Positions 1 to 64,000 of a DNA stretch of 64,000 nucleotides are shown piece by piece. The stretch spans positions 896,001 through 960,000 of the forward strand of contig OZ240219.1 of NCBI GenBank assembly GCA_965197645.1. The letters are read 5' to 3'. Numbering within the stretch: position 1 is the stretch's first letter; each line of letters starts with the position of its first letter. Both the position numbers and the translations under genes were made by a program. The notes under the pieces were generated by a model. It had not been told where the DNA came from. It saw only the letters and a list, made by a program, of their open reading frames with translations, and searched no databases. The stretch is from Dehalococcoidia bacterium (GTDB lineage: Bacteria; Chloroflexota; Dehalococcoidia; Plut-88900).

Positions 1-1
1 C

Positions 2-313
2 AGTGGAGTCGTGGAATCGGACCGGAACGAGTTCGGCATGATGGTCCAGTTCTACGATGGCATCGCCATCGGCATCAGCGACTGGGTCTCCGACGCCAAG
101 ACCGTGGGCACCAACAGCGACTGCTCTACAGTCTACGGCCTTCAGTACGGCGAAGGCGGCGTTGCCGGCCTTAGCGGCCCCGGTGGGTTGCAGGTGGAGC
201 GAATCGGGAGCCTCGAGACCCGGGACGCCACCCGCACCAGGGTGAAGTGGTACGTGGCGTTGGCCCTGTTCAACACCCTCAAGCTGGCCAAGCTTACCGG
301 AGTCAGGGACTAG
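2..313 (+). CDS. Phage-like major capsid protein, C-terminal part (gene starts before the window)
   Basis: Open frame from the window start. The C-terminus ...LQVERIGSLETRDATRTRVKWYVALALFNTLKLAKLTGV resembles HK97-fold capsid C-termini; followed by a strong hairpin and structural-type genes. Confidence 0.75.
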   Translation, partial: SGVVESDRNEFGMMVQFYDGIAIGISDWVSDAKTVGTNSDCSTVYGLQYGEGGVAGLSGPGGLQVERIGSLETRDATRTRVKWYVALALFNTLKLAKLTGVRD

Positions 314-332
314 GACGAAGAAGACGAGACAA

Positions 333-362
333 GGGGCGACGCCTCATCGAAGGCGTCGCCCC
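333..362 (+). terminator. Strong hairpin after the capsid gene (terminator or mRNA stability element)
   Basis: Perfect 12-bp stem GGGGCGACGCCT-catcga-AGGCGTCGCCCC; no U-tract, so possibly leaky or stabilising. Confidence 0.6.
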
Positions 363-404
363 GGCGCTTGTCCCCGGCATTGCGGCCGATGAAGAGGAGG
401 AACG

Positions 405-1043
405 ATGACCACGATAACCGATATCAGAGGCAGGGTCCGCACGGACCTCCACGATGAAGACTCGCAGGACTACCGCTGGACCGATGCCGAGCTGGACAGG
501 CACATAGGCCGGGCGGTGAACGAGCTCAGCCTGGCGATCCCCCTGGAGGCGAAGGCTACACTCACCACCGCGGCCGGCAGCAGGGACGTCTCCATAGCCG
601 GTCTCTCGGATCGGGTGGCCGTCGAAGCCGTGGAGTACCCCGCGGGAAAGTATCCGCCGGCCTACGTCAGGTTCAGCATCTGGATGGACACGCTGACCAT
701 GCACATCGATGGCGTCCCCGTGGCCGGTGAGACCGTCGCCGTCCACTACACCAGGCCTCATACCCTGGATGCCGCCGGTTCGACGGTGCCTCCGCCCCTG
801 GAGGAGCTGGTGGCCACCGGCGCAGCCGGCTACGCTGCCCTGGAGTGGGCCAGCTTCGCCACAAACCGGATAAACGTCGGCGGCGAGGAGGTATGTAGGC
901 AGTACCTGGCCTGGGGGCAAGACCGGATCAGCGCGTTTCTGAGTGGCCTGGCGGAACGTGGTCGCAGGAACACGGTCAGGGCACGGAGCCTTTACACCCC
1001 CTCCCGCCTACCCGAGGACAAGACTACGGTGATGGGGCCGTAA
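405..1043 (+). CDS. Putative head-tail adaptor/connector protein
   Basis: 212 aa, RBS GAGGAGG. N-terminus MTTITDIRGRVRTDLHD...RWTDAELDRHIGRAV is typical of phage adaptor proteins; lies directly after the capsid gene. Confidence 0.6.
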   Translation: MTTITDIRGRVRTDLHDEDSQDYRWTDAELDRHIGRAVNELSLAIPLEAKATLTTAAGSRDVSIAGLSDRVAVEAVEYPAGKYPPAYVRFSIWMDTLTMHIDGVPVAGETVAVHYTRPHTLDAAGSTVPPPLEELVATGAAGYAALEWASFATNRINVGGEEVCRQYLAWGQDRISAFLSGLAERGRRNTVRARSLYTPSRLPEDKTTVMGP

Positions 1044-1044
1044 G

Positions 1045-3036
1045 ATGAGGACCCTGTCATCGACTCTTCTGGAAGCCCAGAAAAGCGCTTCCAGCGTGCC
1101 CCACGTGAAGGTAGAAGTGTTCGACCGGATCGGCGGCGTGCCTCGTCTGCGGTTCGAACGGCACTACACCGGCTCCGAGCCCGAGGACTTTCACGCCGCC
1201 ACCATACCCTCGGACGGCTCTCTCATCAGGGCCAGAGTGGCTGGCTCCGGCCGACATTACATCTACTTGCAACGGGTCCCCAATCCCACTCCAACCAGCG
1301 ATTTTGGCTCCTGGACCCGGGCGATTCAGGTCTCCAGTGTCGCCAACATGGCCATCTGCAGCGAGGGTTCCAGAGTGCTGTTGGCCCACGTCTCCTCCAA
1401 CAAGAGGAGCATTTACGCCAGGCAGAGCGATGATAACGGACAGACCTACGGGCACAGCGTCCTGATAGCCACCTCAGCAACATCCGTCAAGTGGATGGCT
1501 GTTGCCCTGAAACCCGATGGTACCGCGTTATTCATCTACACCACGGGCGCTGCCAATCTATACACGTCGAAGCGGACCTCCAGCGGATGGTCGAATCCCA
1601 GGCCGTGGGCCAGCGGGATGTCGGATATCAGCGGCGTCAACGTGGTCTATGACAACGACTGGAACGTGGTCTTGGCCGGCAAGGATAGTCGGGGCAGGCC
1701 CGGCGTGTGGACGGCCATCTATGGAGATGGATCGTCCCGAGCGGCGAACACCTGGTCGAGCCGTAAAAACCTGACCATAGCCGACAACGGTTCCGGTCTC
1801 ACCTTCGAGTCCCCCTTCATCGCCAAGCCCGGCTCCTATCGGGTCACCTTCGTCGAACGATACAGGGGGTCCTCCTCCTACGATCTGCCGTTTCTCTCTT
1901 TCACCATGCCCAACTCCGGTTTCTCCAGTAACTTGTGGCGAGAACCCGTCCCCCTCAATCTCACCAGTACGAGGGGTATAGCCGTAGCCCACGGCGCCGA
2001 TCGGGTCTGGCTCTCTACCCCCTCCGGAGTGTGGTCGGCTGTGCGAGACGCAGCGCCCCTGGACATCAGCCAGGACGTGCTGAGCGTCAAACAGTCTCTA
2101 TCGGCCTACTCCGGTGAGATGAAGATGGAGCTGCGCAATGATGATGGGAAATACAACAGCGTCGGCGCCGGCCCCCTGGACATGCTGCAAAAAGGATCGG
2201 AGATACGGCTGGGCCTTGGCTATCGTACCAGCGCCGGTATCGAGGTCTCCTCCGGGTCCACCGTTTGGATAGAGAGCTGGGAATACCGGCGTCACGGCGG
2301 GAGGTCCACCATAGCTATCACCGCCAGGGACTGGTGGGGACTGTTGGAGACCTGGAAGGCTCGCAGGCAGTTCACCTGGGCGGAGGGCGACAGCAACGTT
2401 GCACCTCTCCTGGCCGCCGTTCTGGCCCGCGCAGGACTGGGGTTTGTCCCCGGAGCCTCGGTAAGCGCCGCCATGTCCAGCCACTCTCCGTCGTTCACCA
2501 TACATCCCGGGGAGTCTGCGGCTACGGCCGTGAAGCGTCTGCTATCGATGGTGCCGGACGTGGTGTTCTTCTCCTTTACGAGGTGCACCTCTCTCAACCC
2601 CCGCGCCTCCGACCCCAGCGCCTACAGCTACGGCACCGACCACCCGGTCCTGGAGTCCCGACACCGAGACCCGGCGCCTGAATTCAACCGGGTGCAGGTC
2701 TTCGGCGCATCCGTATTCAACGAGAGCTATGACTGGACCGACATGCACCTGGTCTATGATCGACTCAGGCAGGTACACGACCTCAATCTGAACACCTCGC
2801 AAAAGGCCGTCGCCCAGGTGGCCAGGGAACTGAGGCACCAGACAATGAGCAGCGACCGGGGCGAGATCACCGTCCCCGCCAACGCCGGTCAGGAGCTCTA
2901 CGACGTCGTGGACGTGACCGATCCGGCGGCCGGCATGCAGGCGATCAAGCGGCGGGTCATGGGCCTCCGCACCGAGTACCGGACGAATGGCAACCGGCCC
3001 GGATTTACCCAGACCCTGTATCTGGGCAATGTGTAA
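1045..3036 (+). CDS. Putative phage tail/baseplate protein (beta-rich N-terminus with Asp-box; hub-like C-terminus)
   Basis: 663 aa, starts 1 nt after the upstream stop. Asp-box-like SDDNGQTY; C-terminus (GEITVPANAGQELYDVVDVTD...RRVMGL...QTLYLG) resembles tail hub proteins. Confidence 0.55.
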   Translation: MRTLSSTLLEAQKSASSVPHVKVEVFDRIGGVPRLRFERHYTGSEPEDFHAATIPSDGSLIRARVAGSGRHYIYLQRVPNPTPTSDFGSWTRAIQVSSVANMAICSEGSRVLLAHVSSNKRSIYARQSDDNGQTYGHSVLIATSATSVKWMAVALKPDGTALFIYTTGAANLYTSKRTSSGWSNPRPWASGMSDISGVNVVYDNDWNVVLAGKDSRGRPGVWTAIYGDGSSRAANTWSSRKNLTIADNGSGLTFESPFIAKPGSYRVTFVERYRGSSSYDLPFLSFTMPNSGFSSNLWREPVPLNLTSTRGIAVAHGADRVWLSTPSGVWSAVRDAAPLDISQDVLSVKQSLSAYSGEMKMELRNDDGKYNSVGAGPLDMLQKGSEIRLGLGYRTSAGIEVSSGSTVWIESWEYRRHGGRSTIAITARDWWGLLETWKARRQFTWAEGDSNVAPLLAAVLARAGLGFVPGASVSAAMSSHSPSFTIHPGESAATAVKRLLSMVPDVVFFSFTRCTSLNPRASDPSAYSYGTDHPVLESRHRDPAPEFNRVQVFGASVFNESYDWTDMHLVYDRLRQVHDLNLNTSQKAVAQVARELRHQTMSSDRGEITVPANAGQELYDVVDVTDPAAGMQAIKRRVMGLRTEYRTNGNRPGFTQTLYLGNV

Positions 3037-3132
3037 AGAAGGCGTTCCAGGCTTCCTAGCCTTGAGCCCGACTTGGGCTCGCCGAAGTATGGGTGTCTGG
3101 GCCTTGGTCGACGACTTGGAAGGAGAGTACCA

Positions 3133-3345
3133 ATGCAGACCAGAAAAGGCGTCATAAAGGGTTTCAACTCAAGCAGCTATCTGGCCACGGTGCAGATCTC
3201 CGGCAGCCTCTCGGTCTGGCTGGAGGGCGTTCCCGTAGCCCGAAACATCCCATCGGGGCAGATGGTGACCGGCAGGAACTGCGCAGTCCTCTTCTTCGAT
3301 CCCAGCAACCCCAAAGACGGCGTGGTAACGGCAGTGTACACCTGA
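3133..3345 (+). CDS. Small OB-fold-like protein, possible tail spike/baseplate component
   Basis: 70 aa from ATG 3133 with RBS AGGAG. KGVIKGFNSSSYLATVQ...WLEGVPVA...GRNCAVLF resembles the N-terminal OB fold of gpV/gp5-type proteins. Confidence 0.5.
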   Translation: MQTRKGVIKGFNSSSYLATVQISGSLSVWLEGVPVARNIPSGQMVTGRNCAVLFFDPSNPKDGVVTAVYT

Positions 3346-3373
3346 TCGCCACCCCGCTCGCTCCCTACTCCCG

Positions 3374-3424
3374 TGCTATAATGCCCGAGCCGTGGCGTTG
3401 AGGGCGTTCCTGAAAGGAGCGCCC
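3374..3424 (+). promoter_or_regulatory. Extended -10 promoter (TGCTATAAT) followed by a hairpin upstream of the MFS gene
   Basis: TGnTATAAT at 3374-3382; stem GGGCGTTCCT/AGGAGCGCCC at 3402-3424. Confidence 0.45.
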
Positions 3425-3472
3425 GATTTTCATTGTGAACTATAGGCGAGTACGCTCCGGCGCGGAGTTCCC

Positions 3473-4723
3473 TTGCAGCGTCCCGTAGATCGGCCCTCGG
3501 CCTACCGGTGGGTCATCGTATTTTCGCTCACTTCATCGGTGGGCACCACCCTCTCTATTCTGTTCATCCTGGGACTACTCCTACCCGAGATATCAAAAGA
3601 TCTGGACCTTTCGCCCTCTAAACAAGGCTGGCTGGGTTCCTCGGTACTGCTGGCAAACCTGTTCCTGTGCATACCCAGCAACCTGGTCACATCCAGGTTC
3701 AAGCCCAGACGTACCGTAACCCTGCTCTTCATCTGCATAGGAGGGTTCACGTTGCTCCAGGGGTGGGCGTCCGCTTTGGCAGTCCTCATCGTGGGACGGG
3801 TCTTATGCGGGGTCTGCTTCACGGCCACCCAGTCGCCCAGGGCGACGCTGATACAGCAGTGGACCCCTCGTCACCGGCTCCCCTTTACCAACGGCGTGAT
3901 CTTCGCCGGCATAGACCTGATTATGGGACTGGCCCTGTTCTTGACCCCCCAGATTCAGGACTGGGTGGGCGGCTGGCAGAACACACTTTACGTCTGGGGA
4001 GCCATATCCTTGGCCCTCACCGTCGTATGGCTGTTGGTCGGAAGGGAGAGGGAGACCGCCGAGTTCACGGCGCGGATGCGATCTCAAACCCAGGCTCCCC
4101 TCAAGGGGGTGCTGAAGTATAAACAGCTGTGGATCATGGGCTTCGGCATGATGGGCGCCATGCTGGGCCAGACCGCCTTGCAGACCTTCTGGCCGACCCT
4201 GGCCGAAAAGGAGTTGGGAGTAACACCGACCATCGTTGGCCTCGCTCTGGGCATGACCACCCTCGCTGCCGCACCCACCGATTTTCTGGTCAATGCAGTA
4301 CCCACCCTCGTCCGAAGGCAGACGATAATACTGGCCGTCGGTGGGTTGATGTCCACCGGCATCTTCCTGGCCCTCCTCTACGTAGAGTCCGAACCGCTGA
4401 TCGTCCTGCTGAGCGTATTTAAGGGGTTCTCCTTCTCTTTCTTCCCGGTACTGATGATAATGGTGTTTCTGCTGCCGGGAATCAAACCGCGAGAGGTGGG
4501 CTTGGGGCTGGCATTCATGGAGACCTCCATCTGGGTCGGGTCCGCCATCGGCCCCCTGTTGGTCGGGTTCCTGCAGGAGGCCACCGATAACCTTCGCTTC
4601 GCACTTACGGTGTCCTCCTTCTCCCCCCTATCCCTGATCATAGCGGCCTTCTTGATTCAAGCTGTACGGCGTTCCACTCCATCGGAGATACCCGCCGGCA
4701 CCCTGGCCAAAACGGGCTCGTGA
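3473..4723 (+). CDS. MFS transporter
   Basis: 416 aa, about 12 hydrophobic segments, MFS-like spacing (ISKDLDLSPSKQGWLGS, GSAIGPLLVGFL). Confidence 0.85.
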   Translation: MQRPVDRPSAYRWVIVFSLTSSVGTTLSILFILGLLLPEISKDLDLSPSKQGWLGSSVLLANLFLCIPSNLVTSRFKPRRTVTLLFICIGGFTLLQGWASALAVLIVGRVLCGVCFTATQSPRATLIQQWTPRHRLPFTNGVIFAGIDLIMGLALFLTPQIQDWVGGWQNTLYVWGAISLALTVVWLLVGRERETAEFTARMRSQTQAPLKGVLKYKQLWIMGFGMMGAMLGQTALQTFWPTLAEKELGVTPTIVGLALGMTTLAAAPTDFLVNAVPTLVRRQTIILAVGGLMSTGIFLALLYVESEPLIVLLSVFKGFSFSFFPVLMIMVFLLPGIKPREVGLGLAFMETSIWVGSAIGPLLVGFLQEATDNLRFALTVSSFSPLSLIIAAFLIQAVRRSTPSEIPAGTLAKTGS

Positions 4724-4789
4724 TATAATCGGAACGTTCGGGGGCGTTCCCAAAGCGGGGGACGCCCAGTTTCAATTCTGGAGCTAATC

Positions 4790-5578
4790 ATGAGGTTGGA
4801 GGGCAAGGTCGCAATCGTAACCGGAGCCACCTCGGGCATCGGCAGGGGCACAGCCGAGCTGTTCGCCAGGGAAGGGGCCCGGGTCGTGGTGGTGGGACGT
4901 ACTGAGCAGGCCGGCGAAAGGGTGGTCGAAGGGATCCGGTCTAGTGGAGGCCAGGCGATTTTCGTCAGGGCCGATGTTGCCGTGTCCGAAGACGTGCAGC
5001 GTATGATAGCCGGCACCATCGAGGCCTACGGCAAGCTGGATGTCCTTTTCAACAATGCCGGTATGAGTGACCGGGGCAAGGTCGCCGACCAGTCCGAGGA
5101 TGAATGGCACAGGATAGTGGCCGTCAATCTGACGGGGACCTTTCTCTGCATGAAGTACGCCGTGCCGGAGATGATAAAGGCCGGTGGCGGCTCCATCATC
5201 AACAACTCGTCCATGTGGGCCATATCCGCCACCCACAGGTGCTCCGGCGCCTACGCCGCCTCCAAAGCCGGGGTGATCATGCTCGGCAAGCAGGCCGCTC
5301 TCCACTACGCCCCGAACAAAATCCGGGTCAACAGTATCCTGCCGGGCGACGTTGCCAAGACCGGCCACGACGTCGATGAGGAGTACTACCGAGATCCTGA
5401 GGTAGTGAGGAGACTCGAAGGGATGCAGCCGCTGCCGGTGATGGCCACTCCGACGGAGATCGCCTACTCCGCTCTCTACCTGGCCTCCGACGAGTCCTCC
5501 TTCGTAACCGGGGCCAGCCTCGTCATAGACGGGGGCATGACCAGCGCCGAGATCGTGGCCGGCAGGACCACCGGTTGA
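4790..5578 (+). CDS. Short-chain dehydrogenase/reductase (SDR)
   Basis: TGATSGIG, NNAG and YAASK motifs. Confidence 0.95.
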   Translation: MRLEGKVAIVTGATSGIGRGTAELFAREGARVVVVGRTEQAGERVVEGIRSSGGQAIFVRADVAVSEDVQRMIAGTIEAYGKLDVLFNNAGMSDRGKVADQSEDEWHRIVAVNLTGTFLCMKYAVPEMIKAGGGSIINNSSMWAISATHRCSGAYAASKAGVIMLGKQAALHYAPNKIRVNSILPGDVAKTGHDVDEEYYRDPEVVRRLEGMQPLPVMATPTEIAYSALYLASDESSFVTGASLVIDGGMTSAEIVAGRTTG

Positions 5579-5648
5579 ACAGCCTTCCCACCGGTTGACG
5601 GTCCACAACGCCGGTCCCTTTGCCCACATCCTAGAGCAGACATCCTTT

Positions 5649-7595
5649 ATGAAGCTCTCCCGTATCCATCTGGTTCTCCCTTCGCTGGCAGTTTTGGTCT
5701 TGGCTCTGGCCTGCGGCTCCGGTGCACCGGGGGTCGTCTCAACCCCTACCATCGAACCCGCTGAAGACTCGGTGGAGGGCGCAATCGAGGTATCCTTTCC
5801 CGACATTCCCACCCCACCCGACCTCGACCTGTATGCCCTCGCCGAAGCCTTTGGGCTGAGCCCGGATGGGGCCATCCCCCGCCTGACCGCCATCGATCCC
5901 CATGACGAGGCGATAGGCGTCCAGCGGACGTTCTGGATCGTCGACCTGGACGAGCGGGAACCCCTCCAGGTCTCTGCAACCCTGCGATACATCAGCCCCC
6001 ACCTCTACATGTACGTCGAAGATGGACGAGGGGTATCGGAGGAGGACCTCGCCGAGGCTGCCCAGGAGTTCGAGGAGGTGATCTACCCCGCTATGGCTGC
6101 TCGATTTGGCGGTCTGCCGGACGCCGGAGACGACGGCGCCGGACGCCTTACGGTGCTCCACGCTCGCATTCCCGCCGTGGCGGGCTACTACAATCCGGCC
6201 GATGAGTATCCCTCCTTGATAAACCGCTACAGCAACGAACGGCGAATGATGTACATCAACCTGGACGCCGCCTGGCCCGGGACGGCCTACTACTCCTCGG
6301 TGCTGACCCACGAGCTTCAGCATGCTATCCACGCCGCGGCCGATCCCACAGAGGAGGGATGGATCAACGAAGGACTGTCGACCCTCTCGGAGGAGATCGT
6401 TGACCCGCAAGTGACATGGTATCTGTACTACAGAGACGAGCCGGACACCCAGCTTACCGGCTGGGGGGTCGACCCGGGCACTTCCGGCAAACACTACGGC
6501 GCAGCCTATCTGTTCATGAAGTACTTCAGCCAGCACTATGGCGGCCCGGAAGCGGACGGTGGGATCAGCGCCCTGGTCTCCCATCAGGCCGACGGCATCG
6601 AAGGAATCAACGCCTACCTCTCCGAAAGCGGATACGAAACCGACTTCGAAAAGGTGTTCAAGGACTGGGTCGTGGCCAACTACCTGGACAAAGCGGAGGG
6701 CGGTATCCACAGCTACGAGGACCTGGATTTCCGGCTGCCCACGACCAGGAGGGCAACCGACTACGGGCGCATCTCGGGGGCGGTGCCCCAGTATGCCGCT
6801 CACTATGTGGCCGTGAGCCTGAAACAAGGCAGCGCCCGCATAGTGTTCCACGGCACTCCACAAACGAGACTCCTGCATAACCAGGCTCACAGCGGCAGCT
6901 GGCAGTGGTGGAGCAACCAGGGCGATGCCATCAACTCCACCCTCACCCGTGAGGTGGACCTGCTCGGCCACAGCGAGGCCAGCCTGGATTTCTGGGCCTG
7001 GTACGATATCGAAGATGACTTCGATTTCGCCTACGTGGTGGCCTCAACCGACGGGGGCCGCACCTGGGATATCCTTCGGGGAGACCACTCCACCGACGAT
7101 ACTCTCTTGGGCAATAGCTTCGGACCTTCCTACTCGGGCGTCAGCGGGGACGGAGAGAACCCCCAGTGGGTGTTCGAGAGCATAGACCTGTCCCCCTACG
7201 CCGGTCGAAAGGTCCTGGTCCGGTTCCAGTACGTCACAGACGGAGCCGTCAACATTCGCGGCCTGGCCATCGACGACATCTCCATCTCCGCCGTCGGATT
7301 CGAGGATGATGTCGAACATGGGGACGACGGGTGGATTGCGGAAGGGTTCGTCCGCATCCCGGACCTGGTGCCCCAAAGCTTCTCCGTTCAGGCCATCCAC
7401 TTTGGCGATACGGTCTCAGTTAGCGAGGTCCCCCTTTCGGCCGGGCAACGGGGCGAGCTGACGGTCCACGGCTTCGGCAGCGAGATCGATGAGGTGGTGC
7501 TGGTGATAGCGGGGACCACTCCCTTCACCAACGAGCTCGCCTCCTACTACGTTTCGGTCCTGCCCGTCTTAGATCCGGGTAGTGCCTCGTTTTGA
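5649..7595 (+). CDS. Lipoprotein zinc metallopeptidase (M30-like HExxH domain plus immune inhibitor A-like C-terminal domain)
   Basis: Lipobox LALAC; HELQH...WINEGLS; WYDIEDDFDFAYV...STDGGRTW...RFQYVTD. The last 5 residues and stop codon come from the transposon's left IR. Confidence 0.85.
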   Translation: MKLSRIHLVLPSLAVLVLALACGSGAPGVVSTPTIEPAEDSVEGAIEVSFPDIPTPPDLDLYALAEAFGLSPDGAIPRLTAIDPHDEAIGVQRTFWIVDLDEREPLQVSATLRYISPHLYMYVEDGRGVSEEDLAEAAQEFEEVIYPAMAARFGGLPDAGDDGAGRLTVLHARIPAVAGYYNPADEYPSLINRYSNERRMMYINLDAAWPGTAYYSSVLTHELQHAIHAAADPTEEGWINEGLSTLSEEIVDPQVTWYLYYRDEPDTQLTGWGVDPGTSGKHYGAAYLFMKYFSQHYGGPEADGGISALVSHQADGIEGINAYLSESGYETDFEKVFKDWVVANYLDKAEGGIHSYEDLDFRLPTTRRATDYGRISGAVPQYAAHYVAVSLKQGSARIVFHGTPQTRLLHNQAHSGSWQWWSNQGDAINSTLTREVDLLGHSEASLDFWAWYDIEDDFDFAYVVASTDGGRTWDILRGDHSTDDTLLGNSFGPSYSGVSGDGENPQWVFESIDLSPYAGRKVLVRFQYVTDGAVNIRGLAIDDISISAVGFEDDVEHGDDGWIAEGFVRIPDLVPQSFSVQAIHFGDTVSVSEVPLSAGQRGELTVHGFGSEIDEVVLVIAGTTPFTNELASYYVSVLPVLDPGSASF

Positions 7596-7596
7596 A
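7570..7596 (+). repeat. Left target-site duplication (7570-7577) and left terminal inverted repeat (7578-7596)
   Basis: TAGATCCG|GGTAGTGCCTCGTTTTGAA read directly from the sequence. Confidence 0.92.
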
Positions 7597-7629
7597 TTGC
7601 TCACGCCTCGCTCCGCTAGCTATAGGGTG

Positions 7630-7658
7630 TTGACAAACTATAACGGCCCACTTACGAT
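7630..7658 (+). promoter_or_regulatory. sigma70-like promoter inside the left end of the element
   Basis: TTGACA-17 nt-TACGAT. Confidence 0.6.
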
Positions 7659-7692
7659 TGACACGTGCATTAGCTGGGGTGAGGAAGGACAC

Positions 7693-7890
7693 ATGACCAC
7701 CATTGAACAACGAGTTGGTCAGCTAGAGGGTGCTTATCAACACCTTGCAACCAAGGAAGACGTGGCAGGGTTGAAATCTGAACTGAAAGGCGACCTGCTC
7801 AATGTTGTCATCAAGTTGGCTGGTTTACAGCTTCTCGGTATAGGCGCAGTCGCCGCCATAATGCACTTCCTGGGAGGAGGGGGGTCATAA
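7693..7890 (+). CDS. Small coiled-coil protein with C-terminal TM helix (DUF1640/CCDC90-like)
   Basis: 65 aa from ATG 7693, RBS GAGGAAGG; LATKEDV motif followed by a hydrophobic tail. Confidence 0.65.
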   Translation: MTTIEQRVGQLEGAYQHLATKEDVAGLKSELKGDLLNVVIKLAGLQLLGIGAVAAIMHFLGGGGS

Positions 7891-7892
7891 TC

Positions 7893-8138
7893 ATGCGAGG
7901 ACCTAACGGAGAAAAGAGACCTAGGGACCCCATCGCCCGTGCTGTCATGGTAGCAAAGATAGCTACTGGCGAGATTGAAGAACAGCTGCCATCTAAGCGG
8001 CGCAACGGCGGCCTGAAAGGCGGCCCTGCCCGTGCTAAGGCCCTCAGCCCAGAGCGGCGCAGGGAGATAGCAAAAAAGGCTGGTTTGTCGCAAAAGAAAA
8101 ACTTGACTGCGGAGGAGAAGGGCGGAATCGAACCGTAA
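7893..8138 (+). CDS. Small basic protein (GEKRP...IATGE...KGGxARA...RREIA type), often seen beside IS1-like transposases
   Basis: 81 aa, Lys/Arg-rich, KGG-like motif; the association with transposases is recalled knowledge, not searched. Confidence 0.7.
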   Translation: MRGPNGEKRPRDPIARAVMVAKIATGEIEEQLPSKRRNGGLKGGPARAKALSPERRREIAKKAGLSQKKNLTAEEKGGIEP

Positions 8139-8204
8139 TGCTAGGTTGAGCTAGCGATTCGGGGGGTCTCATCCCCCGTCCCGTCCAACGGGCAACCCTC
8201 TCTC

Positions 8205-8230
8205 AAGGCCCTGGCTTAGTCCAGGGCCTT
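8205..8230 (+). terminator. Hairpin/terminator after the first cargo operon
   Basis: 10-bp stem AAGGCCCTGG-cttagt-CCAGGGCCTT. Confidence 0.6.
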
Positions 8231-8258
8231 CCCTATTCTATCAACCCCCTATACGGTA

Positions 8259-8288
8259 TTGACAAGCTGAGAAGCCTGAACGTAAGGT
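8259..8288 (+). promoter_or_regulatory. sigma70-like promoter of the second cargo operon
   Basis: TTGACA-18 nt-TAAGGT. Confidence 0.5.
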
Positions 8289-8290
8289 GT

Positions 8291-8470
8291 ACGCGACTTG
8301 ACGGTCATTCGTGTCGTAATCCGGCTGGGCATTCGAGGCAAGGTAAGCCAGAGGGATTTCGCCCTTTCATGCCCCCTCTGGCCCTGCCGGGTTGCGGATG
8401 ACCGTCAAGCACCGAAATCCTGATGGCTCGGAGGGGGCACCAGCTTGTCCCCTTCGCACAAAGGGGGCAC
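8291..8470 (+). ncRNA. Highly structured, potentially bistable 5' leader RNA
   Basis: Mutually exclusive helices: 8297-8309/8397-8409 versus 8370-8383/8425-8439; anti-RBS 8446-8454 can pair with 8431-8439 or with the RBS 8461-8469. Confidence 0.6.
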
Positions 8471-8474
8471 GTGC

Positions 8475-17656: not shown

Positions 17657-18487
17657 CTATCCCCCCTTGTACTTTGGGTAGGACCCGAAGATGTGCAGCC
17701 TGGAGGTGACCCTCTCGACTGTCTCCAGGGCGTCCTTCACGGGCGACTGCTTCCTATGTCCGTCCAGGTCCACCAGAAAGATGTACTGGCCCAGGCTCTC
17801 CTTGGAAGGCCGGGACTCGATCTTGGCCAGGTTTATGTTTCGCCGGGCAAACTCTCCCAACACCTCCACCAGCAGCCCAGGCTTGTCGCTGGCGAAGGAG
17901 AAGCATAGGGACGTCCGGTCCAAGCCGGTGGGTTCATGGTCCGCCGAAGATAGCACCACGAACCGGGTCACGTTGGTGGAGGTCTCCTGGATGTCTCTCG
18001 CCAGGACCTCCACTTGGTAGATGTCCGCCGCCCGCCGAGTGGCCACCGCCGCCACGACCCCATCCCCCTTTTTCACTTCTTGCACCCCGGCTGCGGTGCT
18101 GAGAGCGCCCTCCATCCGGGCCTTGGGGAAGCATCTCTCCAGGAACCCGCGACACTGGGCCAACGCCTGGGGATGGGAGTAGATCACCTTTATCTTTTCG
18201 GCGGTAGTGCCCGGCTTGACCAGAAGGTAGTGACGGATGGGAAGGACTATCTCTTGCCGGATGGCGAGGTTGGACTCCCGAATCAGCAGGTCCAGGGTGT
18301 CGGTAACCGATCCCTCGATGCTGTTCTCGATGGCCACCACGCCTTCGTCCACCATCCCGCTGACCACCGCGGTGGCCACTGCCGGGATGGAGGGGAAGGG
18401 GATCAGTTGAGCGGAGTCATCGTAGAGGAGGGCCGCCTCCTCGGTGAAGGTGCCCGCGGGGCCCAGGTACCCTATCTTCCTAGCCAT
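17657..18487 (-). CDS. pheA: Prephenate dehydratase
   Basis: YLGPAGTFTEEAA, IENSIEGSV, SHPQALAQC, TRF, ACT domain with IESRP. Confidence 0.97.
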   Translation of the reverse strand: MARKIGYLGPAGTFTEEAALLYDDSAQLIPFPSIPAVATAVVSGMVDEGVVAIENSIEGSVTDTLDLLIRESNLAIRQEIVLPIRHYLLVKPGTTAEKIKVIYSHPQALAQCRGFLERCFPKARMEGALSTAAGVQEVKKGDGVVAAVATRRAADIYQVEVLARDIQETSTNVTRFVVLSSADHEPTGLDRTSLCFSFASDKPGLLVEVLGEFARRNINLAKIESRPSKESLGQYIFLVDLDGHRKQSPVKDALETVERVTSRLHIFGSYPKYKGG

Positions 18488-19154
18488 CGGTGTGATTGTC
18501 GGTAAAGGCGGATCGCAGCGTCTTTTCGGTTTCAGGGCGGGTGACCGCCACCACCTCGTCTTCGGCCTGCAGGGTGAGGTCGGAGGTTGGGACCTGGGGA
18601 TTGCCGTCCTTGCGAATCACCAGGGAGATCACACTGTCCGGCGGTAGCTTGATGTCCCCCAACCTGGTTCCCGCCGCCTTCGAATCGCTGGACACCTTTA
18701 CCTCCACAATCTCCAGTCCCGGACCCTTCAGGCTGAGAAGGTGAATCAATGGGTGGGCTGGCAACTCGTGCTCTATGTGGGCCAGGATCAGGTTTATCGC
18801 GCTGATGGTGACGTCTATGCCCAGCTTCTGGAACAGCGCCTCGTTGCGAGGATCGTTCACCAGGCACACGGTCCTGGGCACGCTGAACCTGTGTTTGGAC
18901 AGCTGGCATGCCACGAGGTTGTCCTCGTCGTCTCCGGTGACAGCTATAGTCATGTCTGCTCTGCCCACCCCCACCTCTTCCTGGATGGAGGCCTCGCATC
19001 CGTCGCCCCTGAACACTATGTTGCCCAACTCGTCGGTCAGGCGTTCACATTTGACGGGGTCTTGCTCGACGATCAGCACCTCGTGGCCGTCTTCCAAGAG
19101 GGTCTTGCACAGCTGAAGGCCCACCTTGCCCCCTCCTACTACAACGATGTACAC
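18480..19154 (-). CDS. trkA: TrkA-family K+ transport regulatory protein (RCK_N plus RCK_C)
   Basis: VVGGGKVG, GDGC, VTGDDEDNL, C-terminal TrkA-C domain. Confidence 0.9.
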   Translation of the reverse strand: MYIVVVGGGKVGLQLCKTLLEDGHEVLIVEQDPVKCERLTDELGNIVFRGDGCEASIQEEVGVGRADMTIAVTGDDEDNLVACQLSKHRFSVPRTVCLVNDPRNEALFQKLGIDVTISAINLILAHIEHELPAHPLIHLLSLKGPGLEIVEVKVSSDSKAAGTRLGDIKLPPDSVISLVIRKDGNPQVPTSDLTLQAEDEVVAVTRPETEKTLRSAFTDNHTDG

Positions 19155-19165
19155 CTTATGGTCCC

Positions 19166-19564
19166 CTACTTTTCCAAAGCGTTCTTTAGAAGCTCGACGG
19201 TTACCGTTGTTGGGCTGATGGTCTCCAGGCCCAGGTCCCGGTACATCTCCCTGCGGATAGGGTCGTAAATCCGGCAGACAACCCTGGGAGTTCGGAACAT
19301 GTGCTTCACCTTTTGGGCGGCCAGGACATTTCGATTGTCACCTTGAGTAGTGGCGATGAACGCGTCCGCCGAGTCTACCTGCGCCTTTCGGAGCGCATCT
19401 TCATCTGTGCCGTCCCCCACGAAGGTCTGGCCCATGAACGATGATGGCAGCCATCTGAATCCGGAAGGGTCTATGTCCAGGACGATCACCTCGTGCCCCT
19501 CCACATCCAACAGGCTGGCCAGCCGCCCGCCTACCCTTCCGCAACCCATGATTACCACTTTCAT
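19166..19564 (-). CDS. TrkA-N-only NAD-binding protein
   Basis: MGCGRVG, GDGTD, TQGDNRN; 132 aa, no RCK_C domain. Confidence 0.88.
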   Translation of the reverse strand: MKVVIMGCGRVGGRLASLLDVEGHEVIVLDIDPSGFRWLPSSFMGQTFVGDGTDEDALRKAQVDSADAFIATTQGDNRNVLAAQKVKHMFRTPRVVCRIYDPIRREMYRDLGLETISPTTVTVELLKNALEK

Positions 19565-19579
19565 AGCTTCAATACGGAG

Positions 19580-20014
19580 CTATCGGGCCCCGTTCATCGG
19601 GCCCCGATAGAGCCAGACGTGACAGGGAGCGTTTTCCAGCACGTAGGGAGCGGCATTGCCCAGGCTGAACTCGCCGTACTGCCTTACGTAGGCGGTGTTC
19701 ATCACTATCAGGTCTATCCTCCGGACTCGGGCCTCCTCCACCACCGCAGTGCCCGACGCCCTCGCCTGCAGCACCTCGGTCTCCACCTTGCAGCCCTCCT
19801 GCTTTGCGATGCTCTCCATGTAGTCTAGTACCGCCTCCGCCTTGCGCACCTCCAGGTCCATTTCCGCCTCGATGGGCAGCTTCCACGGGACCTCCACCAC
19901 GTAGAGGACGTAGATCTGGCCGCCGCTCTTGTTCGAGTAGTCGCAGGCCAGTCTGATGGCCTCCTCGTCCGCCGAGTCACCATCCACAGGCACCAGTATT
20001 CGTCTGAAGTCCAT
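19580..20014 (-). CDS. Universal stress protein
   Basis: RILVPVDG, DLIVM, YVLENAPCHVW. Confidence 0.92.
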   Translation of the reverse strand: MDFRRILVPVDGDSADEEAIRLACDYSNKSGGQIYVLYVVEVPWKLPIEAEMDLEVRKAEAVLDYMESIAKQEGCKVETEVLQARASGTAVVEEARVRRIDLIVMNTAYVRQYGEFSLGNAAPYVLENAPCHVWLYRGPMNGAR

Positions 20015-20158
20015 TCTAACTTCCCGCTTTAGGTTGTCTGACTATTTTAAGACGGATGTCACCCCTGGATGGGCCTATACGACCGCATTTTCGGACCGTT
20101 TTGTTCTGCGTGAAACAGCGGCTCAGGTCTTCCGGGGCCAGCCTTGGATGGGTCTCTG

Positions 20159-20767
20159 TCAGTTGGGCGCCCTACCTTTCGATTTGACCTGCTCTATCTG
20201 CAGATCTATGAGATTGTTGGTGGAGTCCTTGAGAATCTCCAACTCAGGTAAAGTCAGTGCAGACAGATCGTCCAGATTTCTCTTGATGGTGGACACAATC
20301 TCTCGTTCGGTCCGCTCTCTCCTCCTTATGAAGAATACAGTAATGCTAGCGATAATGGCCCCGAAGAAAAGCATGGTGCCTATTACCGTCCAGGCGCCGC
20401 CGATCACGTTGCCCCAGAACGTCTCGGGACGCCAAGAATTGCCCTGGGTCTGGACCGAGGACATCGCCCACCAGACGGTGTCGAAGTAGTCGTTGACGTG
20501 CTCATTGACGTTGCGCTCGACGAAGAAGAGGCCCAGGGCCACTATGCCTGTTAGGACCACCATTATAGCCAGCATTATCAGCAATGGGGTCTCGGTCAGT
20601 ATCACCTTGGTGAGCTGGACCAGCCAGGGTATACCGGGCCTGAATCGCAGATGCCGGCTGGTGCGCACCCTGCGGCGCAGGACCTCTTCGCCCGGGCGCC
20701 CGACGGCTATCCGCTCGAATATGCCTCGTCGCCCGGGGAGCGATCTATCGAACCTATCTCTTCGCAT
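20159..20767 (-). CDS. Two-TM ion channel domain protein (Ion_trans_2-like) with atypical filter
   Basis: TM1, YFDTVWWAMSSVQTQGNSWRPETFWG pore region, TM2 ending ASITVFF; start codon uncertain. Confidence 0.75.
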   Translation of the reverse strand: MRRDRFDRSLPGRRGIFERIAVGRPGEEVLRRRVRTSRHLRFRPGIPWLVQLTKVILTETPLLIMLAIMVVLTGIVALGLFFVERNVNEHVNDYFDTVWWAMSSVQTQGNSWRPETFWGNVIGGAWTVIGTMLFFGAIIASITVFFIRRRERTEREIVSTIKRNLDDLSALTLPELEILKDSTNNLIDLQIEQVKSKGRAPN

Positions 20768-20917
20768 ATCTTCCCGCCTTTTCGTAGCGAAAGCGAGTCG
20801 AGCAATTATAGGCCCACAGGTTTTTGGGGCGCAAGCATATTAGAACATTAGTATGATGCTTGCCCCGGCCAATCCGGGCTGGTCCAGAAATCCCGAGGGA
20901 GTACAATTCAAATTCCA

Positions 20918-21223
20918 ATGAAAGACTCCGACCGAAATCAAATTAACGGCAACGCCAGACTATCGGCTACCGTCCATGGAAGGGTGCAGGGGGTCTACTT
21001 TCGAGGCTTCGTCCAGGAACACGCCCGAAGATGGTCCATAGTTGGATACGCCAGGAACCTCCCTAACGGTGTCTCGGTCGAGGTACAGGCTGAAGGCGAC
21101 CGAGCCGCCCTGGAGGACCTTCTCAGGCTGCTACGCGAAGGCCCACCCGAGTCAATCGTGCGGGACGTGGAGTTCACGTGGGGATCGCCCGCCGGCCAGT
21201 TCGAGGACTTCGAGACGCTGTAG
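20918..21223 (+). CDS. acyP: Acylphosphatase
   Basis: VHGRVQGVYFR, GYARNLPNG. Confidence 0.95.
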   Translation: MKDSDRNQINGNARLSATVHGRVQGVYFRGFVQEHARRWSIVGYARNLPNGVSVEVQAEGDRAALEDLLRLLREGPPESIVRDVEFTWGSPAGQFEDFETL

Positions 21224-21227
21224 TCCC

Positions 21228-21665
21228 TTAGGAGACCTGCTCCCCTTCGGCTGCCAGCCTGCGGAATCCGTACTGCTGGTCGTTGTCCAGCATCCGGCTC
21301 AGGATGTGAGGCTCCACGTCCTTGTACGGACCTGTCTGTCTCCACCATTCCATCAGCTGGTCCCTGATCTCATCGGAGGTCATCGATTTGTTTCCCTCCT
21401 TGAGATAGACCCTGAATACGGCCTCCATCAATGGCAGGTCCGGCGGGATGAAGTCCAGGTCCTCCGGCTGGTATTTCTGAAGGGCCTTCAGTATCGCCCC
21501 TTCCTTTTTCTTGGCCAGCCGTTTCTCCAACTCGGCGCCACCCAGCAGGCGTATGCGACTCCTGAGCAGGGTGGGAAGCGATCTTCTGCGCCGCTCGTAC
21601 CACTCGGTATCTATGATGTATTTTGGGGGTTGTTCCTCTTCTGTTTCCTTTAGCTCTTCGGTCAA
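21228..21665 (-). CDS. Hypothetical protein with possible winged-helix C-terminus
   Basis: TTG start after AGGTGG; PLMEAVFRVYLKEGNKSMTSDEIRDQL helix pattern. Confidence 0.65.
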   Translation of the reverse strand: MTEELKETEEEQPPKYIIDTEWYERRRRSLPTLLRSRIRLLGGAELEKRLAKKKEGAILKALQKYQPEDLDFIPPDLPLMEAVFRVYLKEGNKSMTSDEIRDQLMEWWRQTGPYKDVEPHILSRMLDNDQQYGFRRLAAEGEQVS

Positions 21666-21767
21666 GTAGTTCCACCTTCTTGGACAGCTTGGATCAGCGG
21701 CCACAGCCCCTGGTCGAAGCTGAGATATGGGATTCCTCCGCGGGAGAGTTGGCTCTTCGGCGGCGTC

Positions 21768-23048
21768 TTACTCTCGGTCCTCAGGCCAGTCCAGCATCTG
21801 CACCGTCACCTCGTCCCCCGGCCCCACCTCCGCCACGTCTTCCGGCACTATGGCGAGTCCATTGGCCAGGGACATGGAGGTCAGAATGCCCGAACCCTGT
21901 GGCCCGGTAGTCTTGGCGTAGTACCGGCCGTTTCTCCGGGTCACTACAGCCCGAGCGAACACCCTGCGAGCATCAGTGTTGACCACCGTGTCCTCCATGA
22001 TGGCTTGGACGGTGGGTTTGATCAGGTTCTTGTGCCCCTGCATCTTGCGCATAGCGGGCCGGCCAAACTGCTCGAAGGCGATCATCGAGCTGACCGGGTT
22101 GCCAGGCAGACCCAGGTGGGGCACCCGCCGCTTCCCATCCTCCGATTTCAGTACACCGAAAGCCAGCGGCCTCGCTGGTTTCATCTTCACCATCCAGAAC
22201 GATATCTCCCCCTGCTCGGCCAGCACGTCCTTGACTATGTCGTAGTCTCCTTTGGACACCCCGGCCGACGTGATCATCATGTCCGCGTCCATGCCCTCGG
22301 CGATCTTGGCCTTCAGCGACCCCAGGTTGTCCCGAGCGATCCCCAGCACCTTGGCCACGCCGCCATATTTCAGGATGAGGGACGCCACGCTGAAGTTGTT
22401 GCTATTGTATATCTTGCCCGGTTCCAGGGGGTCACCTACCTCCAAGAGTTCATCGCCGGTGGCCAGCACCGATATGACCGGCTTCCGAAAGACCTTCGCC
22501 TTCGCCTTGCCCAGGGAGGCCAGGACACCCACCTCTGCGGGTCTGATTGAGGTCCCGGCCTTGAGAATCAGGTCGCCCTCCGTTACGTCCTCGGCGGCTC
22601 TGCGGATGTTCACTCCCTTGTCTACCACCTTCAGGACTTTGATCTGCTCGACGCCACCGCGCCCTCCGGCCTTCTTCTGCTCCTCCTCGTCGGTATCCTC
22701 GAAGGGCACGATGGTATCGGTGCCCTTTGGCAGCGGGGCGCCCGTCATGATGCGGGTTGCCGTGCCCCGGGTTATCTCCTTGTGGGCTATGCGGCCGGCC
22801 GGCAACTCTTCGATTACCCTCAGCGTTACCGGCGAATCGGGACCTACGTCATGGATGTCCTTCCACCTCACTGCATACCCATCCATGGCCGTGTTGTCCA
22901 GGGGAGGTATATTGAAGCCCGCCGTCACGTCCTCTGCCAGCACCCGGCCCAGGCAGTCCAGTATCGGCGCCTCCTCCTGCTCCAGGGGGTACACGTAGCC
23001 GAGAATCTTCTCCAAGGCCTCTTCAACTGTGAGCCAACCCAGCACCAT
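21768..23048 (-). CDS. moeA: Molybdopterin molybdotransferase
   Basis: AMDGYAV, IMTGAPLP, TGDEL, GLPGNPVS, QGSGILTSM. Confidence 0.97.
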   Translation of the reverse strand: MVLGWLTVEEALEKILGYVYPLEQEEAPILDCLGRVLAEDVTAGFNIPPLDNTAMDGYAVRWKDIHDVGPDSPVTLRVIEELPAGRIAHKEITRGTATRIMTGAPLPKGTDTIVPFEDTDEEEQKKAGGRGGVEQIKVLKVVDKGVNIRRAAEDVTEGDLILKAGTSIRPAEVGVLASLGKAKAKVFRKPVISVLATGDELLEVGDPLEPGKIYNSNNFSVASLILKYGGVAKVLGIARDNLGSLKAKIAEGMDADMMITSAGVSKGDYDIVKDVLAEQGEISFWMVKMKPARPLAFGVLKSEDGKRRVPHLGLPGNPVSSMIAFEQFGRPAMRKMQGHKNLIKPTVQAIMEDTVVNTDARRVFARAVVTRRNGRYYAKTTGPQGSGILTSMSLANGLAIVPEDVAEVGPGDEVTVQMLDWPEDRE

Positions 23049-23311
23049 TCTTCAGACTCCTGCCAAGCTGCAGACCCGTCTCTTTGGCTCGTCAGGCCCT
23101 CATCGGGGTTTACCGCTGTGAGACCCTTCGAACGCGACGAACGACAAGGACTTGATCAAACGGGGTTGATGCATCCAATTTTACCATCGAGTCTTGCCGT
23201 GTCAAACAGGGGCGAGTCTTGCCATGTCAAACGACGGTTGCCGTGACGGGCCTCTCAGGCGATAATAAACGTGAAATCGCTGGATAGTTACCCGGAACCG
23301 GGAGGACAGCT

Positions 23312-24697
23312 ATGAGCGCGACCGAGACCCTCTCCCGCTTTATCGTAGACGCCAACCTCGGCAGCATGCCCGGCGAAGCCCTGAACCAGGCCAGGAGGGC
23401 CTTCCTAGACACCCTGGGGGTGGCGGTGGCCGGCAGCACGGAGGATGGACCTCGGATACTGCTCGAGTTCGCCGCCGAACGAGGCGGCAGTCCCACGGCC
23501 ACCATCCTCGGCACCGGGCTACGGTCCGATTGCCTGACCGCCGCCCTCGTCAACGGCACCATGGCCCACGCCCTCGACTACGACGACGTAAATGACGCCA
23601 TGATCGGGCACCCCAGCGCTCCGCTGGTCTCCGCAATCATGGCCCTGGGAGAAGAGATAGGGTCCTCCGGTGCGGACGCGCTTGAAGCCTTTATCATCGG
23701 TTTCGAGGTCGAGTGCAAGCTGGGCCTGGCGGTCGGCCGAAGTCACTACGTCAAGGGCTGGCATGCTACCTGTACCCTGGGCACCATAGGAGCGGCCGCC
23801 GCAGCCTCTAAGCTCCTCAAACTGGACGAGCAGCGTACCAGGATGGCGTTGGGCATCGCCGCATCCTCGTCGGGCGGCCTGCGACGGAACTTCGGTACCA
23901 TGACCAAGCCCCTGCACGTAGGACAGGCTGCCAAGAATGGCATACAGGCCGCTCTCCTCGCCGAAAAGGGTTTCACCGCCAGCCAGGAGATCATGGACGA
24001 ACCCCTCGACTTCTGCCGGATATTCTCCATCGATGATTGGGACGTTTCCAGGATGGAAGGCGCTCTGGGCTCGCCGTGGGAGATACTTACGTCGGGCATC
24101 ACCGTCAAGAAGTACCCTTGCTGCAACAACAACCACCGCACCCTCGATGCCACCCTGGGCCTGATAGCCGAGTACCGGCCCGATCCGGAAGAGATAGCCG
24201 GCGTCTCAGTGACCATGCCCCGGGGCGAGGACTTGGCCCTGATTTACAGTCGGGCCACCACCGGACTGGAAGGCAAATTCTGCATGGAGTTCTGCGTGGC
24301 GTCCGCCCTCCTCGATGGCGTAGTGAACACGGCCACTTTCGAGGCCGAGCAGGTAGCCAGGGCCCGGGTGCAGGCGCTCTCGGAGTTGGTCCAGCTGGTG
24401 GAAGACCCGGACCAGGCGCCCGTGCTGCCCGAGAGTCCCGGTCACGTCGAAGTCAAGGTCACAATGGCCAGCGGCGACCGGCACGCCAACGCGACATCGG
24501 TTGCTCGAGGCACTCCCGAGAACCCTCTGTCCTGGGAGGACCTGGAGGAGAAATACGCCTCCTGTTGCAGCGGTATCCTCGGTGCGGAGGAGATACGACG
24601 TTCAGTGGACCAGATCAACCGGCTGGACGAGCTTATGGACGTGAGAGGGCTGATGTCCGCCCTGTCACTTAGCGTGCCCGCCGGGCGGGTCTCCTAA
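23312..24697 (+). CDS. MmgE/PrpD family protein
   Basis: NGTMAHALDYDD, GHPS, GWHAT, FGTMTKPLH, KKYPCC. Confidence 0.95.
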   Translation: MSATETLSRFIVDANLGSMPGEALNQARRAFLDTLGVAVAGSTEDGPRILLEFAAERGGSPTATILGTGLRSDCLTAALVNGTMAHALDYDDVNDAMIGHPSAPLVSAIMALGEEIGSSGADALEAFIIGFEVECKLGLAVGRSHYVKGWHATCTLGTIGAAAAASKLLKLDEQRTRMALGIAASSSGGLRRNFGTMTKPLHVGQAAKNGIQAALLAEKGFTASQEIMDEPLDFCRIFSIDDWDVSRMEGALGSPWEILTSGITVKKYPCCNNNHRTLDATLGLIAEYRPDPEEIAGVSVTMPRGEDLALIYSRATTGLEGKFCMEFCVASALLDGVVNTATFEAEQVARARVQALSELVQLVEDPDQAPVLPESPGHVEVKVTMASGDRHANATSVARGTPENPLSWEDLEEKYASCCSGILGAEEIRRSVDQINRLDELMDVRGLMSALSLSVPAGRVS

Positions 24698-24712
24698 TCC
24701 TGAGGTAGCGAT

Positions 24713-25171
24713 ATGTTAGCCCGAGAAATAATGACGTCGCCGGTGATCACCATCGGTATCGACAGGACCATCGGGGATGCAGCCGAGCTGATGCTGCGCA
24801 GGGAGCTGAGTTGCCTGCCCGTAATCAATGAGGCCGGTTCTCTGGTGGGGATGCTCACCCACGCCGATTTCGTGCTGCACCCCAAGTTCATGCCTATGGG
24901 GGGCGAGGTCCACACCCTCTTCGGCATGCTGACCACGCCCGGAACCTCCGAGGAGCTGGCCCGATACCTTCAAACCAAGCCCTTGAAGGACGTGATGCAC
25001 TCTCCCGTCATCACCATAAAGGAGGACTTCTCCTTCGCCGATGCCGTGACCGTGATGCTCCGGGAAAAGGTGAGCAGGATACCGGTCATGAGCAAAGATG
25101 AGCTGGTTGGCATCATCACCCGGCACGATTTGCTGAAGCTCTTTGTGATGGACTGGAAAAGGCCAACCTAG
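24713..25171 (+). CDS. CBS domain pair protein
   Basis: IMTSPVITI...LPVIN...LVGMLT and VMHSPVITI...LVGIITRHDLL. Confidence 0.93.
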   Translation: MLAREIMTSPVITIGIDRTIGDAAELMLRRELSCLPVINEAGSLVGMLTHADFVLHPKFMPMGGEVHTLFGMLTTPGTSEELARYLQTKPLKDVMHSPVITIKEDFSFADAVTVMLREKVSRIPVMSKDELVGIITRHDLLKLFVMDWKRPT

Positions 25172-25312
25172 CCGGGTCGCGGTCACAAGCCGTCCCGACG
25201 TAAAACCTCGTCAGCCCCCGCCGAGTCCCCACACACCGACCGGTTGGACCGTCCCCACTAACATGGACGACGGGCGCCGTCATGAAAGCCTGTATCTCGA
25301 TGCGCCCGGCCT

Positions 25313-26512
25313 TCAGCCTGCGTCGCCTCCCGACTTGCCCGGATTGATCGATGCGTAGAGCAGCCTCGGCACCGCCGCGATCCGGTCTCGATGGGTCGCC
25401 ATCAGGATAAATGCCAGGAACAGGTACAGTCCGCTGAAGGCGAGACGGGCCTCCTGCAGCCCGAAGAAGAGCTGGCTAGTGAACAGCACCAGGAGCACAA
25501 CCGCCTCCCTCACGGATAGGCGGAAATCGAGCAATATCGCCACTGCGAAGAGGGACTGGGCCGACGTTAGCAGCACCTCCGTCGTCTGGCGTGCGTCCAG
25601 GGGTAGGCCGTTCAGCGATCCGGTGGAGATGCTATAGGCGGCTGGTAGCGTGGCCACCAGCAAGGTCCACTGGTTCACCTTGGAGGAGACCAGTATGCCC
25701 AGACCGTCGCTCTGCCTGCCTCTCACAACGAAGATGGCTGCCAGAAGTATCTCCGGCGCCTCCGAGGCCAGCGGCGCTATCCACTGGATCAGGAGGAATT
25801 CGCTGAGACCCAGGCTCTCGCCCGTCCCCTTTAACCCCTCGACGAAGGGTTCGGCGGACAGGATTATTCCCGCGGCGGCGTAGAGGAACAGGACCGCCGT
25901 CACCGATCGGCGTTTGGCCGGTGTTAGCGATCCTATCAAAGCCGAGGGCCCCACCAGCTCCGGCTCCTCCACCTTTCCCTTGAAGTTCATCCAGATGTAC
26001 AGGCAGAACAGCAAACCCAGAACCACGCTATCGGCTACGTGGAGGTACCCCTTGATGATGATAGTAAAGGAGTAGACCGTGGCCAGGGCCAGGATCGCCA
26101 GCGACGTCGAGTGGGAGCTGGACAGCTCCAGCGTTTTCTGCCGGGTTCGCGCCCAGAACAGGATCACCACGAGGCTCCAGCCGATGCCGATTAGCAGCCG
26201 GTTGGCGCCGGTCATGTTGGCGGTGGCCAGACTGACGTTTTCGGGGATGGTAGCTGCGGACCAGGCCAGGTACACGTCGATGGCGTACTCGGGAAGCACC
26301 GCAATGATGGCCAGCAGCGAAATGGCCAGGGACCTGGGTATATCCAGCTCGGCTACTTCCGAGGCCCAGGAGAGGAGGAACGCTCCGCCCACTATGCCCA
26401 GACCGAAGATCAGGGCCGTGCTGATCGAATCCAGGTGGGTACCCGAAAACCGGAGAGCCAAGGCGGGGACTATGCAGCCGGCGGCCAGTCCAATCCAGAG
26501 CCAGCCTCGCAT
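25313..26512 (-). CDS. Sodium:calcium/proton antiporter (CaCA family)
   Basis: alpha-repeat motifs AVLPEYA...ANMTGAN and LASEAPE...SSKVNQ. Confidence 0.9.
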   Translation of the reverse strand: MRGWLWIGLAAGCIVPALALRFSGTHLDSISTALIFGLGIVGGAFLLSWASEVAELDIPRSLAISLLAIIAVLPEYAIDVYLAWSAATIPENVSLATANMTGANRLLIGIGWSLVVILFWARTRQKTLELSSSHSTSLAILALATVYSFTIIIKGYLHVADSVVLGLLFCLYIWMNFKGKVEEPELVGPSALIGSLTPAKRRSVTAVLFLYAAAGIILSAEPFVEGLKGTGESLGLSEFLLIQWIAPLASEAPEILLAAIFVVRGRQSDGLGILVSSKVNQWTLLVATLPAAYSISTGSLNGLPLDARQTTEVLLTSAQSLFAVAILLDFRLSVREAVVLLVLFTSQLFFGLQEARLAFSGLYLFLAFILMATHRDRIAAVPRLLYASINPGKSGGDAG

Positions 26513-26537
26513 TAGTCCCGGCCCTCGATTTTCGTCT

Positions 26538-26569
26538 CAAAAGGGCAAAGACCCTCAGAGGGGTCTTTG
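26538..26569 (-). terminator. Putative terminator downstream of greA
   Basis: CAAAGACCC/GGGTCTTTG stem, short T-run on the minus strand. Confidence 0.5.
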
Positions 26570-26594
26570 TGCTCAGTCATTAGGGTCACTACAT

Positions 26595-27404
26595 TCAGGC
26601 GTTTATCCGCTCGATGCGGTACTTGAACGTGCCGGCCGGCACTTTGACCTCCACCTCATCGCCGGGGCTCGTGCCCAGCAGCGCCTTGCCCACTGGCGAT
26701 TCGGCTGAAAGCTTGCCCTCGGCCAGGTTTGCTTCGTGGGGAGCTACCAGAAGGTAGGTAAGCTCCTCATCGTAGGACAGGTGTCTAACCACCACCGATA
26801 GCCCCATCTCCACCTGGGAGGTCTTCCGGACCCGCTTCTGGTCCATTACCACCGCTGTCCTCAGCGATGCTTCTATCTGCCGTATACGCGACTCAACCTT
26901 GCTCTGATGTTCCCGAGCGGCCTCCAAGGGAGCGTTTTCCCGGAAGTCCTTGTCCGCCGCGGCGTTCCGTATCTCCTCGGCTATGGCTCCCCTACCCTTC
27001 TTGAGCTCGGCCAGCTCTTCTTCCAGGCGCCGGTGGCCCTCGGCCGTCAGCTCGGTAACGGCCGCGGCGGCCCGTTGCGTCTCGGCGTATTTGATCGCCG
27101 TTTTCTTTAGCTTGAAGCTTGGCGCCAGGTTTACCCTGGTGGCCTCCTGCTTGTAAGCGTAGGTCAAAAACTGCTTGACGTGGGTATGGCTCTTGGCGCC
27201 GTCAGGCGAGTTGCCCAGCGTGGATGCGTACTGCTCCACCTCTCGTCTGGTCACGTCCGAGAGCAGCCTGTCCATGCCGCACCATCGAGCGAACTTGGTT
27301 ACCTCGGGCTGGCTCACCTGGCGCTTCGCCTGCTTCAGTGAAGCGAGGAACTGGGAGGCCATCTCCGAGAGGGTTGGTTTGCCGGTCTCCTCCATTGCTG
27401 CCAC
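26595..27404 (-). CDS. greA: Transcription elongation factor GreA with about 115-aa N-terminal extension
   Basis: LTAEGHRRLEEEL...DFRENAPLEAARE...SAESPVGKALLG...VKVPAG; extra N-terminal helical domain. Confidence 0.9.
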   Translation of the reverse strand: MAAMEETGKPTLSEMASQFLASLKQAKRQVSQPEVTKFARWCGMDRLLSDVTRREVEQYASTLGNSPDGAKSHTHVKQFLTYAYKQEATRVNLAPSFKLKKTAIKYAETQRAAAAVTELTAEGHRRLEEELAELKKGRGAIAEEIRNAAADKDFRENAPLEAAREHQSKVESRIRQIEASLRTAVVMDQKRVRKTSQVEMGLSVVVRHLSYDEELTYLLVAPHEANLAEGKLSAESPVGKALLGTSPGDEVEVKVPAGTFKYRIERINA

Positions 27405-27658
27405 CTTTACAATTGTTTTTCGGCCGGGCCCGCTGCTTTCAAATGCACGTATAACTATCGAGCCCCCATATTCGTTGTAGAGTAAGGAGCCGTCCGACTA
27501 TCGAGATCGATTGAACGCGATGACCAATCTGAGTATAGTACAGGCGGGTTCGGACGTACAAGATGGCGGACGCCTGGCCGGGAACGTATTTGGCGAGTTT
27601 CTATTTGAAACTCGGATAGTATATAATTGACAGTCGCCGGCCCGAGTAGGAGGAGCGA

Positions 27659-29614
27659 GTGGGCTTCAAGGGTATGAAGAGCAGCTTTATATACCTGATA
27701 ATCGTGGTGGCCATCATCGCGATTATCTTCACCCTTTTTCAACCGTCCCTCGGCTCCGAGGACATCCCCATCAGCGACGTCGTCACCATGGCCAAGGCCG
27801 GCCAGATCCGGGAGATAGAGGTAGACGGCGACAACCTGAGTATCACCGACCTGCAGGATGAGACCTTCAAGTCCAGGAAGGAGAGCGGGTCCAGCCTGGT
27901 GGACATCTTCACCCAGGCCGGAATCCCTGTTGGCACCGGTCCCAAGATCAATGTCAAAGAGAAGAGCCAGCTGGGCAGCCTCTTCTCCATCTTCATCAAC
28001 TTCCTTCCCCTGATCTTCTTCGGCGCCGTCCTCCTCTTCCTGCTAAGGCAGGCCCAGGGGGGAAACAACCAGGCCATGGGCTTCGGCCGGAGCCGTGCCC
28101 GCATGTTCATGGGCAATAAGCCCACCACCACCTTCCTGGACGTGGCCGGCGTCGACGAGGCCAAGCAGGACCTGTCCGAAGTCGTCGAGTTTCTGCGATA
28201 TCCGGAGAAGTTTTCCGCCCTCGGCGCCCGGGTGCCGAGGGGCGTCCTTCTGGTAGGCTCGCCCGGGACGGGCAAAACCCTGCTGAGCCGGGCGGTAGCC
28301 GGCGAGGCCGGCGTGCCCTTCTTCTCCATCAGCGGCAGCGAGTTCGTCGAGATGTTCGTCGGGGTCGGCGCATCCCGTGTCAGGGACCTGTTCGATCAGG
28401 CCAAGCGGAACGCACCCTGCATAGTGTTCGTAGACGAGATCGATGCCGTCGGCAGACACCGCGGCGCTGGACTGGGCGGCGGTCACGATGAGCGGGAGCA
28501 GACGCTGAACCAGATCCTCGTTGAGATGGACGGCTTCGACAGCAGCACCAACGTCATAGTTTTGGCAGCCACCAACCGCCCAGACATCCTGGACCCGGCT
28601 CTCCTGAGGCCGGGAAGGTTCGACAGGCGGGTAGTCCTGGACCTGCCCGATATCAATGGCCGCAAGGCAATCCTGGAGGTCCACACCAAGGGCAAGCCCC
28701 TCGCCCCCGGCGTCAAGCTGGATGTCTTGGCCAAGCAGACTCCGGGCTTCAGTGGGGCCGATCTGGCCAACCTCGTTAACGAGGCCGCGATCCTCGCGGC
28801 CAGACACAGTGCCAAGATCATCGAGATGCGGGAGATAGAGGAGGCCATAGACCGTGTCATCGCCGGACCGGAGCGCAAGAGCAGGCTCATCAGTGCCAAG
28901 GAAAAGTCTATTACCGCCTACCACGAGGTTGGACACGCGTTGGTGGCCAGGATGATGACGCACTCCGACCCCGTGCATAAGATCTCCATCGTTGCGCGGG
29001 GCACCATGGGCGGCTACACACGTCTGCTCCCCAAGGAGGACAGATACCTCTACAGCCGCTCCCAGTTCAAAGCGATGCTGGCCACTGCGCTGGGCGGCCG
29101 CGTCTCGGAGGACCTGACTTACGAGGAGATCACCACGGGGGCCAGCAACGACATCGAGCACGCCACGAACCTGGCCCGAAGCATGATTACCCAGTACGGC
29201 ATGAGCGACTCTCTCGGCCCCAGGACCTTCGGCCGCAAAGAGGAGCTGGTGTTCTTGGGCAAGGAGATCTCCGAGCAGCGCAACTACAGCGATAAGATAG
29301 CCGAGACTATCGACCAGGAGATTCACGACCTCATTCGGGTCGCCGAGCAGACGGCGAGAGACATTCTATCCAACAACGAGGCCAAGCTTAGCCAGCTGGC
29401 AGAGTTCATCATCCAGGTGGAGACCTTGGATGGTGACGACTTGGAAAAGGCCTTTGACGCCGATCCCTCGGCGGACCTCTCGGTGCTGATCCCGCCCCAT
29501 GAGGAAGCCCCTCCTCCCTCCACGTCCGAGGAACCCGAGCCTATGCCGACCAACGGCCGGACGCCGGAACATCCCCCTCTCGACGACCCCACACCCGAGA
29601 CGGGTCCCGGCTAG
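27659..29614 (+). CDS. ftsH: ATP-dependent zinc metalloprotease FtsH
   Basis: Two TMs, [30 protein letters not shown]; start may be GTG 27659 or ATG 27674. Confidence 0.98.
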
Positions 29615-29776
29615 AGCTTCGATATTCGTCATACCATTTGGCGCCATCGACAACATCTAAATGTCCAGTTGTTTCCATGGCGCCAGCGCGGAACGAGACA
29701 ATTCCCCACCTTCCCAGACTCACCAACCGGAGTAACGTACTATCGTATCGTTACCAACATCCGTAGGAGGTAATCC

Positions 29777-30337
29777 ATGACCCTGACCGAATTCATCGGG
29801 AACTGCTTAGACCAGAACTATAACGGCGTACGTCGTTCCCTGGACGGGCTGACCAGCGAGGAGCTGGCCTTTCGGCCTGCTCCCCAGTGCAACTCCATCG
29901 GTTGGACGGCATGGCACTGCAGCCGCTTGCTGGACTTCTGGATTAACACCATCGTAAAGGGGCAACCTCAGATGTGGGAGCAGGGCTGGGCCGACAAGTT
30001 CAACCGCCCCGCCGAGGCTATGGATGTCGGTTTCGCCCACACCCCGGAGCAGATAGCGGCATTCGAGGCGCCGGACCCGGAGGTGCTGACCGGATACCTG
30101 GAAGCTTCAAGGGGTCTGTTGGTCCAGTTTCTGGGAGAGCAGGACGATGACTCACTGTCCAGTACCGAAGTTACCAACCCCGGAGCGGGAATGATGCCGC
30201 TGTCCACCCTGTTTCAGCAGCTCATCTGGGAGCTCAACCAGCACAGCGGCCACATAGCCTACCTACGAGGTATTCAACGAGGTATCGAGGACGCTACATT
30301 CACCGGCGGCGTCATCGGCCCTGACGCCTCTGCCTAG
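29777..30337 (+). CDS. DinB-family protein
   Basis: LTSEELAFRP...NSIGWTAWH...ELNQHSGHIAYLRG. Confidence 0.85.
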   Translation: MTLTEFIGNCLDQNYNGVRRSLDGLTSEELAFRPAPQCNSIGWTAWHCSRLLDFWINTIVKGQPQMWEQGWADKFNRPAEAMDVGFAHTPEQIAAFEAPDPEVLTGYLEASRGLLVQFLGEQDDDSLSSTEVTNPGAGMMPLSTLFQQLIWELNQHSGHIAYLRGIQRGIEDATFTGGVIGPDASA

Positions 30338-30376
30338 TCGCTGTTTCCGGATCGCCCTTCTGCGTTGCCCATACCT

Positions 30377-30655
30377 TTAGACCCAGCGACGCCGAAACGC
30401 CAGCGCCAGCAAGACGAAGGAGACGGGAGCAATCCCGGCCATCCAGTCCCAAAGCACCACCCTGTCCAGCAGCGGGTTGAGCACTGTGCTCAGGATAACG
30501 CCGGTACCCACGATCAGCGCCGCCAGCAACAGCGATGTTGCCCACCTTCGCCGTTCCTTCGGGACGCTCGGTTCCGGCACCGATTCTATCCGGCCTTGAG
30601 AAACAGGGCTGTCCGTCGAAGGGTCATCCGTCCCGTCTGGCTTGTCCCGTCCCAT
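30377..30655 (-). CDS. Hypothetical 2-TM membrane protein
   Basis: 92 aa, two hydrophobic segments, directly downstream of the acyl-CoA ligase. Confidence 0.5.
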   Translation of the reverse strand: MGRDKPDGTDDPSTDSPVSQGRIESVPEPSVPKERRRWATSLLLAALIVGTGVILSTVLNPLLDRVVLWDWMAGIAPVSFVLLALAFRRRWV

Positions 30656-30670
30656 CTAACTTGAAGACGT

Positions 30671-32188
30671 TCAGGATGAGGCTGAAGGTTCAGCCGCCTC
30701 GGCAAGCTGGGCTGCGATGTTCCGTCTCTGGATCTTGCCGGTGGCCGTCCTGGGCAGCTCATCCATGAAGTGGATCACCTTGGGCACCTTGAAATCGATC
30801 AGGTGCTGCTGGCAGAAAGCCCGGATCTCCTCCTGAGTGGCCTCTCCGTTCAGCACCACCGCCGCATGCACCTCCTCGCCGTACTTTGCGTCGGGCACCC
30901 CGAAACTGATAGCCTCGGCCAATGCCGGCATCTGGGCCAGTACAGCGTCCACCTCCAGCGGCGAAATCTTCTCGCCCCCTCGATTGATCAGCTCCTTGAG
31001 CCGCCCCGTCAGGGTAAGGTAGTCGTTACCGTCCTTGAACCCCTGGTCTCCGGTACGGAACCAGCCGTCGGTGAAGGCCGTGCTGTTGGCCTCCGGGTTG
31101 TTGCGATATCCGTGCATCACATTGGAGCCCTTGATGACCACTTCGCCCCGTTGCCCCACCTGGAGCAGCTTGCCCGCCTCGTCGATGATGCCTATCTGAA
31201 CGCCGGTCCCTTCACCGACGGTGCCTGCTTTACGATCTCTGGGCGGCAGCGGATTTGAAGACATCTGATGGGAAGCCTCGGTCATGCCGTAAGCCTCCAG
31301 CACCGGCGCATCGAACCTGGCCTCCAGCTGATCGAGTACCGCCGGCGCCAGCGCTGCGCTGCACGATCGGATCAATCGGAAGGTGCCCCGGGGAGCGTCA
31401 TCGCCGTCCGCTCGAGTCAGGAGGATCTGGTGAATGGTAGGGACCGCCGAGTACCAGTTGGCGCCGTACTTCTCCACCACCGGCCAGAAGGTGCTGGCGC
31501 TGAAGCGACTGGGGAGCACGCTCGTTCCCCCTGAGGCCAGGGTCGAGAGCAGAACGCCTATCAGGCCATGGACGTGGAACAGGGGCATCACGAGCATCGC
31601 CACGTCCTCCGACGTCAGATCGTAGGTATCGACGATGTTGGCCAGAGAGGACGTGAGGTTTGCATGGGTCAGCGGGACTCCCTTGGGCCGGCTGGTGGTG
31701 CCGCTGGTATGAAGGAACAGGGCCGTGTCATCCAGGTTCGGCATTGCCGGCAGTTCACCGCCTGTGAGAAGGGCGCCGTCACGCCGGAGCTCAACCTTGC
31801 CTTCGTTCGTAGCTGAAGCCTCCACTTGGGGTAGGCCCAGGCTCTGGGCGGCCTCCCTGGCCGGGTGCTCCCCCGCAGGCAGTATCGCCATTACGGAGCC
31901 CGCGTCCTCCATGTAGAACCGGTACTCGTCCGTCGTGTAGCTGGGGTTGAGGGGCGCCGCCGTGGCTCCCAGCCTGGTCACCGCTAGGAATGCGGCTACG
32001 AACTCGATGTTGTTGCCCAACACTATCGAGACCGCCTGTCCTGATTCGACGCCGGCCCCTTTAAGCGCAGAGGCCAGCTCCTCGATCTGCGTTCCCAATC
32101 CCTCGTAGGTCACGGTGGGACCCTCGGGCACCACCAGCGCCGGGTGGCTACTCGACCCCTTCGTCAGCAGTTCTGCCAGTGTTGCCAT
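30671..32188 (-). CDS. Acyl-CoA synthetase (oxalate--CoA ligase-like)
   Basis: LHTSGTTSRPKGV, PLFHVHG, RSCSAAL, YGMTE, TGDQG, INRGGEKI, TATGKIQR; ATG 32188 with RBS AGGAG. Confidence 0.9.
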   Translation of the reverse strand: MATLAELLTKGSSSHPALVVPEGPTVTYEGLGTQIEELASALKGAGVESGQAVSIVLGNNIEFVAAFLAVTRLGATAAPLNPSYTTDEYRFYMEDAGSVMAILPAGEHPAREAAQSLGLPQVEASATNEGKVELRRDGALLTGGELPAMPNLDDTALFLHTSGTTSRPKGVPLTHANLTSSLANIVDTYDLTSEDVAMLVMPLFHVHGLIGVLLSTLASGGTSVLPSRFSASTFWPVVEKYGANWYSAVPTIHQILLTRADGDDAPRGTFRLIRSCSAALAPAVLDQLEARFDAPVLEAYGMTEASHQMSSNPLPPRDRKAGTVGEGTGVQIGIIDEAGKLLQVGQRGEVVIKGSNVMHGYRNNPEANSTAFTDGWFRTGDQGFKDGNDYLTLTGRLKELINRGGEKISPLEVDAVLAQMPALAEAISFGVPDAKYGEEVHAAVVLNGEATQEEIRAFCQQHLIDFKVPKVIHFMDELPRTATGKIQRRNIAAQLAEAAEPSASS

Positions 32189-32304
32189 GCGATCGCTCCT
32201 GTTGAAGTTGCGTACAGCAGCTAATGATATCAGCCTAGGCCCCGGTTCGCACCAACTCACCCACTTCCCGCCATGCTATACTTTTCCACGCATAGGCAAA
32301 CCCC

Positions 32305-34041
32305 ATGAGAAGCTTTCGCATAGCCCAGGCCCAGATCAACACCACCGTCGGCGATCTGGAGGGCAACACCGCCAAGGTGCTCAGCTCCATCGACGAGGCG
32401 CGGAAGCTGGGCGCCGACCTCGTCAGCTTCCCCGAGCTCACCATCCCCGGATATCCGCCCGAAGACCTGCTGTACAAGCCCAATTTCATCGCCGAAAACC
32501 GCGCCCGGTTGGACGAAGTGATCAGGAGCTCGGAGAACATCGCCGTGGTCGTGGGTTTCGTCCATTCCAACAGCGACATCTTCAATTCCGCGGCGGTGAT
32601 CCACGATGGCGATCTGCTGGGCATCTACAACAAGATCTTCCTGCCCAACTACAGCGTGTTCGACGAGAAGCGGTACTTCCAGCAGGGAGACAGCTGTCCC
32701 GTCTACACCATCAACGGCGTTCACGTGGGCGTCAACATCTGCGAGGACATCTGGTACGCCGTCGGCCCCACCAACCTTCAACGAAAAGCGGGCGCTGAGG
32801 TCATAGTCAACATCAACGGTTCCCCCTACCAGCAAGGCAAGCAGGAGTTCCGAGAGAAGATGCTGGCTACACGGGCCTCCGACAACGGGGTCTTCGTCTG
32901 TTACACCAACCTGATAGGCGGCCAGGATGAACTGGTCTTCGATGGCGGTAGCTTGGTTTTCGACCAGAAGGGCGACGTCGTGGCCCGGGGCAAGCAGTTC
33001 GCGGAGGACATGGTGCTGGCGGACCTGGAGGTGGACGCCGTAATGCGAGCTCGGTTGCACGAGCCCCGGAACAGAGAAGAGAGGCTGATCCTGTCCGAGA
33101 TCGACCACGTCACCACCCCCGTCATAGGGTCTGGGAGGACGGTCTCGCTGGACAAGCCGACCATCACCGGCAATCACGTAACGGCCCTGGATGGCCCCGA
33201 GGAGGTCTACGAAGCCCTCACCATCGGCACCCGAGACTACGTGAGGAAGAACGGATTTCAGAAGGTGCTTATCGGCCTATCGGGCGGCATCGATTCGAGC
33301 TTGACCGCCGCCGTCGCCGTCGACGCCCTTGGGCCCGATAATGTCGTCGGCGTAACTATGCCCTCCCGTTTTTCCTCGACCGGGAGTGTCGACGATTCTG
33401 CCGTCCTGGCCCGAAACCTGGGCATCGCCATGTGGACAGTTCCCATCGAGGAGTCCCACGCCGTGATGCTCAAGACCCTGGACCCGATTTTCGAGGAGAC
33501 CCAACCCAACGTGGCCGAGGAGAACCTGCAGGCCCGGATCCGAGGCAACCTGCTCATGGCCATCTCCAACAAGTTCGGCTGGCTGGTCCTGACCACGGGC
33601 AATAAGAGCGAGACCGCCATGGGCTACACAACCCTCTACGGAGACATGGCCGGCGGGTTCTGTATCATCAAAGACGTGCCCAAGACCCTGGTCTACAAGC
33701 TGGCCGAGTTCCGTAACCAGCGGGCCCGAAAAGACATCATCCCCAGGGCCGTCCTGGAGAAGGAACCCAGCGCCGAGCTTCGACCAGACCAGAAGGACAT
33801 CGATACTCTACCTCCCTACTCGGTGCTGGACCCGATCCTCGAGGCCTACGTGGAGGGGGACCGGAGCTTGCCGGAGATCGTGGAGATGGGCTTCGACGGG
33901 GAGATGGTCCGCCGGATCATCTGGATGGTCGACCGGAACGAGTACAAGCGGCGGCAGGCCCCGCTGGGGGTGAAGATCACCTCCCGTAACTTCGGGCGGG
34001 ACCGCCGCATGCCCATCGTCAACCACTACGAAGACCTCTAG
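32305..34041 (+). CDS. nadE: Glutamine-dependent NAD+ synthetase
   Basis: Nitrilase domain (FPEL, LPNY.VFDEKRYF, ICEDIW) plus GLSGGIDS, TTGNKSE, PSAELRPDQKD. Confidence 0.97.
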   Translation: MRSFRIAQAQINTTVGDLEGNTAKVLSSIDEARKLGADLVSFPELTIPGYPPEDLLYKPNFIAENRARLDEVIRSSENIAVVVGFVHSNSDIFNSAAVIHDGDLLGIYNKIFLPNYSVFDEKRYFQQGDSCPVYTINGVHVGVNICEDIWYAVGPTNLQRKAGAEVIVNINGSPYQQGKQEFREKMLATRASDNGVFVCYTNLIGGQDELVFDGGSLVFDQKGDVVARGKQFAEDMVLADLEVDAVMRARLHEPRNREERLILSEIDHVTTPVIGSGRTVSLDKPTITGNHVTALDGPEEVYEALTIGTRDYVRKNGFQKVLIGLSGGIDSSLTAAVAVDALGPDNVVGVTMPSRFSSTGSVDDSAVLARNLGIAMWTVPIEESHAVMLKTLDPIFEETQPNVAEENLQARIRGNLLMAISNKFGWLVLTTGNKSETAMGYTTLYGDMAGGFCIIKDVPKTLVYKLAEFRNQRARKDIIPRAVLEKEPSAELRPDQKDIDTLPPYSVLDPILEAYVEGDRSLPEIVEMGFDGEMVRRIIWMVDRNEYKRRQAPLGVKITSRNFGRDRRMPIVNHYEDL

Positions 34042-34052
34042 AGGCCTGGGGG

Positions 34053-34087
34053 TTGACATCTCGCATTTGATGTAGTACATTTGTGCG
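34053..34087 (+). promoter_or_regulatory. recA promoter with overlapping possible LexA box
   Basis: TTGACA-17-TACATT (34053-34081); AGTACATTTGTGC resembles a GAAC/GTAC-N4-GTTC SOS box with mismatches. Confidence 0.45.
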
Positions 34088-34238
34088 AGTAAACGAGATT
34101 CGGTGTTGGCAATGACAGATATGATGGATTACGCCCTTACGAGCAATGTTTGTCAATCGTTGTTCCACACCCCCGACCGTGCTACCATCATTTACACCCA
34201 GCACAGGCAACTACACCTAGTATAGGAGGCTCACCGAA

Positions 34239-35297
34239 TTGAGTAACGAGAAGGCCAAGGCCCTGGAGCTCACTCTCGGCCAGATCGAGAAGCAGTTCGG
34301 ACAGGGCTCCATCATGCGGCTAGGTGAGGTGAGCGCCAGCATGACCGTCGAAGCCATCCCCACCGGCTCCCTTTCGATAGACATCGCCCTTGGCATAGGC
34401 GGCATTCCACGAGGCCGGATCATCGAAATCTTTGGCGCCGAAGCCGCCGGCAAGTCGACCCTCGCTCTGCACGTCATCGCCGAGGCCCAAAAGCTGGGTG
34501 GCATGGCCGCTTACATAGATGCCGAGCACGCCCTGGACCCCAGCTACGCTTCCCGTATCGGTGTCAACGTGGAGGAGCTCCTCATCTCCCAACCCGACAC
34601 CGGTGAGCAGGCCCTCGAGATTACTGAGGCCCTGGTCCGTAGCAACGCCATAGATGTCGTAGCGATCGATAGCGTCGCTGCCCTGGTCCCCAGAGCCGAG
34701 ATCGAGGGAGAGATGGGCGACTCCCACGTGGGTCTCCAGGCCCGTCTCATGTCCCAGGCGCTGCGAAAGCTGACCGCCGCCATCAACCGTTCCAACACCG
34801 CCGCCATCTTCATCAATCAGCTCCGGGAGAAGGTGGGTATCATCTTCGGCAATCCCGAGACGACCCCGGGCGGCCGCGCCCTCAAGTTCTATAGCTCGGT
34901 ACGAATAGACCTGCGCCGCATCGAGTCCATAAAGCAGGGTCAAATCGTGACCGGCAACAGGGTCCGAGCGAAAATCGTCAAGAACAAGGTAGCCGCGCCC
35001 TTCCGTACCGCCGAGTTTGACATCATGTTCAACGAGGGCATCAGCAAGGCGGGTGACCTGGTGGACCTGGGGGTCACCTACGGGCTGGTGAAAAAGAGCG
35101 GGGCATTCTTCTCCTGGGGCGATATCAGGCTGGGACAGGGCAGGGAGAACGCCAAGGACTTCCTCAGGCAGACGCCTGACGTAGCCGGTGAGATAGAACG
35201 GGAGATCCGAGCAGCAGCAGCGCCCGTTGCCACTGTGCCTGCCCCGGCCGTCGAGCCGGCTCTCAAGTCTTCCAATGGCGCTGAGCCCAAATCTTAA
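34239..35297 (+). CDS. recA: Recombinase RecA
   Basis: [42 protein letters not shown]. Confidence 0.99.
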
Positions 35298-35342
35298 GCC
35301 GGCCAAGACTCCCTTACCTGCGACATAGTTGCCTCCTTAGCT

Positions 35343-35981
35343 ATGACCGTAGGCACCATCACCGAGATTCGAGGGCAGAAGCGTCGTAAAGACCGCGTCA
35401 GCATCTTCATCGATGACCGGTATGCCCTGAGTATGAGCCGGCTGTCCCTCATCAGTACGGGCCTCAGCGTTGGCCAAGAGGTATCCGACAAGCAGCTCAA
35501 CGAGCTCGGCGCCGAAGACACCTTGGAGGAAGCGATGAATGCGGCCCTCCGGTTCCTCGGGCAGCGGCCCCGAAGCGAGCGAGAGGTGCGGATGCGATTG
35601 CGCCAGCGCAGGTTGGGCGATGAGGTCGTCGACACCACCCTCTCCCGGCTGCGGGAGCGAGGCCTGGTGCACGACGGGGAGTTCGCCCGCTTCTGGGTGG
35701 AGAACCGGACCAGCTTCAGGCCCGTCAGTAGACGGATGCTCGACCGGGAGCTGCGCCAAAAGGGAGTCGACGGTGACGTGTCCACGGAGCTCCTGGAAGA
35801 ACTCGACGATGGTGAAGGGGCCTACCGGGCCGGCTTGAAGAAGTCACGCTCCCTGCGGAGAAGCGATAGAGATGCGTTCCGCAAGAAGATGTTGACGTTC
35901 CTAAGGGGCCGGGGCTTCAGCTACTCCATCTCCTCCGAAACTACAGACCGCATCTGGCGTGAGTCGGGCCGAGGAGACTAG
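35343..35981 (+). CDS. recX: Regulatory protein RecX
   Basis: ALRFLGQRPRSEREV, ELRQKGV, FLRGRGFSY; directly after recA. Confidence 0.93.
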   Translation: MTVGTITEIRGQKRRKDRVSIFIDDRYALSMSRLSLISTGLSVGQEVSDKQLNELGAEDTLEEAMNAALRFLGQRPRSEREVRMRLRQRRLGDEVVDTTLSRLRERGLVHDGEFARFWVENRTSFRPVSRRMLDRELRQKGVDGDVSTELLEELDDGEGAYRAGLKKSRSLRRSDRDAFRKKMLTFLRGRGFSYSISSETTDRIWRESGRGD

Positions 35982-35986
35982 CCGCC

Positions 35987-36754
35987 TCAGTCCAGCCCGT
36001 TCAGGAAGTCTCCCATCAGCCTGTTGGTCAGGTCCGGGGTCTCTATGCTGGGGTCGTGGCCCACCCCTGCGATCCACTCCAACCGGGACCCGGATATCTT
36101 CTCGTGGAGCACCTTCGTTCCCTCCACGGCGAACAGGTCTTCGTCTCCGCAGATGATCAGCGTCGGAATATCGATCTTTCCGATCTCTGCAACGATGTTG
36201 AAGTCCCTGCACGCCTGCAGATCGCCGGCGGCTACCCTTTTGTCGATGCCCGCGGAATCTCTCTCGTGTTGCTCGATGATCTCCAGGGGCGTGTTCTTCC
36301 CGAAGATATCGGACCTTCCCTGCTGCCTCGCCGTGTCCGGCTCGTTGAGCCATACATCGATGCCTTCCTGGGGGATCTCCCAGCTTGCCGACGATCCCAC
36401 CGGTATCAGGGCTTTGACACCCGGATGGCGGAGGGCGAAGTCCATCGATATCGATCCGCCCATGGAGTGGCCCGCCAGGACGAACTCGGTCAGATCCAGG
36501 CTGTCCACCAGCCCCTTCACGAACTCGGTGTATCCCGAGACGACGGTGGAGCCAGACCCTTCCGACTCGCCGTGGCCCGGCAGATCGACGGCTATCGGCG
36601 TGTGCGACCCGGCCAGGAACTCGATCTGCGGGTCCCAGACCTTGTGGTTGTCCGTGGCGCCGTGAATCAGGATCACGGTCACTCCCTTGCCCTGATCGAT
36701 TGGGTTGGGGCACTCGAAGTAGGCTTTGGTCCCGTTTACGGTTGCGAACGGCAT
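35987..36754 (-). CDS. Alpha/beta hydrolase
   Basis: IHGA, DLPGHGES, GHSMGG, GDED, GHDP. Confidence 0.92.
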   Translation of the reverse strand: MPFATVNGTKAYFECPNPIDQGKGVTVILIHGATDNHKVWDPQIEFLAGSHTPIAVDLPGHGESEGSGSTVVSGYTEFVKGLVDSLDLTEFVLAGHSMGGSISMDFALRHPGVKALIPVGSSASWEIPQEGIDVWLNEPDTARQQGRSDIFGKNTPLEIIEQHERDSAGIDKRVAAGDLQACRDFNIVAEIGKIDIPTLIICGDEDLFAVEGTKVLHEKISGSRLEWIAGVGHDPSIETPDLTNRLMGDFLNGLD

Positions 36755-36778
36755 GGTTTACCTCCTGCAGTATGGAGT

Positions 36779-37552
36779 CTATGAGAGTGTACCCAAGTAA
36801 GCGTTCAACGCATCGTTGACCTGGTCGGGCTGCTCCACCAGGATGGCGTGACCGGCCGCCGGCACTATCTCCAGCGTCGAGCCGGGCACCCGGGAATGGA
36901 TCCTACGCGAGCCCTCCAGCCAGGCCTCTTCATCGCCGCAGATGGTAAGCACGGGTACCTTTACTTGCCCTATCTGCTTGGTTAGATCGTAGTCGTCGCA
37001 GGCCTCGAAATCGGCGATGGCCGCATCCACCGGAGTCTCGCTTAGCTGGGCCGAGTAGCTATCGACCAGCCGTTTCGATGTCTTCCGGGAGAAAAGCTGA
37101 CCGGCGTTCTGCCGCGCGGCGCTGTCCGGGTCTGTCTTCCACAGCTCGAGGTCGTCCGGGCTGAGGTCCCAGTCGGGACTCGATCCCACGATGATCAGGC
37201 CTTCGACGTCGTCGGGGTGATGGACGGCGTAGTCCAGCGCCATCGAGCCGCCCATCGAGTGGCCGCCGAAGACAAAAGGCGCTAGACCCATGACATCTAC
37301 GATGGCCTTGATGAAGTTGCGGAAGTCCGCCACGTTGTTGATCGGCGGGCCTTCGGACTCGCCGTGGCCTGGCAGGTCTATCGAGAGGGGCGTGTGCTCC
37401 CGCTCCAGGTACCTGTGCTGCGACGCCCAGACCTTGTGATTGTCCACCGCCCCATGCACCATCAGCACCGTGTGCCCCTGCTTCGCCCCCGATTCGGCCT
37501 CTTGGGGGTAGGCGTAGTTTATGTTGCGTCCGTCTATCGTAGCAAATCCCAT
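36779..37552 (-). CDS. Alpha/beta hydrolase (tandem paralog)
   Basis: VHGAVDNHKVW, DLPGHGES, GHSMGG, AGH; clearly similar to its neighbour. Confidence 0.92.
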   Translation of the reverse strand: MGFATIDGRNINYAYPQEAESGAKQGHTVLMVHGAVDNHKVWASQHRYLEREHTPLSIDLPGHGESEGPPINNVADFRNFIKAIVDVMGLAPFVFGGHSMGGSMALDYAVHHPDDVEGLIIVGSSPDWDLSPDDLELWKTDPDSAARQNAGQLFSRKTSKRLVDSYSAQLSETPVDAAIADFEACDDYDLTKQIGQVKVPVLTICGDEEAWLEGSRRIHSRVPGSTLEIVPAAGHAILVEQPDQVNDALNAYLGTLS

Positions 37553-37561
37553 GGCCTCTCC

Positions 37562-39016
37562 TTATCCCTTGATCACCCCGATCGGTCGAGTTCTTACCAC
37601 CTTGCGAGATATTCCGGCTTGGTGGGCTATCTCCACAACCTTGGCCACGTCCTTGTACGCCTCCGGGGCCTCCTCGGCCAGGCCCGACCGGCTGCCGGAC
37701 ATAACGATTATGCCCTGGGCCGCAAGCCGCTCGGCTACGTCTACACCCTTGAGCAGGCGCCTGGCGGCACCCCGGCTCTGCTGTCGTCCTGCGCCGTGGC
37801 ACGTCGAACCGAAGGTCTCTGCCATCGCCTTCTCCGTGCCCAGGGCCACGAACGAGTAGCGTCCCATGTCGCCGGGGATCAGGACGGGCTGACCGATGGC
37901 CCTGTAAGCTTCGGGTATCTCCGGATGCCCGGCCGGGAACGCCCTCGTGGCGCCCTTGCGATGAACGCACAGCCTTGTCTTACTGCCGTCGACGGTGTGC
38001 TCTTCCATCTTGGCGATGTTGTGAGAGACGTCATAGACCTGGCGAATCTCGGACCCATGGTCGCCGAATATCTGCTGAAAGGACTCCCTGGCCCAGTGGG
38101 CTATGCACTGCCGGTTGGCCCAGGCGAAGTTGGCGGCGCATCGGAGCGCAGCCATGTAGTCCCTGCCCTCTGCGGAATCTACGGGAGCGCAGGCCAGCTG
38201 TCTATCGGGCAGCACTATCTCGTAGTCTCGCATCGCCGCGTTCATCACCTTGACATAGTCATCGCATACCTGGTGCCCCAACCCGCGCGAGCCGCAGTGT
38301 ATCCAAACCACCACCCGTCCCGCCTCGTCCAGGCCCATCTGTGCAGCCCCTTCGGCGTCGAACACCTCGTCCACGATGGCCACTTCCAGGAAATGGTTGC
38401 CCGAACCCAGGGTACCCAGCTGGGGCGATCCTCTCTTCTTGGCCTTGGCGCTGACCTTTTCCGTATCTCCCCCGGAGATGCAGCCCATCTCCTCGGTTAC
38501 TTCGAGGTCCTCAGGTGTTCCCAGCCCCTTTTCCACGGCCCAGCCCGCCCCCTTTGCCAGCACCTCATCGATCTCCCCGCCCTTCAGCTTGATCCGGCCC
38601 GAAGATCCCAGACCCGAGGGCACGTTCCGGTACAACGCCGAGACCAGGTCCTCCAGCCTGGGTCGCACCTCTGCTTCCGTTAAGGAGGTGCGCAGCAGCC
38701 GGACCCCGCAGTTGATATCGAACCCGACCCCACCCGGAGCTATCACCCCGTCCTCCATCCTGGTGGCAGCCACTCCTCCGATGGGGAAGCCGTAGCCCCA
38801 GTGGATATCGGGCATGGCCAGGGATGCGCCTTCGATGCCGGGCAGAAAAGCCACGTTGGCCACCTGGTCCAAGGCCTGGTCTTCGACGATCTCTCCCATC
38901 ATCTCATCGTCGGCGTAGACGGTCCCCTGGACACGCATTCCCGGCTTGTAGTCCACCGACAGCTCCCACCGGAAGTCATCCAACCTTTTCAGTCCCGTCC
39001 GTTCCAGCTTGCTCAT
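37562..39016 (-). CDS. rtcB: RNA ligase RtcB
   Basis: MPDIHWGYGFPIGG, GFDINCGVR, GTLGSGNHFLE, HRKGATR, HGAGR. Confidence 0.97.
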   Translation of the reverse strand: MSKLERTGLKRLDDFRWELSVDYKPGMRVQGTVYADDEMMGEIVEDQALDQVANVAFLPGIEGASLAMPDIHWGYGFPIGGVAATRMEDGVIAPGGVGFDINCGVRLLRTSLTEAEVRPRLEDLVSALYRNVPSGLGSSGRIKLKGGEIDEVLAKGAGWAVEKGLGTPEDLEVTEEMGCISGGDTEKVSAKAKKRGSPQLGTLGSGNHFLEVAIVDEVFDAEGAAQMGLDEAGRVVVWIHCGSRGLGHQVCDDYVKVMNAAMRDYEIVLPDRQLACAPVDSAEGRDYMAALRCAANFAWANRQCIAHWARESFQQIFGDHGSEIRQVYDVSHNIAKMEEHTVDGSKTRLCVHRKGATRAFPAGHPEIPEAYRAIGQPVLIPGDMGRYSFVALGTEKAMAETFGSTCHGAGRQQSRGAARRLLKGVDVAERLAAQGIIVMSGSRSGLAEEAPEAYKDVAKVVEIAHQAGISRKVVRTRPIGVIKG

Positions 39017-39021
39017 GATTA

Positions 39022-39435
39022 TCAGATGTCAAAGATGACCCGGGCGTGGCACCCGTTGCCTGTCTTGATCTCCAGCATGTGGTAGGTGGCGGCCTTGATG
39101 CCCATCTTGATCTCGTGTACTGCCGGCGCTACTTTCTGGCCGTAGCACTGGGCGGTGAGGTCGGATTCGGTCAAGTCCGAAATATCGAACCGGCTGAAGA
39201 CCAGATTCTCCGCATCGAAGAGGTAGACCAGCTCGTTGAGCCACTCTACCAGGAGGGCCTCCCTATCCGTCGCCGATACCCTCACTCGTTGACTCACCTC
39301 CTCCTCTATGGAACCGATGTCGACGATAAGGCTGAACATCCCCCGAGCTGCATTGGTGTATACCTCTTTCAGGTCCCTTCCACGGGCGATGATTCCAATA
39401 TCGGCCGTGTGCTCGATTACCTGGAAATCTTCCAT
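39022..39435 (-). CDS. Archease
   Basis: MEDFQVIEHTADIG...WLNEL...IKAATYH...VIFDI; real start ATG 39435 (the track ORF is over-extended). Confidence 0.95.
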   Translation of the reverse strand: MEDFQVIEHTADIGIIARGRDLKEVYTNAARGMFSLIVDIGSIEEEVSQRVRVSATDREALLVEWLNELVYLFDAENLVFSRFDISDLTESDLTAQCYGQKVAPAVHEIKMGIKAATYHMLEIKTGNGCHARVIFDI

Positions 39436-39576
39436 GCAGGCTTGCCTCAAAGGGCTGACGTCTTTGTCCCAACCGCCCGCCCTCGAACGGTCTCGTAACG
39501 GGAGGGGGGCACATCCCCCTAGCCCCTTGGAGTTCGAAACGTCGGTACTACCATGCGCCGTCGGTTGTGTAACCGT

Positions 39577-39625
39577 ATCCAGACCCGCTATCAGGGGAAA
39601 GAAACCCTCTGGACTCCCTCCATGC
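39577..39625 (-). repeat. Degenerate copy of the dispersed palindromic repeat
   Basis: Minus strand GGGAGTCCAGAGGG...GCGGGTCTGG matches the start of the 14079 copy. Confidence 0.45.
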
Positions 39626-39747
39626 AGTATTCTGAGACAGGCCCCTTTTCGGTCCCCGTCGGTAGTTTGTCGGGTGGTGTTGGATTCTAGCATACCCAAA
39701 CCGCGCCTTAAAAAACAGGGGCCTGTGCTATAATCCCGCTTACTCCC

Positions 39748-40986
39748 ATGCAAGACACACTTCAGAGGGAACCCTCGTCCGTCTCCCAAGCCCTTTCGGG
39801 CATACGCATCATAGACCTGACCCAGAACGTCGCCGGTCCCCATTGCACCAAGCTCCTGGCCGACCACGGCGCCGACGTGATCAAGGTGGAACCGCCCGAT
39901 GGAGATACGGCTCGGACGTCGGCCCCCTTTTTCAAGGACCAGCCCCACGCCGAACACAGCGGCCTGTTTCTTCATCTGAACACCAGCAAGCGCGGCATCA
40001 CCGTCAATCTGAGCAGCTCCACCGGTCGAAAGATCGTCGAGGAGCTGGCCGTTAACGCCGATGCCCTCGTGGAAGACCTGGGGCCGGGCGGCCTCGAGAG
40101 CATCGGCCTTTCCTATGAAGGGCTGAAGGCCCTGAACCCTCGCCTGGTAGTAACCTCCATCTCACCCTTCGGCCTGACCGGCCCTTATCGTGATTTCAAA
40201 GTCGTGGACATGATGTACTACGGCATCGGCGGGCCATTGAGCTCCACCGGCGACCCCGAGCGGGCGCCGATGCGCATAGGCGACAACGTTTCCCTCTACC
40301 AGGCCGGCGCAGCGGCCGCGGTGGCCACCATGATGGCTCTCTACGCCGCCGAAATGAGAGGCGAGGGCGATCACATAGACATGTCCATCATGGAGACCCA
40401 GCAGGGCAGCATAGACCGTCGGGCCAGCATGCTGTTGGGCTACAGCTATACGGGGGTATTGGGCGGCAGAGTCCTGGACGTGTTCGGGATCGGGACCGGG
40501 CCTCACCCGTGTATGGACGGCTGGGTAAACACCCTGGGGGGCGAGTTCGGGTTCGAGAAGATATGCTCCATGATAGGAATGCCGGAGCTGATGGAGGACC
40601 CCCGATTCGCTACGGTGCAAGCCAGAAAGGCGCCGGGAGCCGCGGAGAGTTTCGACGAGTACTACATTCCCTGGCTCTTGGATCGGACGAAGAAAGAGGT
40701 CTGGTCCCTAGCCCAGCAGAACCGGATCCCCTCGGGAGTCATCAATACTACGGAGGACCTCCTCGCCGACGAGAACTTCCGCGATAGAGGGGTCTGGGCC
40801 GAGACTGACCATTCCGCTGTCGGCCGCGTAGCTATGCCGGGGCGTCCCTTCATCATGCACGAAACCCCATGGAAGATGAGCAAGCCGGCGCCCACCCTCG
40901 GTCAGCACACCCCGGATGTGCTATGCGGCGAGCTGGGCTACAGTAGAGAAGAGGTAGTTCAGCTAAGGCGCTCGGGAGCTATCTGA
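39748..40986 (+). CDS. CoA-transferase family III (CaiB/BaiF)
   Basis: LSGIRIIDLT..VAGP...GADVIKVEPP, LNTSKRGI, FGLTGPY, APTLGQH. Confidence 0.95.
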   Translation: MQDTLQREPSSVSQALSGIRIIDLTQNVAGPHCTKLLADHGADVIKVEPPDGDTARTSAPFFKDQPHAEHSGLFLHLNTSKRGITVNLSSSTGRKIVEELAVNADALVEDLGPGGLESIGLSYEGLKALNPRLVVTSISPFGLTGPYRDFKVVDMMYYGIGGPLSSTGDPERAPMRIGDNVSLYQAGAAAAVATMMALYAAEMRGEGDHIDMSIMETQQGSIDRRASMLLGYSYTGVLGGRVLDVFGIGTGPHPCMDGWVNTLGGEFGFEKICSMIGMPELMEDPRFATVQARKAPGAAESFDEYYIPWLLDRTKKEVWSLAQQNRIPSGVINTTEDLLADENFRDRGVWAETDHSAVGRVAMPGRPFIMHETPWKMSKPAPTLGQHTPDVLCGELGYSREEVVQLRRSGAI

Positions 40987-40992
40987 TCACCG

Positions 40993-41301
40993 ATGGACGC
41001 CGACAGCGAACTGACCGAAGAGCAGCTTACCGATGACGAGCTGGAGTACTTCGAGCGGGAGGTCTACCTTCGAAAGAAGAAGATGACTACGGCTTTGCTC
41101 TTCTGGGTGTTTCTGGGGCCCTTCGGGGGACACCGCTTCTATTTCGGCCGGTACTTCACCGGGCTACTGCAGCTGTTTACCCTGGGTGGCGTACTGGTCT
41201 GGGCGGTAGTAGATAGCTTCCTGATTCCCGGATGGATCGAACGGGACGAAGAGATGGTCAAATGGCAGGTCCTGGATGAGATCGCCGAAGACAGAAGGTA
41301 A
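40993..41301 (+). CDS. TM2 domain protein
   Basis: FLGPFGGHRFYFGR...TLGG..VWAVVD. Confidence 0.9.
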   Translation: MDADSELTEEQLTDDELEYFEREVYLRKKKMTTALLFWVFLGPFGGHRFYFGRYFTGLLQLFTLGGVLVWAVVDSFLIPGWIERDEEMVKWQVLDEIAEDRR

Positions 41302-42607
41302 GATCGGTAGACCCCTGCCCCTGGAGGGGATAAGGGTCCTGGACATGACCGTAGTCTGGGCCGGCCCCTACGCCTGCCAGATCCTGGCCGATTGGGGCGC
41401 CGAGGTGATCCGGGTCGAGTCGATCCAGGTCATAGCCCCTTCTACTCGCGGTATCGCCATGAGACCGGCCAAAGAGCACATGGAGTGGTCCCTGAATACT
41501 GGAATGGGCTACGCCGGGTGTGCCCCCGAGGAGAGGGCCTGGGACAAAGGCCCCTTCTTCAATGCCCACGCCCGCAACAAGCGCAGCATGACCATTGATC
41601 TGAGGACGCAGGATGGGTTGGATATTCTCAAGCGGGTGGTCCGGGTGTCCGATGTCTTTATCGAGAACAACGTGCCCACCACCATCGAAAAGCTGGGCGT
41701 CACCTATGAAGAGCTGTGCAAGGCACGAAGTGACTTGATCATGGTACGCATGCCCGGGTTCGGGCTGAGCGGCGCTTACAAAGACTATCGGGTTTGGGGG
41801 GCTCATGTGGAAGGTGTCGCCGGTCATAGCTGGACGAAAGGGTATCCGGATTCCGCCCCATCTGGCCGCGCCGAGGTCTACGCCAGCGACTCCGCCGCCG
41901 GATTGAGTGGCGCCCTGGCCGCCGTGATGGCCCTGCGCCACCGGGCCAGGACCGGCGAGGGGCAGCTAGTCGAGGCCTCCCTGTGCGAAAATTTCATCCC
42001 CTACCTGGGCCAGGCCGTTATGGACTACACGCTGAACGGCCGGGTTCAGAGCGCCATCGGCAACCGGCATTCCTCCATGGCGCCCCACGGCCTCTACCCC
42101 GCCAAGGGTGACGATCGATGGGTCATGATCGCCGTCGGTTCCGACGAGGAGTGGCAGGGACTTCGTCGGGCTATGGATGATCCCAAGTGGGCCGGCTTGG
42201 AGACCTTCGATACGGTGCTGGGTCGATGGAACAATCAGGAAGAGCTGGACCGGCGCCTGAGCGAATGGACCGTCACCCTGGACGCCTACGAGATCATGCA
42301 CCGCCTCCAGAACGAGGGTGTGCCCGCCGGCCCGGTGATGGACGAGGCCGACGTCCACGCCGATCCCCACGTCGAAGCACGGGGCTTTCTGCCCGAGTTG
42401 ACGGATCCGGAAGTCGGCACCCACAGGCACCCTGGGTTCCTCTGGAAGATGGCCGAGACCCCCAACCATATCCGGATGCCACCGTGTCACCTGGGTTACG
42501 GCAACGATTACGTGTACAAGGAACTGTTGGGGTACAGCGACCAGGAGTACGAAAGGCTGGAGCAAGAAGGGCACGTTGGCACCGAGCCTGCCCCCCACCT
42601 GCCCTAG
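41276..42607 (+). CDS. CoA-transferase family III (CaiB/BaiF)
   Basis: PLEGIRVLDMTVVWAGP, ARNKRSMTIDL, GFGLSG, GNRH. Confidence 0.95.
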   Translation: MRSPKTEGKIGRPLPLEGIRVLDMTVVWAGPYACQILADWGAEVIRVESIQVIAPSTRGIAMRPAKEHMEWSLNTGMGYAGCAPEERAWDKGPFFNAHARNKRSMTIDLRTQDGLDILKRVVRVSDVFIENNVPTTIEKLGVTYEELCKARSDLIMVRMPGFGLSGAYKDYRVWGAHVEGVAGHSWTKGYPDSAPSGRAEVYASDSAAGLSGALAAVMALRHRARTGEGQLVEASLCENFIPYLGQAVMDYTLNGRVQSAIGNRHSSMAPHGLYPAKGDDRWVMIAVGSDEEWQGLRRAMDDPKWAGLETFDTVLGRWNNQEELDRRLSEWTVTLDAYEIMHRLQNEGVPAGPVMDEADVHADPHVEARGFLPELTDPEVGTHRHPGFLWKMAETPNHIRMPPCHLGYGNDYVYKELLGYSDQEYERLEQEGHVGTEPAPHLP

Positions 42608-42710
42608 CAGCGAAGCTTACGGTTCGCATCTATCAGGGGAACAATCGTTACAATATGTCCCTAGCGAGGGGACGAGGGCCGGGAGTGTAGAATAGAACAG
42701 GAAGAGGTAC

Positions 42711-43934
42711 ATGGCAGCACTTACCGATAAATATTGCATAGTGGGCGTGGGCGAAACGGCCCATATGAGACCCTCTAATCGTACGACCCTCTCCATGGCC
42801 TGCGAGGCCATCAAGAACGCAATGGATGATGCCGGCCTGGGCCCCAAGGACATCGACGGCATGACCTCCTACCAGTACTACGATTCCTGCTCCTCCGCCG
42901 AAATCGCCTCCTCCTTGGGCATGCAGCTCAACTACGAGGTGGATATCATGGGCGGCGGTTCCAGCACCGAGGCCCTCTTGGCCAACACCATCGGCCTGCT
43001 GGAGGGCGGCTTCTGCAAGGCCATGGTCATATTCCGCTCGATGAACGGGCGCTCCTTCAACAGGCAGGGCGGCCAGGACCCGGGAGGCCCCGCCGTCGTG
43101 GACAACGTATCCGGCATCGCCGATTTTCCCACCACCTGGGGATTCACCACGCCGGCCCAGCATCACAGCTTGAGCTGCCTGCGGTACATGAAAGACTACG
43201 GCTTGACCAAGCGACAACTCGCCGAGGTGGCGCTGGCCCACCGCCGTCACGCCAACCTCAACCCCAAGGCCTGGTTCTACAATACACCCTTGACCATGGA
43301 CGACTACCTCAACGCACGTTGGATCTCCAAGCCCTTCGGCCTGTTCGATTGCTGCCTGGAGACCGATGTAGCCGCCGCTTTGATCGTCGTTCCCCGGGAG
43401 GTGGCCTACAATCTGAAACACCCGCCGGTGTACATCATGGGGGGTTCCGTCAGGACCAACCGGCCCAACCCGGCGTGGCCCTGGGGCGCTCCCAAGATCC
43501 ACTATGTCGGCGGGAACTACGGCCGTCACCGGCTCTTCGGCATGTCCGGGGTACACCATGATGACATCGACTTCGTCTCGGCCTACGATGCGTTCACCTT
43601 TACCAGCCTGATCCTGCTCGAGGCCTTCGGGTTCTGGGGCGAGGGTGAAGCCGGCGATTTCATCGAAGGTGGAGCGCTGCAGATCGATAACCGGCTTCCA
43701 TCCAACTTGTCGGGCAGCCACCTCTCCGAGGGCTACACCCACGGCATCTCGATGGTCATAGAAAACGTCCGGCAACTTCGGCACCGGGCCGATGATGTAT
43801 GCCCCGGCTGGCGGGAAGGAAAGCACACCTACGACCGAGATAAGGGCTGCCGTCAGGTGAAGAAATCCGACGTTGCGGCCTGCCTCGCCTGGGCCTATGA
43901 GAGCGAGAGCAGCTCCATGATTCTCCGGAGGTAA
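42711..43934 (+). CDS. Thiolase-fold protein, Ltp2-like (probable aldolase)
   Basis: IVGVGET, HANLNPKA, FDCCLETD, YDAF, LSEGYTHG; no Cys at the usual nucleophile position (GGSST). Confidence 0.85.
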   Translation: MAALTDKYCIVGVGETAHMRPSNRTTLSMACEAIKNAMDDAGLGPKDIDGMTSYQYYDSCSSAEIASSLGMQLNYEVDIMGGGSSTEALLANTIGLLEGGFCKAMVIFRSMNGRSFNRQGGQDPGGPAVVDNVSGIADFPTTWGFTTPAQHHSLSCLRYMKDYGLTKRQLAEVALAHRRHANLNPKAWFYNTPLTMDDYLNARWISKPFGLFDCCLETDVAAALIVVPREVAYNLKHPPVYIMGGSVRTNRPNPAWPWGAPKIHYVGGNYGRHRLFGMSGVHHDDIDFVSAYDAFTFTSLILLEAFGFWGEGEAGDFIEGGALQIDNRLPSNLSGSHLSEGYTHGISMVIENVRQLRHRADDVCPGWREGKHTYDRDKGCRQVKKSDVAACLAWAYESESSSMILRR

Positions 43935-43940
43935 TTCGTT

Positions 43941-44411
43941 ATGCCAGGACCCATAGACTATTCCCTGATGCAGGTGGTCCCTGACCCGGACACTCGGGAG
44001 TGGTGGGATGCCACCAGGGAAGGGAAGTTCCTCGCTAGGAGCTGCAATCAATGCGGCCACAAGTGGTTCCCGCCCTTTCCGGCCTGTGCCGAGTGCACCT
44101 CCATGGACCTGGGCTGGCACCAGATAGAGGGCAAGGGCTTCATCCACAGCTACACCGTGGTGGAGCAGCCCATCCTGACGCCCTTCATCAATACTGTGCC
44201 TTACGTGGTGGCCGTGATAGACCTGGCCGACGTCGCCAACCCCGATGGCACGCCCATCCGCGTCGTGGGGGTCTTGATGGACGACGAGGACGCCGTGGCC
44301 ATCAACAACCCCGTCGAAGTGGTCTTCGAGACCTCCCCCGATTCCGAGTACGTAATGCCCCGCTGGAGGGTCACCGGTCAGGCGGAGGACGCATGGAGGT
44401 TCCAGGGGTGA
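43941..44411 (+). CDS. DUF35 Zn-ribbon/OB-fold protein
   Basis: CNQCG...PP...CAEC, IHSYTVV, PYVVAVIDL. Confidence 0.92.
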   Translation: MPGPIDYSLMQVVPDPDTREWWDATREGKFLARSCNQCGHKWFPPFPACAECTSMDLGWHQIEGKGFIHSYTVVEQPILTPFINTVPYVVAVIDLADVANPDGTPIRVVGVLMDDEDAVAINNPVEVVFETSPDSEYVMPRWRVTGQAEDAWRFQG

Positions 44412-44581
44412 AGCTCCTTGAACTTGTCCTGGGTCGGATGGGAATCTCGTATCATTCTTTAGGAGCGTTTCGAGTCATGTAAGGCATTGTTTGCTACACA
44501 ACCTACCGTCTATCATTTGAGAGTGACAATGCCAATCGGTGTGTTTTAGCATATCCTTGCTTAGGACGCTAAGGGTACGAG

Positions 44582-45310
44582 TTGAGGTCAACTATGGGTG
44601 AAAATGTCAGGACAGGTAGACCGCTACTAGCAGGAGTGTATCCCGTGGCTGATGCAGTGACGTTGATACATGCTACTCGTCCAGAGTTACCGCCTGATGT
44701 TCCGAACCATCGCGGACGGCTCGAATCGGCCTCTGGGCGACACATATATCGGTGGGTGAGAGATGGACTAACTGGCCGGTATCTTGAAGGCCTCAAGGGC
44801 AAAGAGGTAGCCCTTACTTTTCTAGACTTGGTTAGCTTGAGGCTGATAGCTGTATTCCGAGCATACGGAATACCGTCAAAAGATATTCGAATAGCTCATC
44901 AGAGATTGCAGTCAAGACGAGGTTGGTCGCATCCGTTCGCTATGGAGCCGATATGGGTGTCGGGACTCTACATGTACATCAAGGAGGACGATATCCCCAT
45001 TCAAATCGCTAGATGGCAACCCGCCCTCAATTTTGTAGAATTGTTCATTGGTCCGATGCATAACATGGCATTTGGAGAGGAGCAGCAGGCCGAGGCATGG
45101 GAGCCCGAGGCGGGTGTTGTGCTCAACCCCAATATCTCTTTCGGCGAGCCATGCTTGAAAGGGACTCGTATCGCTACCCAAACTCTGTGGGCATTGCACG
45201 CCGCTGGCGATTCTGCAGAGCGCATCGCGGAAGCGTACGAATTGCCGTTGGCACGAGTTGAGGTTGCTCTTGCTTGGGAACGGAAGATCGGATACAACGG
45301 GACAGCCTAA
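44582..45310 (+). CDS. DUF433 domain antitoxin-like protein
   Basis: LTFLDLVSL, HPFA, LNPNISFGEPCLKGTRI, IAEAYEL...VEVALAWE. Confidence 0.85.
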   Translation: MRSTMGENVRTGRPLLAGVYPVADAVTLIHATRPELPPDVPNHRGRLESASGRHIYRWVRDGLTGRYLEGLKGKEVALTFLDLVSLRLIAVFRAYGIPSKDIRIAHQRLQSRRGWSHPFAMEPIWVSGLYMYIKEDDIPIQIARWQPALNFVELFIGPMHNMAFGEEQQAEAWEPEAGVVLNPNISFGEPCLKGTRIATQTLWALHAAGDSAERIAEAYELPLARVEVALAWERKIGYNGTA

Positions 45311-45755
45311 CGATATATTCTATTATGACGAAGGTCTTTCCCCGAAGATTGGGGAGGTGCTGAAACATGTCGGGTTTTCGCTTGAAATAGGAGAGAAGGG
45401 GAAGCGGGATGAAGAGATCATCGTTGAGATGGGCATCAAGGGTCAGACTTGGATAACTAAAGATGATAGGTCTAGAGTAGAGCATGAAGCCGCGATCTTG
45501 GAGGCAGGCATCAGCATAGTGTTTGTTCGGGGACTATCTCACGAAGGTCGCAGACGGTCTAGCCTAGGTAAGAACACGATAAACCTTAAACAATTACTAT
45601 ACCTGTTAGTAACAAAACTAGATGATATTGAGGCAGAACTTTCTCGACAGCGTAGAGCACGGTACTTCATCCTCTTTTTGCGGGGTAAGAAGGCAGAAGT
45701 CTCAAAGCATTCTACTTTGAGAGAGGTATGGCAAAAAATATCTGGCAACGTGTAA
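45258..45755 (+). CDS. PIN-like (VapC45-type) putative toxin
   Basis: FYYDEGLS...DEEII...WITKDDR...E motifs; overlaps the DUF433 gene; start uncertain. Confidence 0.7.
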   Translation: MRLLLLGNGRSDTTGQPNDIFYYDEGLSPKIGEVLKHVGFSLEIGEKGKRDEEIIVEMGIKGQTWITKDDRSRVEHEAAILEAGISIVFVRGLSHEGRRRSSLGKNTINLKQLLYLLVTKLDDIEAELSRQRRARYFILFLRGKKAEVSKHSTLREVWQKISGNV

Positions 45756-45822
45756 CTATACAGTCGGGTGATAGGTGCTTGACACTATGATTTCCCGCTA
45801 CCGGATAGATTGAAAGGACGCC

Positions 45823-46872
45823 ATGGTTACCGAGGAAGAGATCAAGCTGACCAGCTTGGCCCACTGCGCCGGCTGAGCATCCAAATTCAGCCCCGAGGAC
45901 CTGGTACAGGTCCTGAGCCAGCTCCCCACTATCAGCGACCCCAACCTGCTAGTTGGGTCCAACACCGCCGACGACTCGGCTGTTTACCGGCTGAGCGATG
46001 ACATCGCCATCGTCCAGACCGTCGATTTTTTCCCTCCCATAGTCGACGACCCCTATAATTTCGGGGCCATAGCGGCGTCCAACTCCCTCAGCGACGTCTA
46101 TGCTATGGGGGCTAGGCCCATCATCGGTCTCAACATAGTCGGATTCCCTATCAATCTGCCCAAGGAGATCCTCGGCAAGATTCTCAAGGGCGGCTCCGAC
46201 AAGATGACCGAGGCTGACGCCATAATCGTCGGTGGCCACACTATCGACGACAACGAGCCCAAGTACGGTATCTCGGTAACCGGCCTGGTCAAGCCCGGCG
46301 AGCAGGTGGCCAACGTGGGCGCCGTACCCGGGGACAAACTGGTCCTGACCAAACCCATCGGCACCGGTATCATCACCACCGCCCTCAAAGCGGGCCTGGG
46401 CGACGAAGAGATCGAAGGCCGGGCCGTTCAGATAATGGCGGCCCTCAACAAGGAGGCCTGCTACGCCATGGTGCACGTGGGGGCGAACGCCTGCACCGAT
46501 ATCACCGGCTTCGGGCTGATGGGCCACCTCGCCGAGATGACTCGCGGCAGCCGTGTCGGTGCCAAGATTCGGCTTTCCAGCGTGCCAACCATCCCCGGCC
46601 TCTGGGACCTGGCAGAGCAGGGAGTCGCGCCGGGAGGTACGGCCCGGAACCTGAAGTCCGTTCGACACGTCGTGGAGTGGGACAATGGCATCTCCGCCGA
46701 AGCACGCACCGTTCTATGCGATGCTCAGACTTCCGGCGGCCTGCTCATCTCCGTCGCTGCCGAGAAGACGGACCGGCTGATGGACGACCTTCGAGCCAGG
46801 AACGTGTCGGAGGCTGCCGTCATTGGAGAGATCATCGAAGACGACAAGGGCCGGATCCAGGTAATGCCGTGA
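45823..46872 (+). CDS. selD: Selenide, water dikinase, selenocysteine-containing (UGA at codon 18)
   Basis: MVTEEEIKLTSLAHCAG-UGA(45874-45876)-ASKFSPEDL...DDSAVY...QTVDFFPPIVDDP, in frame with track ORF 46105-46872 (TKPIGTG, DITGFGL, DAQTSGGLL). Confidence 0.95.
45877..45920 (+). promoter_or_regulatory. Bacterial SECIS-like hairpin
   Basis: AGGACCTG-GTA-CAGGTCCT (45896-45914), about 20 nt 3' of the in-frame UGA, with G in the apical loop. Confidence 0.7.
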
Positions 46873-46892
46873 TCGGCCGGTAGGATAAGCCC

Positions 46893-47291
46893 TTGTTCCA
46901 GCTGCCGAGAGAATACGCCGACGAGATCATCGCCCACGCCCGGGAGGACGCTCCCAACGAGTGCTGCGGGATTCTCCTGGGGGCCAATGGCCGGATCGAG
47001 AAGCTGTACCGGGCCAACAACCCGGAGGCCAGCCCCGTCAAGTACACCATTGACCCCGCCGATATGTTCAAGGCCTACAAAGAGGCGGAGGAGAAGGGCT
47101 GGGAGTTCCTCGCCTTTTACCACTCCCACACCTTCAGCGAGGCCTACCCCTCTCCCACAGACGTTCGCCTGGCCACCTGGCCCGACTCCCTTTACATCCT
47201 CGTCTCCCTGGCCGATAACGACAACCCCGTCATCCGCGCCTTCCACATAGTCGATGACCAGATCACAGAAGAGGAGCTGAGCATAGGCTAG
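46893..47291 (+). CDS. JAMM/Mov34 (M67) metallopeptidase, Mec-like
   Basis: PNECCGILLG, FYHSHT...YPSPTD. Confidence 0.92.
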   Translation: MFQLPREYADEIIAHAREDAPNECCGILLGANGRIEKLYRANNPEASPVKYTIDPADMFKAYKEAEEKGWEFLAFYHSHTFSEAYPSPTDVRLATWPDSLYILVSLADNDNPVIRAFHIVDDQITEEELSIG

Positions 47292-47371
47292 GGGTAGCTA
47301 CCGCTTCTGCGATCTTCTTTGTCGACAAACGTGGTAATTCCCCCTAAGACCACCCAGCAACCTCGAAATTT

Positions 47372-47419
47372 GAGGGGCGTAGTCCCCCAAACACCCTACG
47401 AAGGGGCTCTGCCCCTTTG
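47372..47419 (-). repeat. Degenerate palindromic intergenic repeat
   Basis: Minus strand AAAGGGGCAGAGCCCCTT followed by GGGTGTTTGGGGGACTACGCCCC; twin-hairpin layout like the 14079 family. Confidence 0.4.
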
Positions 47420-47557
47420 TTTTCCCGGCTAAGCCAAAGCGTTTACTCGATGTCTCTAACGGTACTTGACGGGTGGCCGGTGAGCCTTCATCATTGGCTG
47501 GCCCTCGCGCCACGGACCGTGCGGATTCCCGATCAACCCCCACCCCCGGAGCATAAT

Positions 47558-49102
47558 ATGCAGCAGACCGACTATGATGCCATCGTGATAGGCGCCGGGC
47601 ACAACGGCCTGGTAACGGCCGGATACCTGGCCGCCGAAGGCCTGAAGGTTCTGGTCCTCGAAAGGCAGGATATCGTTGGTGGGGCCTGCGTAACCGAGGA
47701 GCTTCACCCCGGCTTCCACGTCCCCTATTGCTCCTACGTGTGCTACGTCCTCCAGGGCAAGGTCATCGACGACCTGCAGCTGAAGGAGCACGGCCTGGAG
47801 ATCATCCAGGAGGAGTACGGCTCATTCCATCCCTTCCCGGACGGCGAACACATCCAGTTTGGGCCACGTTGGACCAGCGAGGAGACCCACGCTGAGATTG
47901 CCAGGTTCTCGGAGCACGATGCCCAGGCCTACCCCGAGTGGGAAGCCTTCTGGGAACGGGCCTGCGGAATCGTCTATCGCTACTGGCTGCAGGAGCCCCC
48001 CACCATGGCCCAGGTCTTCGAGGACGTGCGCGGCACCAGGGACGAAGAGGTATGGGAGACGATGCTTACCGTGCCCCTGGCCGACCTCGCAGACCGTTAC
48101 TTCGAATCGGACCATGTCAAAGCCGTCAGCACCGGCGGCGACTCGGACCAACCGGGTAGCATCTGGGCCAGGGCATACTACGGCTGCGGCATGTTCAGCA
48201 AGCCGGAAAACGTTGGTATCCCCAGGGGAAGCATGGGCGGAATCACCCAGGCGATGGCAAAATCGGCCGAGGCCAGGGGTGCCGAGATACGGACCGGCGC
48301 CCTCGTGGACGAGATTCTGGTGGAGAATGGGACGACGAGAGGGGTGAGGCTCGCCGATGGGGAAGAGATTCACAGCTTCATAGTGGTCTCCAACGCCGAC
48401 CCCAAGCGCACCTATCTCAAGATGCTGGACCCGGAGCACCTGGAGGACCGGTTCCTGCGGAAGGTCGGTAATCTCTCCACCAAGACGACCGACATCAAAT
48501 TCCTGGCGGCCCTCAAGGAGCTGCCTGAATTCTCCGGCTATCTCGGTGGAGGGTACAGTCCGACACGGAGTTCCACCATGCACATCATGCCTTCCATGGA
48601 ATACGGCCAGCAGAGCTCCGCCGATGCAAGGGATGGACGCATCACCGACTGCCCTTCGATGGGGATTCAGATCCCTTCCATATACGATTCATCCCTTGCG
48701 CCCTCCGGACACCACGTTCTCTCCGCCGATTGTTTCTACTATCCCGGTGTGCTCAGGGAGGGCTCGTGGGAGGACATGGGCCAGCGAGTGGGTGAGCGGC
48801 TCATCGATACCCTTACCCAATACGCCCCCAACTTCCGAGACTCCATCATCCACTGGACGGTCCAGACGCCTCGGGACATAGAGATCCGAGAAGCCATGAC
48901 CGATGGCGCCATCCATCACCTGGATGACTCGATGCATCAGCGTAACGCCGGGCGTATGCCTTACAGGGCGCCCATCCGCCAGCTGTATCTTTGCGGATCG
49001 GGAACCCACCCCGGCGGCGAGGTCACAGGCGCACCCGGACACAACGCCGCCAAGGCCGTCCTCAAAGACCTGGAGAGGGAGGTAGTCGGCCGGCCCGTCT
49101 AG
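47558..49102 (+). CDS. NAD(P)/FAD-dependent oxidoreductase (phytoene dehydrogenase-like)
   Basis: IGAGHNGL...VLER..VGGAC, GSMGGIT, LYLCGSGTHPGGEVTGAPGHNAA; ATG 47558. Confidence 0.92.
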   Translation: MQQTDYDAIVIGAGHNGLVTAGYLAAEGLKVLVLERQDIVGGACVTEELHPGFHVPYCSYVCYVLQGKVIDDLQLKEHGLEIIQEEYGSFHPFPDGEHIQFGPRWTSEETHAEIARFSEHDAQAYPEWEAFWERACGIVYRYWLQEPPTMAQVFEDVRGTRDEEVWETMLTVPLADLADRYFESDHVKAVSTGGDSDQPGSIWARAYYGCGMFSKPENVGIPRGSMGGITQAMAKSAEARGAEIRTGALVDEILVENGTTRGVRLADGEEIHSFIVVSNADPKRTYLKMLDPEHLEDRFLRKVGNLSTKTTDIKFLAALKELPEFSGYLGGGYSPTRSSTMHIMPSMEYGQQSSADARDGRITDCPSMGIQIPSIYDSSLAPSGHHVLSADCFYYPGVLREGSWEDMGQRVGERLIDTLTQYAPNFRDSIIHWTVQTPRDIEIREAMTDGAIHHLDDSMHQRNAGRMPYRAPIRQLYLCGSGTHPGGEVTGAPGHNAAKAVLKDLEREVVGRPV

Positions 49103-49161
49103 CTTGGCCGTGTCCCGCGCCTTCGGTCCCTGATTCGTGCATCTCAAGAGAGAGGTAAAAG

Positions 49162-49800
49162 GTGAAAGTATCAGCGCTTAGGCTTGTTCCCATTCTGGTC
49201 CTGATCGGAGTGGTTGTGACGGTCGGTTGCCGCCGGGGTGACGATGGGACTCCCACGGCAGTGCCCGAGGAGCCAACAGTTACCCCTACTCCCGCCGCCG
49301 CAACTGCCGAGCCAACGGCTACGCCCACTCCTGTCCCGGCGACCCCTGAGCCAACGGTTGAACCGGCTCCAGAGACAATTGGCGAAGATCGTCAAGCCCA
49401 GGTGGGGGATTCCGTAGCGGTCCACTACATCGGCACGTTGGACAACGGGGAGGAGTTCAGCAGGTCAACGGAGGAGATAGGTCCCATCGTCTTCGTGTTG
49501 GGCAGCGGGCAGGTGATACCCGGATTCGATGTCGCGATTCGCGGGCTTAAGGTGGGAGAGAGCGTCATGGTACGTCTAGAGGTGGAGGACGCCTACGGAG
49601 AATGGCAGGAGCAGCTCGTTCAGGAGTTCCCCATCCAACAGGCGCCGCCCAACATCCAGGTGGGTGAGGAGTTGCAACTCGGGGATGGACGAACGGCGAC
49701 GGTCATACAGGTCACGGAAACCACGGTAACGTTGGATGCCAACCATCCGTTGGCAGGCCAGCCCCTGAACTTCGAGATACGGCTGGTCTCGATAGAGTAG
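49162..49800 (+). CDS. FKBP-type peptidyl-prolyl isomerase, lipoprotein (SlyD/SlpA-like)
   Basis: Lipobox VTVGC, PT-rich linker, VHYIGTL, QVIPGFD, DANHPLAGQPLNF. Confidence 0.92.
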   Translation: MKVSALRLVPILVLIGVVVTVGCRRGDDGTPTAVPEEPTVTPTPAAATAEPTATPTPVPATPEPTVEPAPETIGEDRQAQVGDSVAVHYIGTLDNGEEFSRSTEEIGPIVFVLGSGQVIPGFDVAIRGLKVGESVMVRLEVEDAYGEWQEQLVQEFPIQQAPPNIQVGEELQLGDGRTATVIQVTETTVTLDANHPLAGQPLNFEIRLVSIE

Positions 49801-49891
49801 GCGCGCCGCCCTACCTGTTTGGGCAACACCACAGACCGCGGAGACGCCGGTTCCAAGCGTCAATAGCCGGCATCGGATGCTTTGAAGAGAG

Positions 49892-50275
49892 CTACTGCTC
49901 CTCTTTGTCCAGGTCCAGCGCCGCGGAGTTCAGGCAGTACCGAAGCCCGGTGGGCTGGGGCCCATCGGGGAACAGGTGGCCAAGGTGAGCGCCGCACTTG
50001 GAGCAGTTCACCTCGGTCCGTACCATCCCGAACGAAGAGTCGGTCTCCGTATCTATCCTGTCTTCGTCAATCGGCTCCCAGAAGCTGGGCCAGCCAGTGC
50101 CCGAGTTGTACTTCGTCGTCGATGAGAACAGTGGGGTGTCACAGCAGACGCAGCGGTAGGTCCCCTGGTCCTTGGAGTCCCAGTAGATCCCCGTGAAGGG
50201 CGGCTCGGTGCCCTTTTGCTGGGTAACGTAGTACTGCTCTTCGGTTAGCTTGGACCTGTGTACCTGCTCTTTCAT
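49892..50275 (-). CDS. msrB: Peptide-methionine (R)-S-oxide reductase
   Basis: [32 protein letters not shown]. Confidence 0.97.
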
Positions 50276-50323
50276 AAGACACCTCTCCAGGTCTGAAGTG
50301 CAAGACAGTCAGATTCGGGGGGA

Positions 50324-51943
50324 TTAACGGGCGCCGTTGCCGGACTTGCCCTGTTTGGTTAGCCAGTACTCCAGGCTATCGGTAAGGGCGAGCCAGCTGG
50401 CCTCGATGATATCCGTGGAGCTGCCCACGGTGGTCCACTGCGCTTTGCCGTCGGTGGAATCGATGAGAACGCGCACGTTGGCCTCCGTGCCCGAGGATTC
50501 GTCGATGATGCGCACCTTGTAGTCGGTGAGCTTGACTATGGCAAGGCTGGGGTAGAACTGGAGCAACGCCTTGCGGAGGGCGTTGTCCAGGGCGTTGACG
50601 GGGCCGTTGCCCTCGGCGGCTGTGTGCATCACCTCGCCGTCCACCCGCACCTTGACCATGGCCTCGGACAGTACGCCTACGGTGTCGCTGGGTGCGACCG
50701 GGATGCGGCGGCGCTTCTCGATCATGACCATGAAGTCGACCAGTTCGAAGGGTGATCTGTACTCCTTCTGATTCCGGCGCACCAGCATCTCGAAAGACGC
50801 CTCGGCCCCTTCGTACTGATAGCCTCGATTCTCCTGCTCTTTGATCTGCTGCAATAGCCTCTTCGTGTCTTGGGGTTCCATCTCCACGTCGATGCCCAGT
50901 TCCTTGACCTTGTAGGCGATGTTCACCCTGCCCGAGAGCTCGGACACGACCACCCTCTTGGTATTGCCCACCACCGCCGGCGGCATGTGCTGGTAGCTCT
51001 CCTCCAGCTTGTTCACCGCCGCGGCGTGCAGGCCGCCCTTGTGGACGAAGGCGCTATGCCCCACGTAAGGCTGCTGGTTGGCCGACGGCATGTTCGCCAG
51101 CTCGCTCACGTATCGGGAGGCCTCCGTGAGGTGGGAAAGCTGCTCGTCGGAGATGCAGTCGATACCCTTCTTCACCTTCAGATTCCCGATTACGGATATG
51201 AGATTGGCGTTGCCACACCGCTCGCCGTAGCCGTTTATAGTCCCCTGGACCTGGGTGACTCCCCGGTCTACTGCCGTCAGCGTGTTGCCGATGGCGAGAT
51301 CGGCGTCGTTGTGGACGTGTATCCCCAGGGGCACGGCGGAGGCTTCCCGCACCGTGTCGACCGTGTCGACGATCTCCCCGGGCAGGCACCCGCCGTTGGT
51401 GTCGCACAGGACAACGCAGTCGGCCCCGGCCTCAGCGGCTACCTGGACCGTCTTGAGAGCGTACTCCGGGTCGTCCTTGAATCCGTCGAAGAAGTGCTCT
51501 CCATCGAAGAACACCTCCCGGCCCTTGGACTTCAGGTACCGCACCGAGTCGGCAATCATGTCCAGGTTCTCTTCGGGCGTCGTCTCGAGGACGTGCCGCA
51601 CGTGTACGGCGGAGCTTTTGCCCACCAGGGTTATCACCTCGGTATCGGCGTCCAGCAGTGCCTTGATGTTGGCGTCCTCTTCGACGCTGACGTTGGCATG
51701 CCTGGTGCTGCCAAAGGCGGCTATCTTCGAGGTCTTCAGCTCCAGGCTTCTCGCCCGTTCGAAGAACTCGGCGTCCTTGGGGTTGGAGCCCGGCCATCCG
51801 CCTTCGATGTAGTGGACCCCAAGCTGGTCCAGCTTCTGGGCTATCTTGAGCTTGTCCTCCACGGACAGCGAGATGCCCTCCATCTGGGAGCCGTCCCTGA
51901 GGGTGGTGTCGTACAGCACTACTGTGGAAGCTTGATCTGTCAT
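50324..51943 (-). CDS. cimA: Citramalate synthase
   Basis: YDTTLRDGSQ, IEGGWPGSNPKD, HKGGLH, SELSGR, YEGAEASFE. Confidence 0.92.
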   Translation of the reverse strand: MTDQASTVVLYDTTLRDGSQMEGISLSVEDKLKIAQKLDQLGVHYIEGGWPGSNPKDAEFFERARSLELKTSKIAAFGSTRHANVSVEEDANIKALLDADTEVITLVGKSSAVHVRHVLETTPEENLDMIADSVRYLKSKGREVFFDGEHFFDGFKDDPEYALKTVQVAAEAGADCVVLCDTNGGCLPGEIVDTVDTVREASAVPLGIHVHNDADLAIGNTLTAVDRGVTQVQGTINGYGERCGNANLISVIGNLKVKKGIDCISDEQLSHLTEASRYVSELANMPSANQQPYVGHSAFVHKGGLHAAAVNKLEESYQHMPPAVVGNTKRVVVSELSGRVNIAYKVKELGIDVEMEPQDTKRLLQQIKEQENRGYQYEGAEASFEMLVRRNQKEYRSPFELVDFMVMIEKRRRIPVAPSDTVGVLSEAMVKVRVDGEVMHTAAEGNGPVNALDNALRKALLQFYPSLAIVKLTDYKVRIIDESSGTEANVRVLIDSTDGKAQWTTVGSSTDIIEASWLALTDSLEYWLTKQGKSGNGAR

Positions 51944-52023
51944 CTGGTCTGTTCTATGTCATCCCGGTCGTGGTGAAGGACCTGGGGTGGTGCACCTTTC
52001 AGTCTCTAGCCGATCCAGTCCTC

Positions 52024-53133
52024 TCAGCCCTTGGCGATCCTCTCCGCTAACAGGTCCCCCATTTTTGCTGTGCCGACCTGCTCCATGCCTTCCTGCATTA
52101 TGTCTGGCGTGCGGTATCCATCCTCCAACACCCGCTCTACGGCCCTCTCGATCGCCTCCGCCTCCGAGCTCAGGCCCAGCGAGTGGCGCAGCAGCATGGC
52201 CGCGCTGAGAGCCATGGCTATGGGATTGGCCTTGTCCTGGCCGGCTAGGTCCGGAGCGCTGCCGTGTACCGGCTCGTACAGACCGGGCATCTTGGGCGAC
52301 CGACGTTTGTCTCTGTTGCTGATGTTAAGGCTGGCCGAAGGCAACATGCCCATGGAGCCGGACAGCACCGATGCTTCATCGGTCAGGATGTCGCCGAAGG
52401 TGTTCTCTGTAACTATCACGTCGAACTGGGAGGGCTGGCGTATCAGGTGCATGGCCGCGGTGTCCACCAGGATGTGGTCCAGATCGATGTCCGGGTAATC
52501 GGAGGCGATCTCCAGGGCCACCTCTCGCCAGAGCCTGGACGATTCCAGGATGTTGGCTTTGTCCACCGAGGTCAGCTTCTTGCGGCGCCCCCGCGCCAGC
52601 TCGAATCCCACCCGAATGATCCTCTCGATCTCCGCCTCCGAGTATGCCATGGTGTCCTTGGCGCTGCGCCCCTTGGACGATTTCCACTGTCTCTTTGGCT
52701 TGCCGAAGTAGAGGCCTCCGGTCAGCTCCCGCACCACAACCATGTCCACGCCGGCGAGAACCTCCGATTTCAACGGAGTCGAGTCCTGAAGCTGTGGGTA
52801 CACCTTGAGCGGTCTCAGGTTGGCAAAGAGCTTGAGCCCCTTGCGAAGGGCGAGGAGCCCCTGTTCCGGCCGCACCTTGGCCCGAGGGTCGTCCCATTTG
52901 GGTCCACCCACGGCCCCGAACAGTACCGCGTCGCTCTTGCGGCACATCTCCAGGGTTTCGTCGGGCAGGGCGGTGCCGAACTTATCGATGGCGCCGCCCC
53001 CGGCCGATCCGTAGCTGTACTCGAACTGGTGGCCGAACAGTTGGCCGATGCGGTCCAGTATCTTGACGCCCTCGGCCGTGACCTCCGGCCCGATGCCGTC
53101 TCCAGGTATTACCGCTATGTTCGCTTTTGTCAT
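52024..53133 (-). CDS. leuB: 3-isopropylmalate dehydrogenase
   Basis: [44 protein letters not shown]. Confidence 0.98.
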
Positions 53134-53264
53134 GTCGTTTTCGCCGTGTTGAGGTTAGCGACAAGAATCAAGGATGGGTCCTGTTTTGTCATTCCGAGGA
53201 AGGGGACACTGAGTCCCTACGCTGTGGACCGGTTCTTCCCGGCAGCTCGGAACTGCATCACGGA

Positions 53265-54806
53265 CTAGCCCGTACCCACTGCCTCGGCCTCGGGCATACT
53301 GCGGCTTGCCAGCAGCCGGTTCAGGGCGTTCATGTAGGCCTTGGCGCTGGCCACTATAATGTCCGTGTCTGCGCCCCGCCCTATGAACGTTTCCATCTCG
53401 CTCTGCACCCTGATAGTAACCTCCCCCAGGGCGTCGATGCCCTCAGTTACCGACTTCACGTTGAACTCGGTCAACTCGTTGGGCACGCCCACCAGCCTGT
53501 TGATAGCCTGGTAGACCGCGTCCACCGGTCCCGCGCCGACGGCGGCGTCGGTCTGCACACCATCATCGGGTCCCCTGAGGGTGACGGTGGCAGTAGGCAC
53601 ATCGTGGTCTCCACAGGACACCTGCACGTGCTCCAGTCGATAGGTCTCGTTGACGGTGCGGCGCTCCTCACCCATCAGCACTTCCAGGTCACGGTCAGTG
53701 ACCTCCTTCTTCTTGTCGGCCACGTCCTTGAAGGCCTGGAATGTCCGTTTCAGCTCCTCATCGGTAAGGGCGTATCCCAGCTGCTCGAGCCGGTTTCTCA
53801 GCGCCGCTCGACCGCTCAGCTTGCCCAGGTAAAGGGTTGTGGTGGGCACCCCGACGGACTGGGGGTCCATGATCTCGTAGGTGATGGGGTTCTTCAGGAT
53901 GCCGTCCTGGTGTATTCCAGATTCGTGCCTGAAGGCGTTGCCGCCCACCACCGCCTTGTTGGGCTGCACCGGCAGCCCGGTGAGATCGCTCACCAGGCGG
54001 CTGGTGCGATATATCTGGGTGCTATCGATATTGGTCGTGATGTCGTACAGGTCGTTGCGGGTCCTGAGGGCCATCACGATCTCTTCCAGTGAGGCGTTGC
54101 CCGCCCGCTCGCCGATGCCGTTCACTGTGCACTCCACCTGCCTGGCTCCCGCCCGGATCGCCGCCAGGCTGTTGGGCACCGAGAGGCCCAGGTCGTTGTG
54201 GCAGTGCACGCTTACGGTAGCCTTATCGATGTTCGGCACCTTTTCGAAGATGCTGGAGATCAGATCGTAGAACTCTTCGGGCGTGGTGTAGCCGACGGTG
54301 TCCGGGATGTTGATGGTCTTGGCTCCGGCGTTGATGACCGATTCCAGCACCCTGTAGAGATACTCCCGGCTGGTGCGGGTGGCGTCCATCGGCGAGAACT
54401 CCACGTCGCTGAGGTACCCCGCGGCCCGGGCCACCATCTCGGTGGCCATTTCCAGGATCTCCTCGTGGTTCTTCTTGAGCTGGTACATCAGGTGTACGTC
54501 CGAGCTGCTGAGGAACACGTGCACCCTGGGATTCTCGGCGTTTTTGACCGCGTCGTAGCAGGCGTCAACGGCCTTGGGATGAGCGTGGGCCAAGCCGGCC
54601 ACTATCGGTCCTTTGACCTCTTTTGCGACCCTGCTCACCGCCTCGAAGTCGCCCGGCGAGCTGAAGGGGAATCCTGCTTCGATTACGTCCACACCCAGAC
54701 GGCTGAGCTGGTGGGCTATCTCCACCTTCTCCTCCACGTTGAGGGTGGCGCCCGGCGCCTGCTCCCCGTCTCTGAGCGTGGTATCGAAGATTGTAACCTG
54801 GTTCAT
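53265..54806 (-). CDS. leuA: 2-isopropylmalate synthase
   Basis: [34 protein letters not shown]. Confidence 0.98.
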
Positions 54807-54877
54807 TTCATGACTCCTTGGTCTATAGCTACGAGTCCGCTGTTGCGTCCGGCCGGCCCAGCTGGAAGGTTCCGCTC

Positions 54878-55885
54878 CTAGCTGGGCTTGCTAAGGAAGC
54901 TCATCATGGCCCGCAGCTCCTCCCCAACCTTCTCCACAGTATGCTCCTTGTCCCGTTTTCTCATGGCATCGAAGTTGGTGCGACCCTCCCGGTTCTCGGC
55001 GATCCAGTCCCTGGCGAAGGCGCCGCTCTGTATGTCCGCCAGCACCTTCTTCATGTTTTCCTTGACGTGGGGATCGATCACCTTCTCGCCCCGGGTGTAA
55101 TCGCCGTATTCGGCGGTGTCGCTGACCGAGTACCGCATGTACCCGAGTCCGCCCTGGTAGATCAGGTCCACTATCAGCTTCACCTCGTGCAGACACTCGA
55201 AGTAGGCCACCTCTGGCTGGTAACCGGCCTCGACCAGGGTCTCGAAACCGTACTTGATGAGAGAGGTAACCCCGCCGCACAGTACGCTCTGTTCACCGAA
55301 CAGGTCCGTTTCGGTCTCCTCTTTGAAAGTGGTCGCCAGGACGCCCGCCTTGGTGCAACCCAGGGCCTTCCCATAAGCCAGGGCCGTCTCTCTGGCCTGG
55401 CCCGAGGGGTCCTGCTCTATGGCTATCAGCGCCGGCACTCCAACCCCCTCCGAGAAGAGCTCCCGCAGACGATGGCCCGGCGCCTTGGGAGCGATCATGC
55501 TGACGTCCACGTAGGGCGGGGGCACCACCTCGTTGAAGTGGATGTTGAACCCGTGGGCAAACATCAACGTCTTGCCCTCTTCCAGGTGGGTCGCTATCTG
55601 ACCCTCGTACACGTCCCGTTGACGCTCGTCTGGAATGGTCATCATGATGATGTCGGACGCTTTGGCCACGTCGGCCACCTCCGCCACCTTGAGCCCGGCC
55701 TCCTCGGCCTTGGGCCAGCTCTTGCTGCCCTGGTAGAGTCCGACCATAACGTCGCAGCCGCTGTCCTTCAGGTTCAGCGAATGGGCGTGTCCCTGGCTGC
55801 CGTAGCCTATCACCCCGATGGTCTTGCCTTCGAGGGTCTTCATGTCGGCGTCGTTATCGTAGTAGACCGTTGCGTTGATCGCCAT
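54878..55885 (-). CDS. ilvC: Ketol-acid reductoisomerase
   Basis: [36 protein letters not shown]. Confidence 0.98.
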
Positions 55886-55888
55886 CTC

Positions 55889-56440
55889 CTATACTCCTCC
55901 GATATCCTCGTAGTGGACGGGTTCCTGCGGCCGTCGGCCGTTTACGTTGATGGTGCCCGAACCCCGCACCATTGCCACCCGCCCCGTGCGCATGATCTCC
56001 TGTACTCCAAAGGGCTTCAGCAGATTGTATAGTGACTGGATCTTTTCGTCGTCTCCGGTCACTTCTATCACCAGGCTATCCAGTGCCACGTCGATGATGT
56101 GGGCCCTGAATATCCCCGCTATGCTTATGATCTCACTCCGTTCCTCGGGGGCTGATTTGACCTTTATCAGGCTCAACTCCCGGGAGACCATCGGCCGGTC
56201 CGTTATGTCGTAGACCTCAACAACGCCGATCAGCTTCTTGAGCTGCCGAGCGGCCTGCCGGTGGACTTCTTCATTGCCTTCAACGACTATGGTCATCCTG
56301 GATAGTGCCGGGGTCTCGCTCTGTCCCACCGCCAGGCTGGCGATGTTGAAGCCGCGGCGTCTGAACAGCCCCGAGATCCGATTGAGGACGCCCGGTTTGT
56401 CTTCCACCAGCGCTACCAGAGTATGTCTGTGGCCTGCCAT
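55889..56440 (-). CDS. ilvN: Acetolactate synthase small subunit
   Basis: LVEDKPGVLNRISGLFRRRGFNI; real start ATG 56440. Confidence 0.96.
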   Translation of the reverse strand: MAGHRHTLVALVEDKPGVLNRISGLFRRRGFNIASLAVGQSETPALSRMTIVVEGNEEVHRQAARQLKKLIGVVEVYDITDRPMVSRELSLIKVKSAPEERSEIISIAGIFRAHIIDVALDSLVIEVTGDDEKIQSLYNLLKPFGVQEIMRTGRVAMVRGSGTINVNGRRPQEPVHYEDIGGV

Positions 56441-56445
56441 GCCGC

Positions 56446-58140
56446 CTAGCCCATGGTTACGCTTACGTTGGGGTCTTCCACCATCGATGTCACCGAGCCG
56501 CCGGGCGGGATGAACGGGTACACGTTCTCTTCCGTCCTGACCACAAAGTCCACCACCACCGGTCCATCGTGCTCCATGGCCTGCCGTATCGAGGGGACCA
56601 CCTGGTCCTTGGTCTTGACCCTCAGCCCGACCATGCCGAAGGCCTCGGCCAGCTTGACGAAGTCGGGGCTGTGGAACTGGGTGGCAACGTAGGACTTGTC
56701 GTAGAACAGCTCCTGCCACTGCCTCACCATGCCGTGAAATCCGTTGTTCATGATGGCGAACTTGACCGGTATGTTTTCCTGCACCATGGTGGCCAGCTCG
56801 AACATGGTCATCTGGAAGCCGCCGTCGCCGCAGATGGACCACACCGTCCTGTCGGGACAGCCTACCTGGGCGCCCATGGCGGCCGGGACCTCGTAACCCA
56901 TGGTACCGGCGCCACCCGAGGTCAGGAACCTGTTGGGTTCGTTGAAGAAGAAGTGCTGCGCCGCCCACATCTGGTGCTGGCCGACACCGGTGACAATTAT
57001 CCCTTCTCCCTGGGTCTCCTGGTTTAGCTGTTGAATGATGTAGGGAGGAATCAGGTCCTCCGTATCGCGAATCTTCAACGAGGGGTGGTCCTCCCTCCAC
57101 TGATGGATTTGCGACACCCATTGAGAGCGGCTCTTCTGCTCCACCAGCGGGTTCAGCTGGCTCAGGGTGTGATTGACGTCCGATACCAGGGCTAGGTCCA
57201 CCGGCACGTTTTTGCCTATCTCGGCGGCGTCTATGTCCAGGTGGAGCTTCTTGGCCCTGGGAGCGAAGTCACTGATCTTGCCCGTGACCCGGTCGTCGAA
57301 CCGCATACCGATGCCCAGCAGCAGGTCCGCCTGATCGATGGCTATGCTGGCCCATGCGACGCCGTGCATTCCCGGCATGCCTACACTGAGCACGTGGCTG
57401 CCCGGGAAGGAATCGAGTCCGAGCAAGGTGGTGATAACGGGTATCTGGGCCTTTTCGGCCAGCTCTTGCAGTCGGGAGTGGGCCCTGGAGATGGTCACGC
57501 CGCGCCCGGCTATGATGATGGGGCGCTCGGCCTCGTTGATCATTTGAGCGGCCTGCTCCAGGTCGGCGGGTTCCAGCTCATCGTAGGGTTCGTAACCGGG
57601 CAGGTCCACTTCGTCGGGATAACCTTCGAACTCCGTCTCTTCCTGCTGGATGTCCTTGGGTATGTCGACGAGGACGGGACCGGGCCGACCCGTCCTGGCC
57701 AGGTAGAAAGCCTCTTTGATGACCATGGGCAGCTCTTGGATGTCCATGACCAGGTAGTTGTGCTTGGTGATGGGCAGGGTTATACCGGTAACGTCGGACT
57801 CCTGGAAGGCGTCCTTGCCGATCATGGCCCTGGGCACCTGCCCGGTGATGGCCACGATGGGGACCGAGTCCATCTGCGCGGTCATGATGCCGGTAACCAG
57901 GTTGGTGGCGCCCGGCCCGGAGGTGGCTACGCAGACGCCGACCCTACCGGTGGCCCTGGCGTAACCGTCGGCGGCGGTGGCTGCGCCCTGCTCGTGGCGC
58001 ACCAGGATGTGTCGCAGGTCGGGGTACTCGGGCAGGGTCTGGTAGAAGGGCAAAATAGCCCCACCGGGCAGACCAAACATGACGTCTACCCCTTCCTGCC
58101 TGAGACACTCCAAGACTATTTGCGACCCATTCAGCTTCAT
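56446..58140 (-). CDS. ilvB: Acetolactate synthase large subunit
   Basis: FGLPGGA, RHEQGA, TSGPGATN, GDGGFQM; ATG 58140 with RBS AGGAGG. Confidence 0.98.
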   Translation of the reverse strand: MKLNGSQIVLECLRQEGVDVMFGLPGGAILPFYQTLPEYPDLRHILVRHEQGAATAADGYARATGRVGVCVATSGPGATNLVTGIMTAQMDSVPIVAITGQVPRAMIGKDAFQESDVTGITLPITKHNYLVMDIQELPMVIKEAFYLARTGRPGPVLVDIPKDIQQEETEFEGYPDEVDLPGYEPYDELEPADLEQAAQMINEAERPIIIAGRGVTISRAHSRLQELAEKAQIPVITTLLGLDSFPGSHVLSVGMPGMHGVAWASIAIDQADLLLGIGMRFDDRVTGKISDFAPRAKKLHLDIDAAEIGKNVPVDLALVSDVNHTLSQLNPLVEQKSRSQWVSQIHQWREDHPSLKIRDTEDLIPPYIIQQLNQETQGEGIIVTGVGQHQMWAAQHFFFNEPNRFLTSGGAGTMGYEVPAAMGAQVGCPDRTVWSICGDGGFQMTMFELATMVQENIPVKFAIMNNGFHGMVRQWQELFYDKSYVATQFHSPDFVKLAEAFGMVGLRVKTKDQVVPSIRQAMEHDGPVVVDFVVRTEENVYPFIPPGGSVTSMVEDPNVSVTMG

Positions 58141-58204
58141 TGCCACCTCCTGAGGTGGGCCACGGCTACGACAACGGGAACCGATGCTTCTATTTCGGGA
58201 TCGA

Positions 58205-58440
58205 AACAAAAAAATCCCCGTCCCATAAAGGGACGGGGTTCTCATCCGTGGTACCACCCTTCTTTGTTCCGACTAGTCGGAACCTCATATCAGAGTAACG
58301 GCTCTAACCGACCAGGCCTACTTGGGACATTTCAGCCTGATAGCTCCGAGGCGAGTTCGGAGGCCCTTACCATCGGGCTTTCACCATTTCCCGATTCGCT
58401 GAGGGGCGGAAGCTCTCCTACTACTCCTCTTCAACGCTAG
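58205..58440 (-). promoter_or_regulatory. T-box riboswitch (Leu specifier CUC) with terminator
   Basis: Minus strand: stem I elements (AGTAG, GCGAAT, GGTGAAAG, GAA-CTC at 58353-58355), T-box AAGGGTGGTACCACGG (58246-58261), terminator CCCCGTCCC/GGGACGGGG plus T7. Confidence 0.92.
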
Positions 58441-58687
58441 TTTCTATTCAATTGTGAAATCCGAAACAACGTAACATATCTTGTCAACTGGTGTCAAGAT
58501 TCGAGGTGTGATAATCATTATCATGCCAGACGATACTGGTCCGGCAGGATGATGAGTAACCCTTTCGACCATCTCCCCGGCCCCTTTCCTGACCAGTGTA
58601 CAACCTTAGGGGGCGGGGGCCGTCGAATGCAATCTGGGAGAGTGTGGAAGGATACGACTTTTCGCGGGCAACGGCCAGACCTGGCTA

Positions 58688-58742
58688 GATTGCCACGCCC
58701 CGACTTTGTCGGGTCTCGCAATGACGAGGCTGTCGTTGCGAG
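58688..58742. repeat. REP-like palindromic element
   Basis: GATTGCCACG...CTCGCAATGAC-N6-GTCGTTGCGAG; a related GTCATTCCGAG...CTCGGAA lies at 53188-53252. Confidence 0.5.
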
Positions 58743-58789
58743 CGACGGGGAAGTTGGCCCCTCCCCATGCCCTATAATTCCTCAGCCTG

Positions 58790-64000: not shown

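What the first reader, a model, noticed from the sequence alone, without database searches (positions are those of the whole stretch)
1..3345. Minimal, host-like phage structural cluster: candidate gene transfer agent or domesticated particle
Seen: capsid C-terminus, strong hairpin, adaptor-like gene, one 663-aa tail/hub-like gene and a 70-aa OB-fold gene, all intact. They are as GC-rich as the housekeeping genes and run directly into an MFS gene with its own promoter. No tape measure, tail tube/sheath, lysis gene, integrase or tRNA follows. Established: GTAs such as RcGTA are prophage-derived structural clusters ameliorated to host composition and lacking replication/integration genes. From memory (not searched), similar capsid and MR.LS.TLL.AQK proteins occur in Dehalococcoidia chromosomes. 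Inference: a vertically inherited short-tailed GTA-like particle of Chloroflexota, possibly uncharacterised. Only the 3' end is visible.
Basis: partly seen in the sequence, partly recalled or inferred. Interest (0 to 1): 0.85.

Follow-up and report, generated by a model that had tools for sequence, protein, structure and literature searches.

The report
Domesticated phage-particle gene cluster of Dehalococcoidia
This is the tail end of a small, chromosome-fixed set of phage head and short-tail genes that much of the bacterial class Dehalococcoidia has inherited and kept under selection, which makes it a strong candidate for a new gene-transfer-agent-like particle.

Summary
Window 1-3345 encodes the capsid C-terminus, a strong hairpin, an SU10-type adaptor, a 663-aa baseplate-hub protein and a 70-aa OB-fold protein.

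The 6 kb upstream complete a 9.4-kb island: candidate small terminase, large terminase (TerL), an HTH protein, portal, scaffold and capsid. No integrase, replication, lysis, tube, sheath or tape-measure gene and no att repeat was found. Composition is host-like.

The capsid occurs in 223 of 401 Dehalococcoidia genomes, clade by clade, mostly as one match per genome. Gene order is colinear in 79 of 80 named loci. The cluster is often split by inserted genes.

All element genes show dN/dS of 0.05-0.39, with dS on the same scale as RpoB. All 7 well-supported RpoB clades recur in the element tree, although an AU test rejects identical topology.

This fits an old, vertically inherited, domesticated particle of independent origin, like a gene transfer agent. 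Function is unproven.

Caveats:
- G000's own TerL carries a 1-nt deletion that a sister strain lacks.
- Some lineages lost tail genes.
- Three short viral contigs have an integrase at or inside the cluster.

No prior description was found in seven literature searches.

The parts
2..313 (+). C-terminal 103 aa of the 296-aa major capsid protein. The whole gene is G000:C1:895423-896313 (L002:17423-18313). The rest of the island lies upstream of the window, in L002 coordinates (window = L002 - 18000): o128, candidate small terminase, 12209-12595; o85, 12558-12815; TerL in two frames, 12821-13882 and 13831-14214; HTH protein, 14289-14633; portal, 14655-15977; antisense SAM methyltransferase, 15974-16816(-); scaffold-like protein, 16935-17378.
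   Evidence: MCP: PHROG 212 at 2.5e-72, plus Pfam Phage_capsid, SU10_MCP and GP7. Portal: SPP1_portal 7.3e-17 and PHROG 64 3.2e-34. TerL: an intact relative matches annotated phage large terminases over 95% of its length, E 3e-37.
323..372 (+). Strong RNA hairpin directly after the capsid stop codon (12-bp perfect G+C core at 333-362, no T-run). It may act as an mRNA stabiliser or attenuator that sets the capsid-to-tail expression ratio (inference).
   Evidence: -44.6 kcal/mol for the 106-nt stretch, z = -3.59, 1 of 200 shuffles folds as well.
405..1043 (+). Head-to-tail adaptor, 212 aa, SU10-adaptor family.
   Evidence: Pfam PF24175 at 3.7e-11, 44.3 bits against a cut-off of 27. PHROG 399 'structural protein' at 7.9e-10.
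1045..3036 (+). Tail hub protein, 663 aa. The N-terminal half is all-beta and propeller-like with an Asp-box motif; it is a candidate receptor-binding or glycan-binding domain. The C-terminal half has the gp27 / Mu gp44 / VgrG baseplate-hub fold.
   Evidence: Model pLDDT 91.8, pTM 0.88. Foldseek PDB: 7aef, 7b5h, 3cdd, 1wru, 9ki1_G, 1k28_D and others at E 2e-15 to 1e-10. BFVD 'tail protein' and 'Phage protein D'. PHROG 1887 'tail protein' covers residues 309-626. The profile gives weak BNR/sialidase matches at residues 104-192.
3133..3345 (+). 70-aa OB-fold protein. It is a candidate minimal central plug, equivalent to the N-terminal OB domain of the P2 gpV, Mu gp45 and T4 gp5 spikes but without a beta-helix.
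   Evidence: pLDDT 91.6. Foldseek TMq 0.65-0.70 to 3qr8 (P2 gpV) and 9ki1_V (Mu spike), but also to IF1 and proteasomal OB domains, at E 2e-3 to 4e-2. It sits directly after the hub in 42 ORFs extracted from the 80 loci.
3402..3434 (+). Terminator-like hairpin (10-bp stem) followed by a T-rich tail. It probably marks the 3' end of the element's operon.

Best explanation
The finding is the 3' end of a phage-derived gene set of about 9.4 kb that has been fixed in the chromosome. The order is candidate TerS (o128), o85, TerL, an HTH protein, portal, scaffold, HK97-type capsid, SU10-type adaptor, a hub fused to a propeller domain, and an OB-fold plug.

The set entered an ancestor within Dehalococcoidia, or possibly deeper in Chloroflexota, and has been passed on vertically under purifying selection.

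The most likely mechanism is as follows (inferred, not shown). The host expresses the operon. Scaffold and capsid assemble a head on the portal. TerL, with the candidate small subunit, fills the head with DNA. A dodecameric adaptor, a trimeric hub and the OB plug close it with a very short tail, and the propeller domains of the hub bind the recipient's surface.

The locus has no excision, replication or lysis genes, so the particles would carry host DNA rather than a virus genome. That makes it a GTA-like viriform of independent origin.

The copy in this genome carries a 1-nt deletion in TerL and an antisense methyltransferase inserted between portal and scaffold. This strain is therefore probably defective in packaging at present.
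For: Shown:

(1) Gene content.
- All ORFs of the island are accounted for. No integrase, replication, lysis, tube, sheath or tape-measure gene is among them.
- The four PF00589 matches in G000 lie 769 kb or more away. The nearest PF00239 match is 480 kb away.
- No direct repeat of 10 nt or more joins the two boundaries.
- Sheath (PF04984) and tape-measure (PF10145) families give 0 matches in G000, which is 94.5% complete, while ringing in 3 and 8 of the 14 control genomes.

(2) Distribution.
- The capsid is found in 30 of 41 relatives and in 223 of 401 genomes of the class, or 177 of 300 high-quality ones.
- Presence is nearly all-or-none by family: f6 22/25, f16 22/25, f1 10/11, against f22 0/25, f24 0/11, f29 0/8. 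Most genomes show one match.
- In the 41 relatives, capsid, hub, TerL and portal are all present in 25, all absent in 6 and partly present in 10. This is my own tally.

(3) Synteny.
- 79 of 80 named Dehalococcoidia loci are colinear in the canonical order.
- Of 58 loci with at least 9.9 kb upstream of the capsid, only 18 hold the portal there. Inserts of 0-9 kb sit at module junctions. This shows long residence with rearrangement.
- Host flanks are shared within family f1 (HIT/HD upstream, MFS downstream).

(4) Selection and timing.
- dN/dS over 10 genome pairs: capsid 0.05-0.16, portal 0.06-0.14, adaptor 0.11-0.28, hub 0.13-0.39, TerL 0.09-0.38, RpoB 0.04-0.13.
- dS is on the same scale as RpoB. 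For example, G006-G008 gives capsid 0.50 against RpoB 0.57.

(5) Phylogeny.
- For 16 genomes, all 7 RpoB bipartitions with support of 93 or more are present in the capsid+adaptor+hub tree.
- Mantel r = 0.70, and 0 of 9999 permutations reach it.

(6) Integrases in relatives.
- With the Pfam model, none of 11 genomes has an integrase within 30 kb of a cluster gene.

(7) No free-phage counterpart.
- The nearest cultured-phage capsids are at most 39.8% identical; 282 records matched, all under 60%.
- The 32 close IMG/VR matches sit on contigs of 4-19 kb that carry the same cluster.

(8) Composition is fully host-like.
Against: - No particle, packaging or transfer data exist, and no RNA run was available.
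- G000's TerL is split by a 1-nt deletion. It is intact in 15 of 15 relatives and in a sister strain about 97% identical from another study (X3). The deletion is reproduced in contigs of the probable source sample (X1).
- G002, a single contig 94% complete, has no hub match anywhere and only a remnant of the OB gene.
- 8 of 59 loci show the hub in more than one piece.
- The AU test rejects identical topology: the element alignment on the RpoB tree gives p = 0.0002, and the reverse gives p = 0.011. Two element clades with support 98 are not in the RpoB tree.
- On IMG/VR contigs L159 and L160 a tyrosine integrase lies about 450 nt upstream of o128. In L167 an integrase block replaces the capsid N-terminus.
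- No lysis or regulator genes were identified, and head capacity is unknown.
- A hub of the gp27/gp44 type normally caps a tail tube. A divergent tube gene could have escaped the Pfam searches.
Confidence: 0.6

Rival explanations
1. A family of very small temperate phages or capsid-forming satellites is still mobile in Dehalococcoidia. G000 and many others carry immobilised copies that have lost their integrase.
For: An integrase lies next to the cluster on L159 and L160, with unannotated small ORFs beside it. L167 has an integrase plus an ORF weakly resembling DnaA. IMG/VR pipelines called 33 such contigs viral. Module junctions take up inserts even between strains about 97% identical: X3 has 2371 nt between the HTH gene and portal. 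Related capsids occur in other Chloroflexota classes in a different layout, with an amidase-like gene.
Against: None of 11 genomes has a Pfam integrase match within 30 kb. Only 3 of 132 loci have an integrase-like ORF, by an improvised HMM. Most genomes show one match, and presence is near-universal within some families. Host flanks are conserved within a family. dS is comparable to RpoB. There are no att repeats in G000 and no tRNA in the five viral contigs examined. In L167 the integrase block interrupts the capsid gene, so it looks like a different element inserted into the cluster.
Confidence: 0.13
2. An old cryptic prophage remnant is decaying neutrally, has no present function, and is kept only by chance and slow deletion.
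For: TerL is frameshifted in G000. The adaptor and hub are deleted in G002. Capsid or portal matches are fragmentary in G014 and G015. The hub is split in 8 of 59 loci. Unrelated genes are inserted inside the cluster, such as the antisense methyltransferase in G000.
Against: Neutral decay cannot keep nine ORFs open, colinear and at dN/dS 0.05-0.39 across families whose RpoB dS is saturated. TerL mean column identity is 74% over 11 genomes. The four core genes co-occur in 25 of 41 genomes.
Confidence: 0.1
3. The particle is domesticated for a purpose other than gene transfer. Examples are a killing or defence particle, a decoy for phages, or a device that exports DNA for biofilm or nutrient purposes.
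For: The hub carries a conserved propeller domain with an Asp-box, as carbohydrate-binding or carbohydrate-cleaving proteins do. Lectin-domain genes sit in the cluster in other lineages. In one genus the o128-TerL pair has been amplified to several copies per genome, an unusual fate for a GTA part.
Against: Portal and TerL are kept with the capsid, which points to DNA packaging. Known killing particles (tailocins) lack heads. Nothing in the locus resembles a toxin or effector.
Confidence: 0.15

Closest known systems
RcGTA of Rhodobacter capsulatus and the alphaproteobacterial RcGTA-like clusters (recalled knowledge)
   Same: It is a phage-derived head-tail cluster fixed in the chromosome, ameliorated to host composition and lacking integrase and replication genes. 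It is inherited vertically across a large clade with losses, is under purifying selection, and is partly dispersed in the genome.
   Different: It is of independent origin: the portal is SPP1/P22-type, the capsid and adaptor are SU10-type, and the host belongs to another phylum. It has about 9 conserved genes, not about 17, and none for tail tube, tape measure, distal tail or megatron. No regulator, lysis or head-spike loci are identified, and no experimental evidence of transfer exists.
Phage SU10 (Kuravirus) and phages with PHROG 212 capsids
   Same: Capsid and adaptor belong to the same Pfam and PHROG families.
   Different: The best phage capsid identity is 39.8%. Those phages have genomes of 50-58 kb with full tail, replication and lysis modules. 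Here the tail consists only of a hub and a plug.
Mu gp44/gp45, P2 gpD/gpV and T4 gp27/gp5 hub-spike pairs, and VgrG
   Same: The hub fold matches at probability 1.00. It is followed by a gene for an OB-fold domain like the spike's N-terminus, in the same gene order.
   Different: The OB protein has no beta-helical needle. The hub has an extra N-terminal propeller of about 300 aa. No tube or sheath for it to cap was found.
Capsid-forming phage satellites (cf-PICIs) and other satellites (recalled knowledge)
   Same: A small locus encoding its own capsid, portal and connector proteins.
   Different: Satellites carry integrase and replication genes, are patchy and mobile, and depend on a helper phage for tails (and, as I recall, often for the large terminase). 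This locus has TerL and a hub, has no integrase in 11 of 11 genomes checked, and is clade-wide.
IME1 elements of Dehalococcoides (bioRxiv 10.64898/2026.09.15.751708; abstract, outline and matched passages read)
   Same: A Chloroflexota-restricted particle-forming element in the same class.
   Different: IME1s are 21-28 kb integrative episomes without tailed-phage hallmark genes and are proposed to be filamentous or budding viruses. They are unrelated to this cluster.

Membership tests
Gene transfer agent (functional class) | Host-encoded particles package essentially random host DNA | not testable with these tools
   This needs particle DNA sequencing. Only proxies were tested.
Gene transfer agent (functional class) | Particles transfer DNA to recipient cells | not testable with these tools
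   This needs an experiment.
Gene transfer agent (functional class) | The locus is not self-transmissible: no integrase, excision, replication or att sites | tested here: met
   for G000. None of 11 genomes has PF00589 within 30 kb. Exceptions are the viral contigs L159, L160 and L167.
Gene transfer agent (functional class) | Vertical inheritance and purifying selection across a host clade | tested here: met
   Caveat: the AU test rejects strictly identical topology.
Gene transfer agent (functional class) | The head holds less DNA than is needed to encode the particle | not testable with these tools
   Capsid geometry is unknown.
RcGTA-like cluster (Rhodogtaviriformidae) | Head-tail cluster of about 17 genes with tail tube, tape measure, distal tail, hub and megatron (recalled) | tested here: not met
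   The island holds no tube or tape-measure gene. PF10145 gives 0 matches in G000. Direct homology to RcGTA proteins was not tested.
Functional integrated prophage | Integrase with att sites, repressor and replication module, lysis genes, and a complete tail | tested here: not met
Phage satellite (PICI / cf-PICI) | Integrase, a replication module, and patchy strain-specific distribution | tested here: not met
SU10 adaptor family (PF24175) | Profile match above Pfam's gathering score | tested here: met
   44.3 bits against 27.
gp27 / Mu gp44 / VgrG baseplate hub fold | Structural match to solved hubs | tested here: met
   Foldseek probability 1.00, E 2e-15 to 1e-10, TM (target-normalised) up to 0.72.
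Large terminase | Full-length similarity to phage TerL, with conserved ATPase and nuclease motifs | tested here: met
   An intact relative matches annotated terminases at E 3e-37 over 95% of its length. The 3 PDB profile hits are all TerL nuclease domains but weak, E 0.045-0.062. Pfam and PHROG give no hit to the two G000 pieces. In G000 the gene is frameshifted.

The most novel reading that the evidence does not exclude
Dehalococcoidia, and perhaps a wider part of Chloroflexota, carry an ancient gene transfer agent domesticated independently of all known ones. It is built from only about nine genes, which would make it the smallest self-contained tailed-particle gene set known. Its tail is reduced to an adaptor, a propeller-bearing hub and an OB plug. 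In one genus the candidate small and large terminase pair has been amplified, possibly diversifying what gets packaged. This would be a main route of gene exchange in a globally abundant and mostly uncultured class.
Probability: 0.35. Interest if true: 0.88.

Novelty: new variant of a known kind. Interest (0 to 1): 0.74.

Why it matters
Only a handful of independently domesticated gene transfer agents are known, and none is from Chloroflexota.

Dehalococcoidia are abundant in subsurface, marine and contaminated environments. They are mostly uncultured, have small genomes, and their reductive-dehalogenase genes are known to move on genomic islands. The route of that exchange is poorly understood.

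A conserved, selected, host-encoded DNA-packaging particle would give a concrete and testable mechanism. The minimal architecture also bears on what the smallest workable tailed particle is, and it offers a compact gene set for structural and synthetic work.

If the particle instead serves defence or killing, that would also be a new use of a headed phage particle.

Tried and rejected
Attempts that gave nothing usable:
- Complex prediction with hub residues 300-663 and the 70-aa protein returned 'no answer'. It is not evidence either way.
- The look-up of sequencing runs listed no RNA holder, so expression could not be examined.
- The PF06841 tube search is uninformative, because no control genome rang.
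- The sigma-70 scan found no promoter in window 1-3600.
- Pfam and PHROG gave nothing for o128, o85, the two TerL pieces and the 70-aa protein.
- The ESM Atlas placed o128 among unnamed Chloroflexota clusters. The nearest named cluster, a T5 small terminase, scores only 0.81, which is a lead only.
- The TerL profile against PDB sequences was weak.

Methods that needed correction or have known limits:
- The first quick capsid-only tree was poorly resolved, with 1 of 17 branches starred. In that run the RpoB row of G040 was a wrong antisense ORF. I re-extracted RpoB by tblastn and used a three-protein concatenation.
- The concatenation used 16 of the 20 genomes for which I held a capsid. G002, G012, G017 and G024 were dropped because adaptor or hub coverage was below 70%.
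- My improvised integrase HMM, built from 6 seed sequences, has untested sensitivity. I therefore added Pfam searches of whole genomes.

Readings I considered and rejected:
- Encapsulin nanocompartment: rejected because portal and TerL are present.
- Tailocin: rejected because capsid and TerL are present and no sheath or tube was found.
- IME1: rejected because it lacks tailed-phage hallmarks.

Literature. Seven searches were run: 36 papers, 15 listed; 6; 13; 0; 12; 2; 1. I saw listings and the starts of abstracts only, except for the IME1 preprint (abstract, outline and passages) and PMC12507015 (one passage, which was a reference-list entry). None describes this cluster. Supplementary tables were not seen. 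Subscription journals are not covered.

Unpublished data. G243 is one of the 223 positives. No other claim rests on it.

Full report
WHAT IS THERE.

The window is G000:C1:896001-960000 of a single-contig, 3.21-Mb genome. In window 1-3345 the + strand carries the following features.

- The last 103 codons of a major capsid gene (PHROG 212, 1.1e-15).
- A hairpin with a perfect 12-bp G+C core at 333-362 (-44.6 kcal/mol for the 106-nt stretch, z = -3.59).
- A 212-aa adaptor (Pfam SU10_adaptor, 44.3 bits against a cut-off of 27).
- A 663-aa protein.
- A 70-aa protein (window 3133-3345).
- A terminator-like hairpin with a T-run at 3402-3424.

An MFS transporter follows. Only the 'own promoter' of the MFS gene found no support in the consensus scan.

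THE REST OF THE ELEMENT.

I fetched the 40 kb upstream. Six acyl-CoA dehydrogenase paralogues, a HIT protein and an HD protein run up to L002:11784. Window position equals L002 position minus 18000.

Then the island begins:
- o128 (L002:12209-12595)
- o85 (12558-12815)
- a large terminase in two frames (12821-13882 and 13831-14214)
- a 114-aa HTH protein (14289-14633; sigma-70 region 4 type, PHROG 'late transcriptional activator', 5.6e-6)
- portal (14655-15977; SPP1_portal 7.3e-17, PHROG 64 3.2e-34)
- a SAM methyltransferase on the opposite strand (15974-16816)
- a scaffold-like coiled-coil protein (16935-17378; PHROG 1793, 0.005)
- the 296-aa capsid (17423-18313; PHROG 212, 2.5e-72)

The whole island is about 9.4 kb (G000 889990-899345).

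It has none of the marks of a mobile or recently acquired element.
- Integrases. The four PF00589 matches in G000 are at least 769 kb away, and the nearest PF00239 match is 480 kb away.
- Boundaries. No direct repeat of 10 nt or more joins the boundaries.
- tRNAs. There is no tRNA in L002. The nearest are tRNA-Gly about 28 kb upstream and tRNA-Leu 4.8 kb downstream, beyond three host genes.
- Composition. GC is 0.618 against 0.608 for the genome, and the tetranucleotide distance is typical.

THE PROTEINS.

TerL. Neither piece hits Pfam or PHROG. An intact relative matches annotated phage large terminases over 95% of its length (Bacillus phage vB_BboS-125, 3e-37). The three weak PDB profile hits are all TerL nuclease domains.

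The 663-aa protein folds with mean pLDDT 91.8.
- About 340 aligned columns match baseplate hubs at Foldseek probability 1.00: Mu gp44, MuSo2 43-kDa protein, T4 gp27, VgrG, contractile-injection-system hubs and the phage 80alpha baseplate.
- It also matches 'tail protein' and 'phage protein D' models of viruses.
- PHROG 1887 'tail protein' covers residues 309-626, so the hub is the C-terminal half.
- The N-terminal half is all-beta. It carries an Asp-box and gives weak BNR/sialidase profile matches. I read it as a propeller, but I did not search that domain on its own.

The 70-aa protein (pLDDT 91.6) is an OB barrel. Its better structural matches include the N-terminal OB domains of central spikes (P2 gpV, Mu gp45, T4 gp5, VgrG) as well as generic OB folds such as IF1, all at weak E-values. 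An OB-fold gene placed right after a hub gene mirrors the hub-spike gene order of Mu, P2 and T4.

o128 has no family. I call it a candidate small terminase only because of its position before TerL and its co-amplification with TerL. The Atlas gives no more than a lead.

No sheath or tape-measure family matches anywhere in G000, although the controls rang.

DISTRIBUTION.

- Relatives. The capsid is found in 30 of 41 relatives from many families at 54-80% identity, and once in G000.
- Class. It is found in 223 of 401 genomes, or 177 of 300 high-quality ones, mostly as one match per genome. Presence is nearly all-or-none by family: f6 22/25, f16 22/25, f1 10/11, against f22 0/25, f24 0/11, f29 0/8. 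One of the 223, G243, is an unpublished genome.
- Taxon. Record titles name the class as Dehalococcoidia.
- Phylum. In a phylum-wide sample, 45 of 401 match at E <= 1e-30. Of these, 21 are marked 'same phylum' rather than 'same class', at 47-55% identity. In the four such loci I examined the layout differs, and one has an amidase-like gene after the capsid. They may be nearer to the ancestral phage.
- Co-occurrence. Hub, TerL and portal were found in 29, 33 and 34 of the same 41 relatives. By my tally all four genes are present in 25, absent in 6 and partly present in 10. Seven of the 10 partial genomes are assemblies of 100-340 contigs; the other three are G002 (1 contig), G004 (7) and G031 (50).

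SYNTENY.

- In 80 named loci the order o128, (o85), TerL, HTH, portal, scaffold, capsid, adaptor, hub, OB protein is kept in 79.
- Inserts of 0-9 kb sit between TerL and HTH, portal and scaffold, scaffold and capsid, and capsid and adaptor.
- Of 58 loci with at least 9.9 kb upstream of the capsid, 18 hold the portal, 20 hold only the scaffold and 20 hold neither. The packaging half is therefore often elsewhere. In G037 it lies about 170 kb away.
- Within family f1 the host flanks are shared (HIT/HD upstream, MFS downstream).
- Other lineages carry further conserved same-strand small genes in the gaps. Examples are a 103-141-aa ORF between adaptor and hub in 16 loci, and a family of 7 ORFs in 7 loci whose representative has a ConA-like lectin domain. 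G000's form is thus a reduced one.

SELECTION AND DESCENT.

- dN/dS over ten genome pairs: capsid 0.05-0.16, portal 0.06-0.14, adaptor 0.11-0.28, hub 0.13-0.39, scaffold 0.14-0.31, TerL 0.09-0.38, RpoB 0.04-0.13. dS is of the same order as RpoB's in the same pairs.
- For 16 genomes, the maximum-likelihood tree of capsid+adaptor+hub contains all 7 RpoB bipartitions with support of 93 or more. The 6 it lacks have RpoB support of 88 or less. Patristic distances correlate (Mantel r = 0.70, 0 of 9999 permutations).
- Against strict co-divergence, the AU test rejects the RpoB topology for the element data (p = 0.0002) and the reverse (p = 0.011). Two element clades with support 98 are absent from the RpoB tree.
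- One RpoB gene tree is not the species tree, so this is broad congruence, not proof.

THE RIVAL: A LIVE MOBILE ELEMENT.

- Phage records. Cultured phages share at most 39.8% capsid identity; 282 records matched, all below 60%.
- IMG/VR. The scan holds 33 related loci. The 32 close ones are on contigs of 4-19 kb and show the same colinear cluster.
- Flanking genes. I tested ten flanking ORFs from five contigs. Two are tyrosine integrases: L160, about 450 nt upstream of o128, and L167. L159 shows the same arrangement as L160. In L167 the integrase block replaces the first 44 codons of the capsid, which looks like another element inserted into the cluster.
- Integrase frequency. My improvised integrase HMM found such ORFs in 3 of 132 loci. 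The curated Pfam model found none within 30 kb of a cluster gene in 11 of 11 genomes. The nearest were a fragment 35 kb away in G279 and a 309-aa gene 37 kb away in G037. In G016, G030 and G035 there was none on the same contig.

So a mobile form may exist in some lineages, but it is not the rule.

DECAY.

- TerL in G000. It lacks one base. The reading frame is single and open in 15 of 15 relatives.
- Contigs of four runs laid on the island:
  - A strain about 97% identical from another study (X3) has an extra A at exactly that place, restoring the relatives' consensus.
  - The probable source sample (X1) reproduces the deletion.
  - Two runs of a third study (X5, X7) cover the place at low depth without that insertion. 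Eight indel rows were not shown, so their state is open.
- X3 also has 2371 nt between the HTH gene and portal.
- G002 has lost the adaptor and hub.
- 8 of 59 loci show a split hub. Some of these may be long-read assembly errors.

VERDICT.

The genomic signature is that of a domesticated, vertically inherited phage-particle gene set. It resembles a GTA in every feature that sequence can show, and its origin is independent of the known GTAs. The particle, what it packages and whether it transfers DNA remain to be shown.

I found no earlier description in seven literature searches.

Noticed in passing
G003:C1 near 434 kb, 1028 kb, 2248 kb and 2897 kb (L128-L131), and other genomes of genus g4: The two-gene module o128-TerL is present in four or more full-length copies per genome (78-83% nt identity over about 1.4-2.2 kb) and is flanked by short repeats of 85-95% identity. 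Portal, capsid and hub give one match each in G003 and most g4 genomes. Dozens of further ORFs per g4 genome match only TerL residues of about 200-375 at 35-50% identity.
   Followed up: partly
L172 2923-2943 (window about -3377 to -3357), in run X3: A strain about 97% identical from another study has 2371 nt in place of 19 nt between the HTH gene and the portal. Module junctions therefore take up inserts even between strains.
   Followed up: no
L002:15974-16816, minus strand (upstream of the window): A 280-aa SAM-dependent methyltransferase lies antisense between portal and scaffold in G000. Its end overlaps the portal gene's end by 4 nt.
   Followed up: no
L138 (G611), L133-L135 (G554, G656, G639): Chloroflexota outside the class carry capsids 47-55% identical in a different layout (TerL, portal, adaptor-like, scaffold, capsid). 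In L138 an amidase/endolysin-like gene lies downstream. These may be closer to the ancestral phage.
   Followed up: partly
L167:1-10000 and L160:1-6292 (IMG/VR contigs): Integrase-bearing blocks of unannotated small ORFs abut the cluster. In L167 the block replaces the first 44 codons of the capsid gene and includes an ORF weakly resembling DnaA.
   Followed up: partly
Gaps between capsid, adaptor and hub in L021, L025, L034, L055, L064, L097 and others: Conserved same-strand small ORFs of unknown family recur in 5-16 loci each. One family of 7 ORFs in 7 loci has a ConA-like lectin domain, found on one representative. They are absent from G000's compact version.
   Followed up: partly
L002:1856-10667 (upstream of the island): Six acyl-CoA dehydrogenase paralogues lie in one 9-kb stretch, interrupted by a 475-aa SBBP beta-propeller-repeat protein.
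   Followed up: no
window 7500-12000: GC falls from about 0.62 to 0.50-0.58 beyond tRNA-Leu (8114-8202, minus strand). This may be another, more recent island.
   Followed up: no
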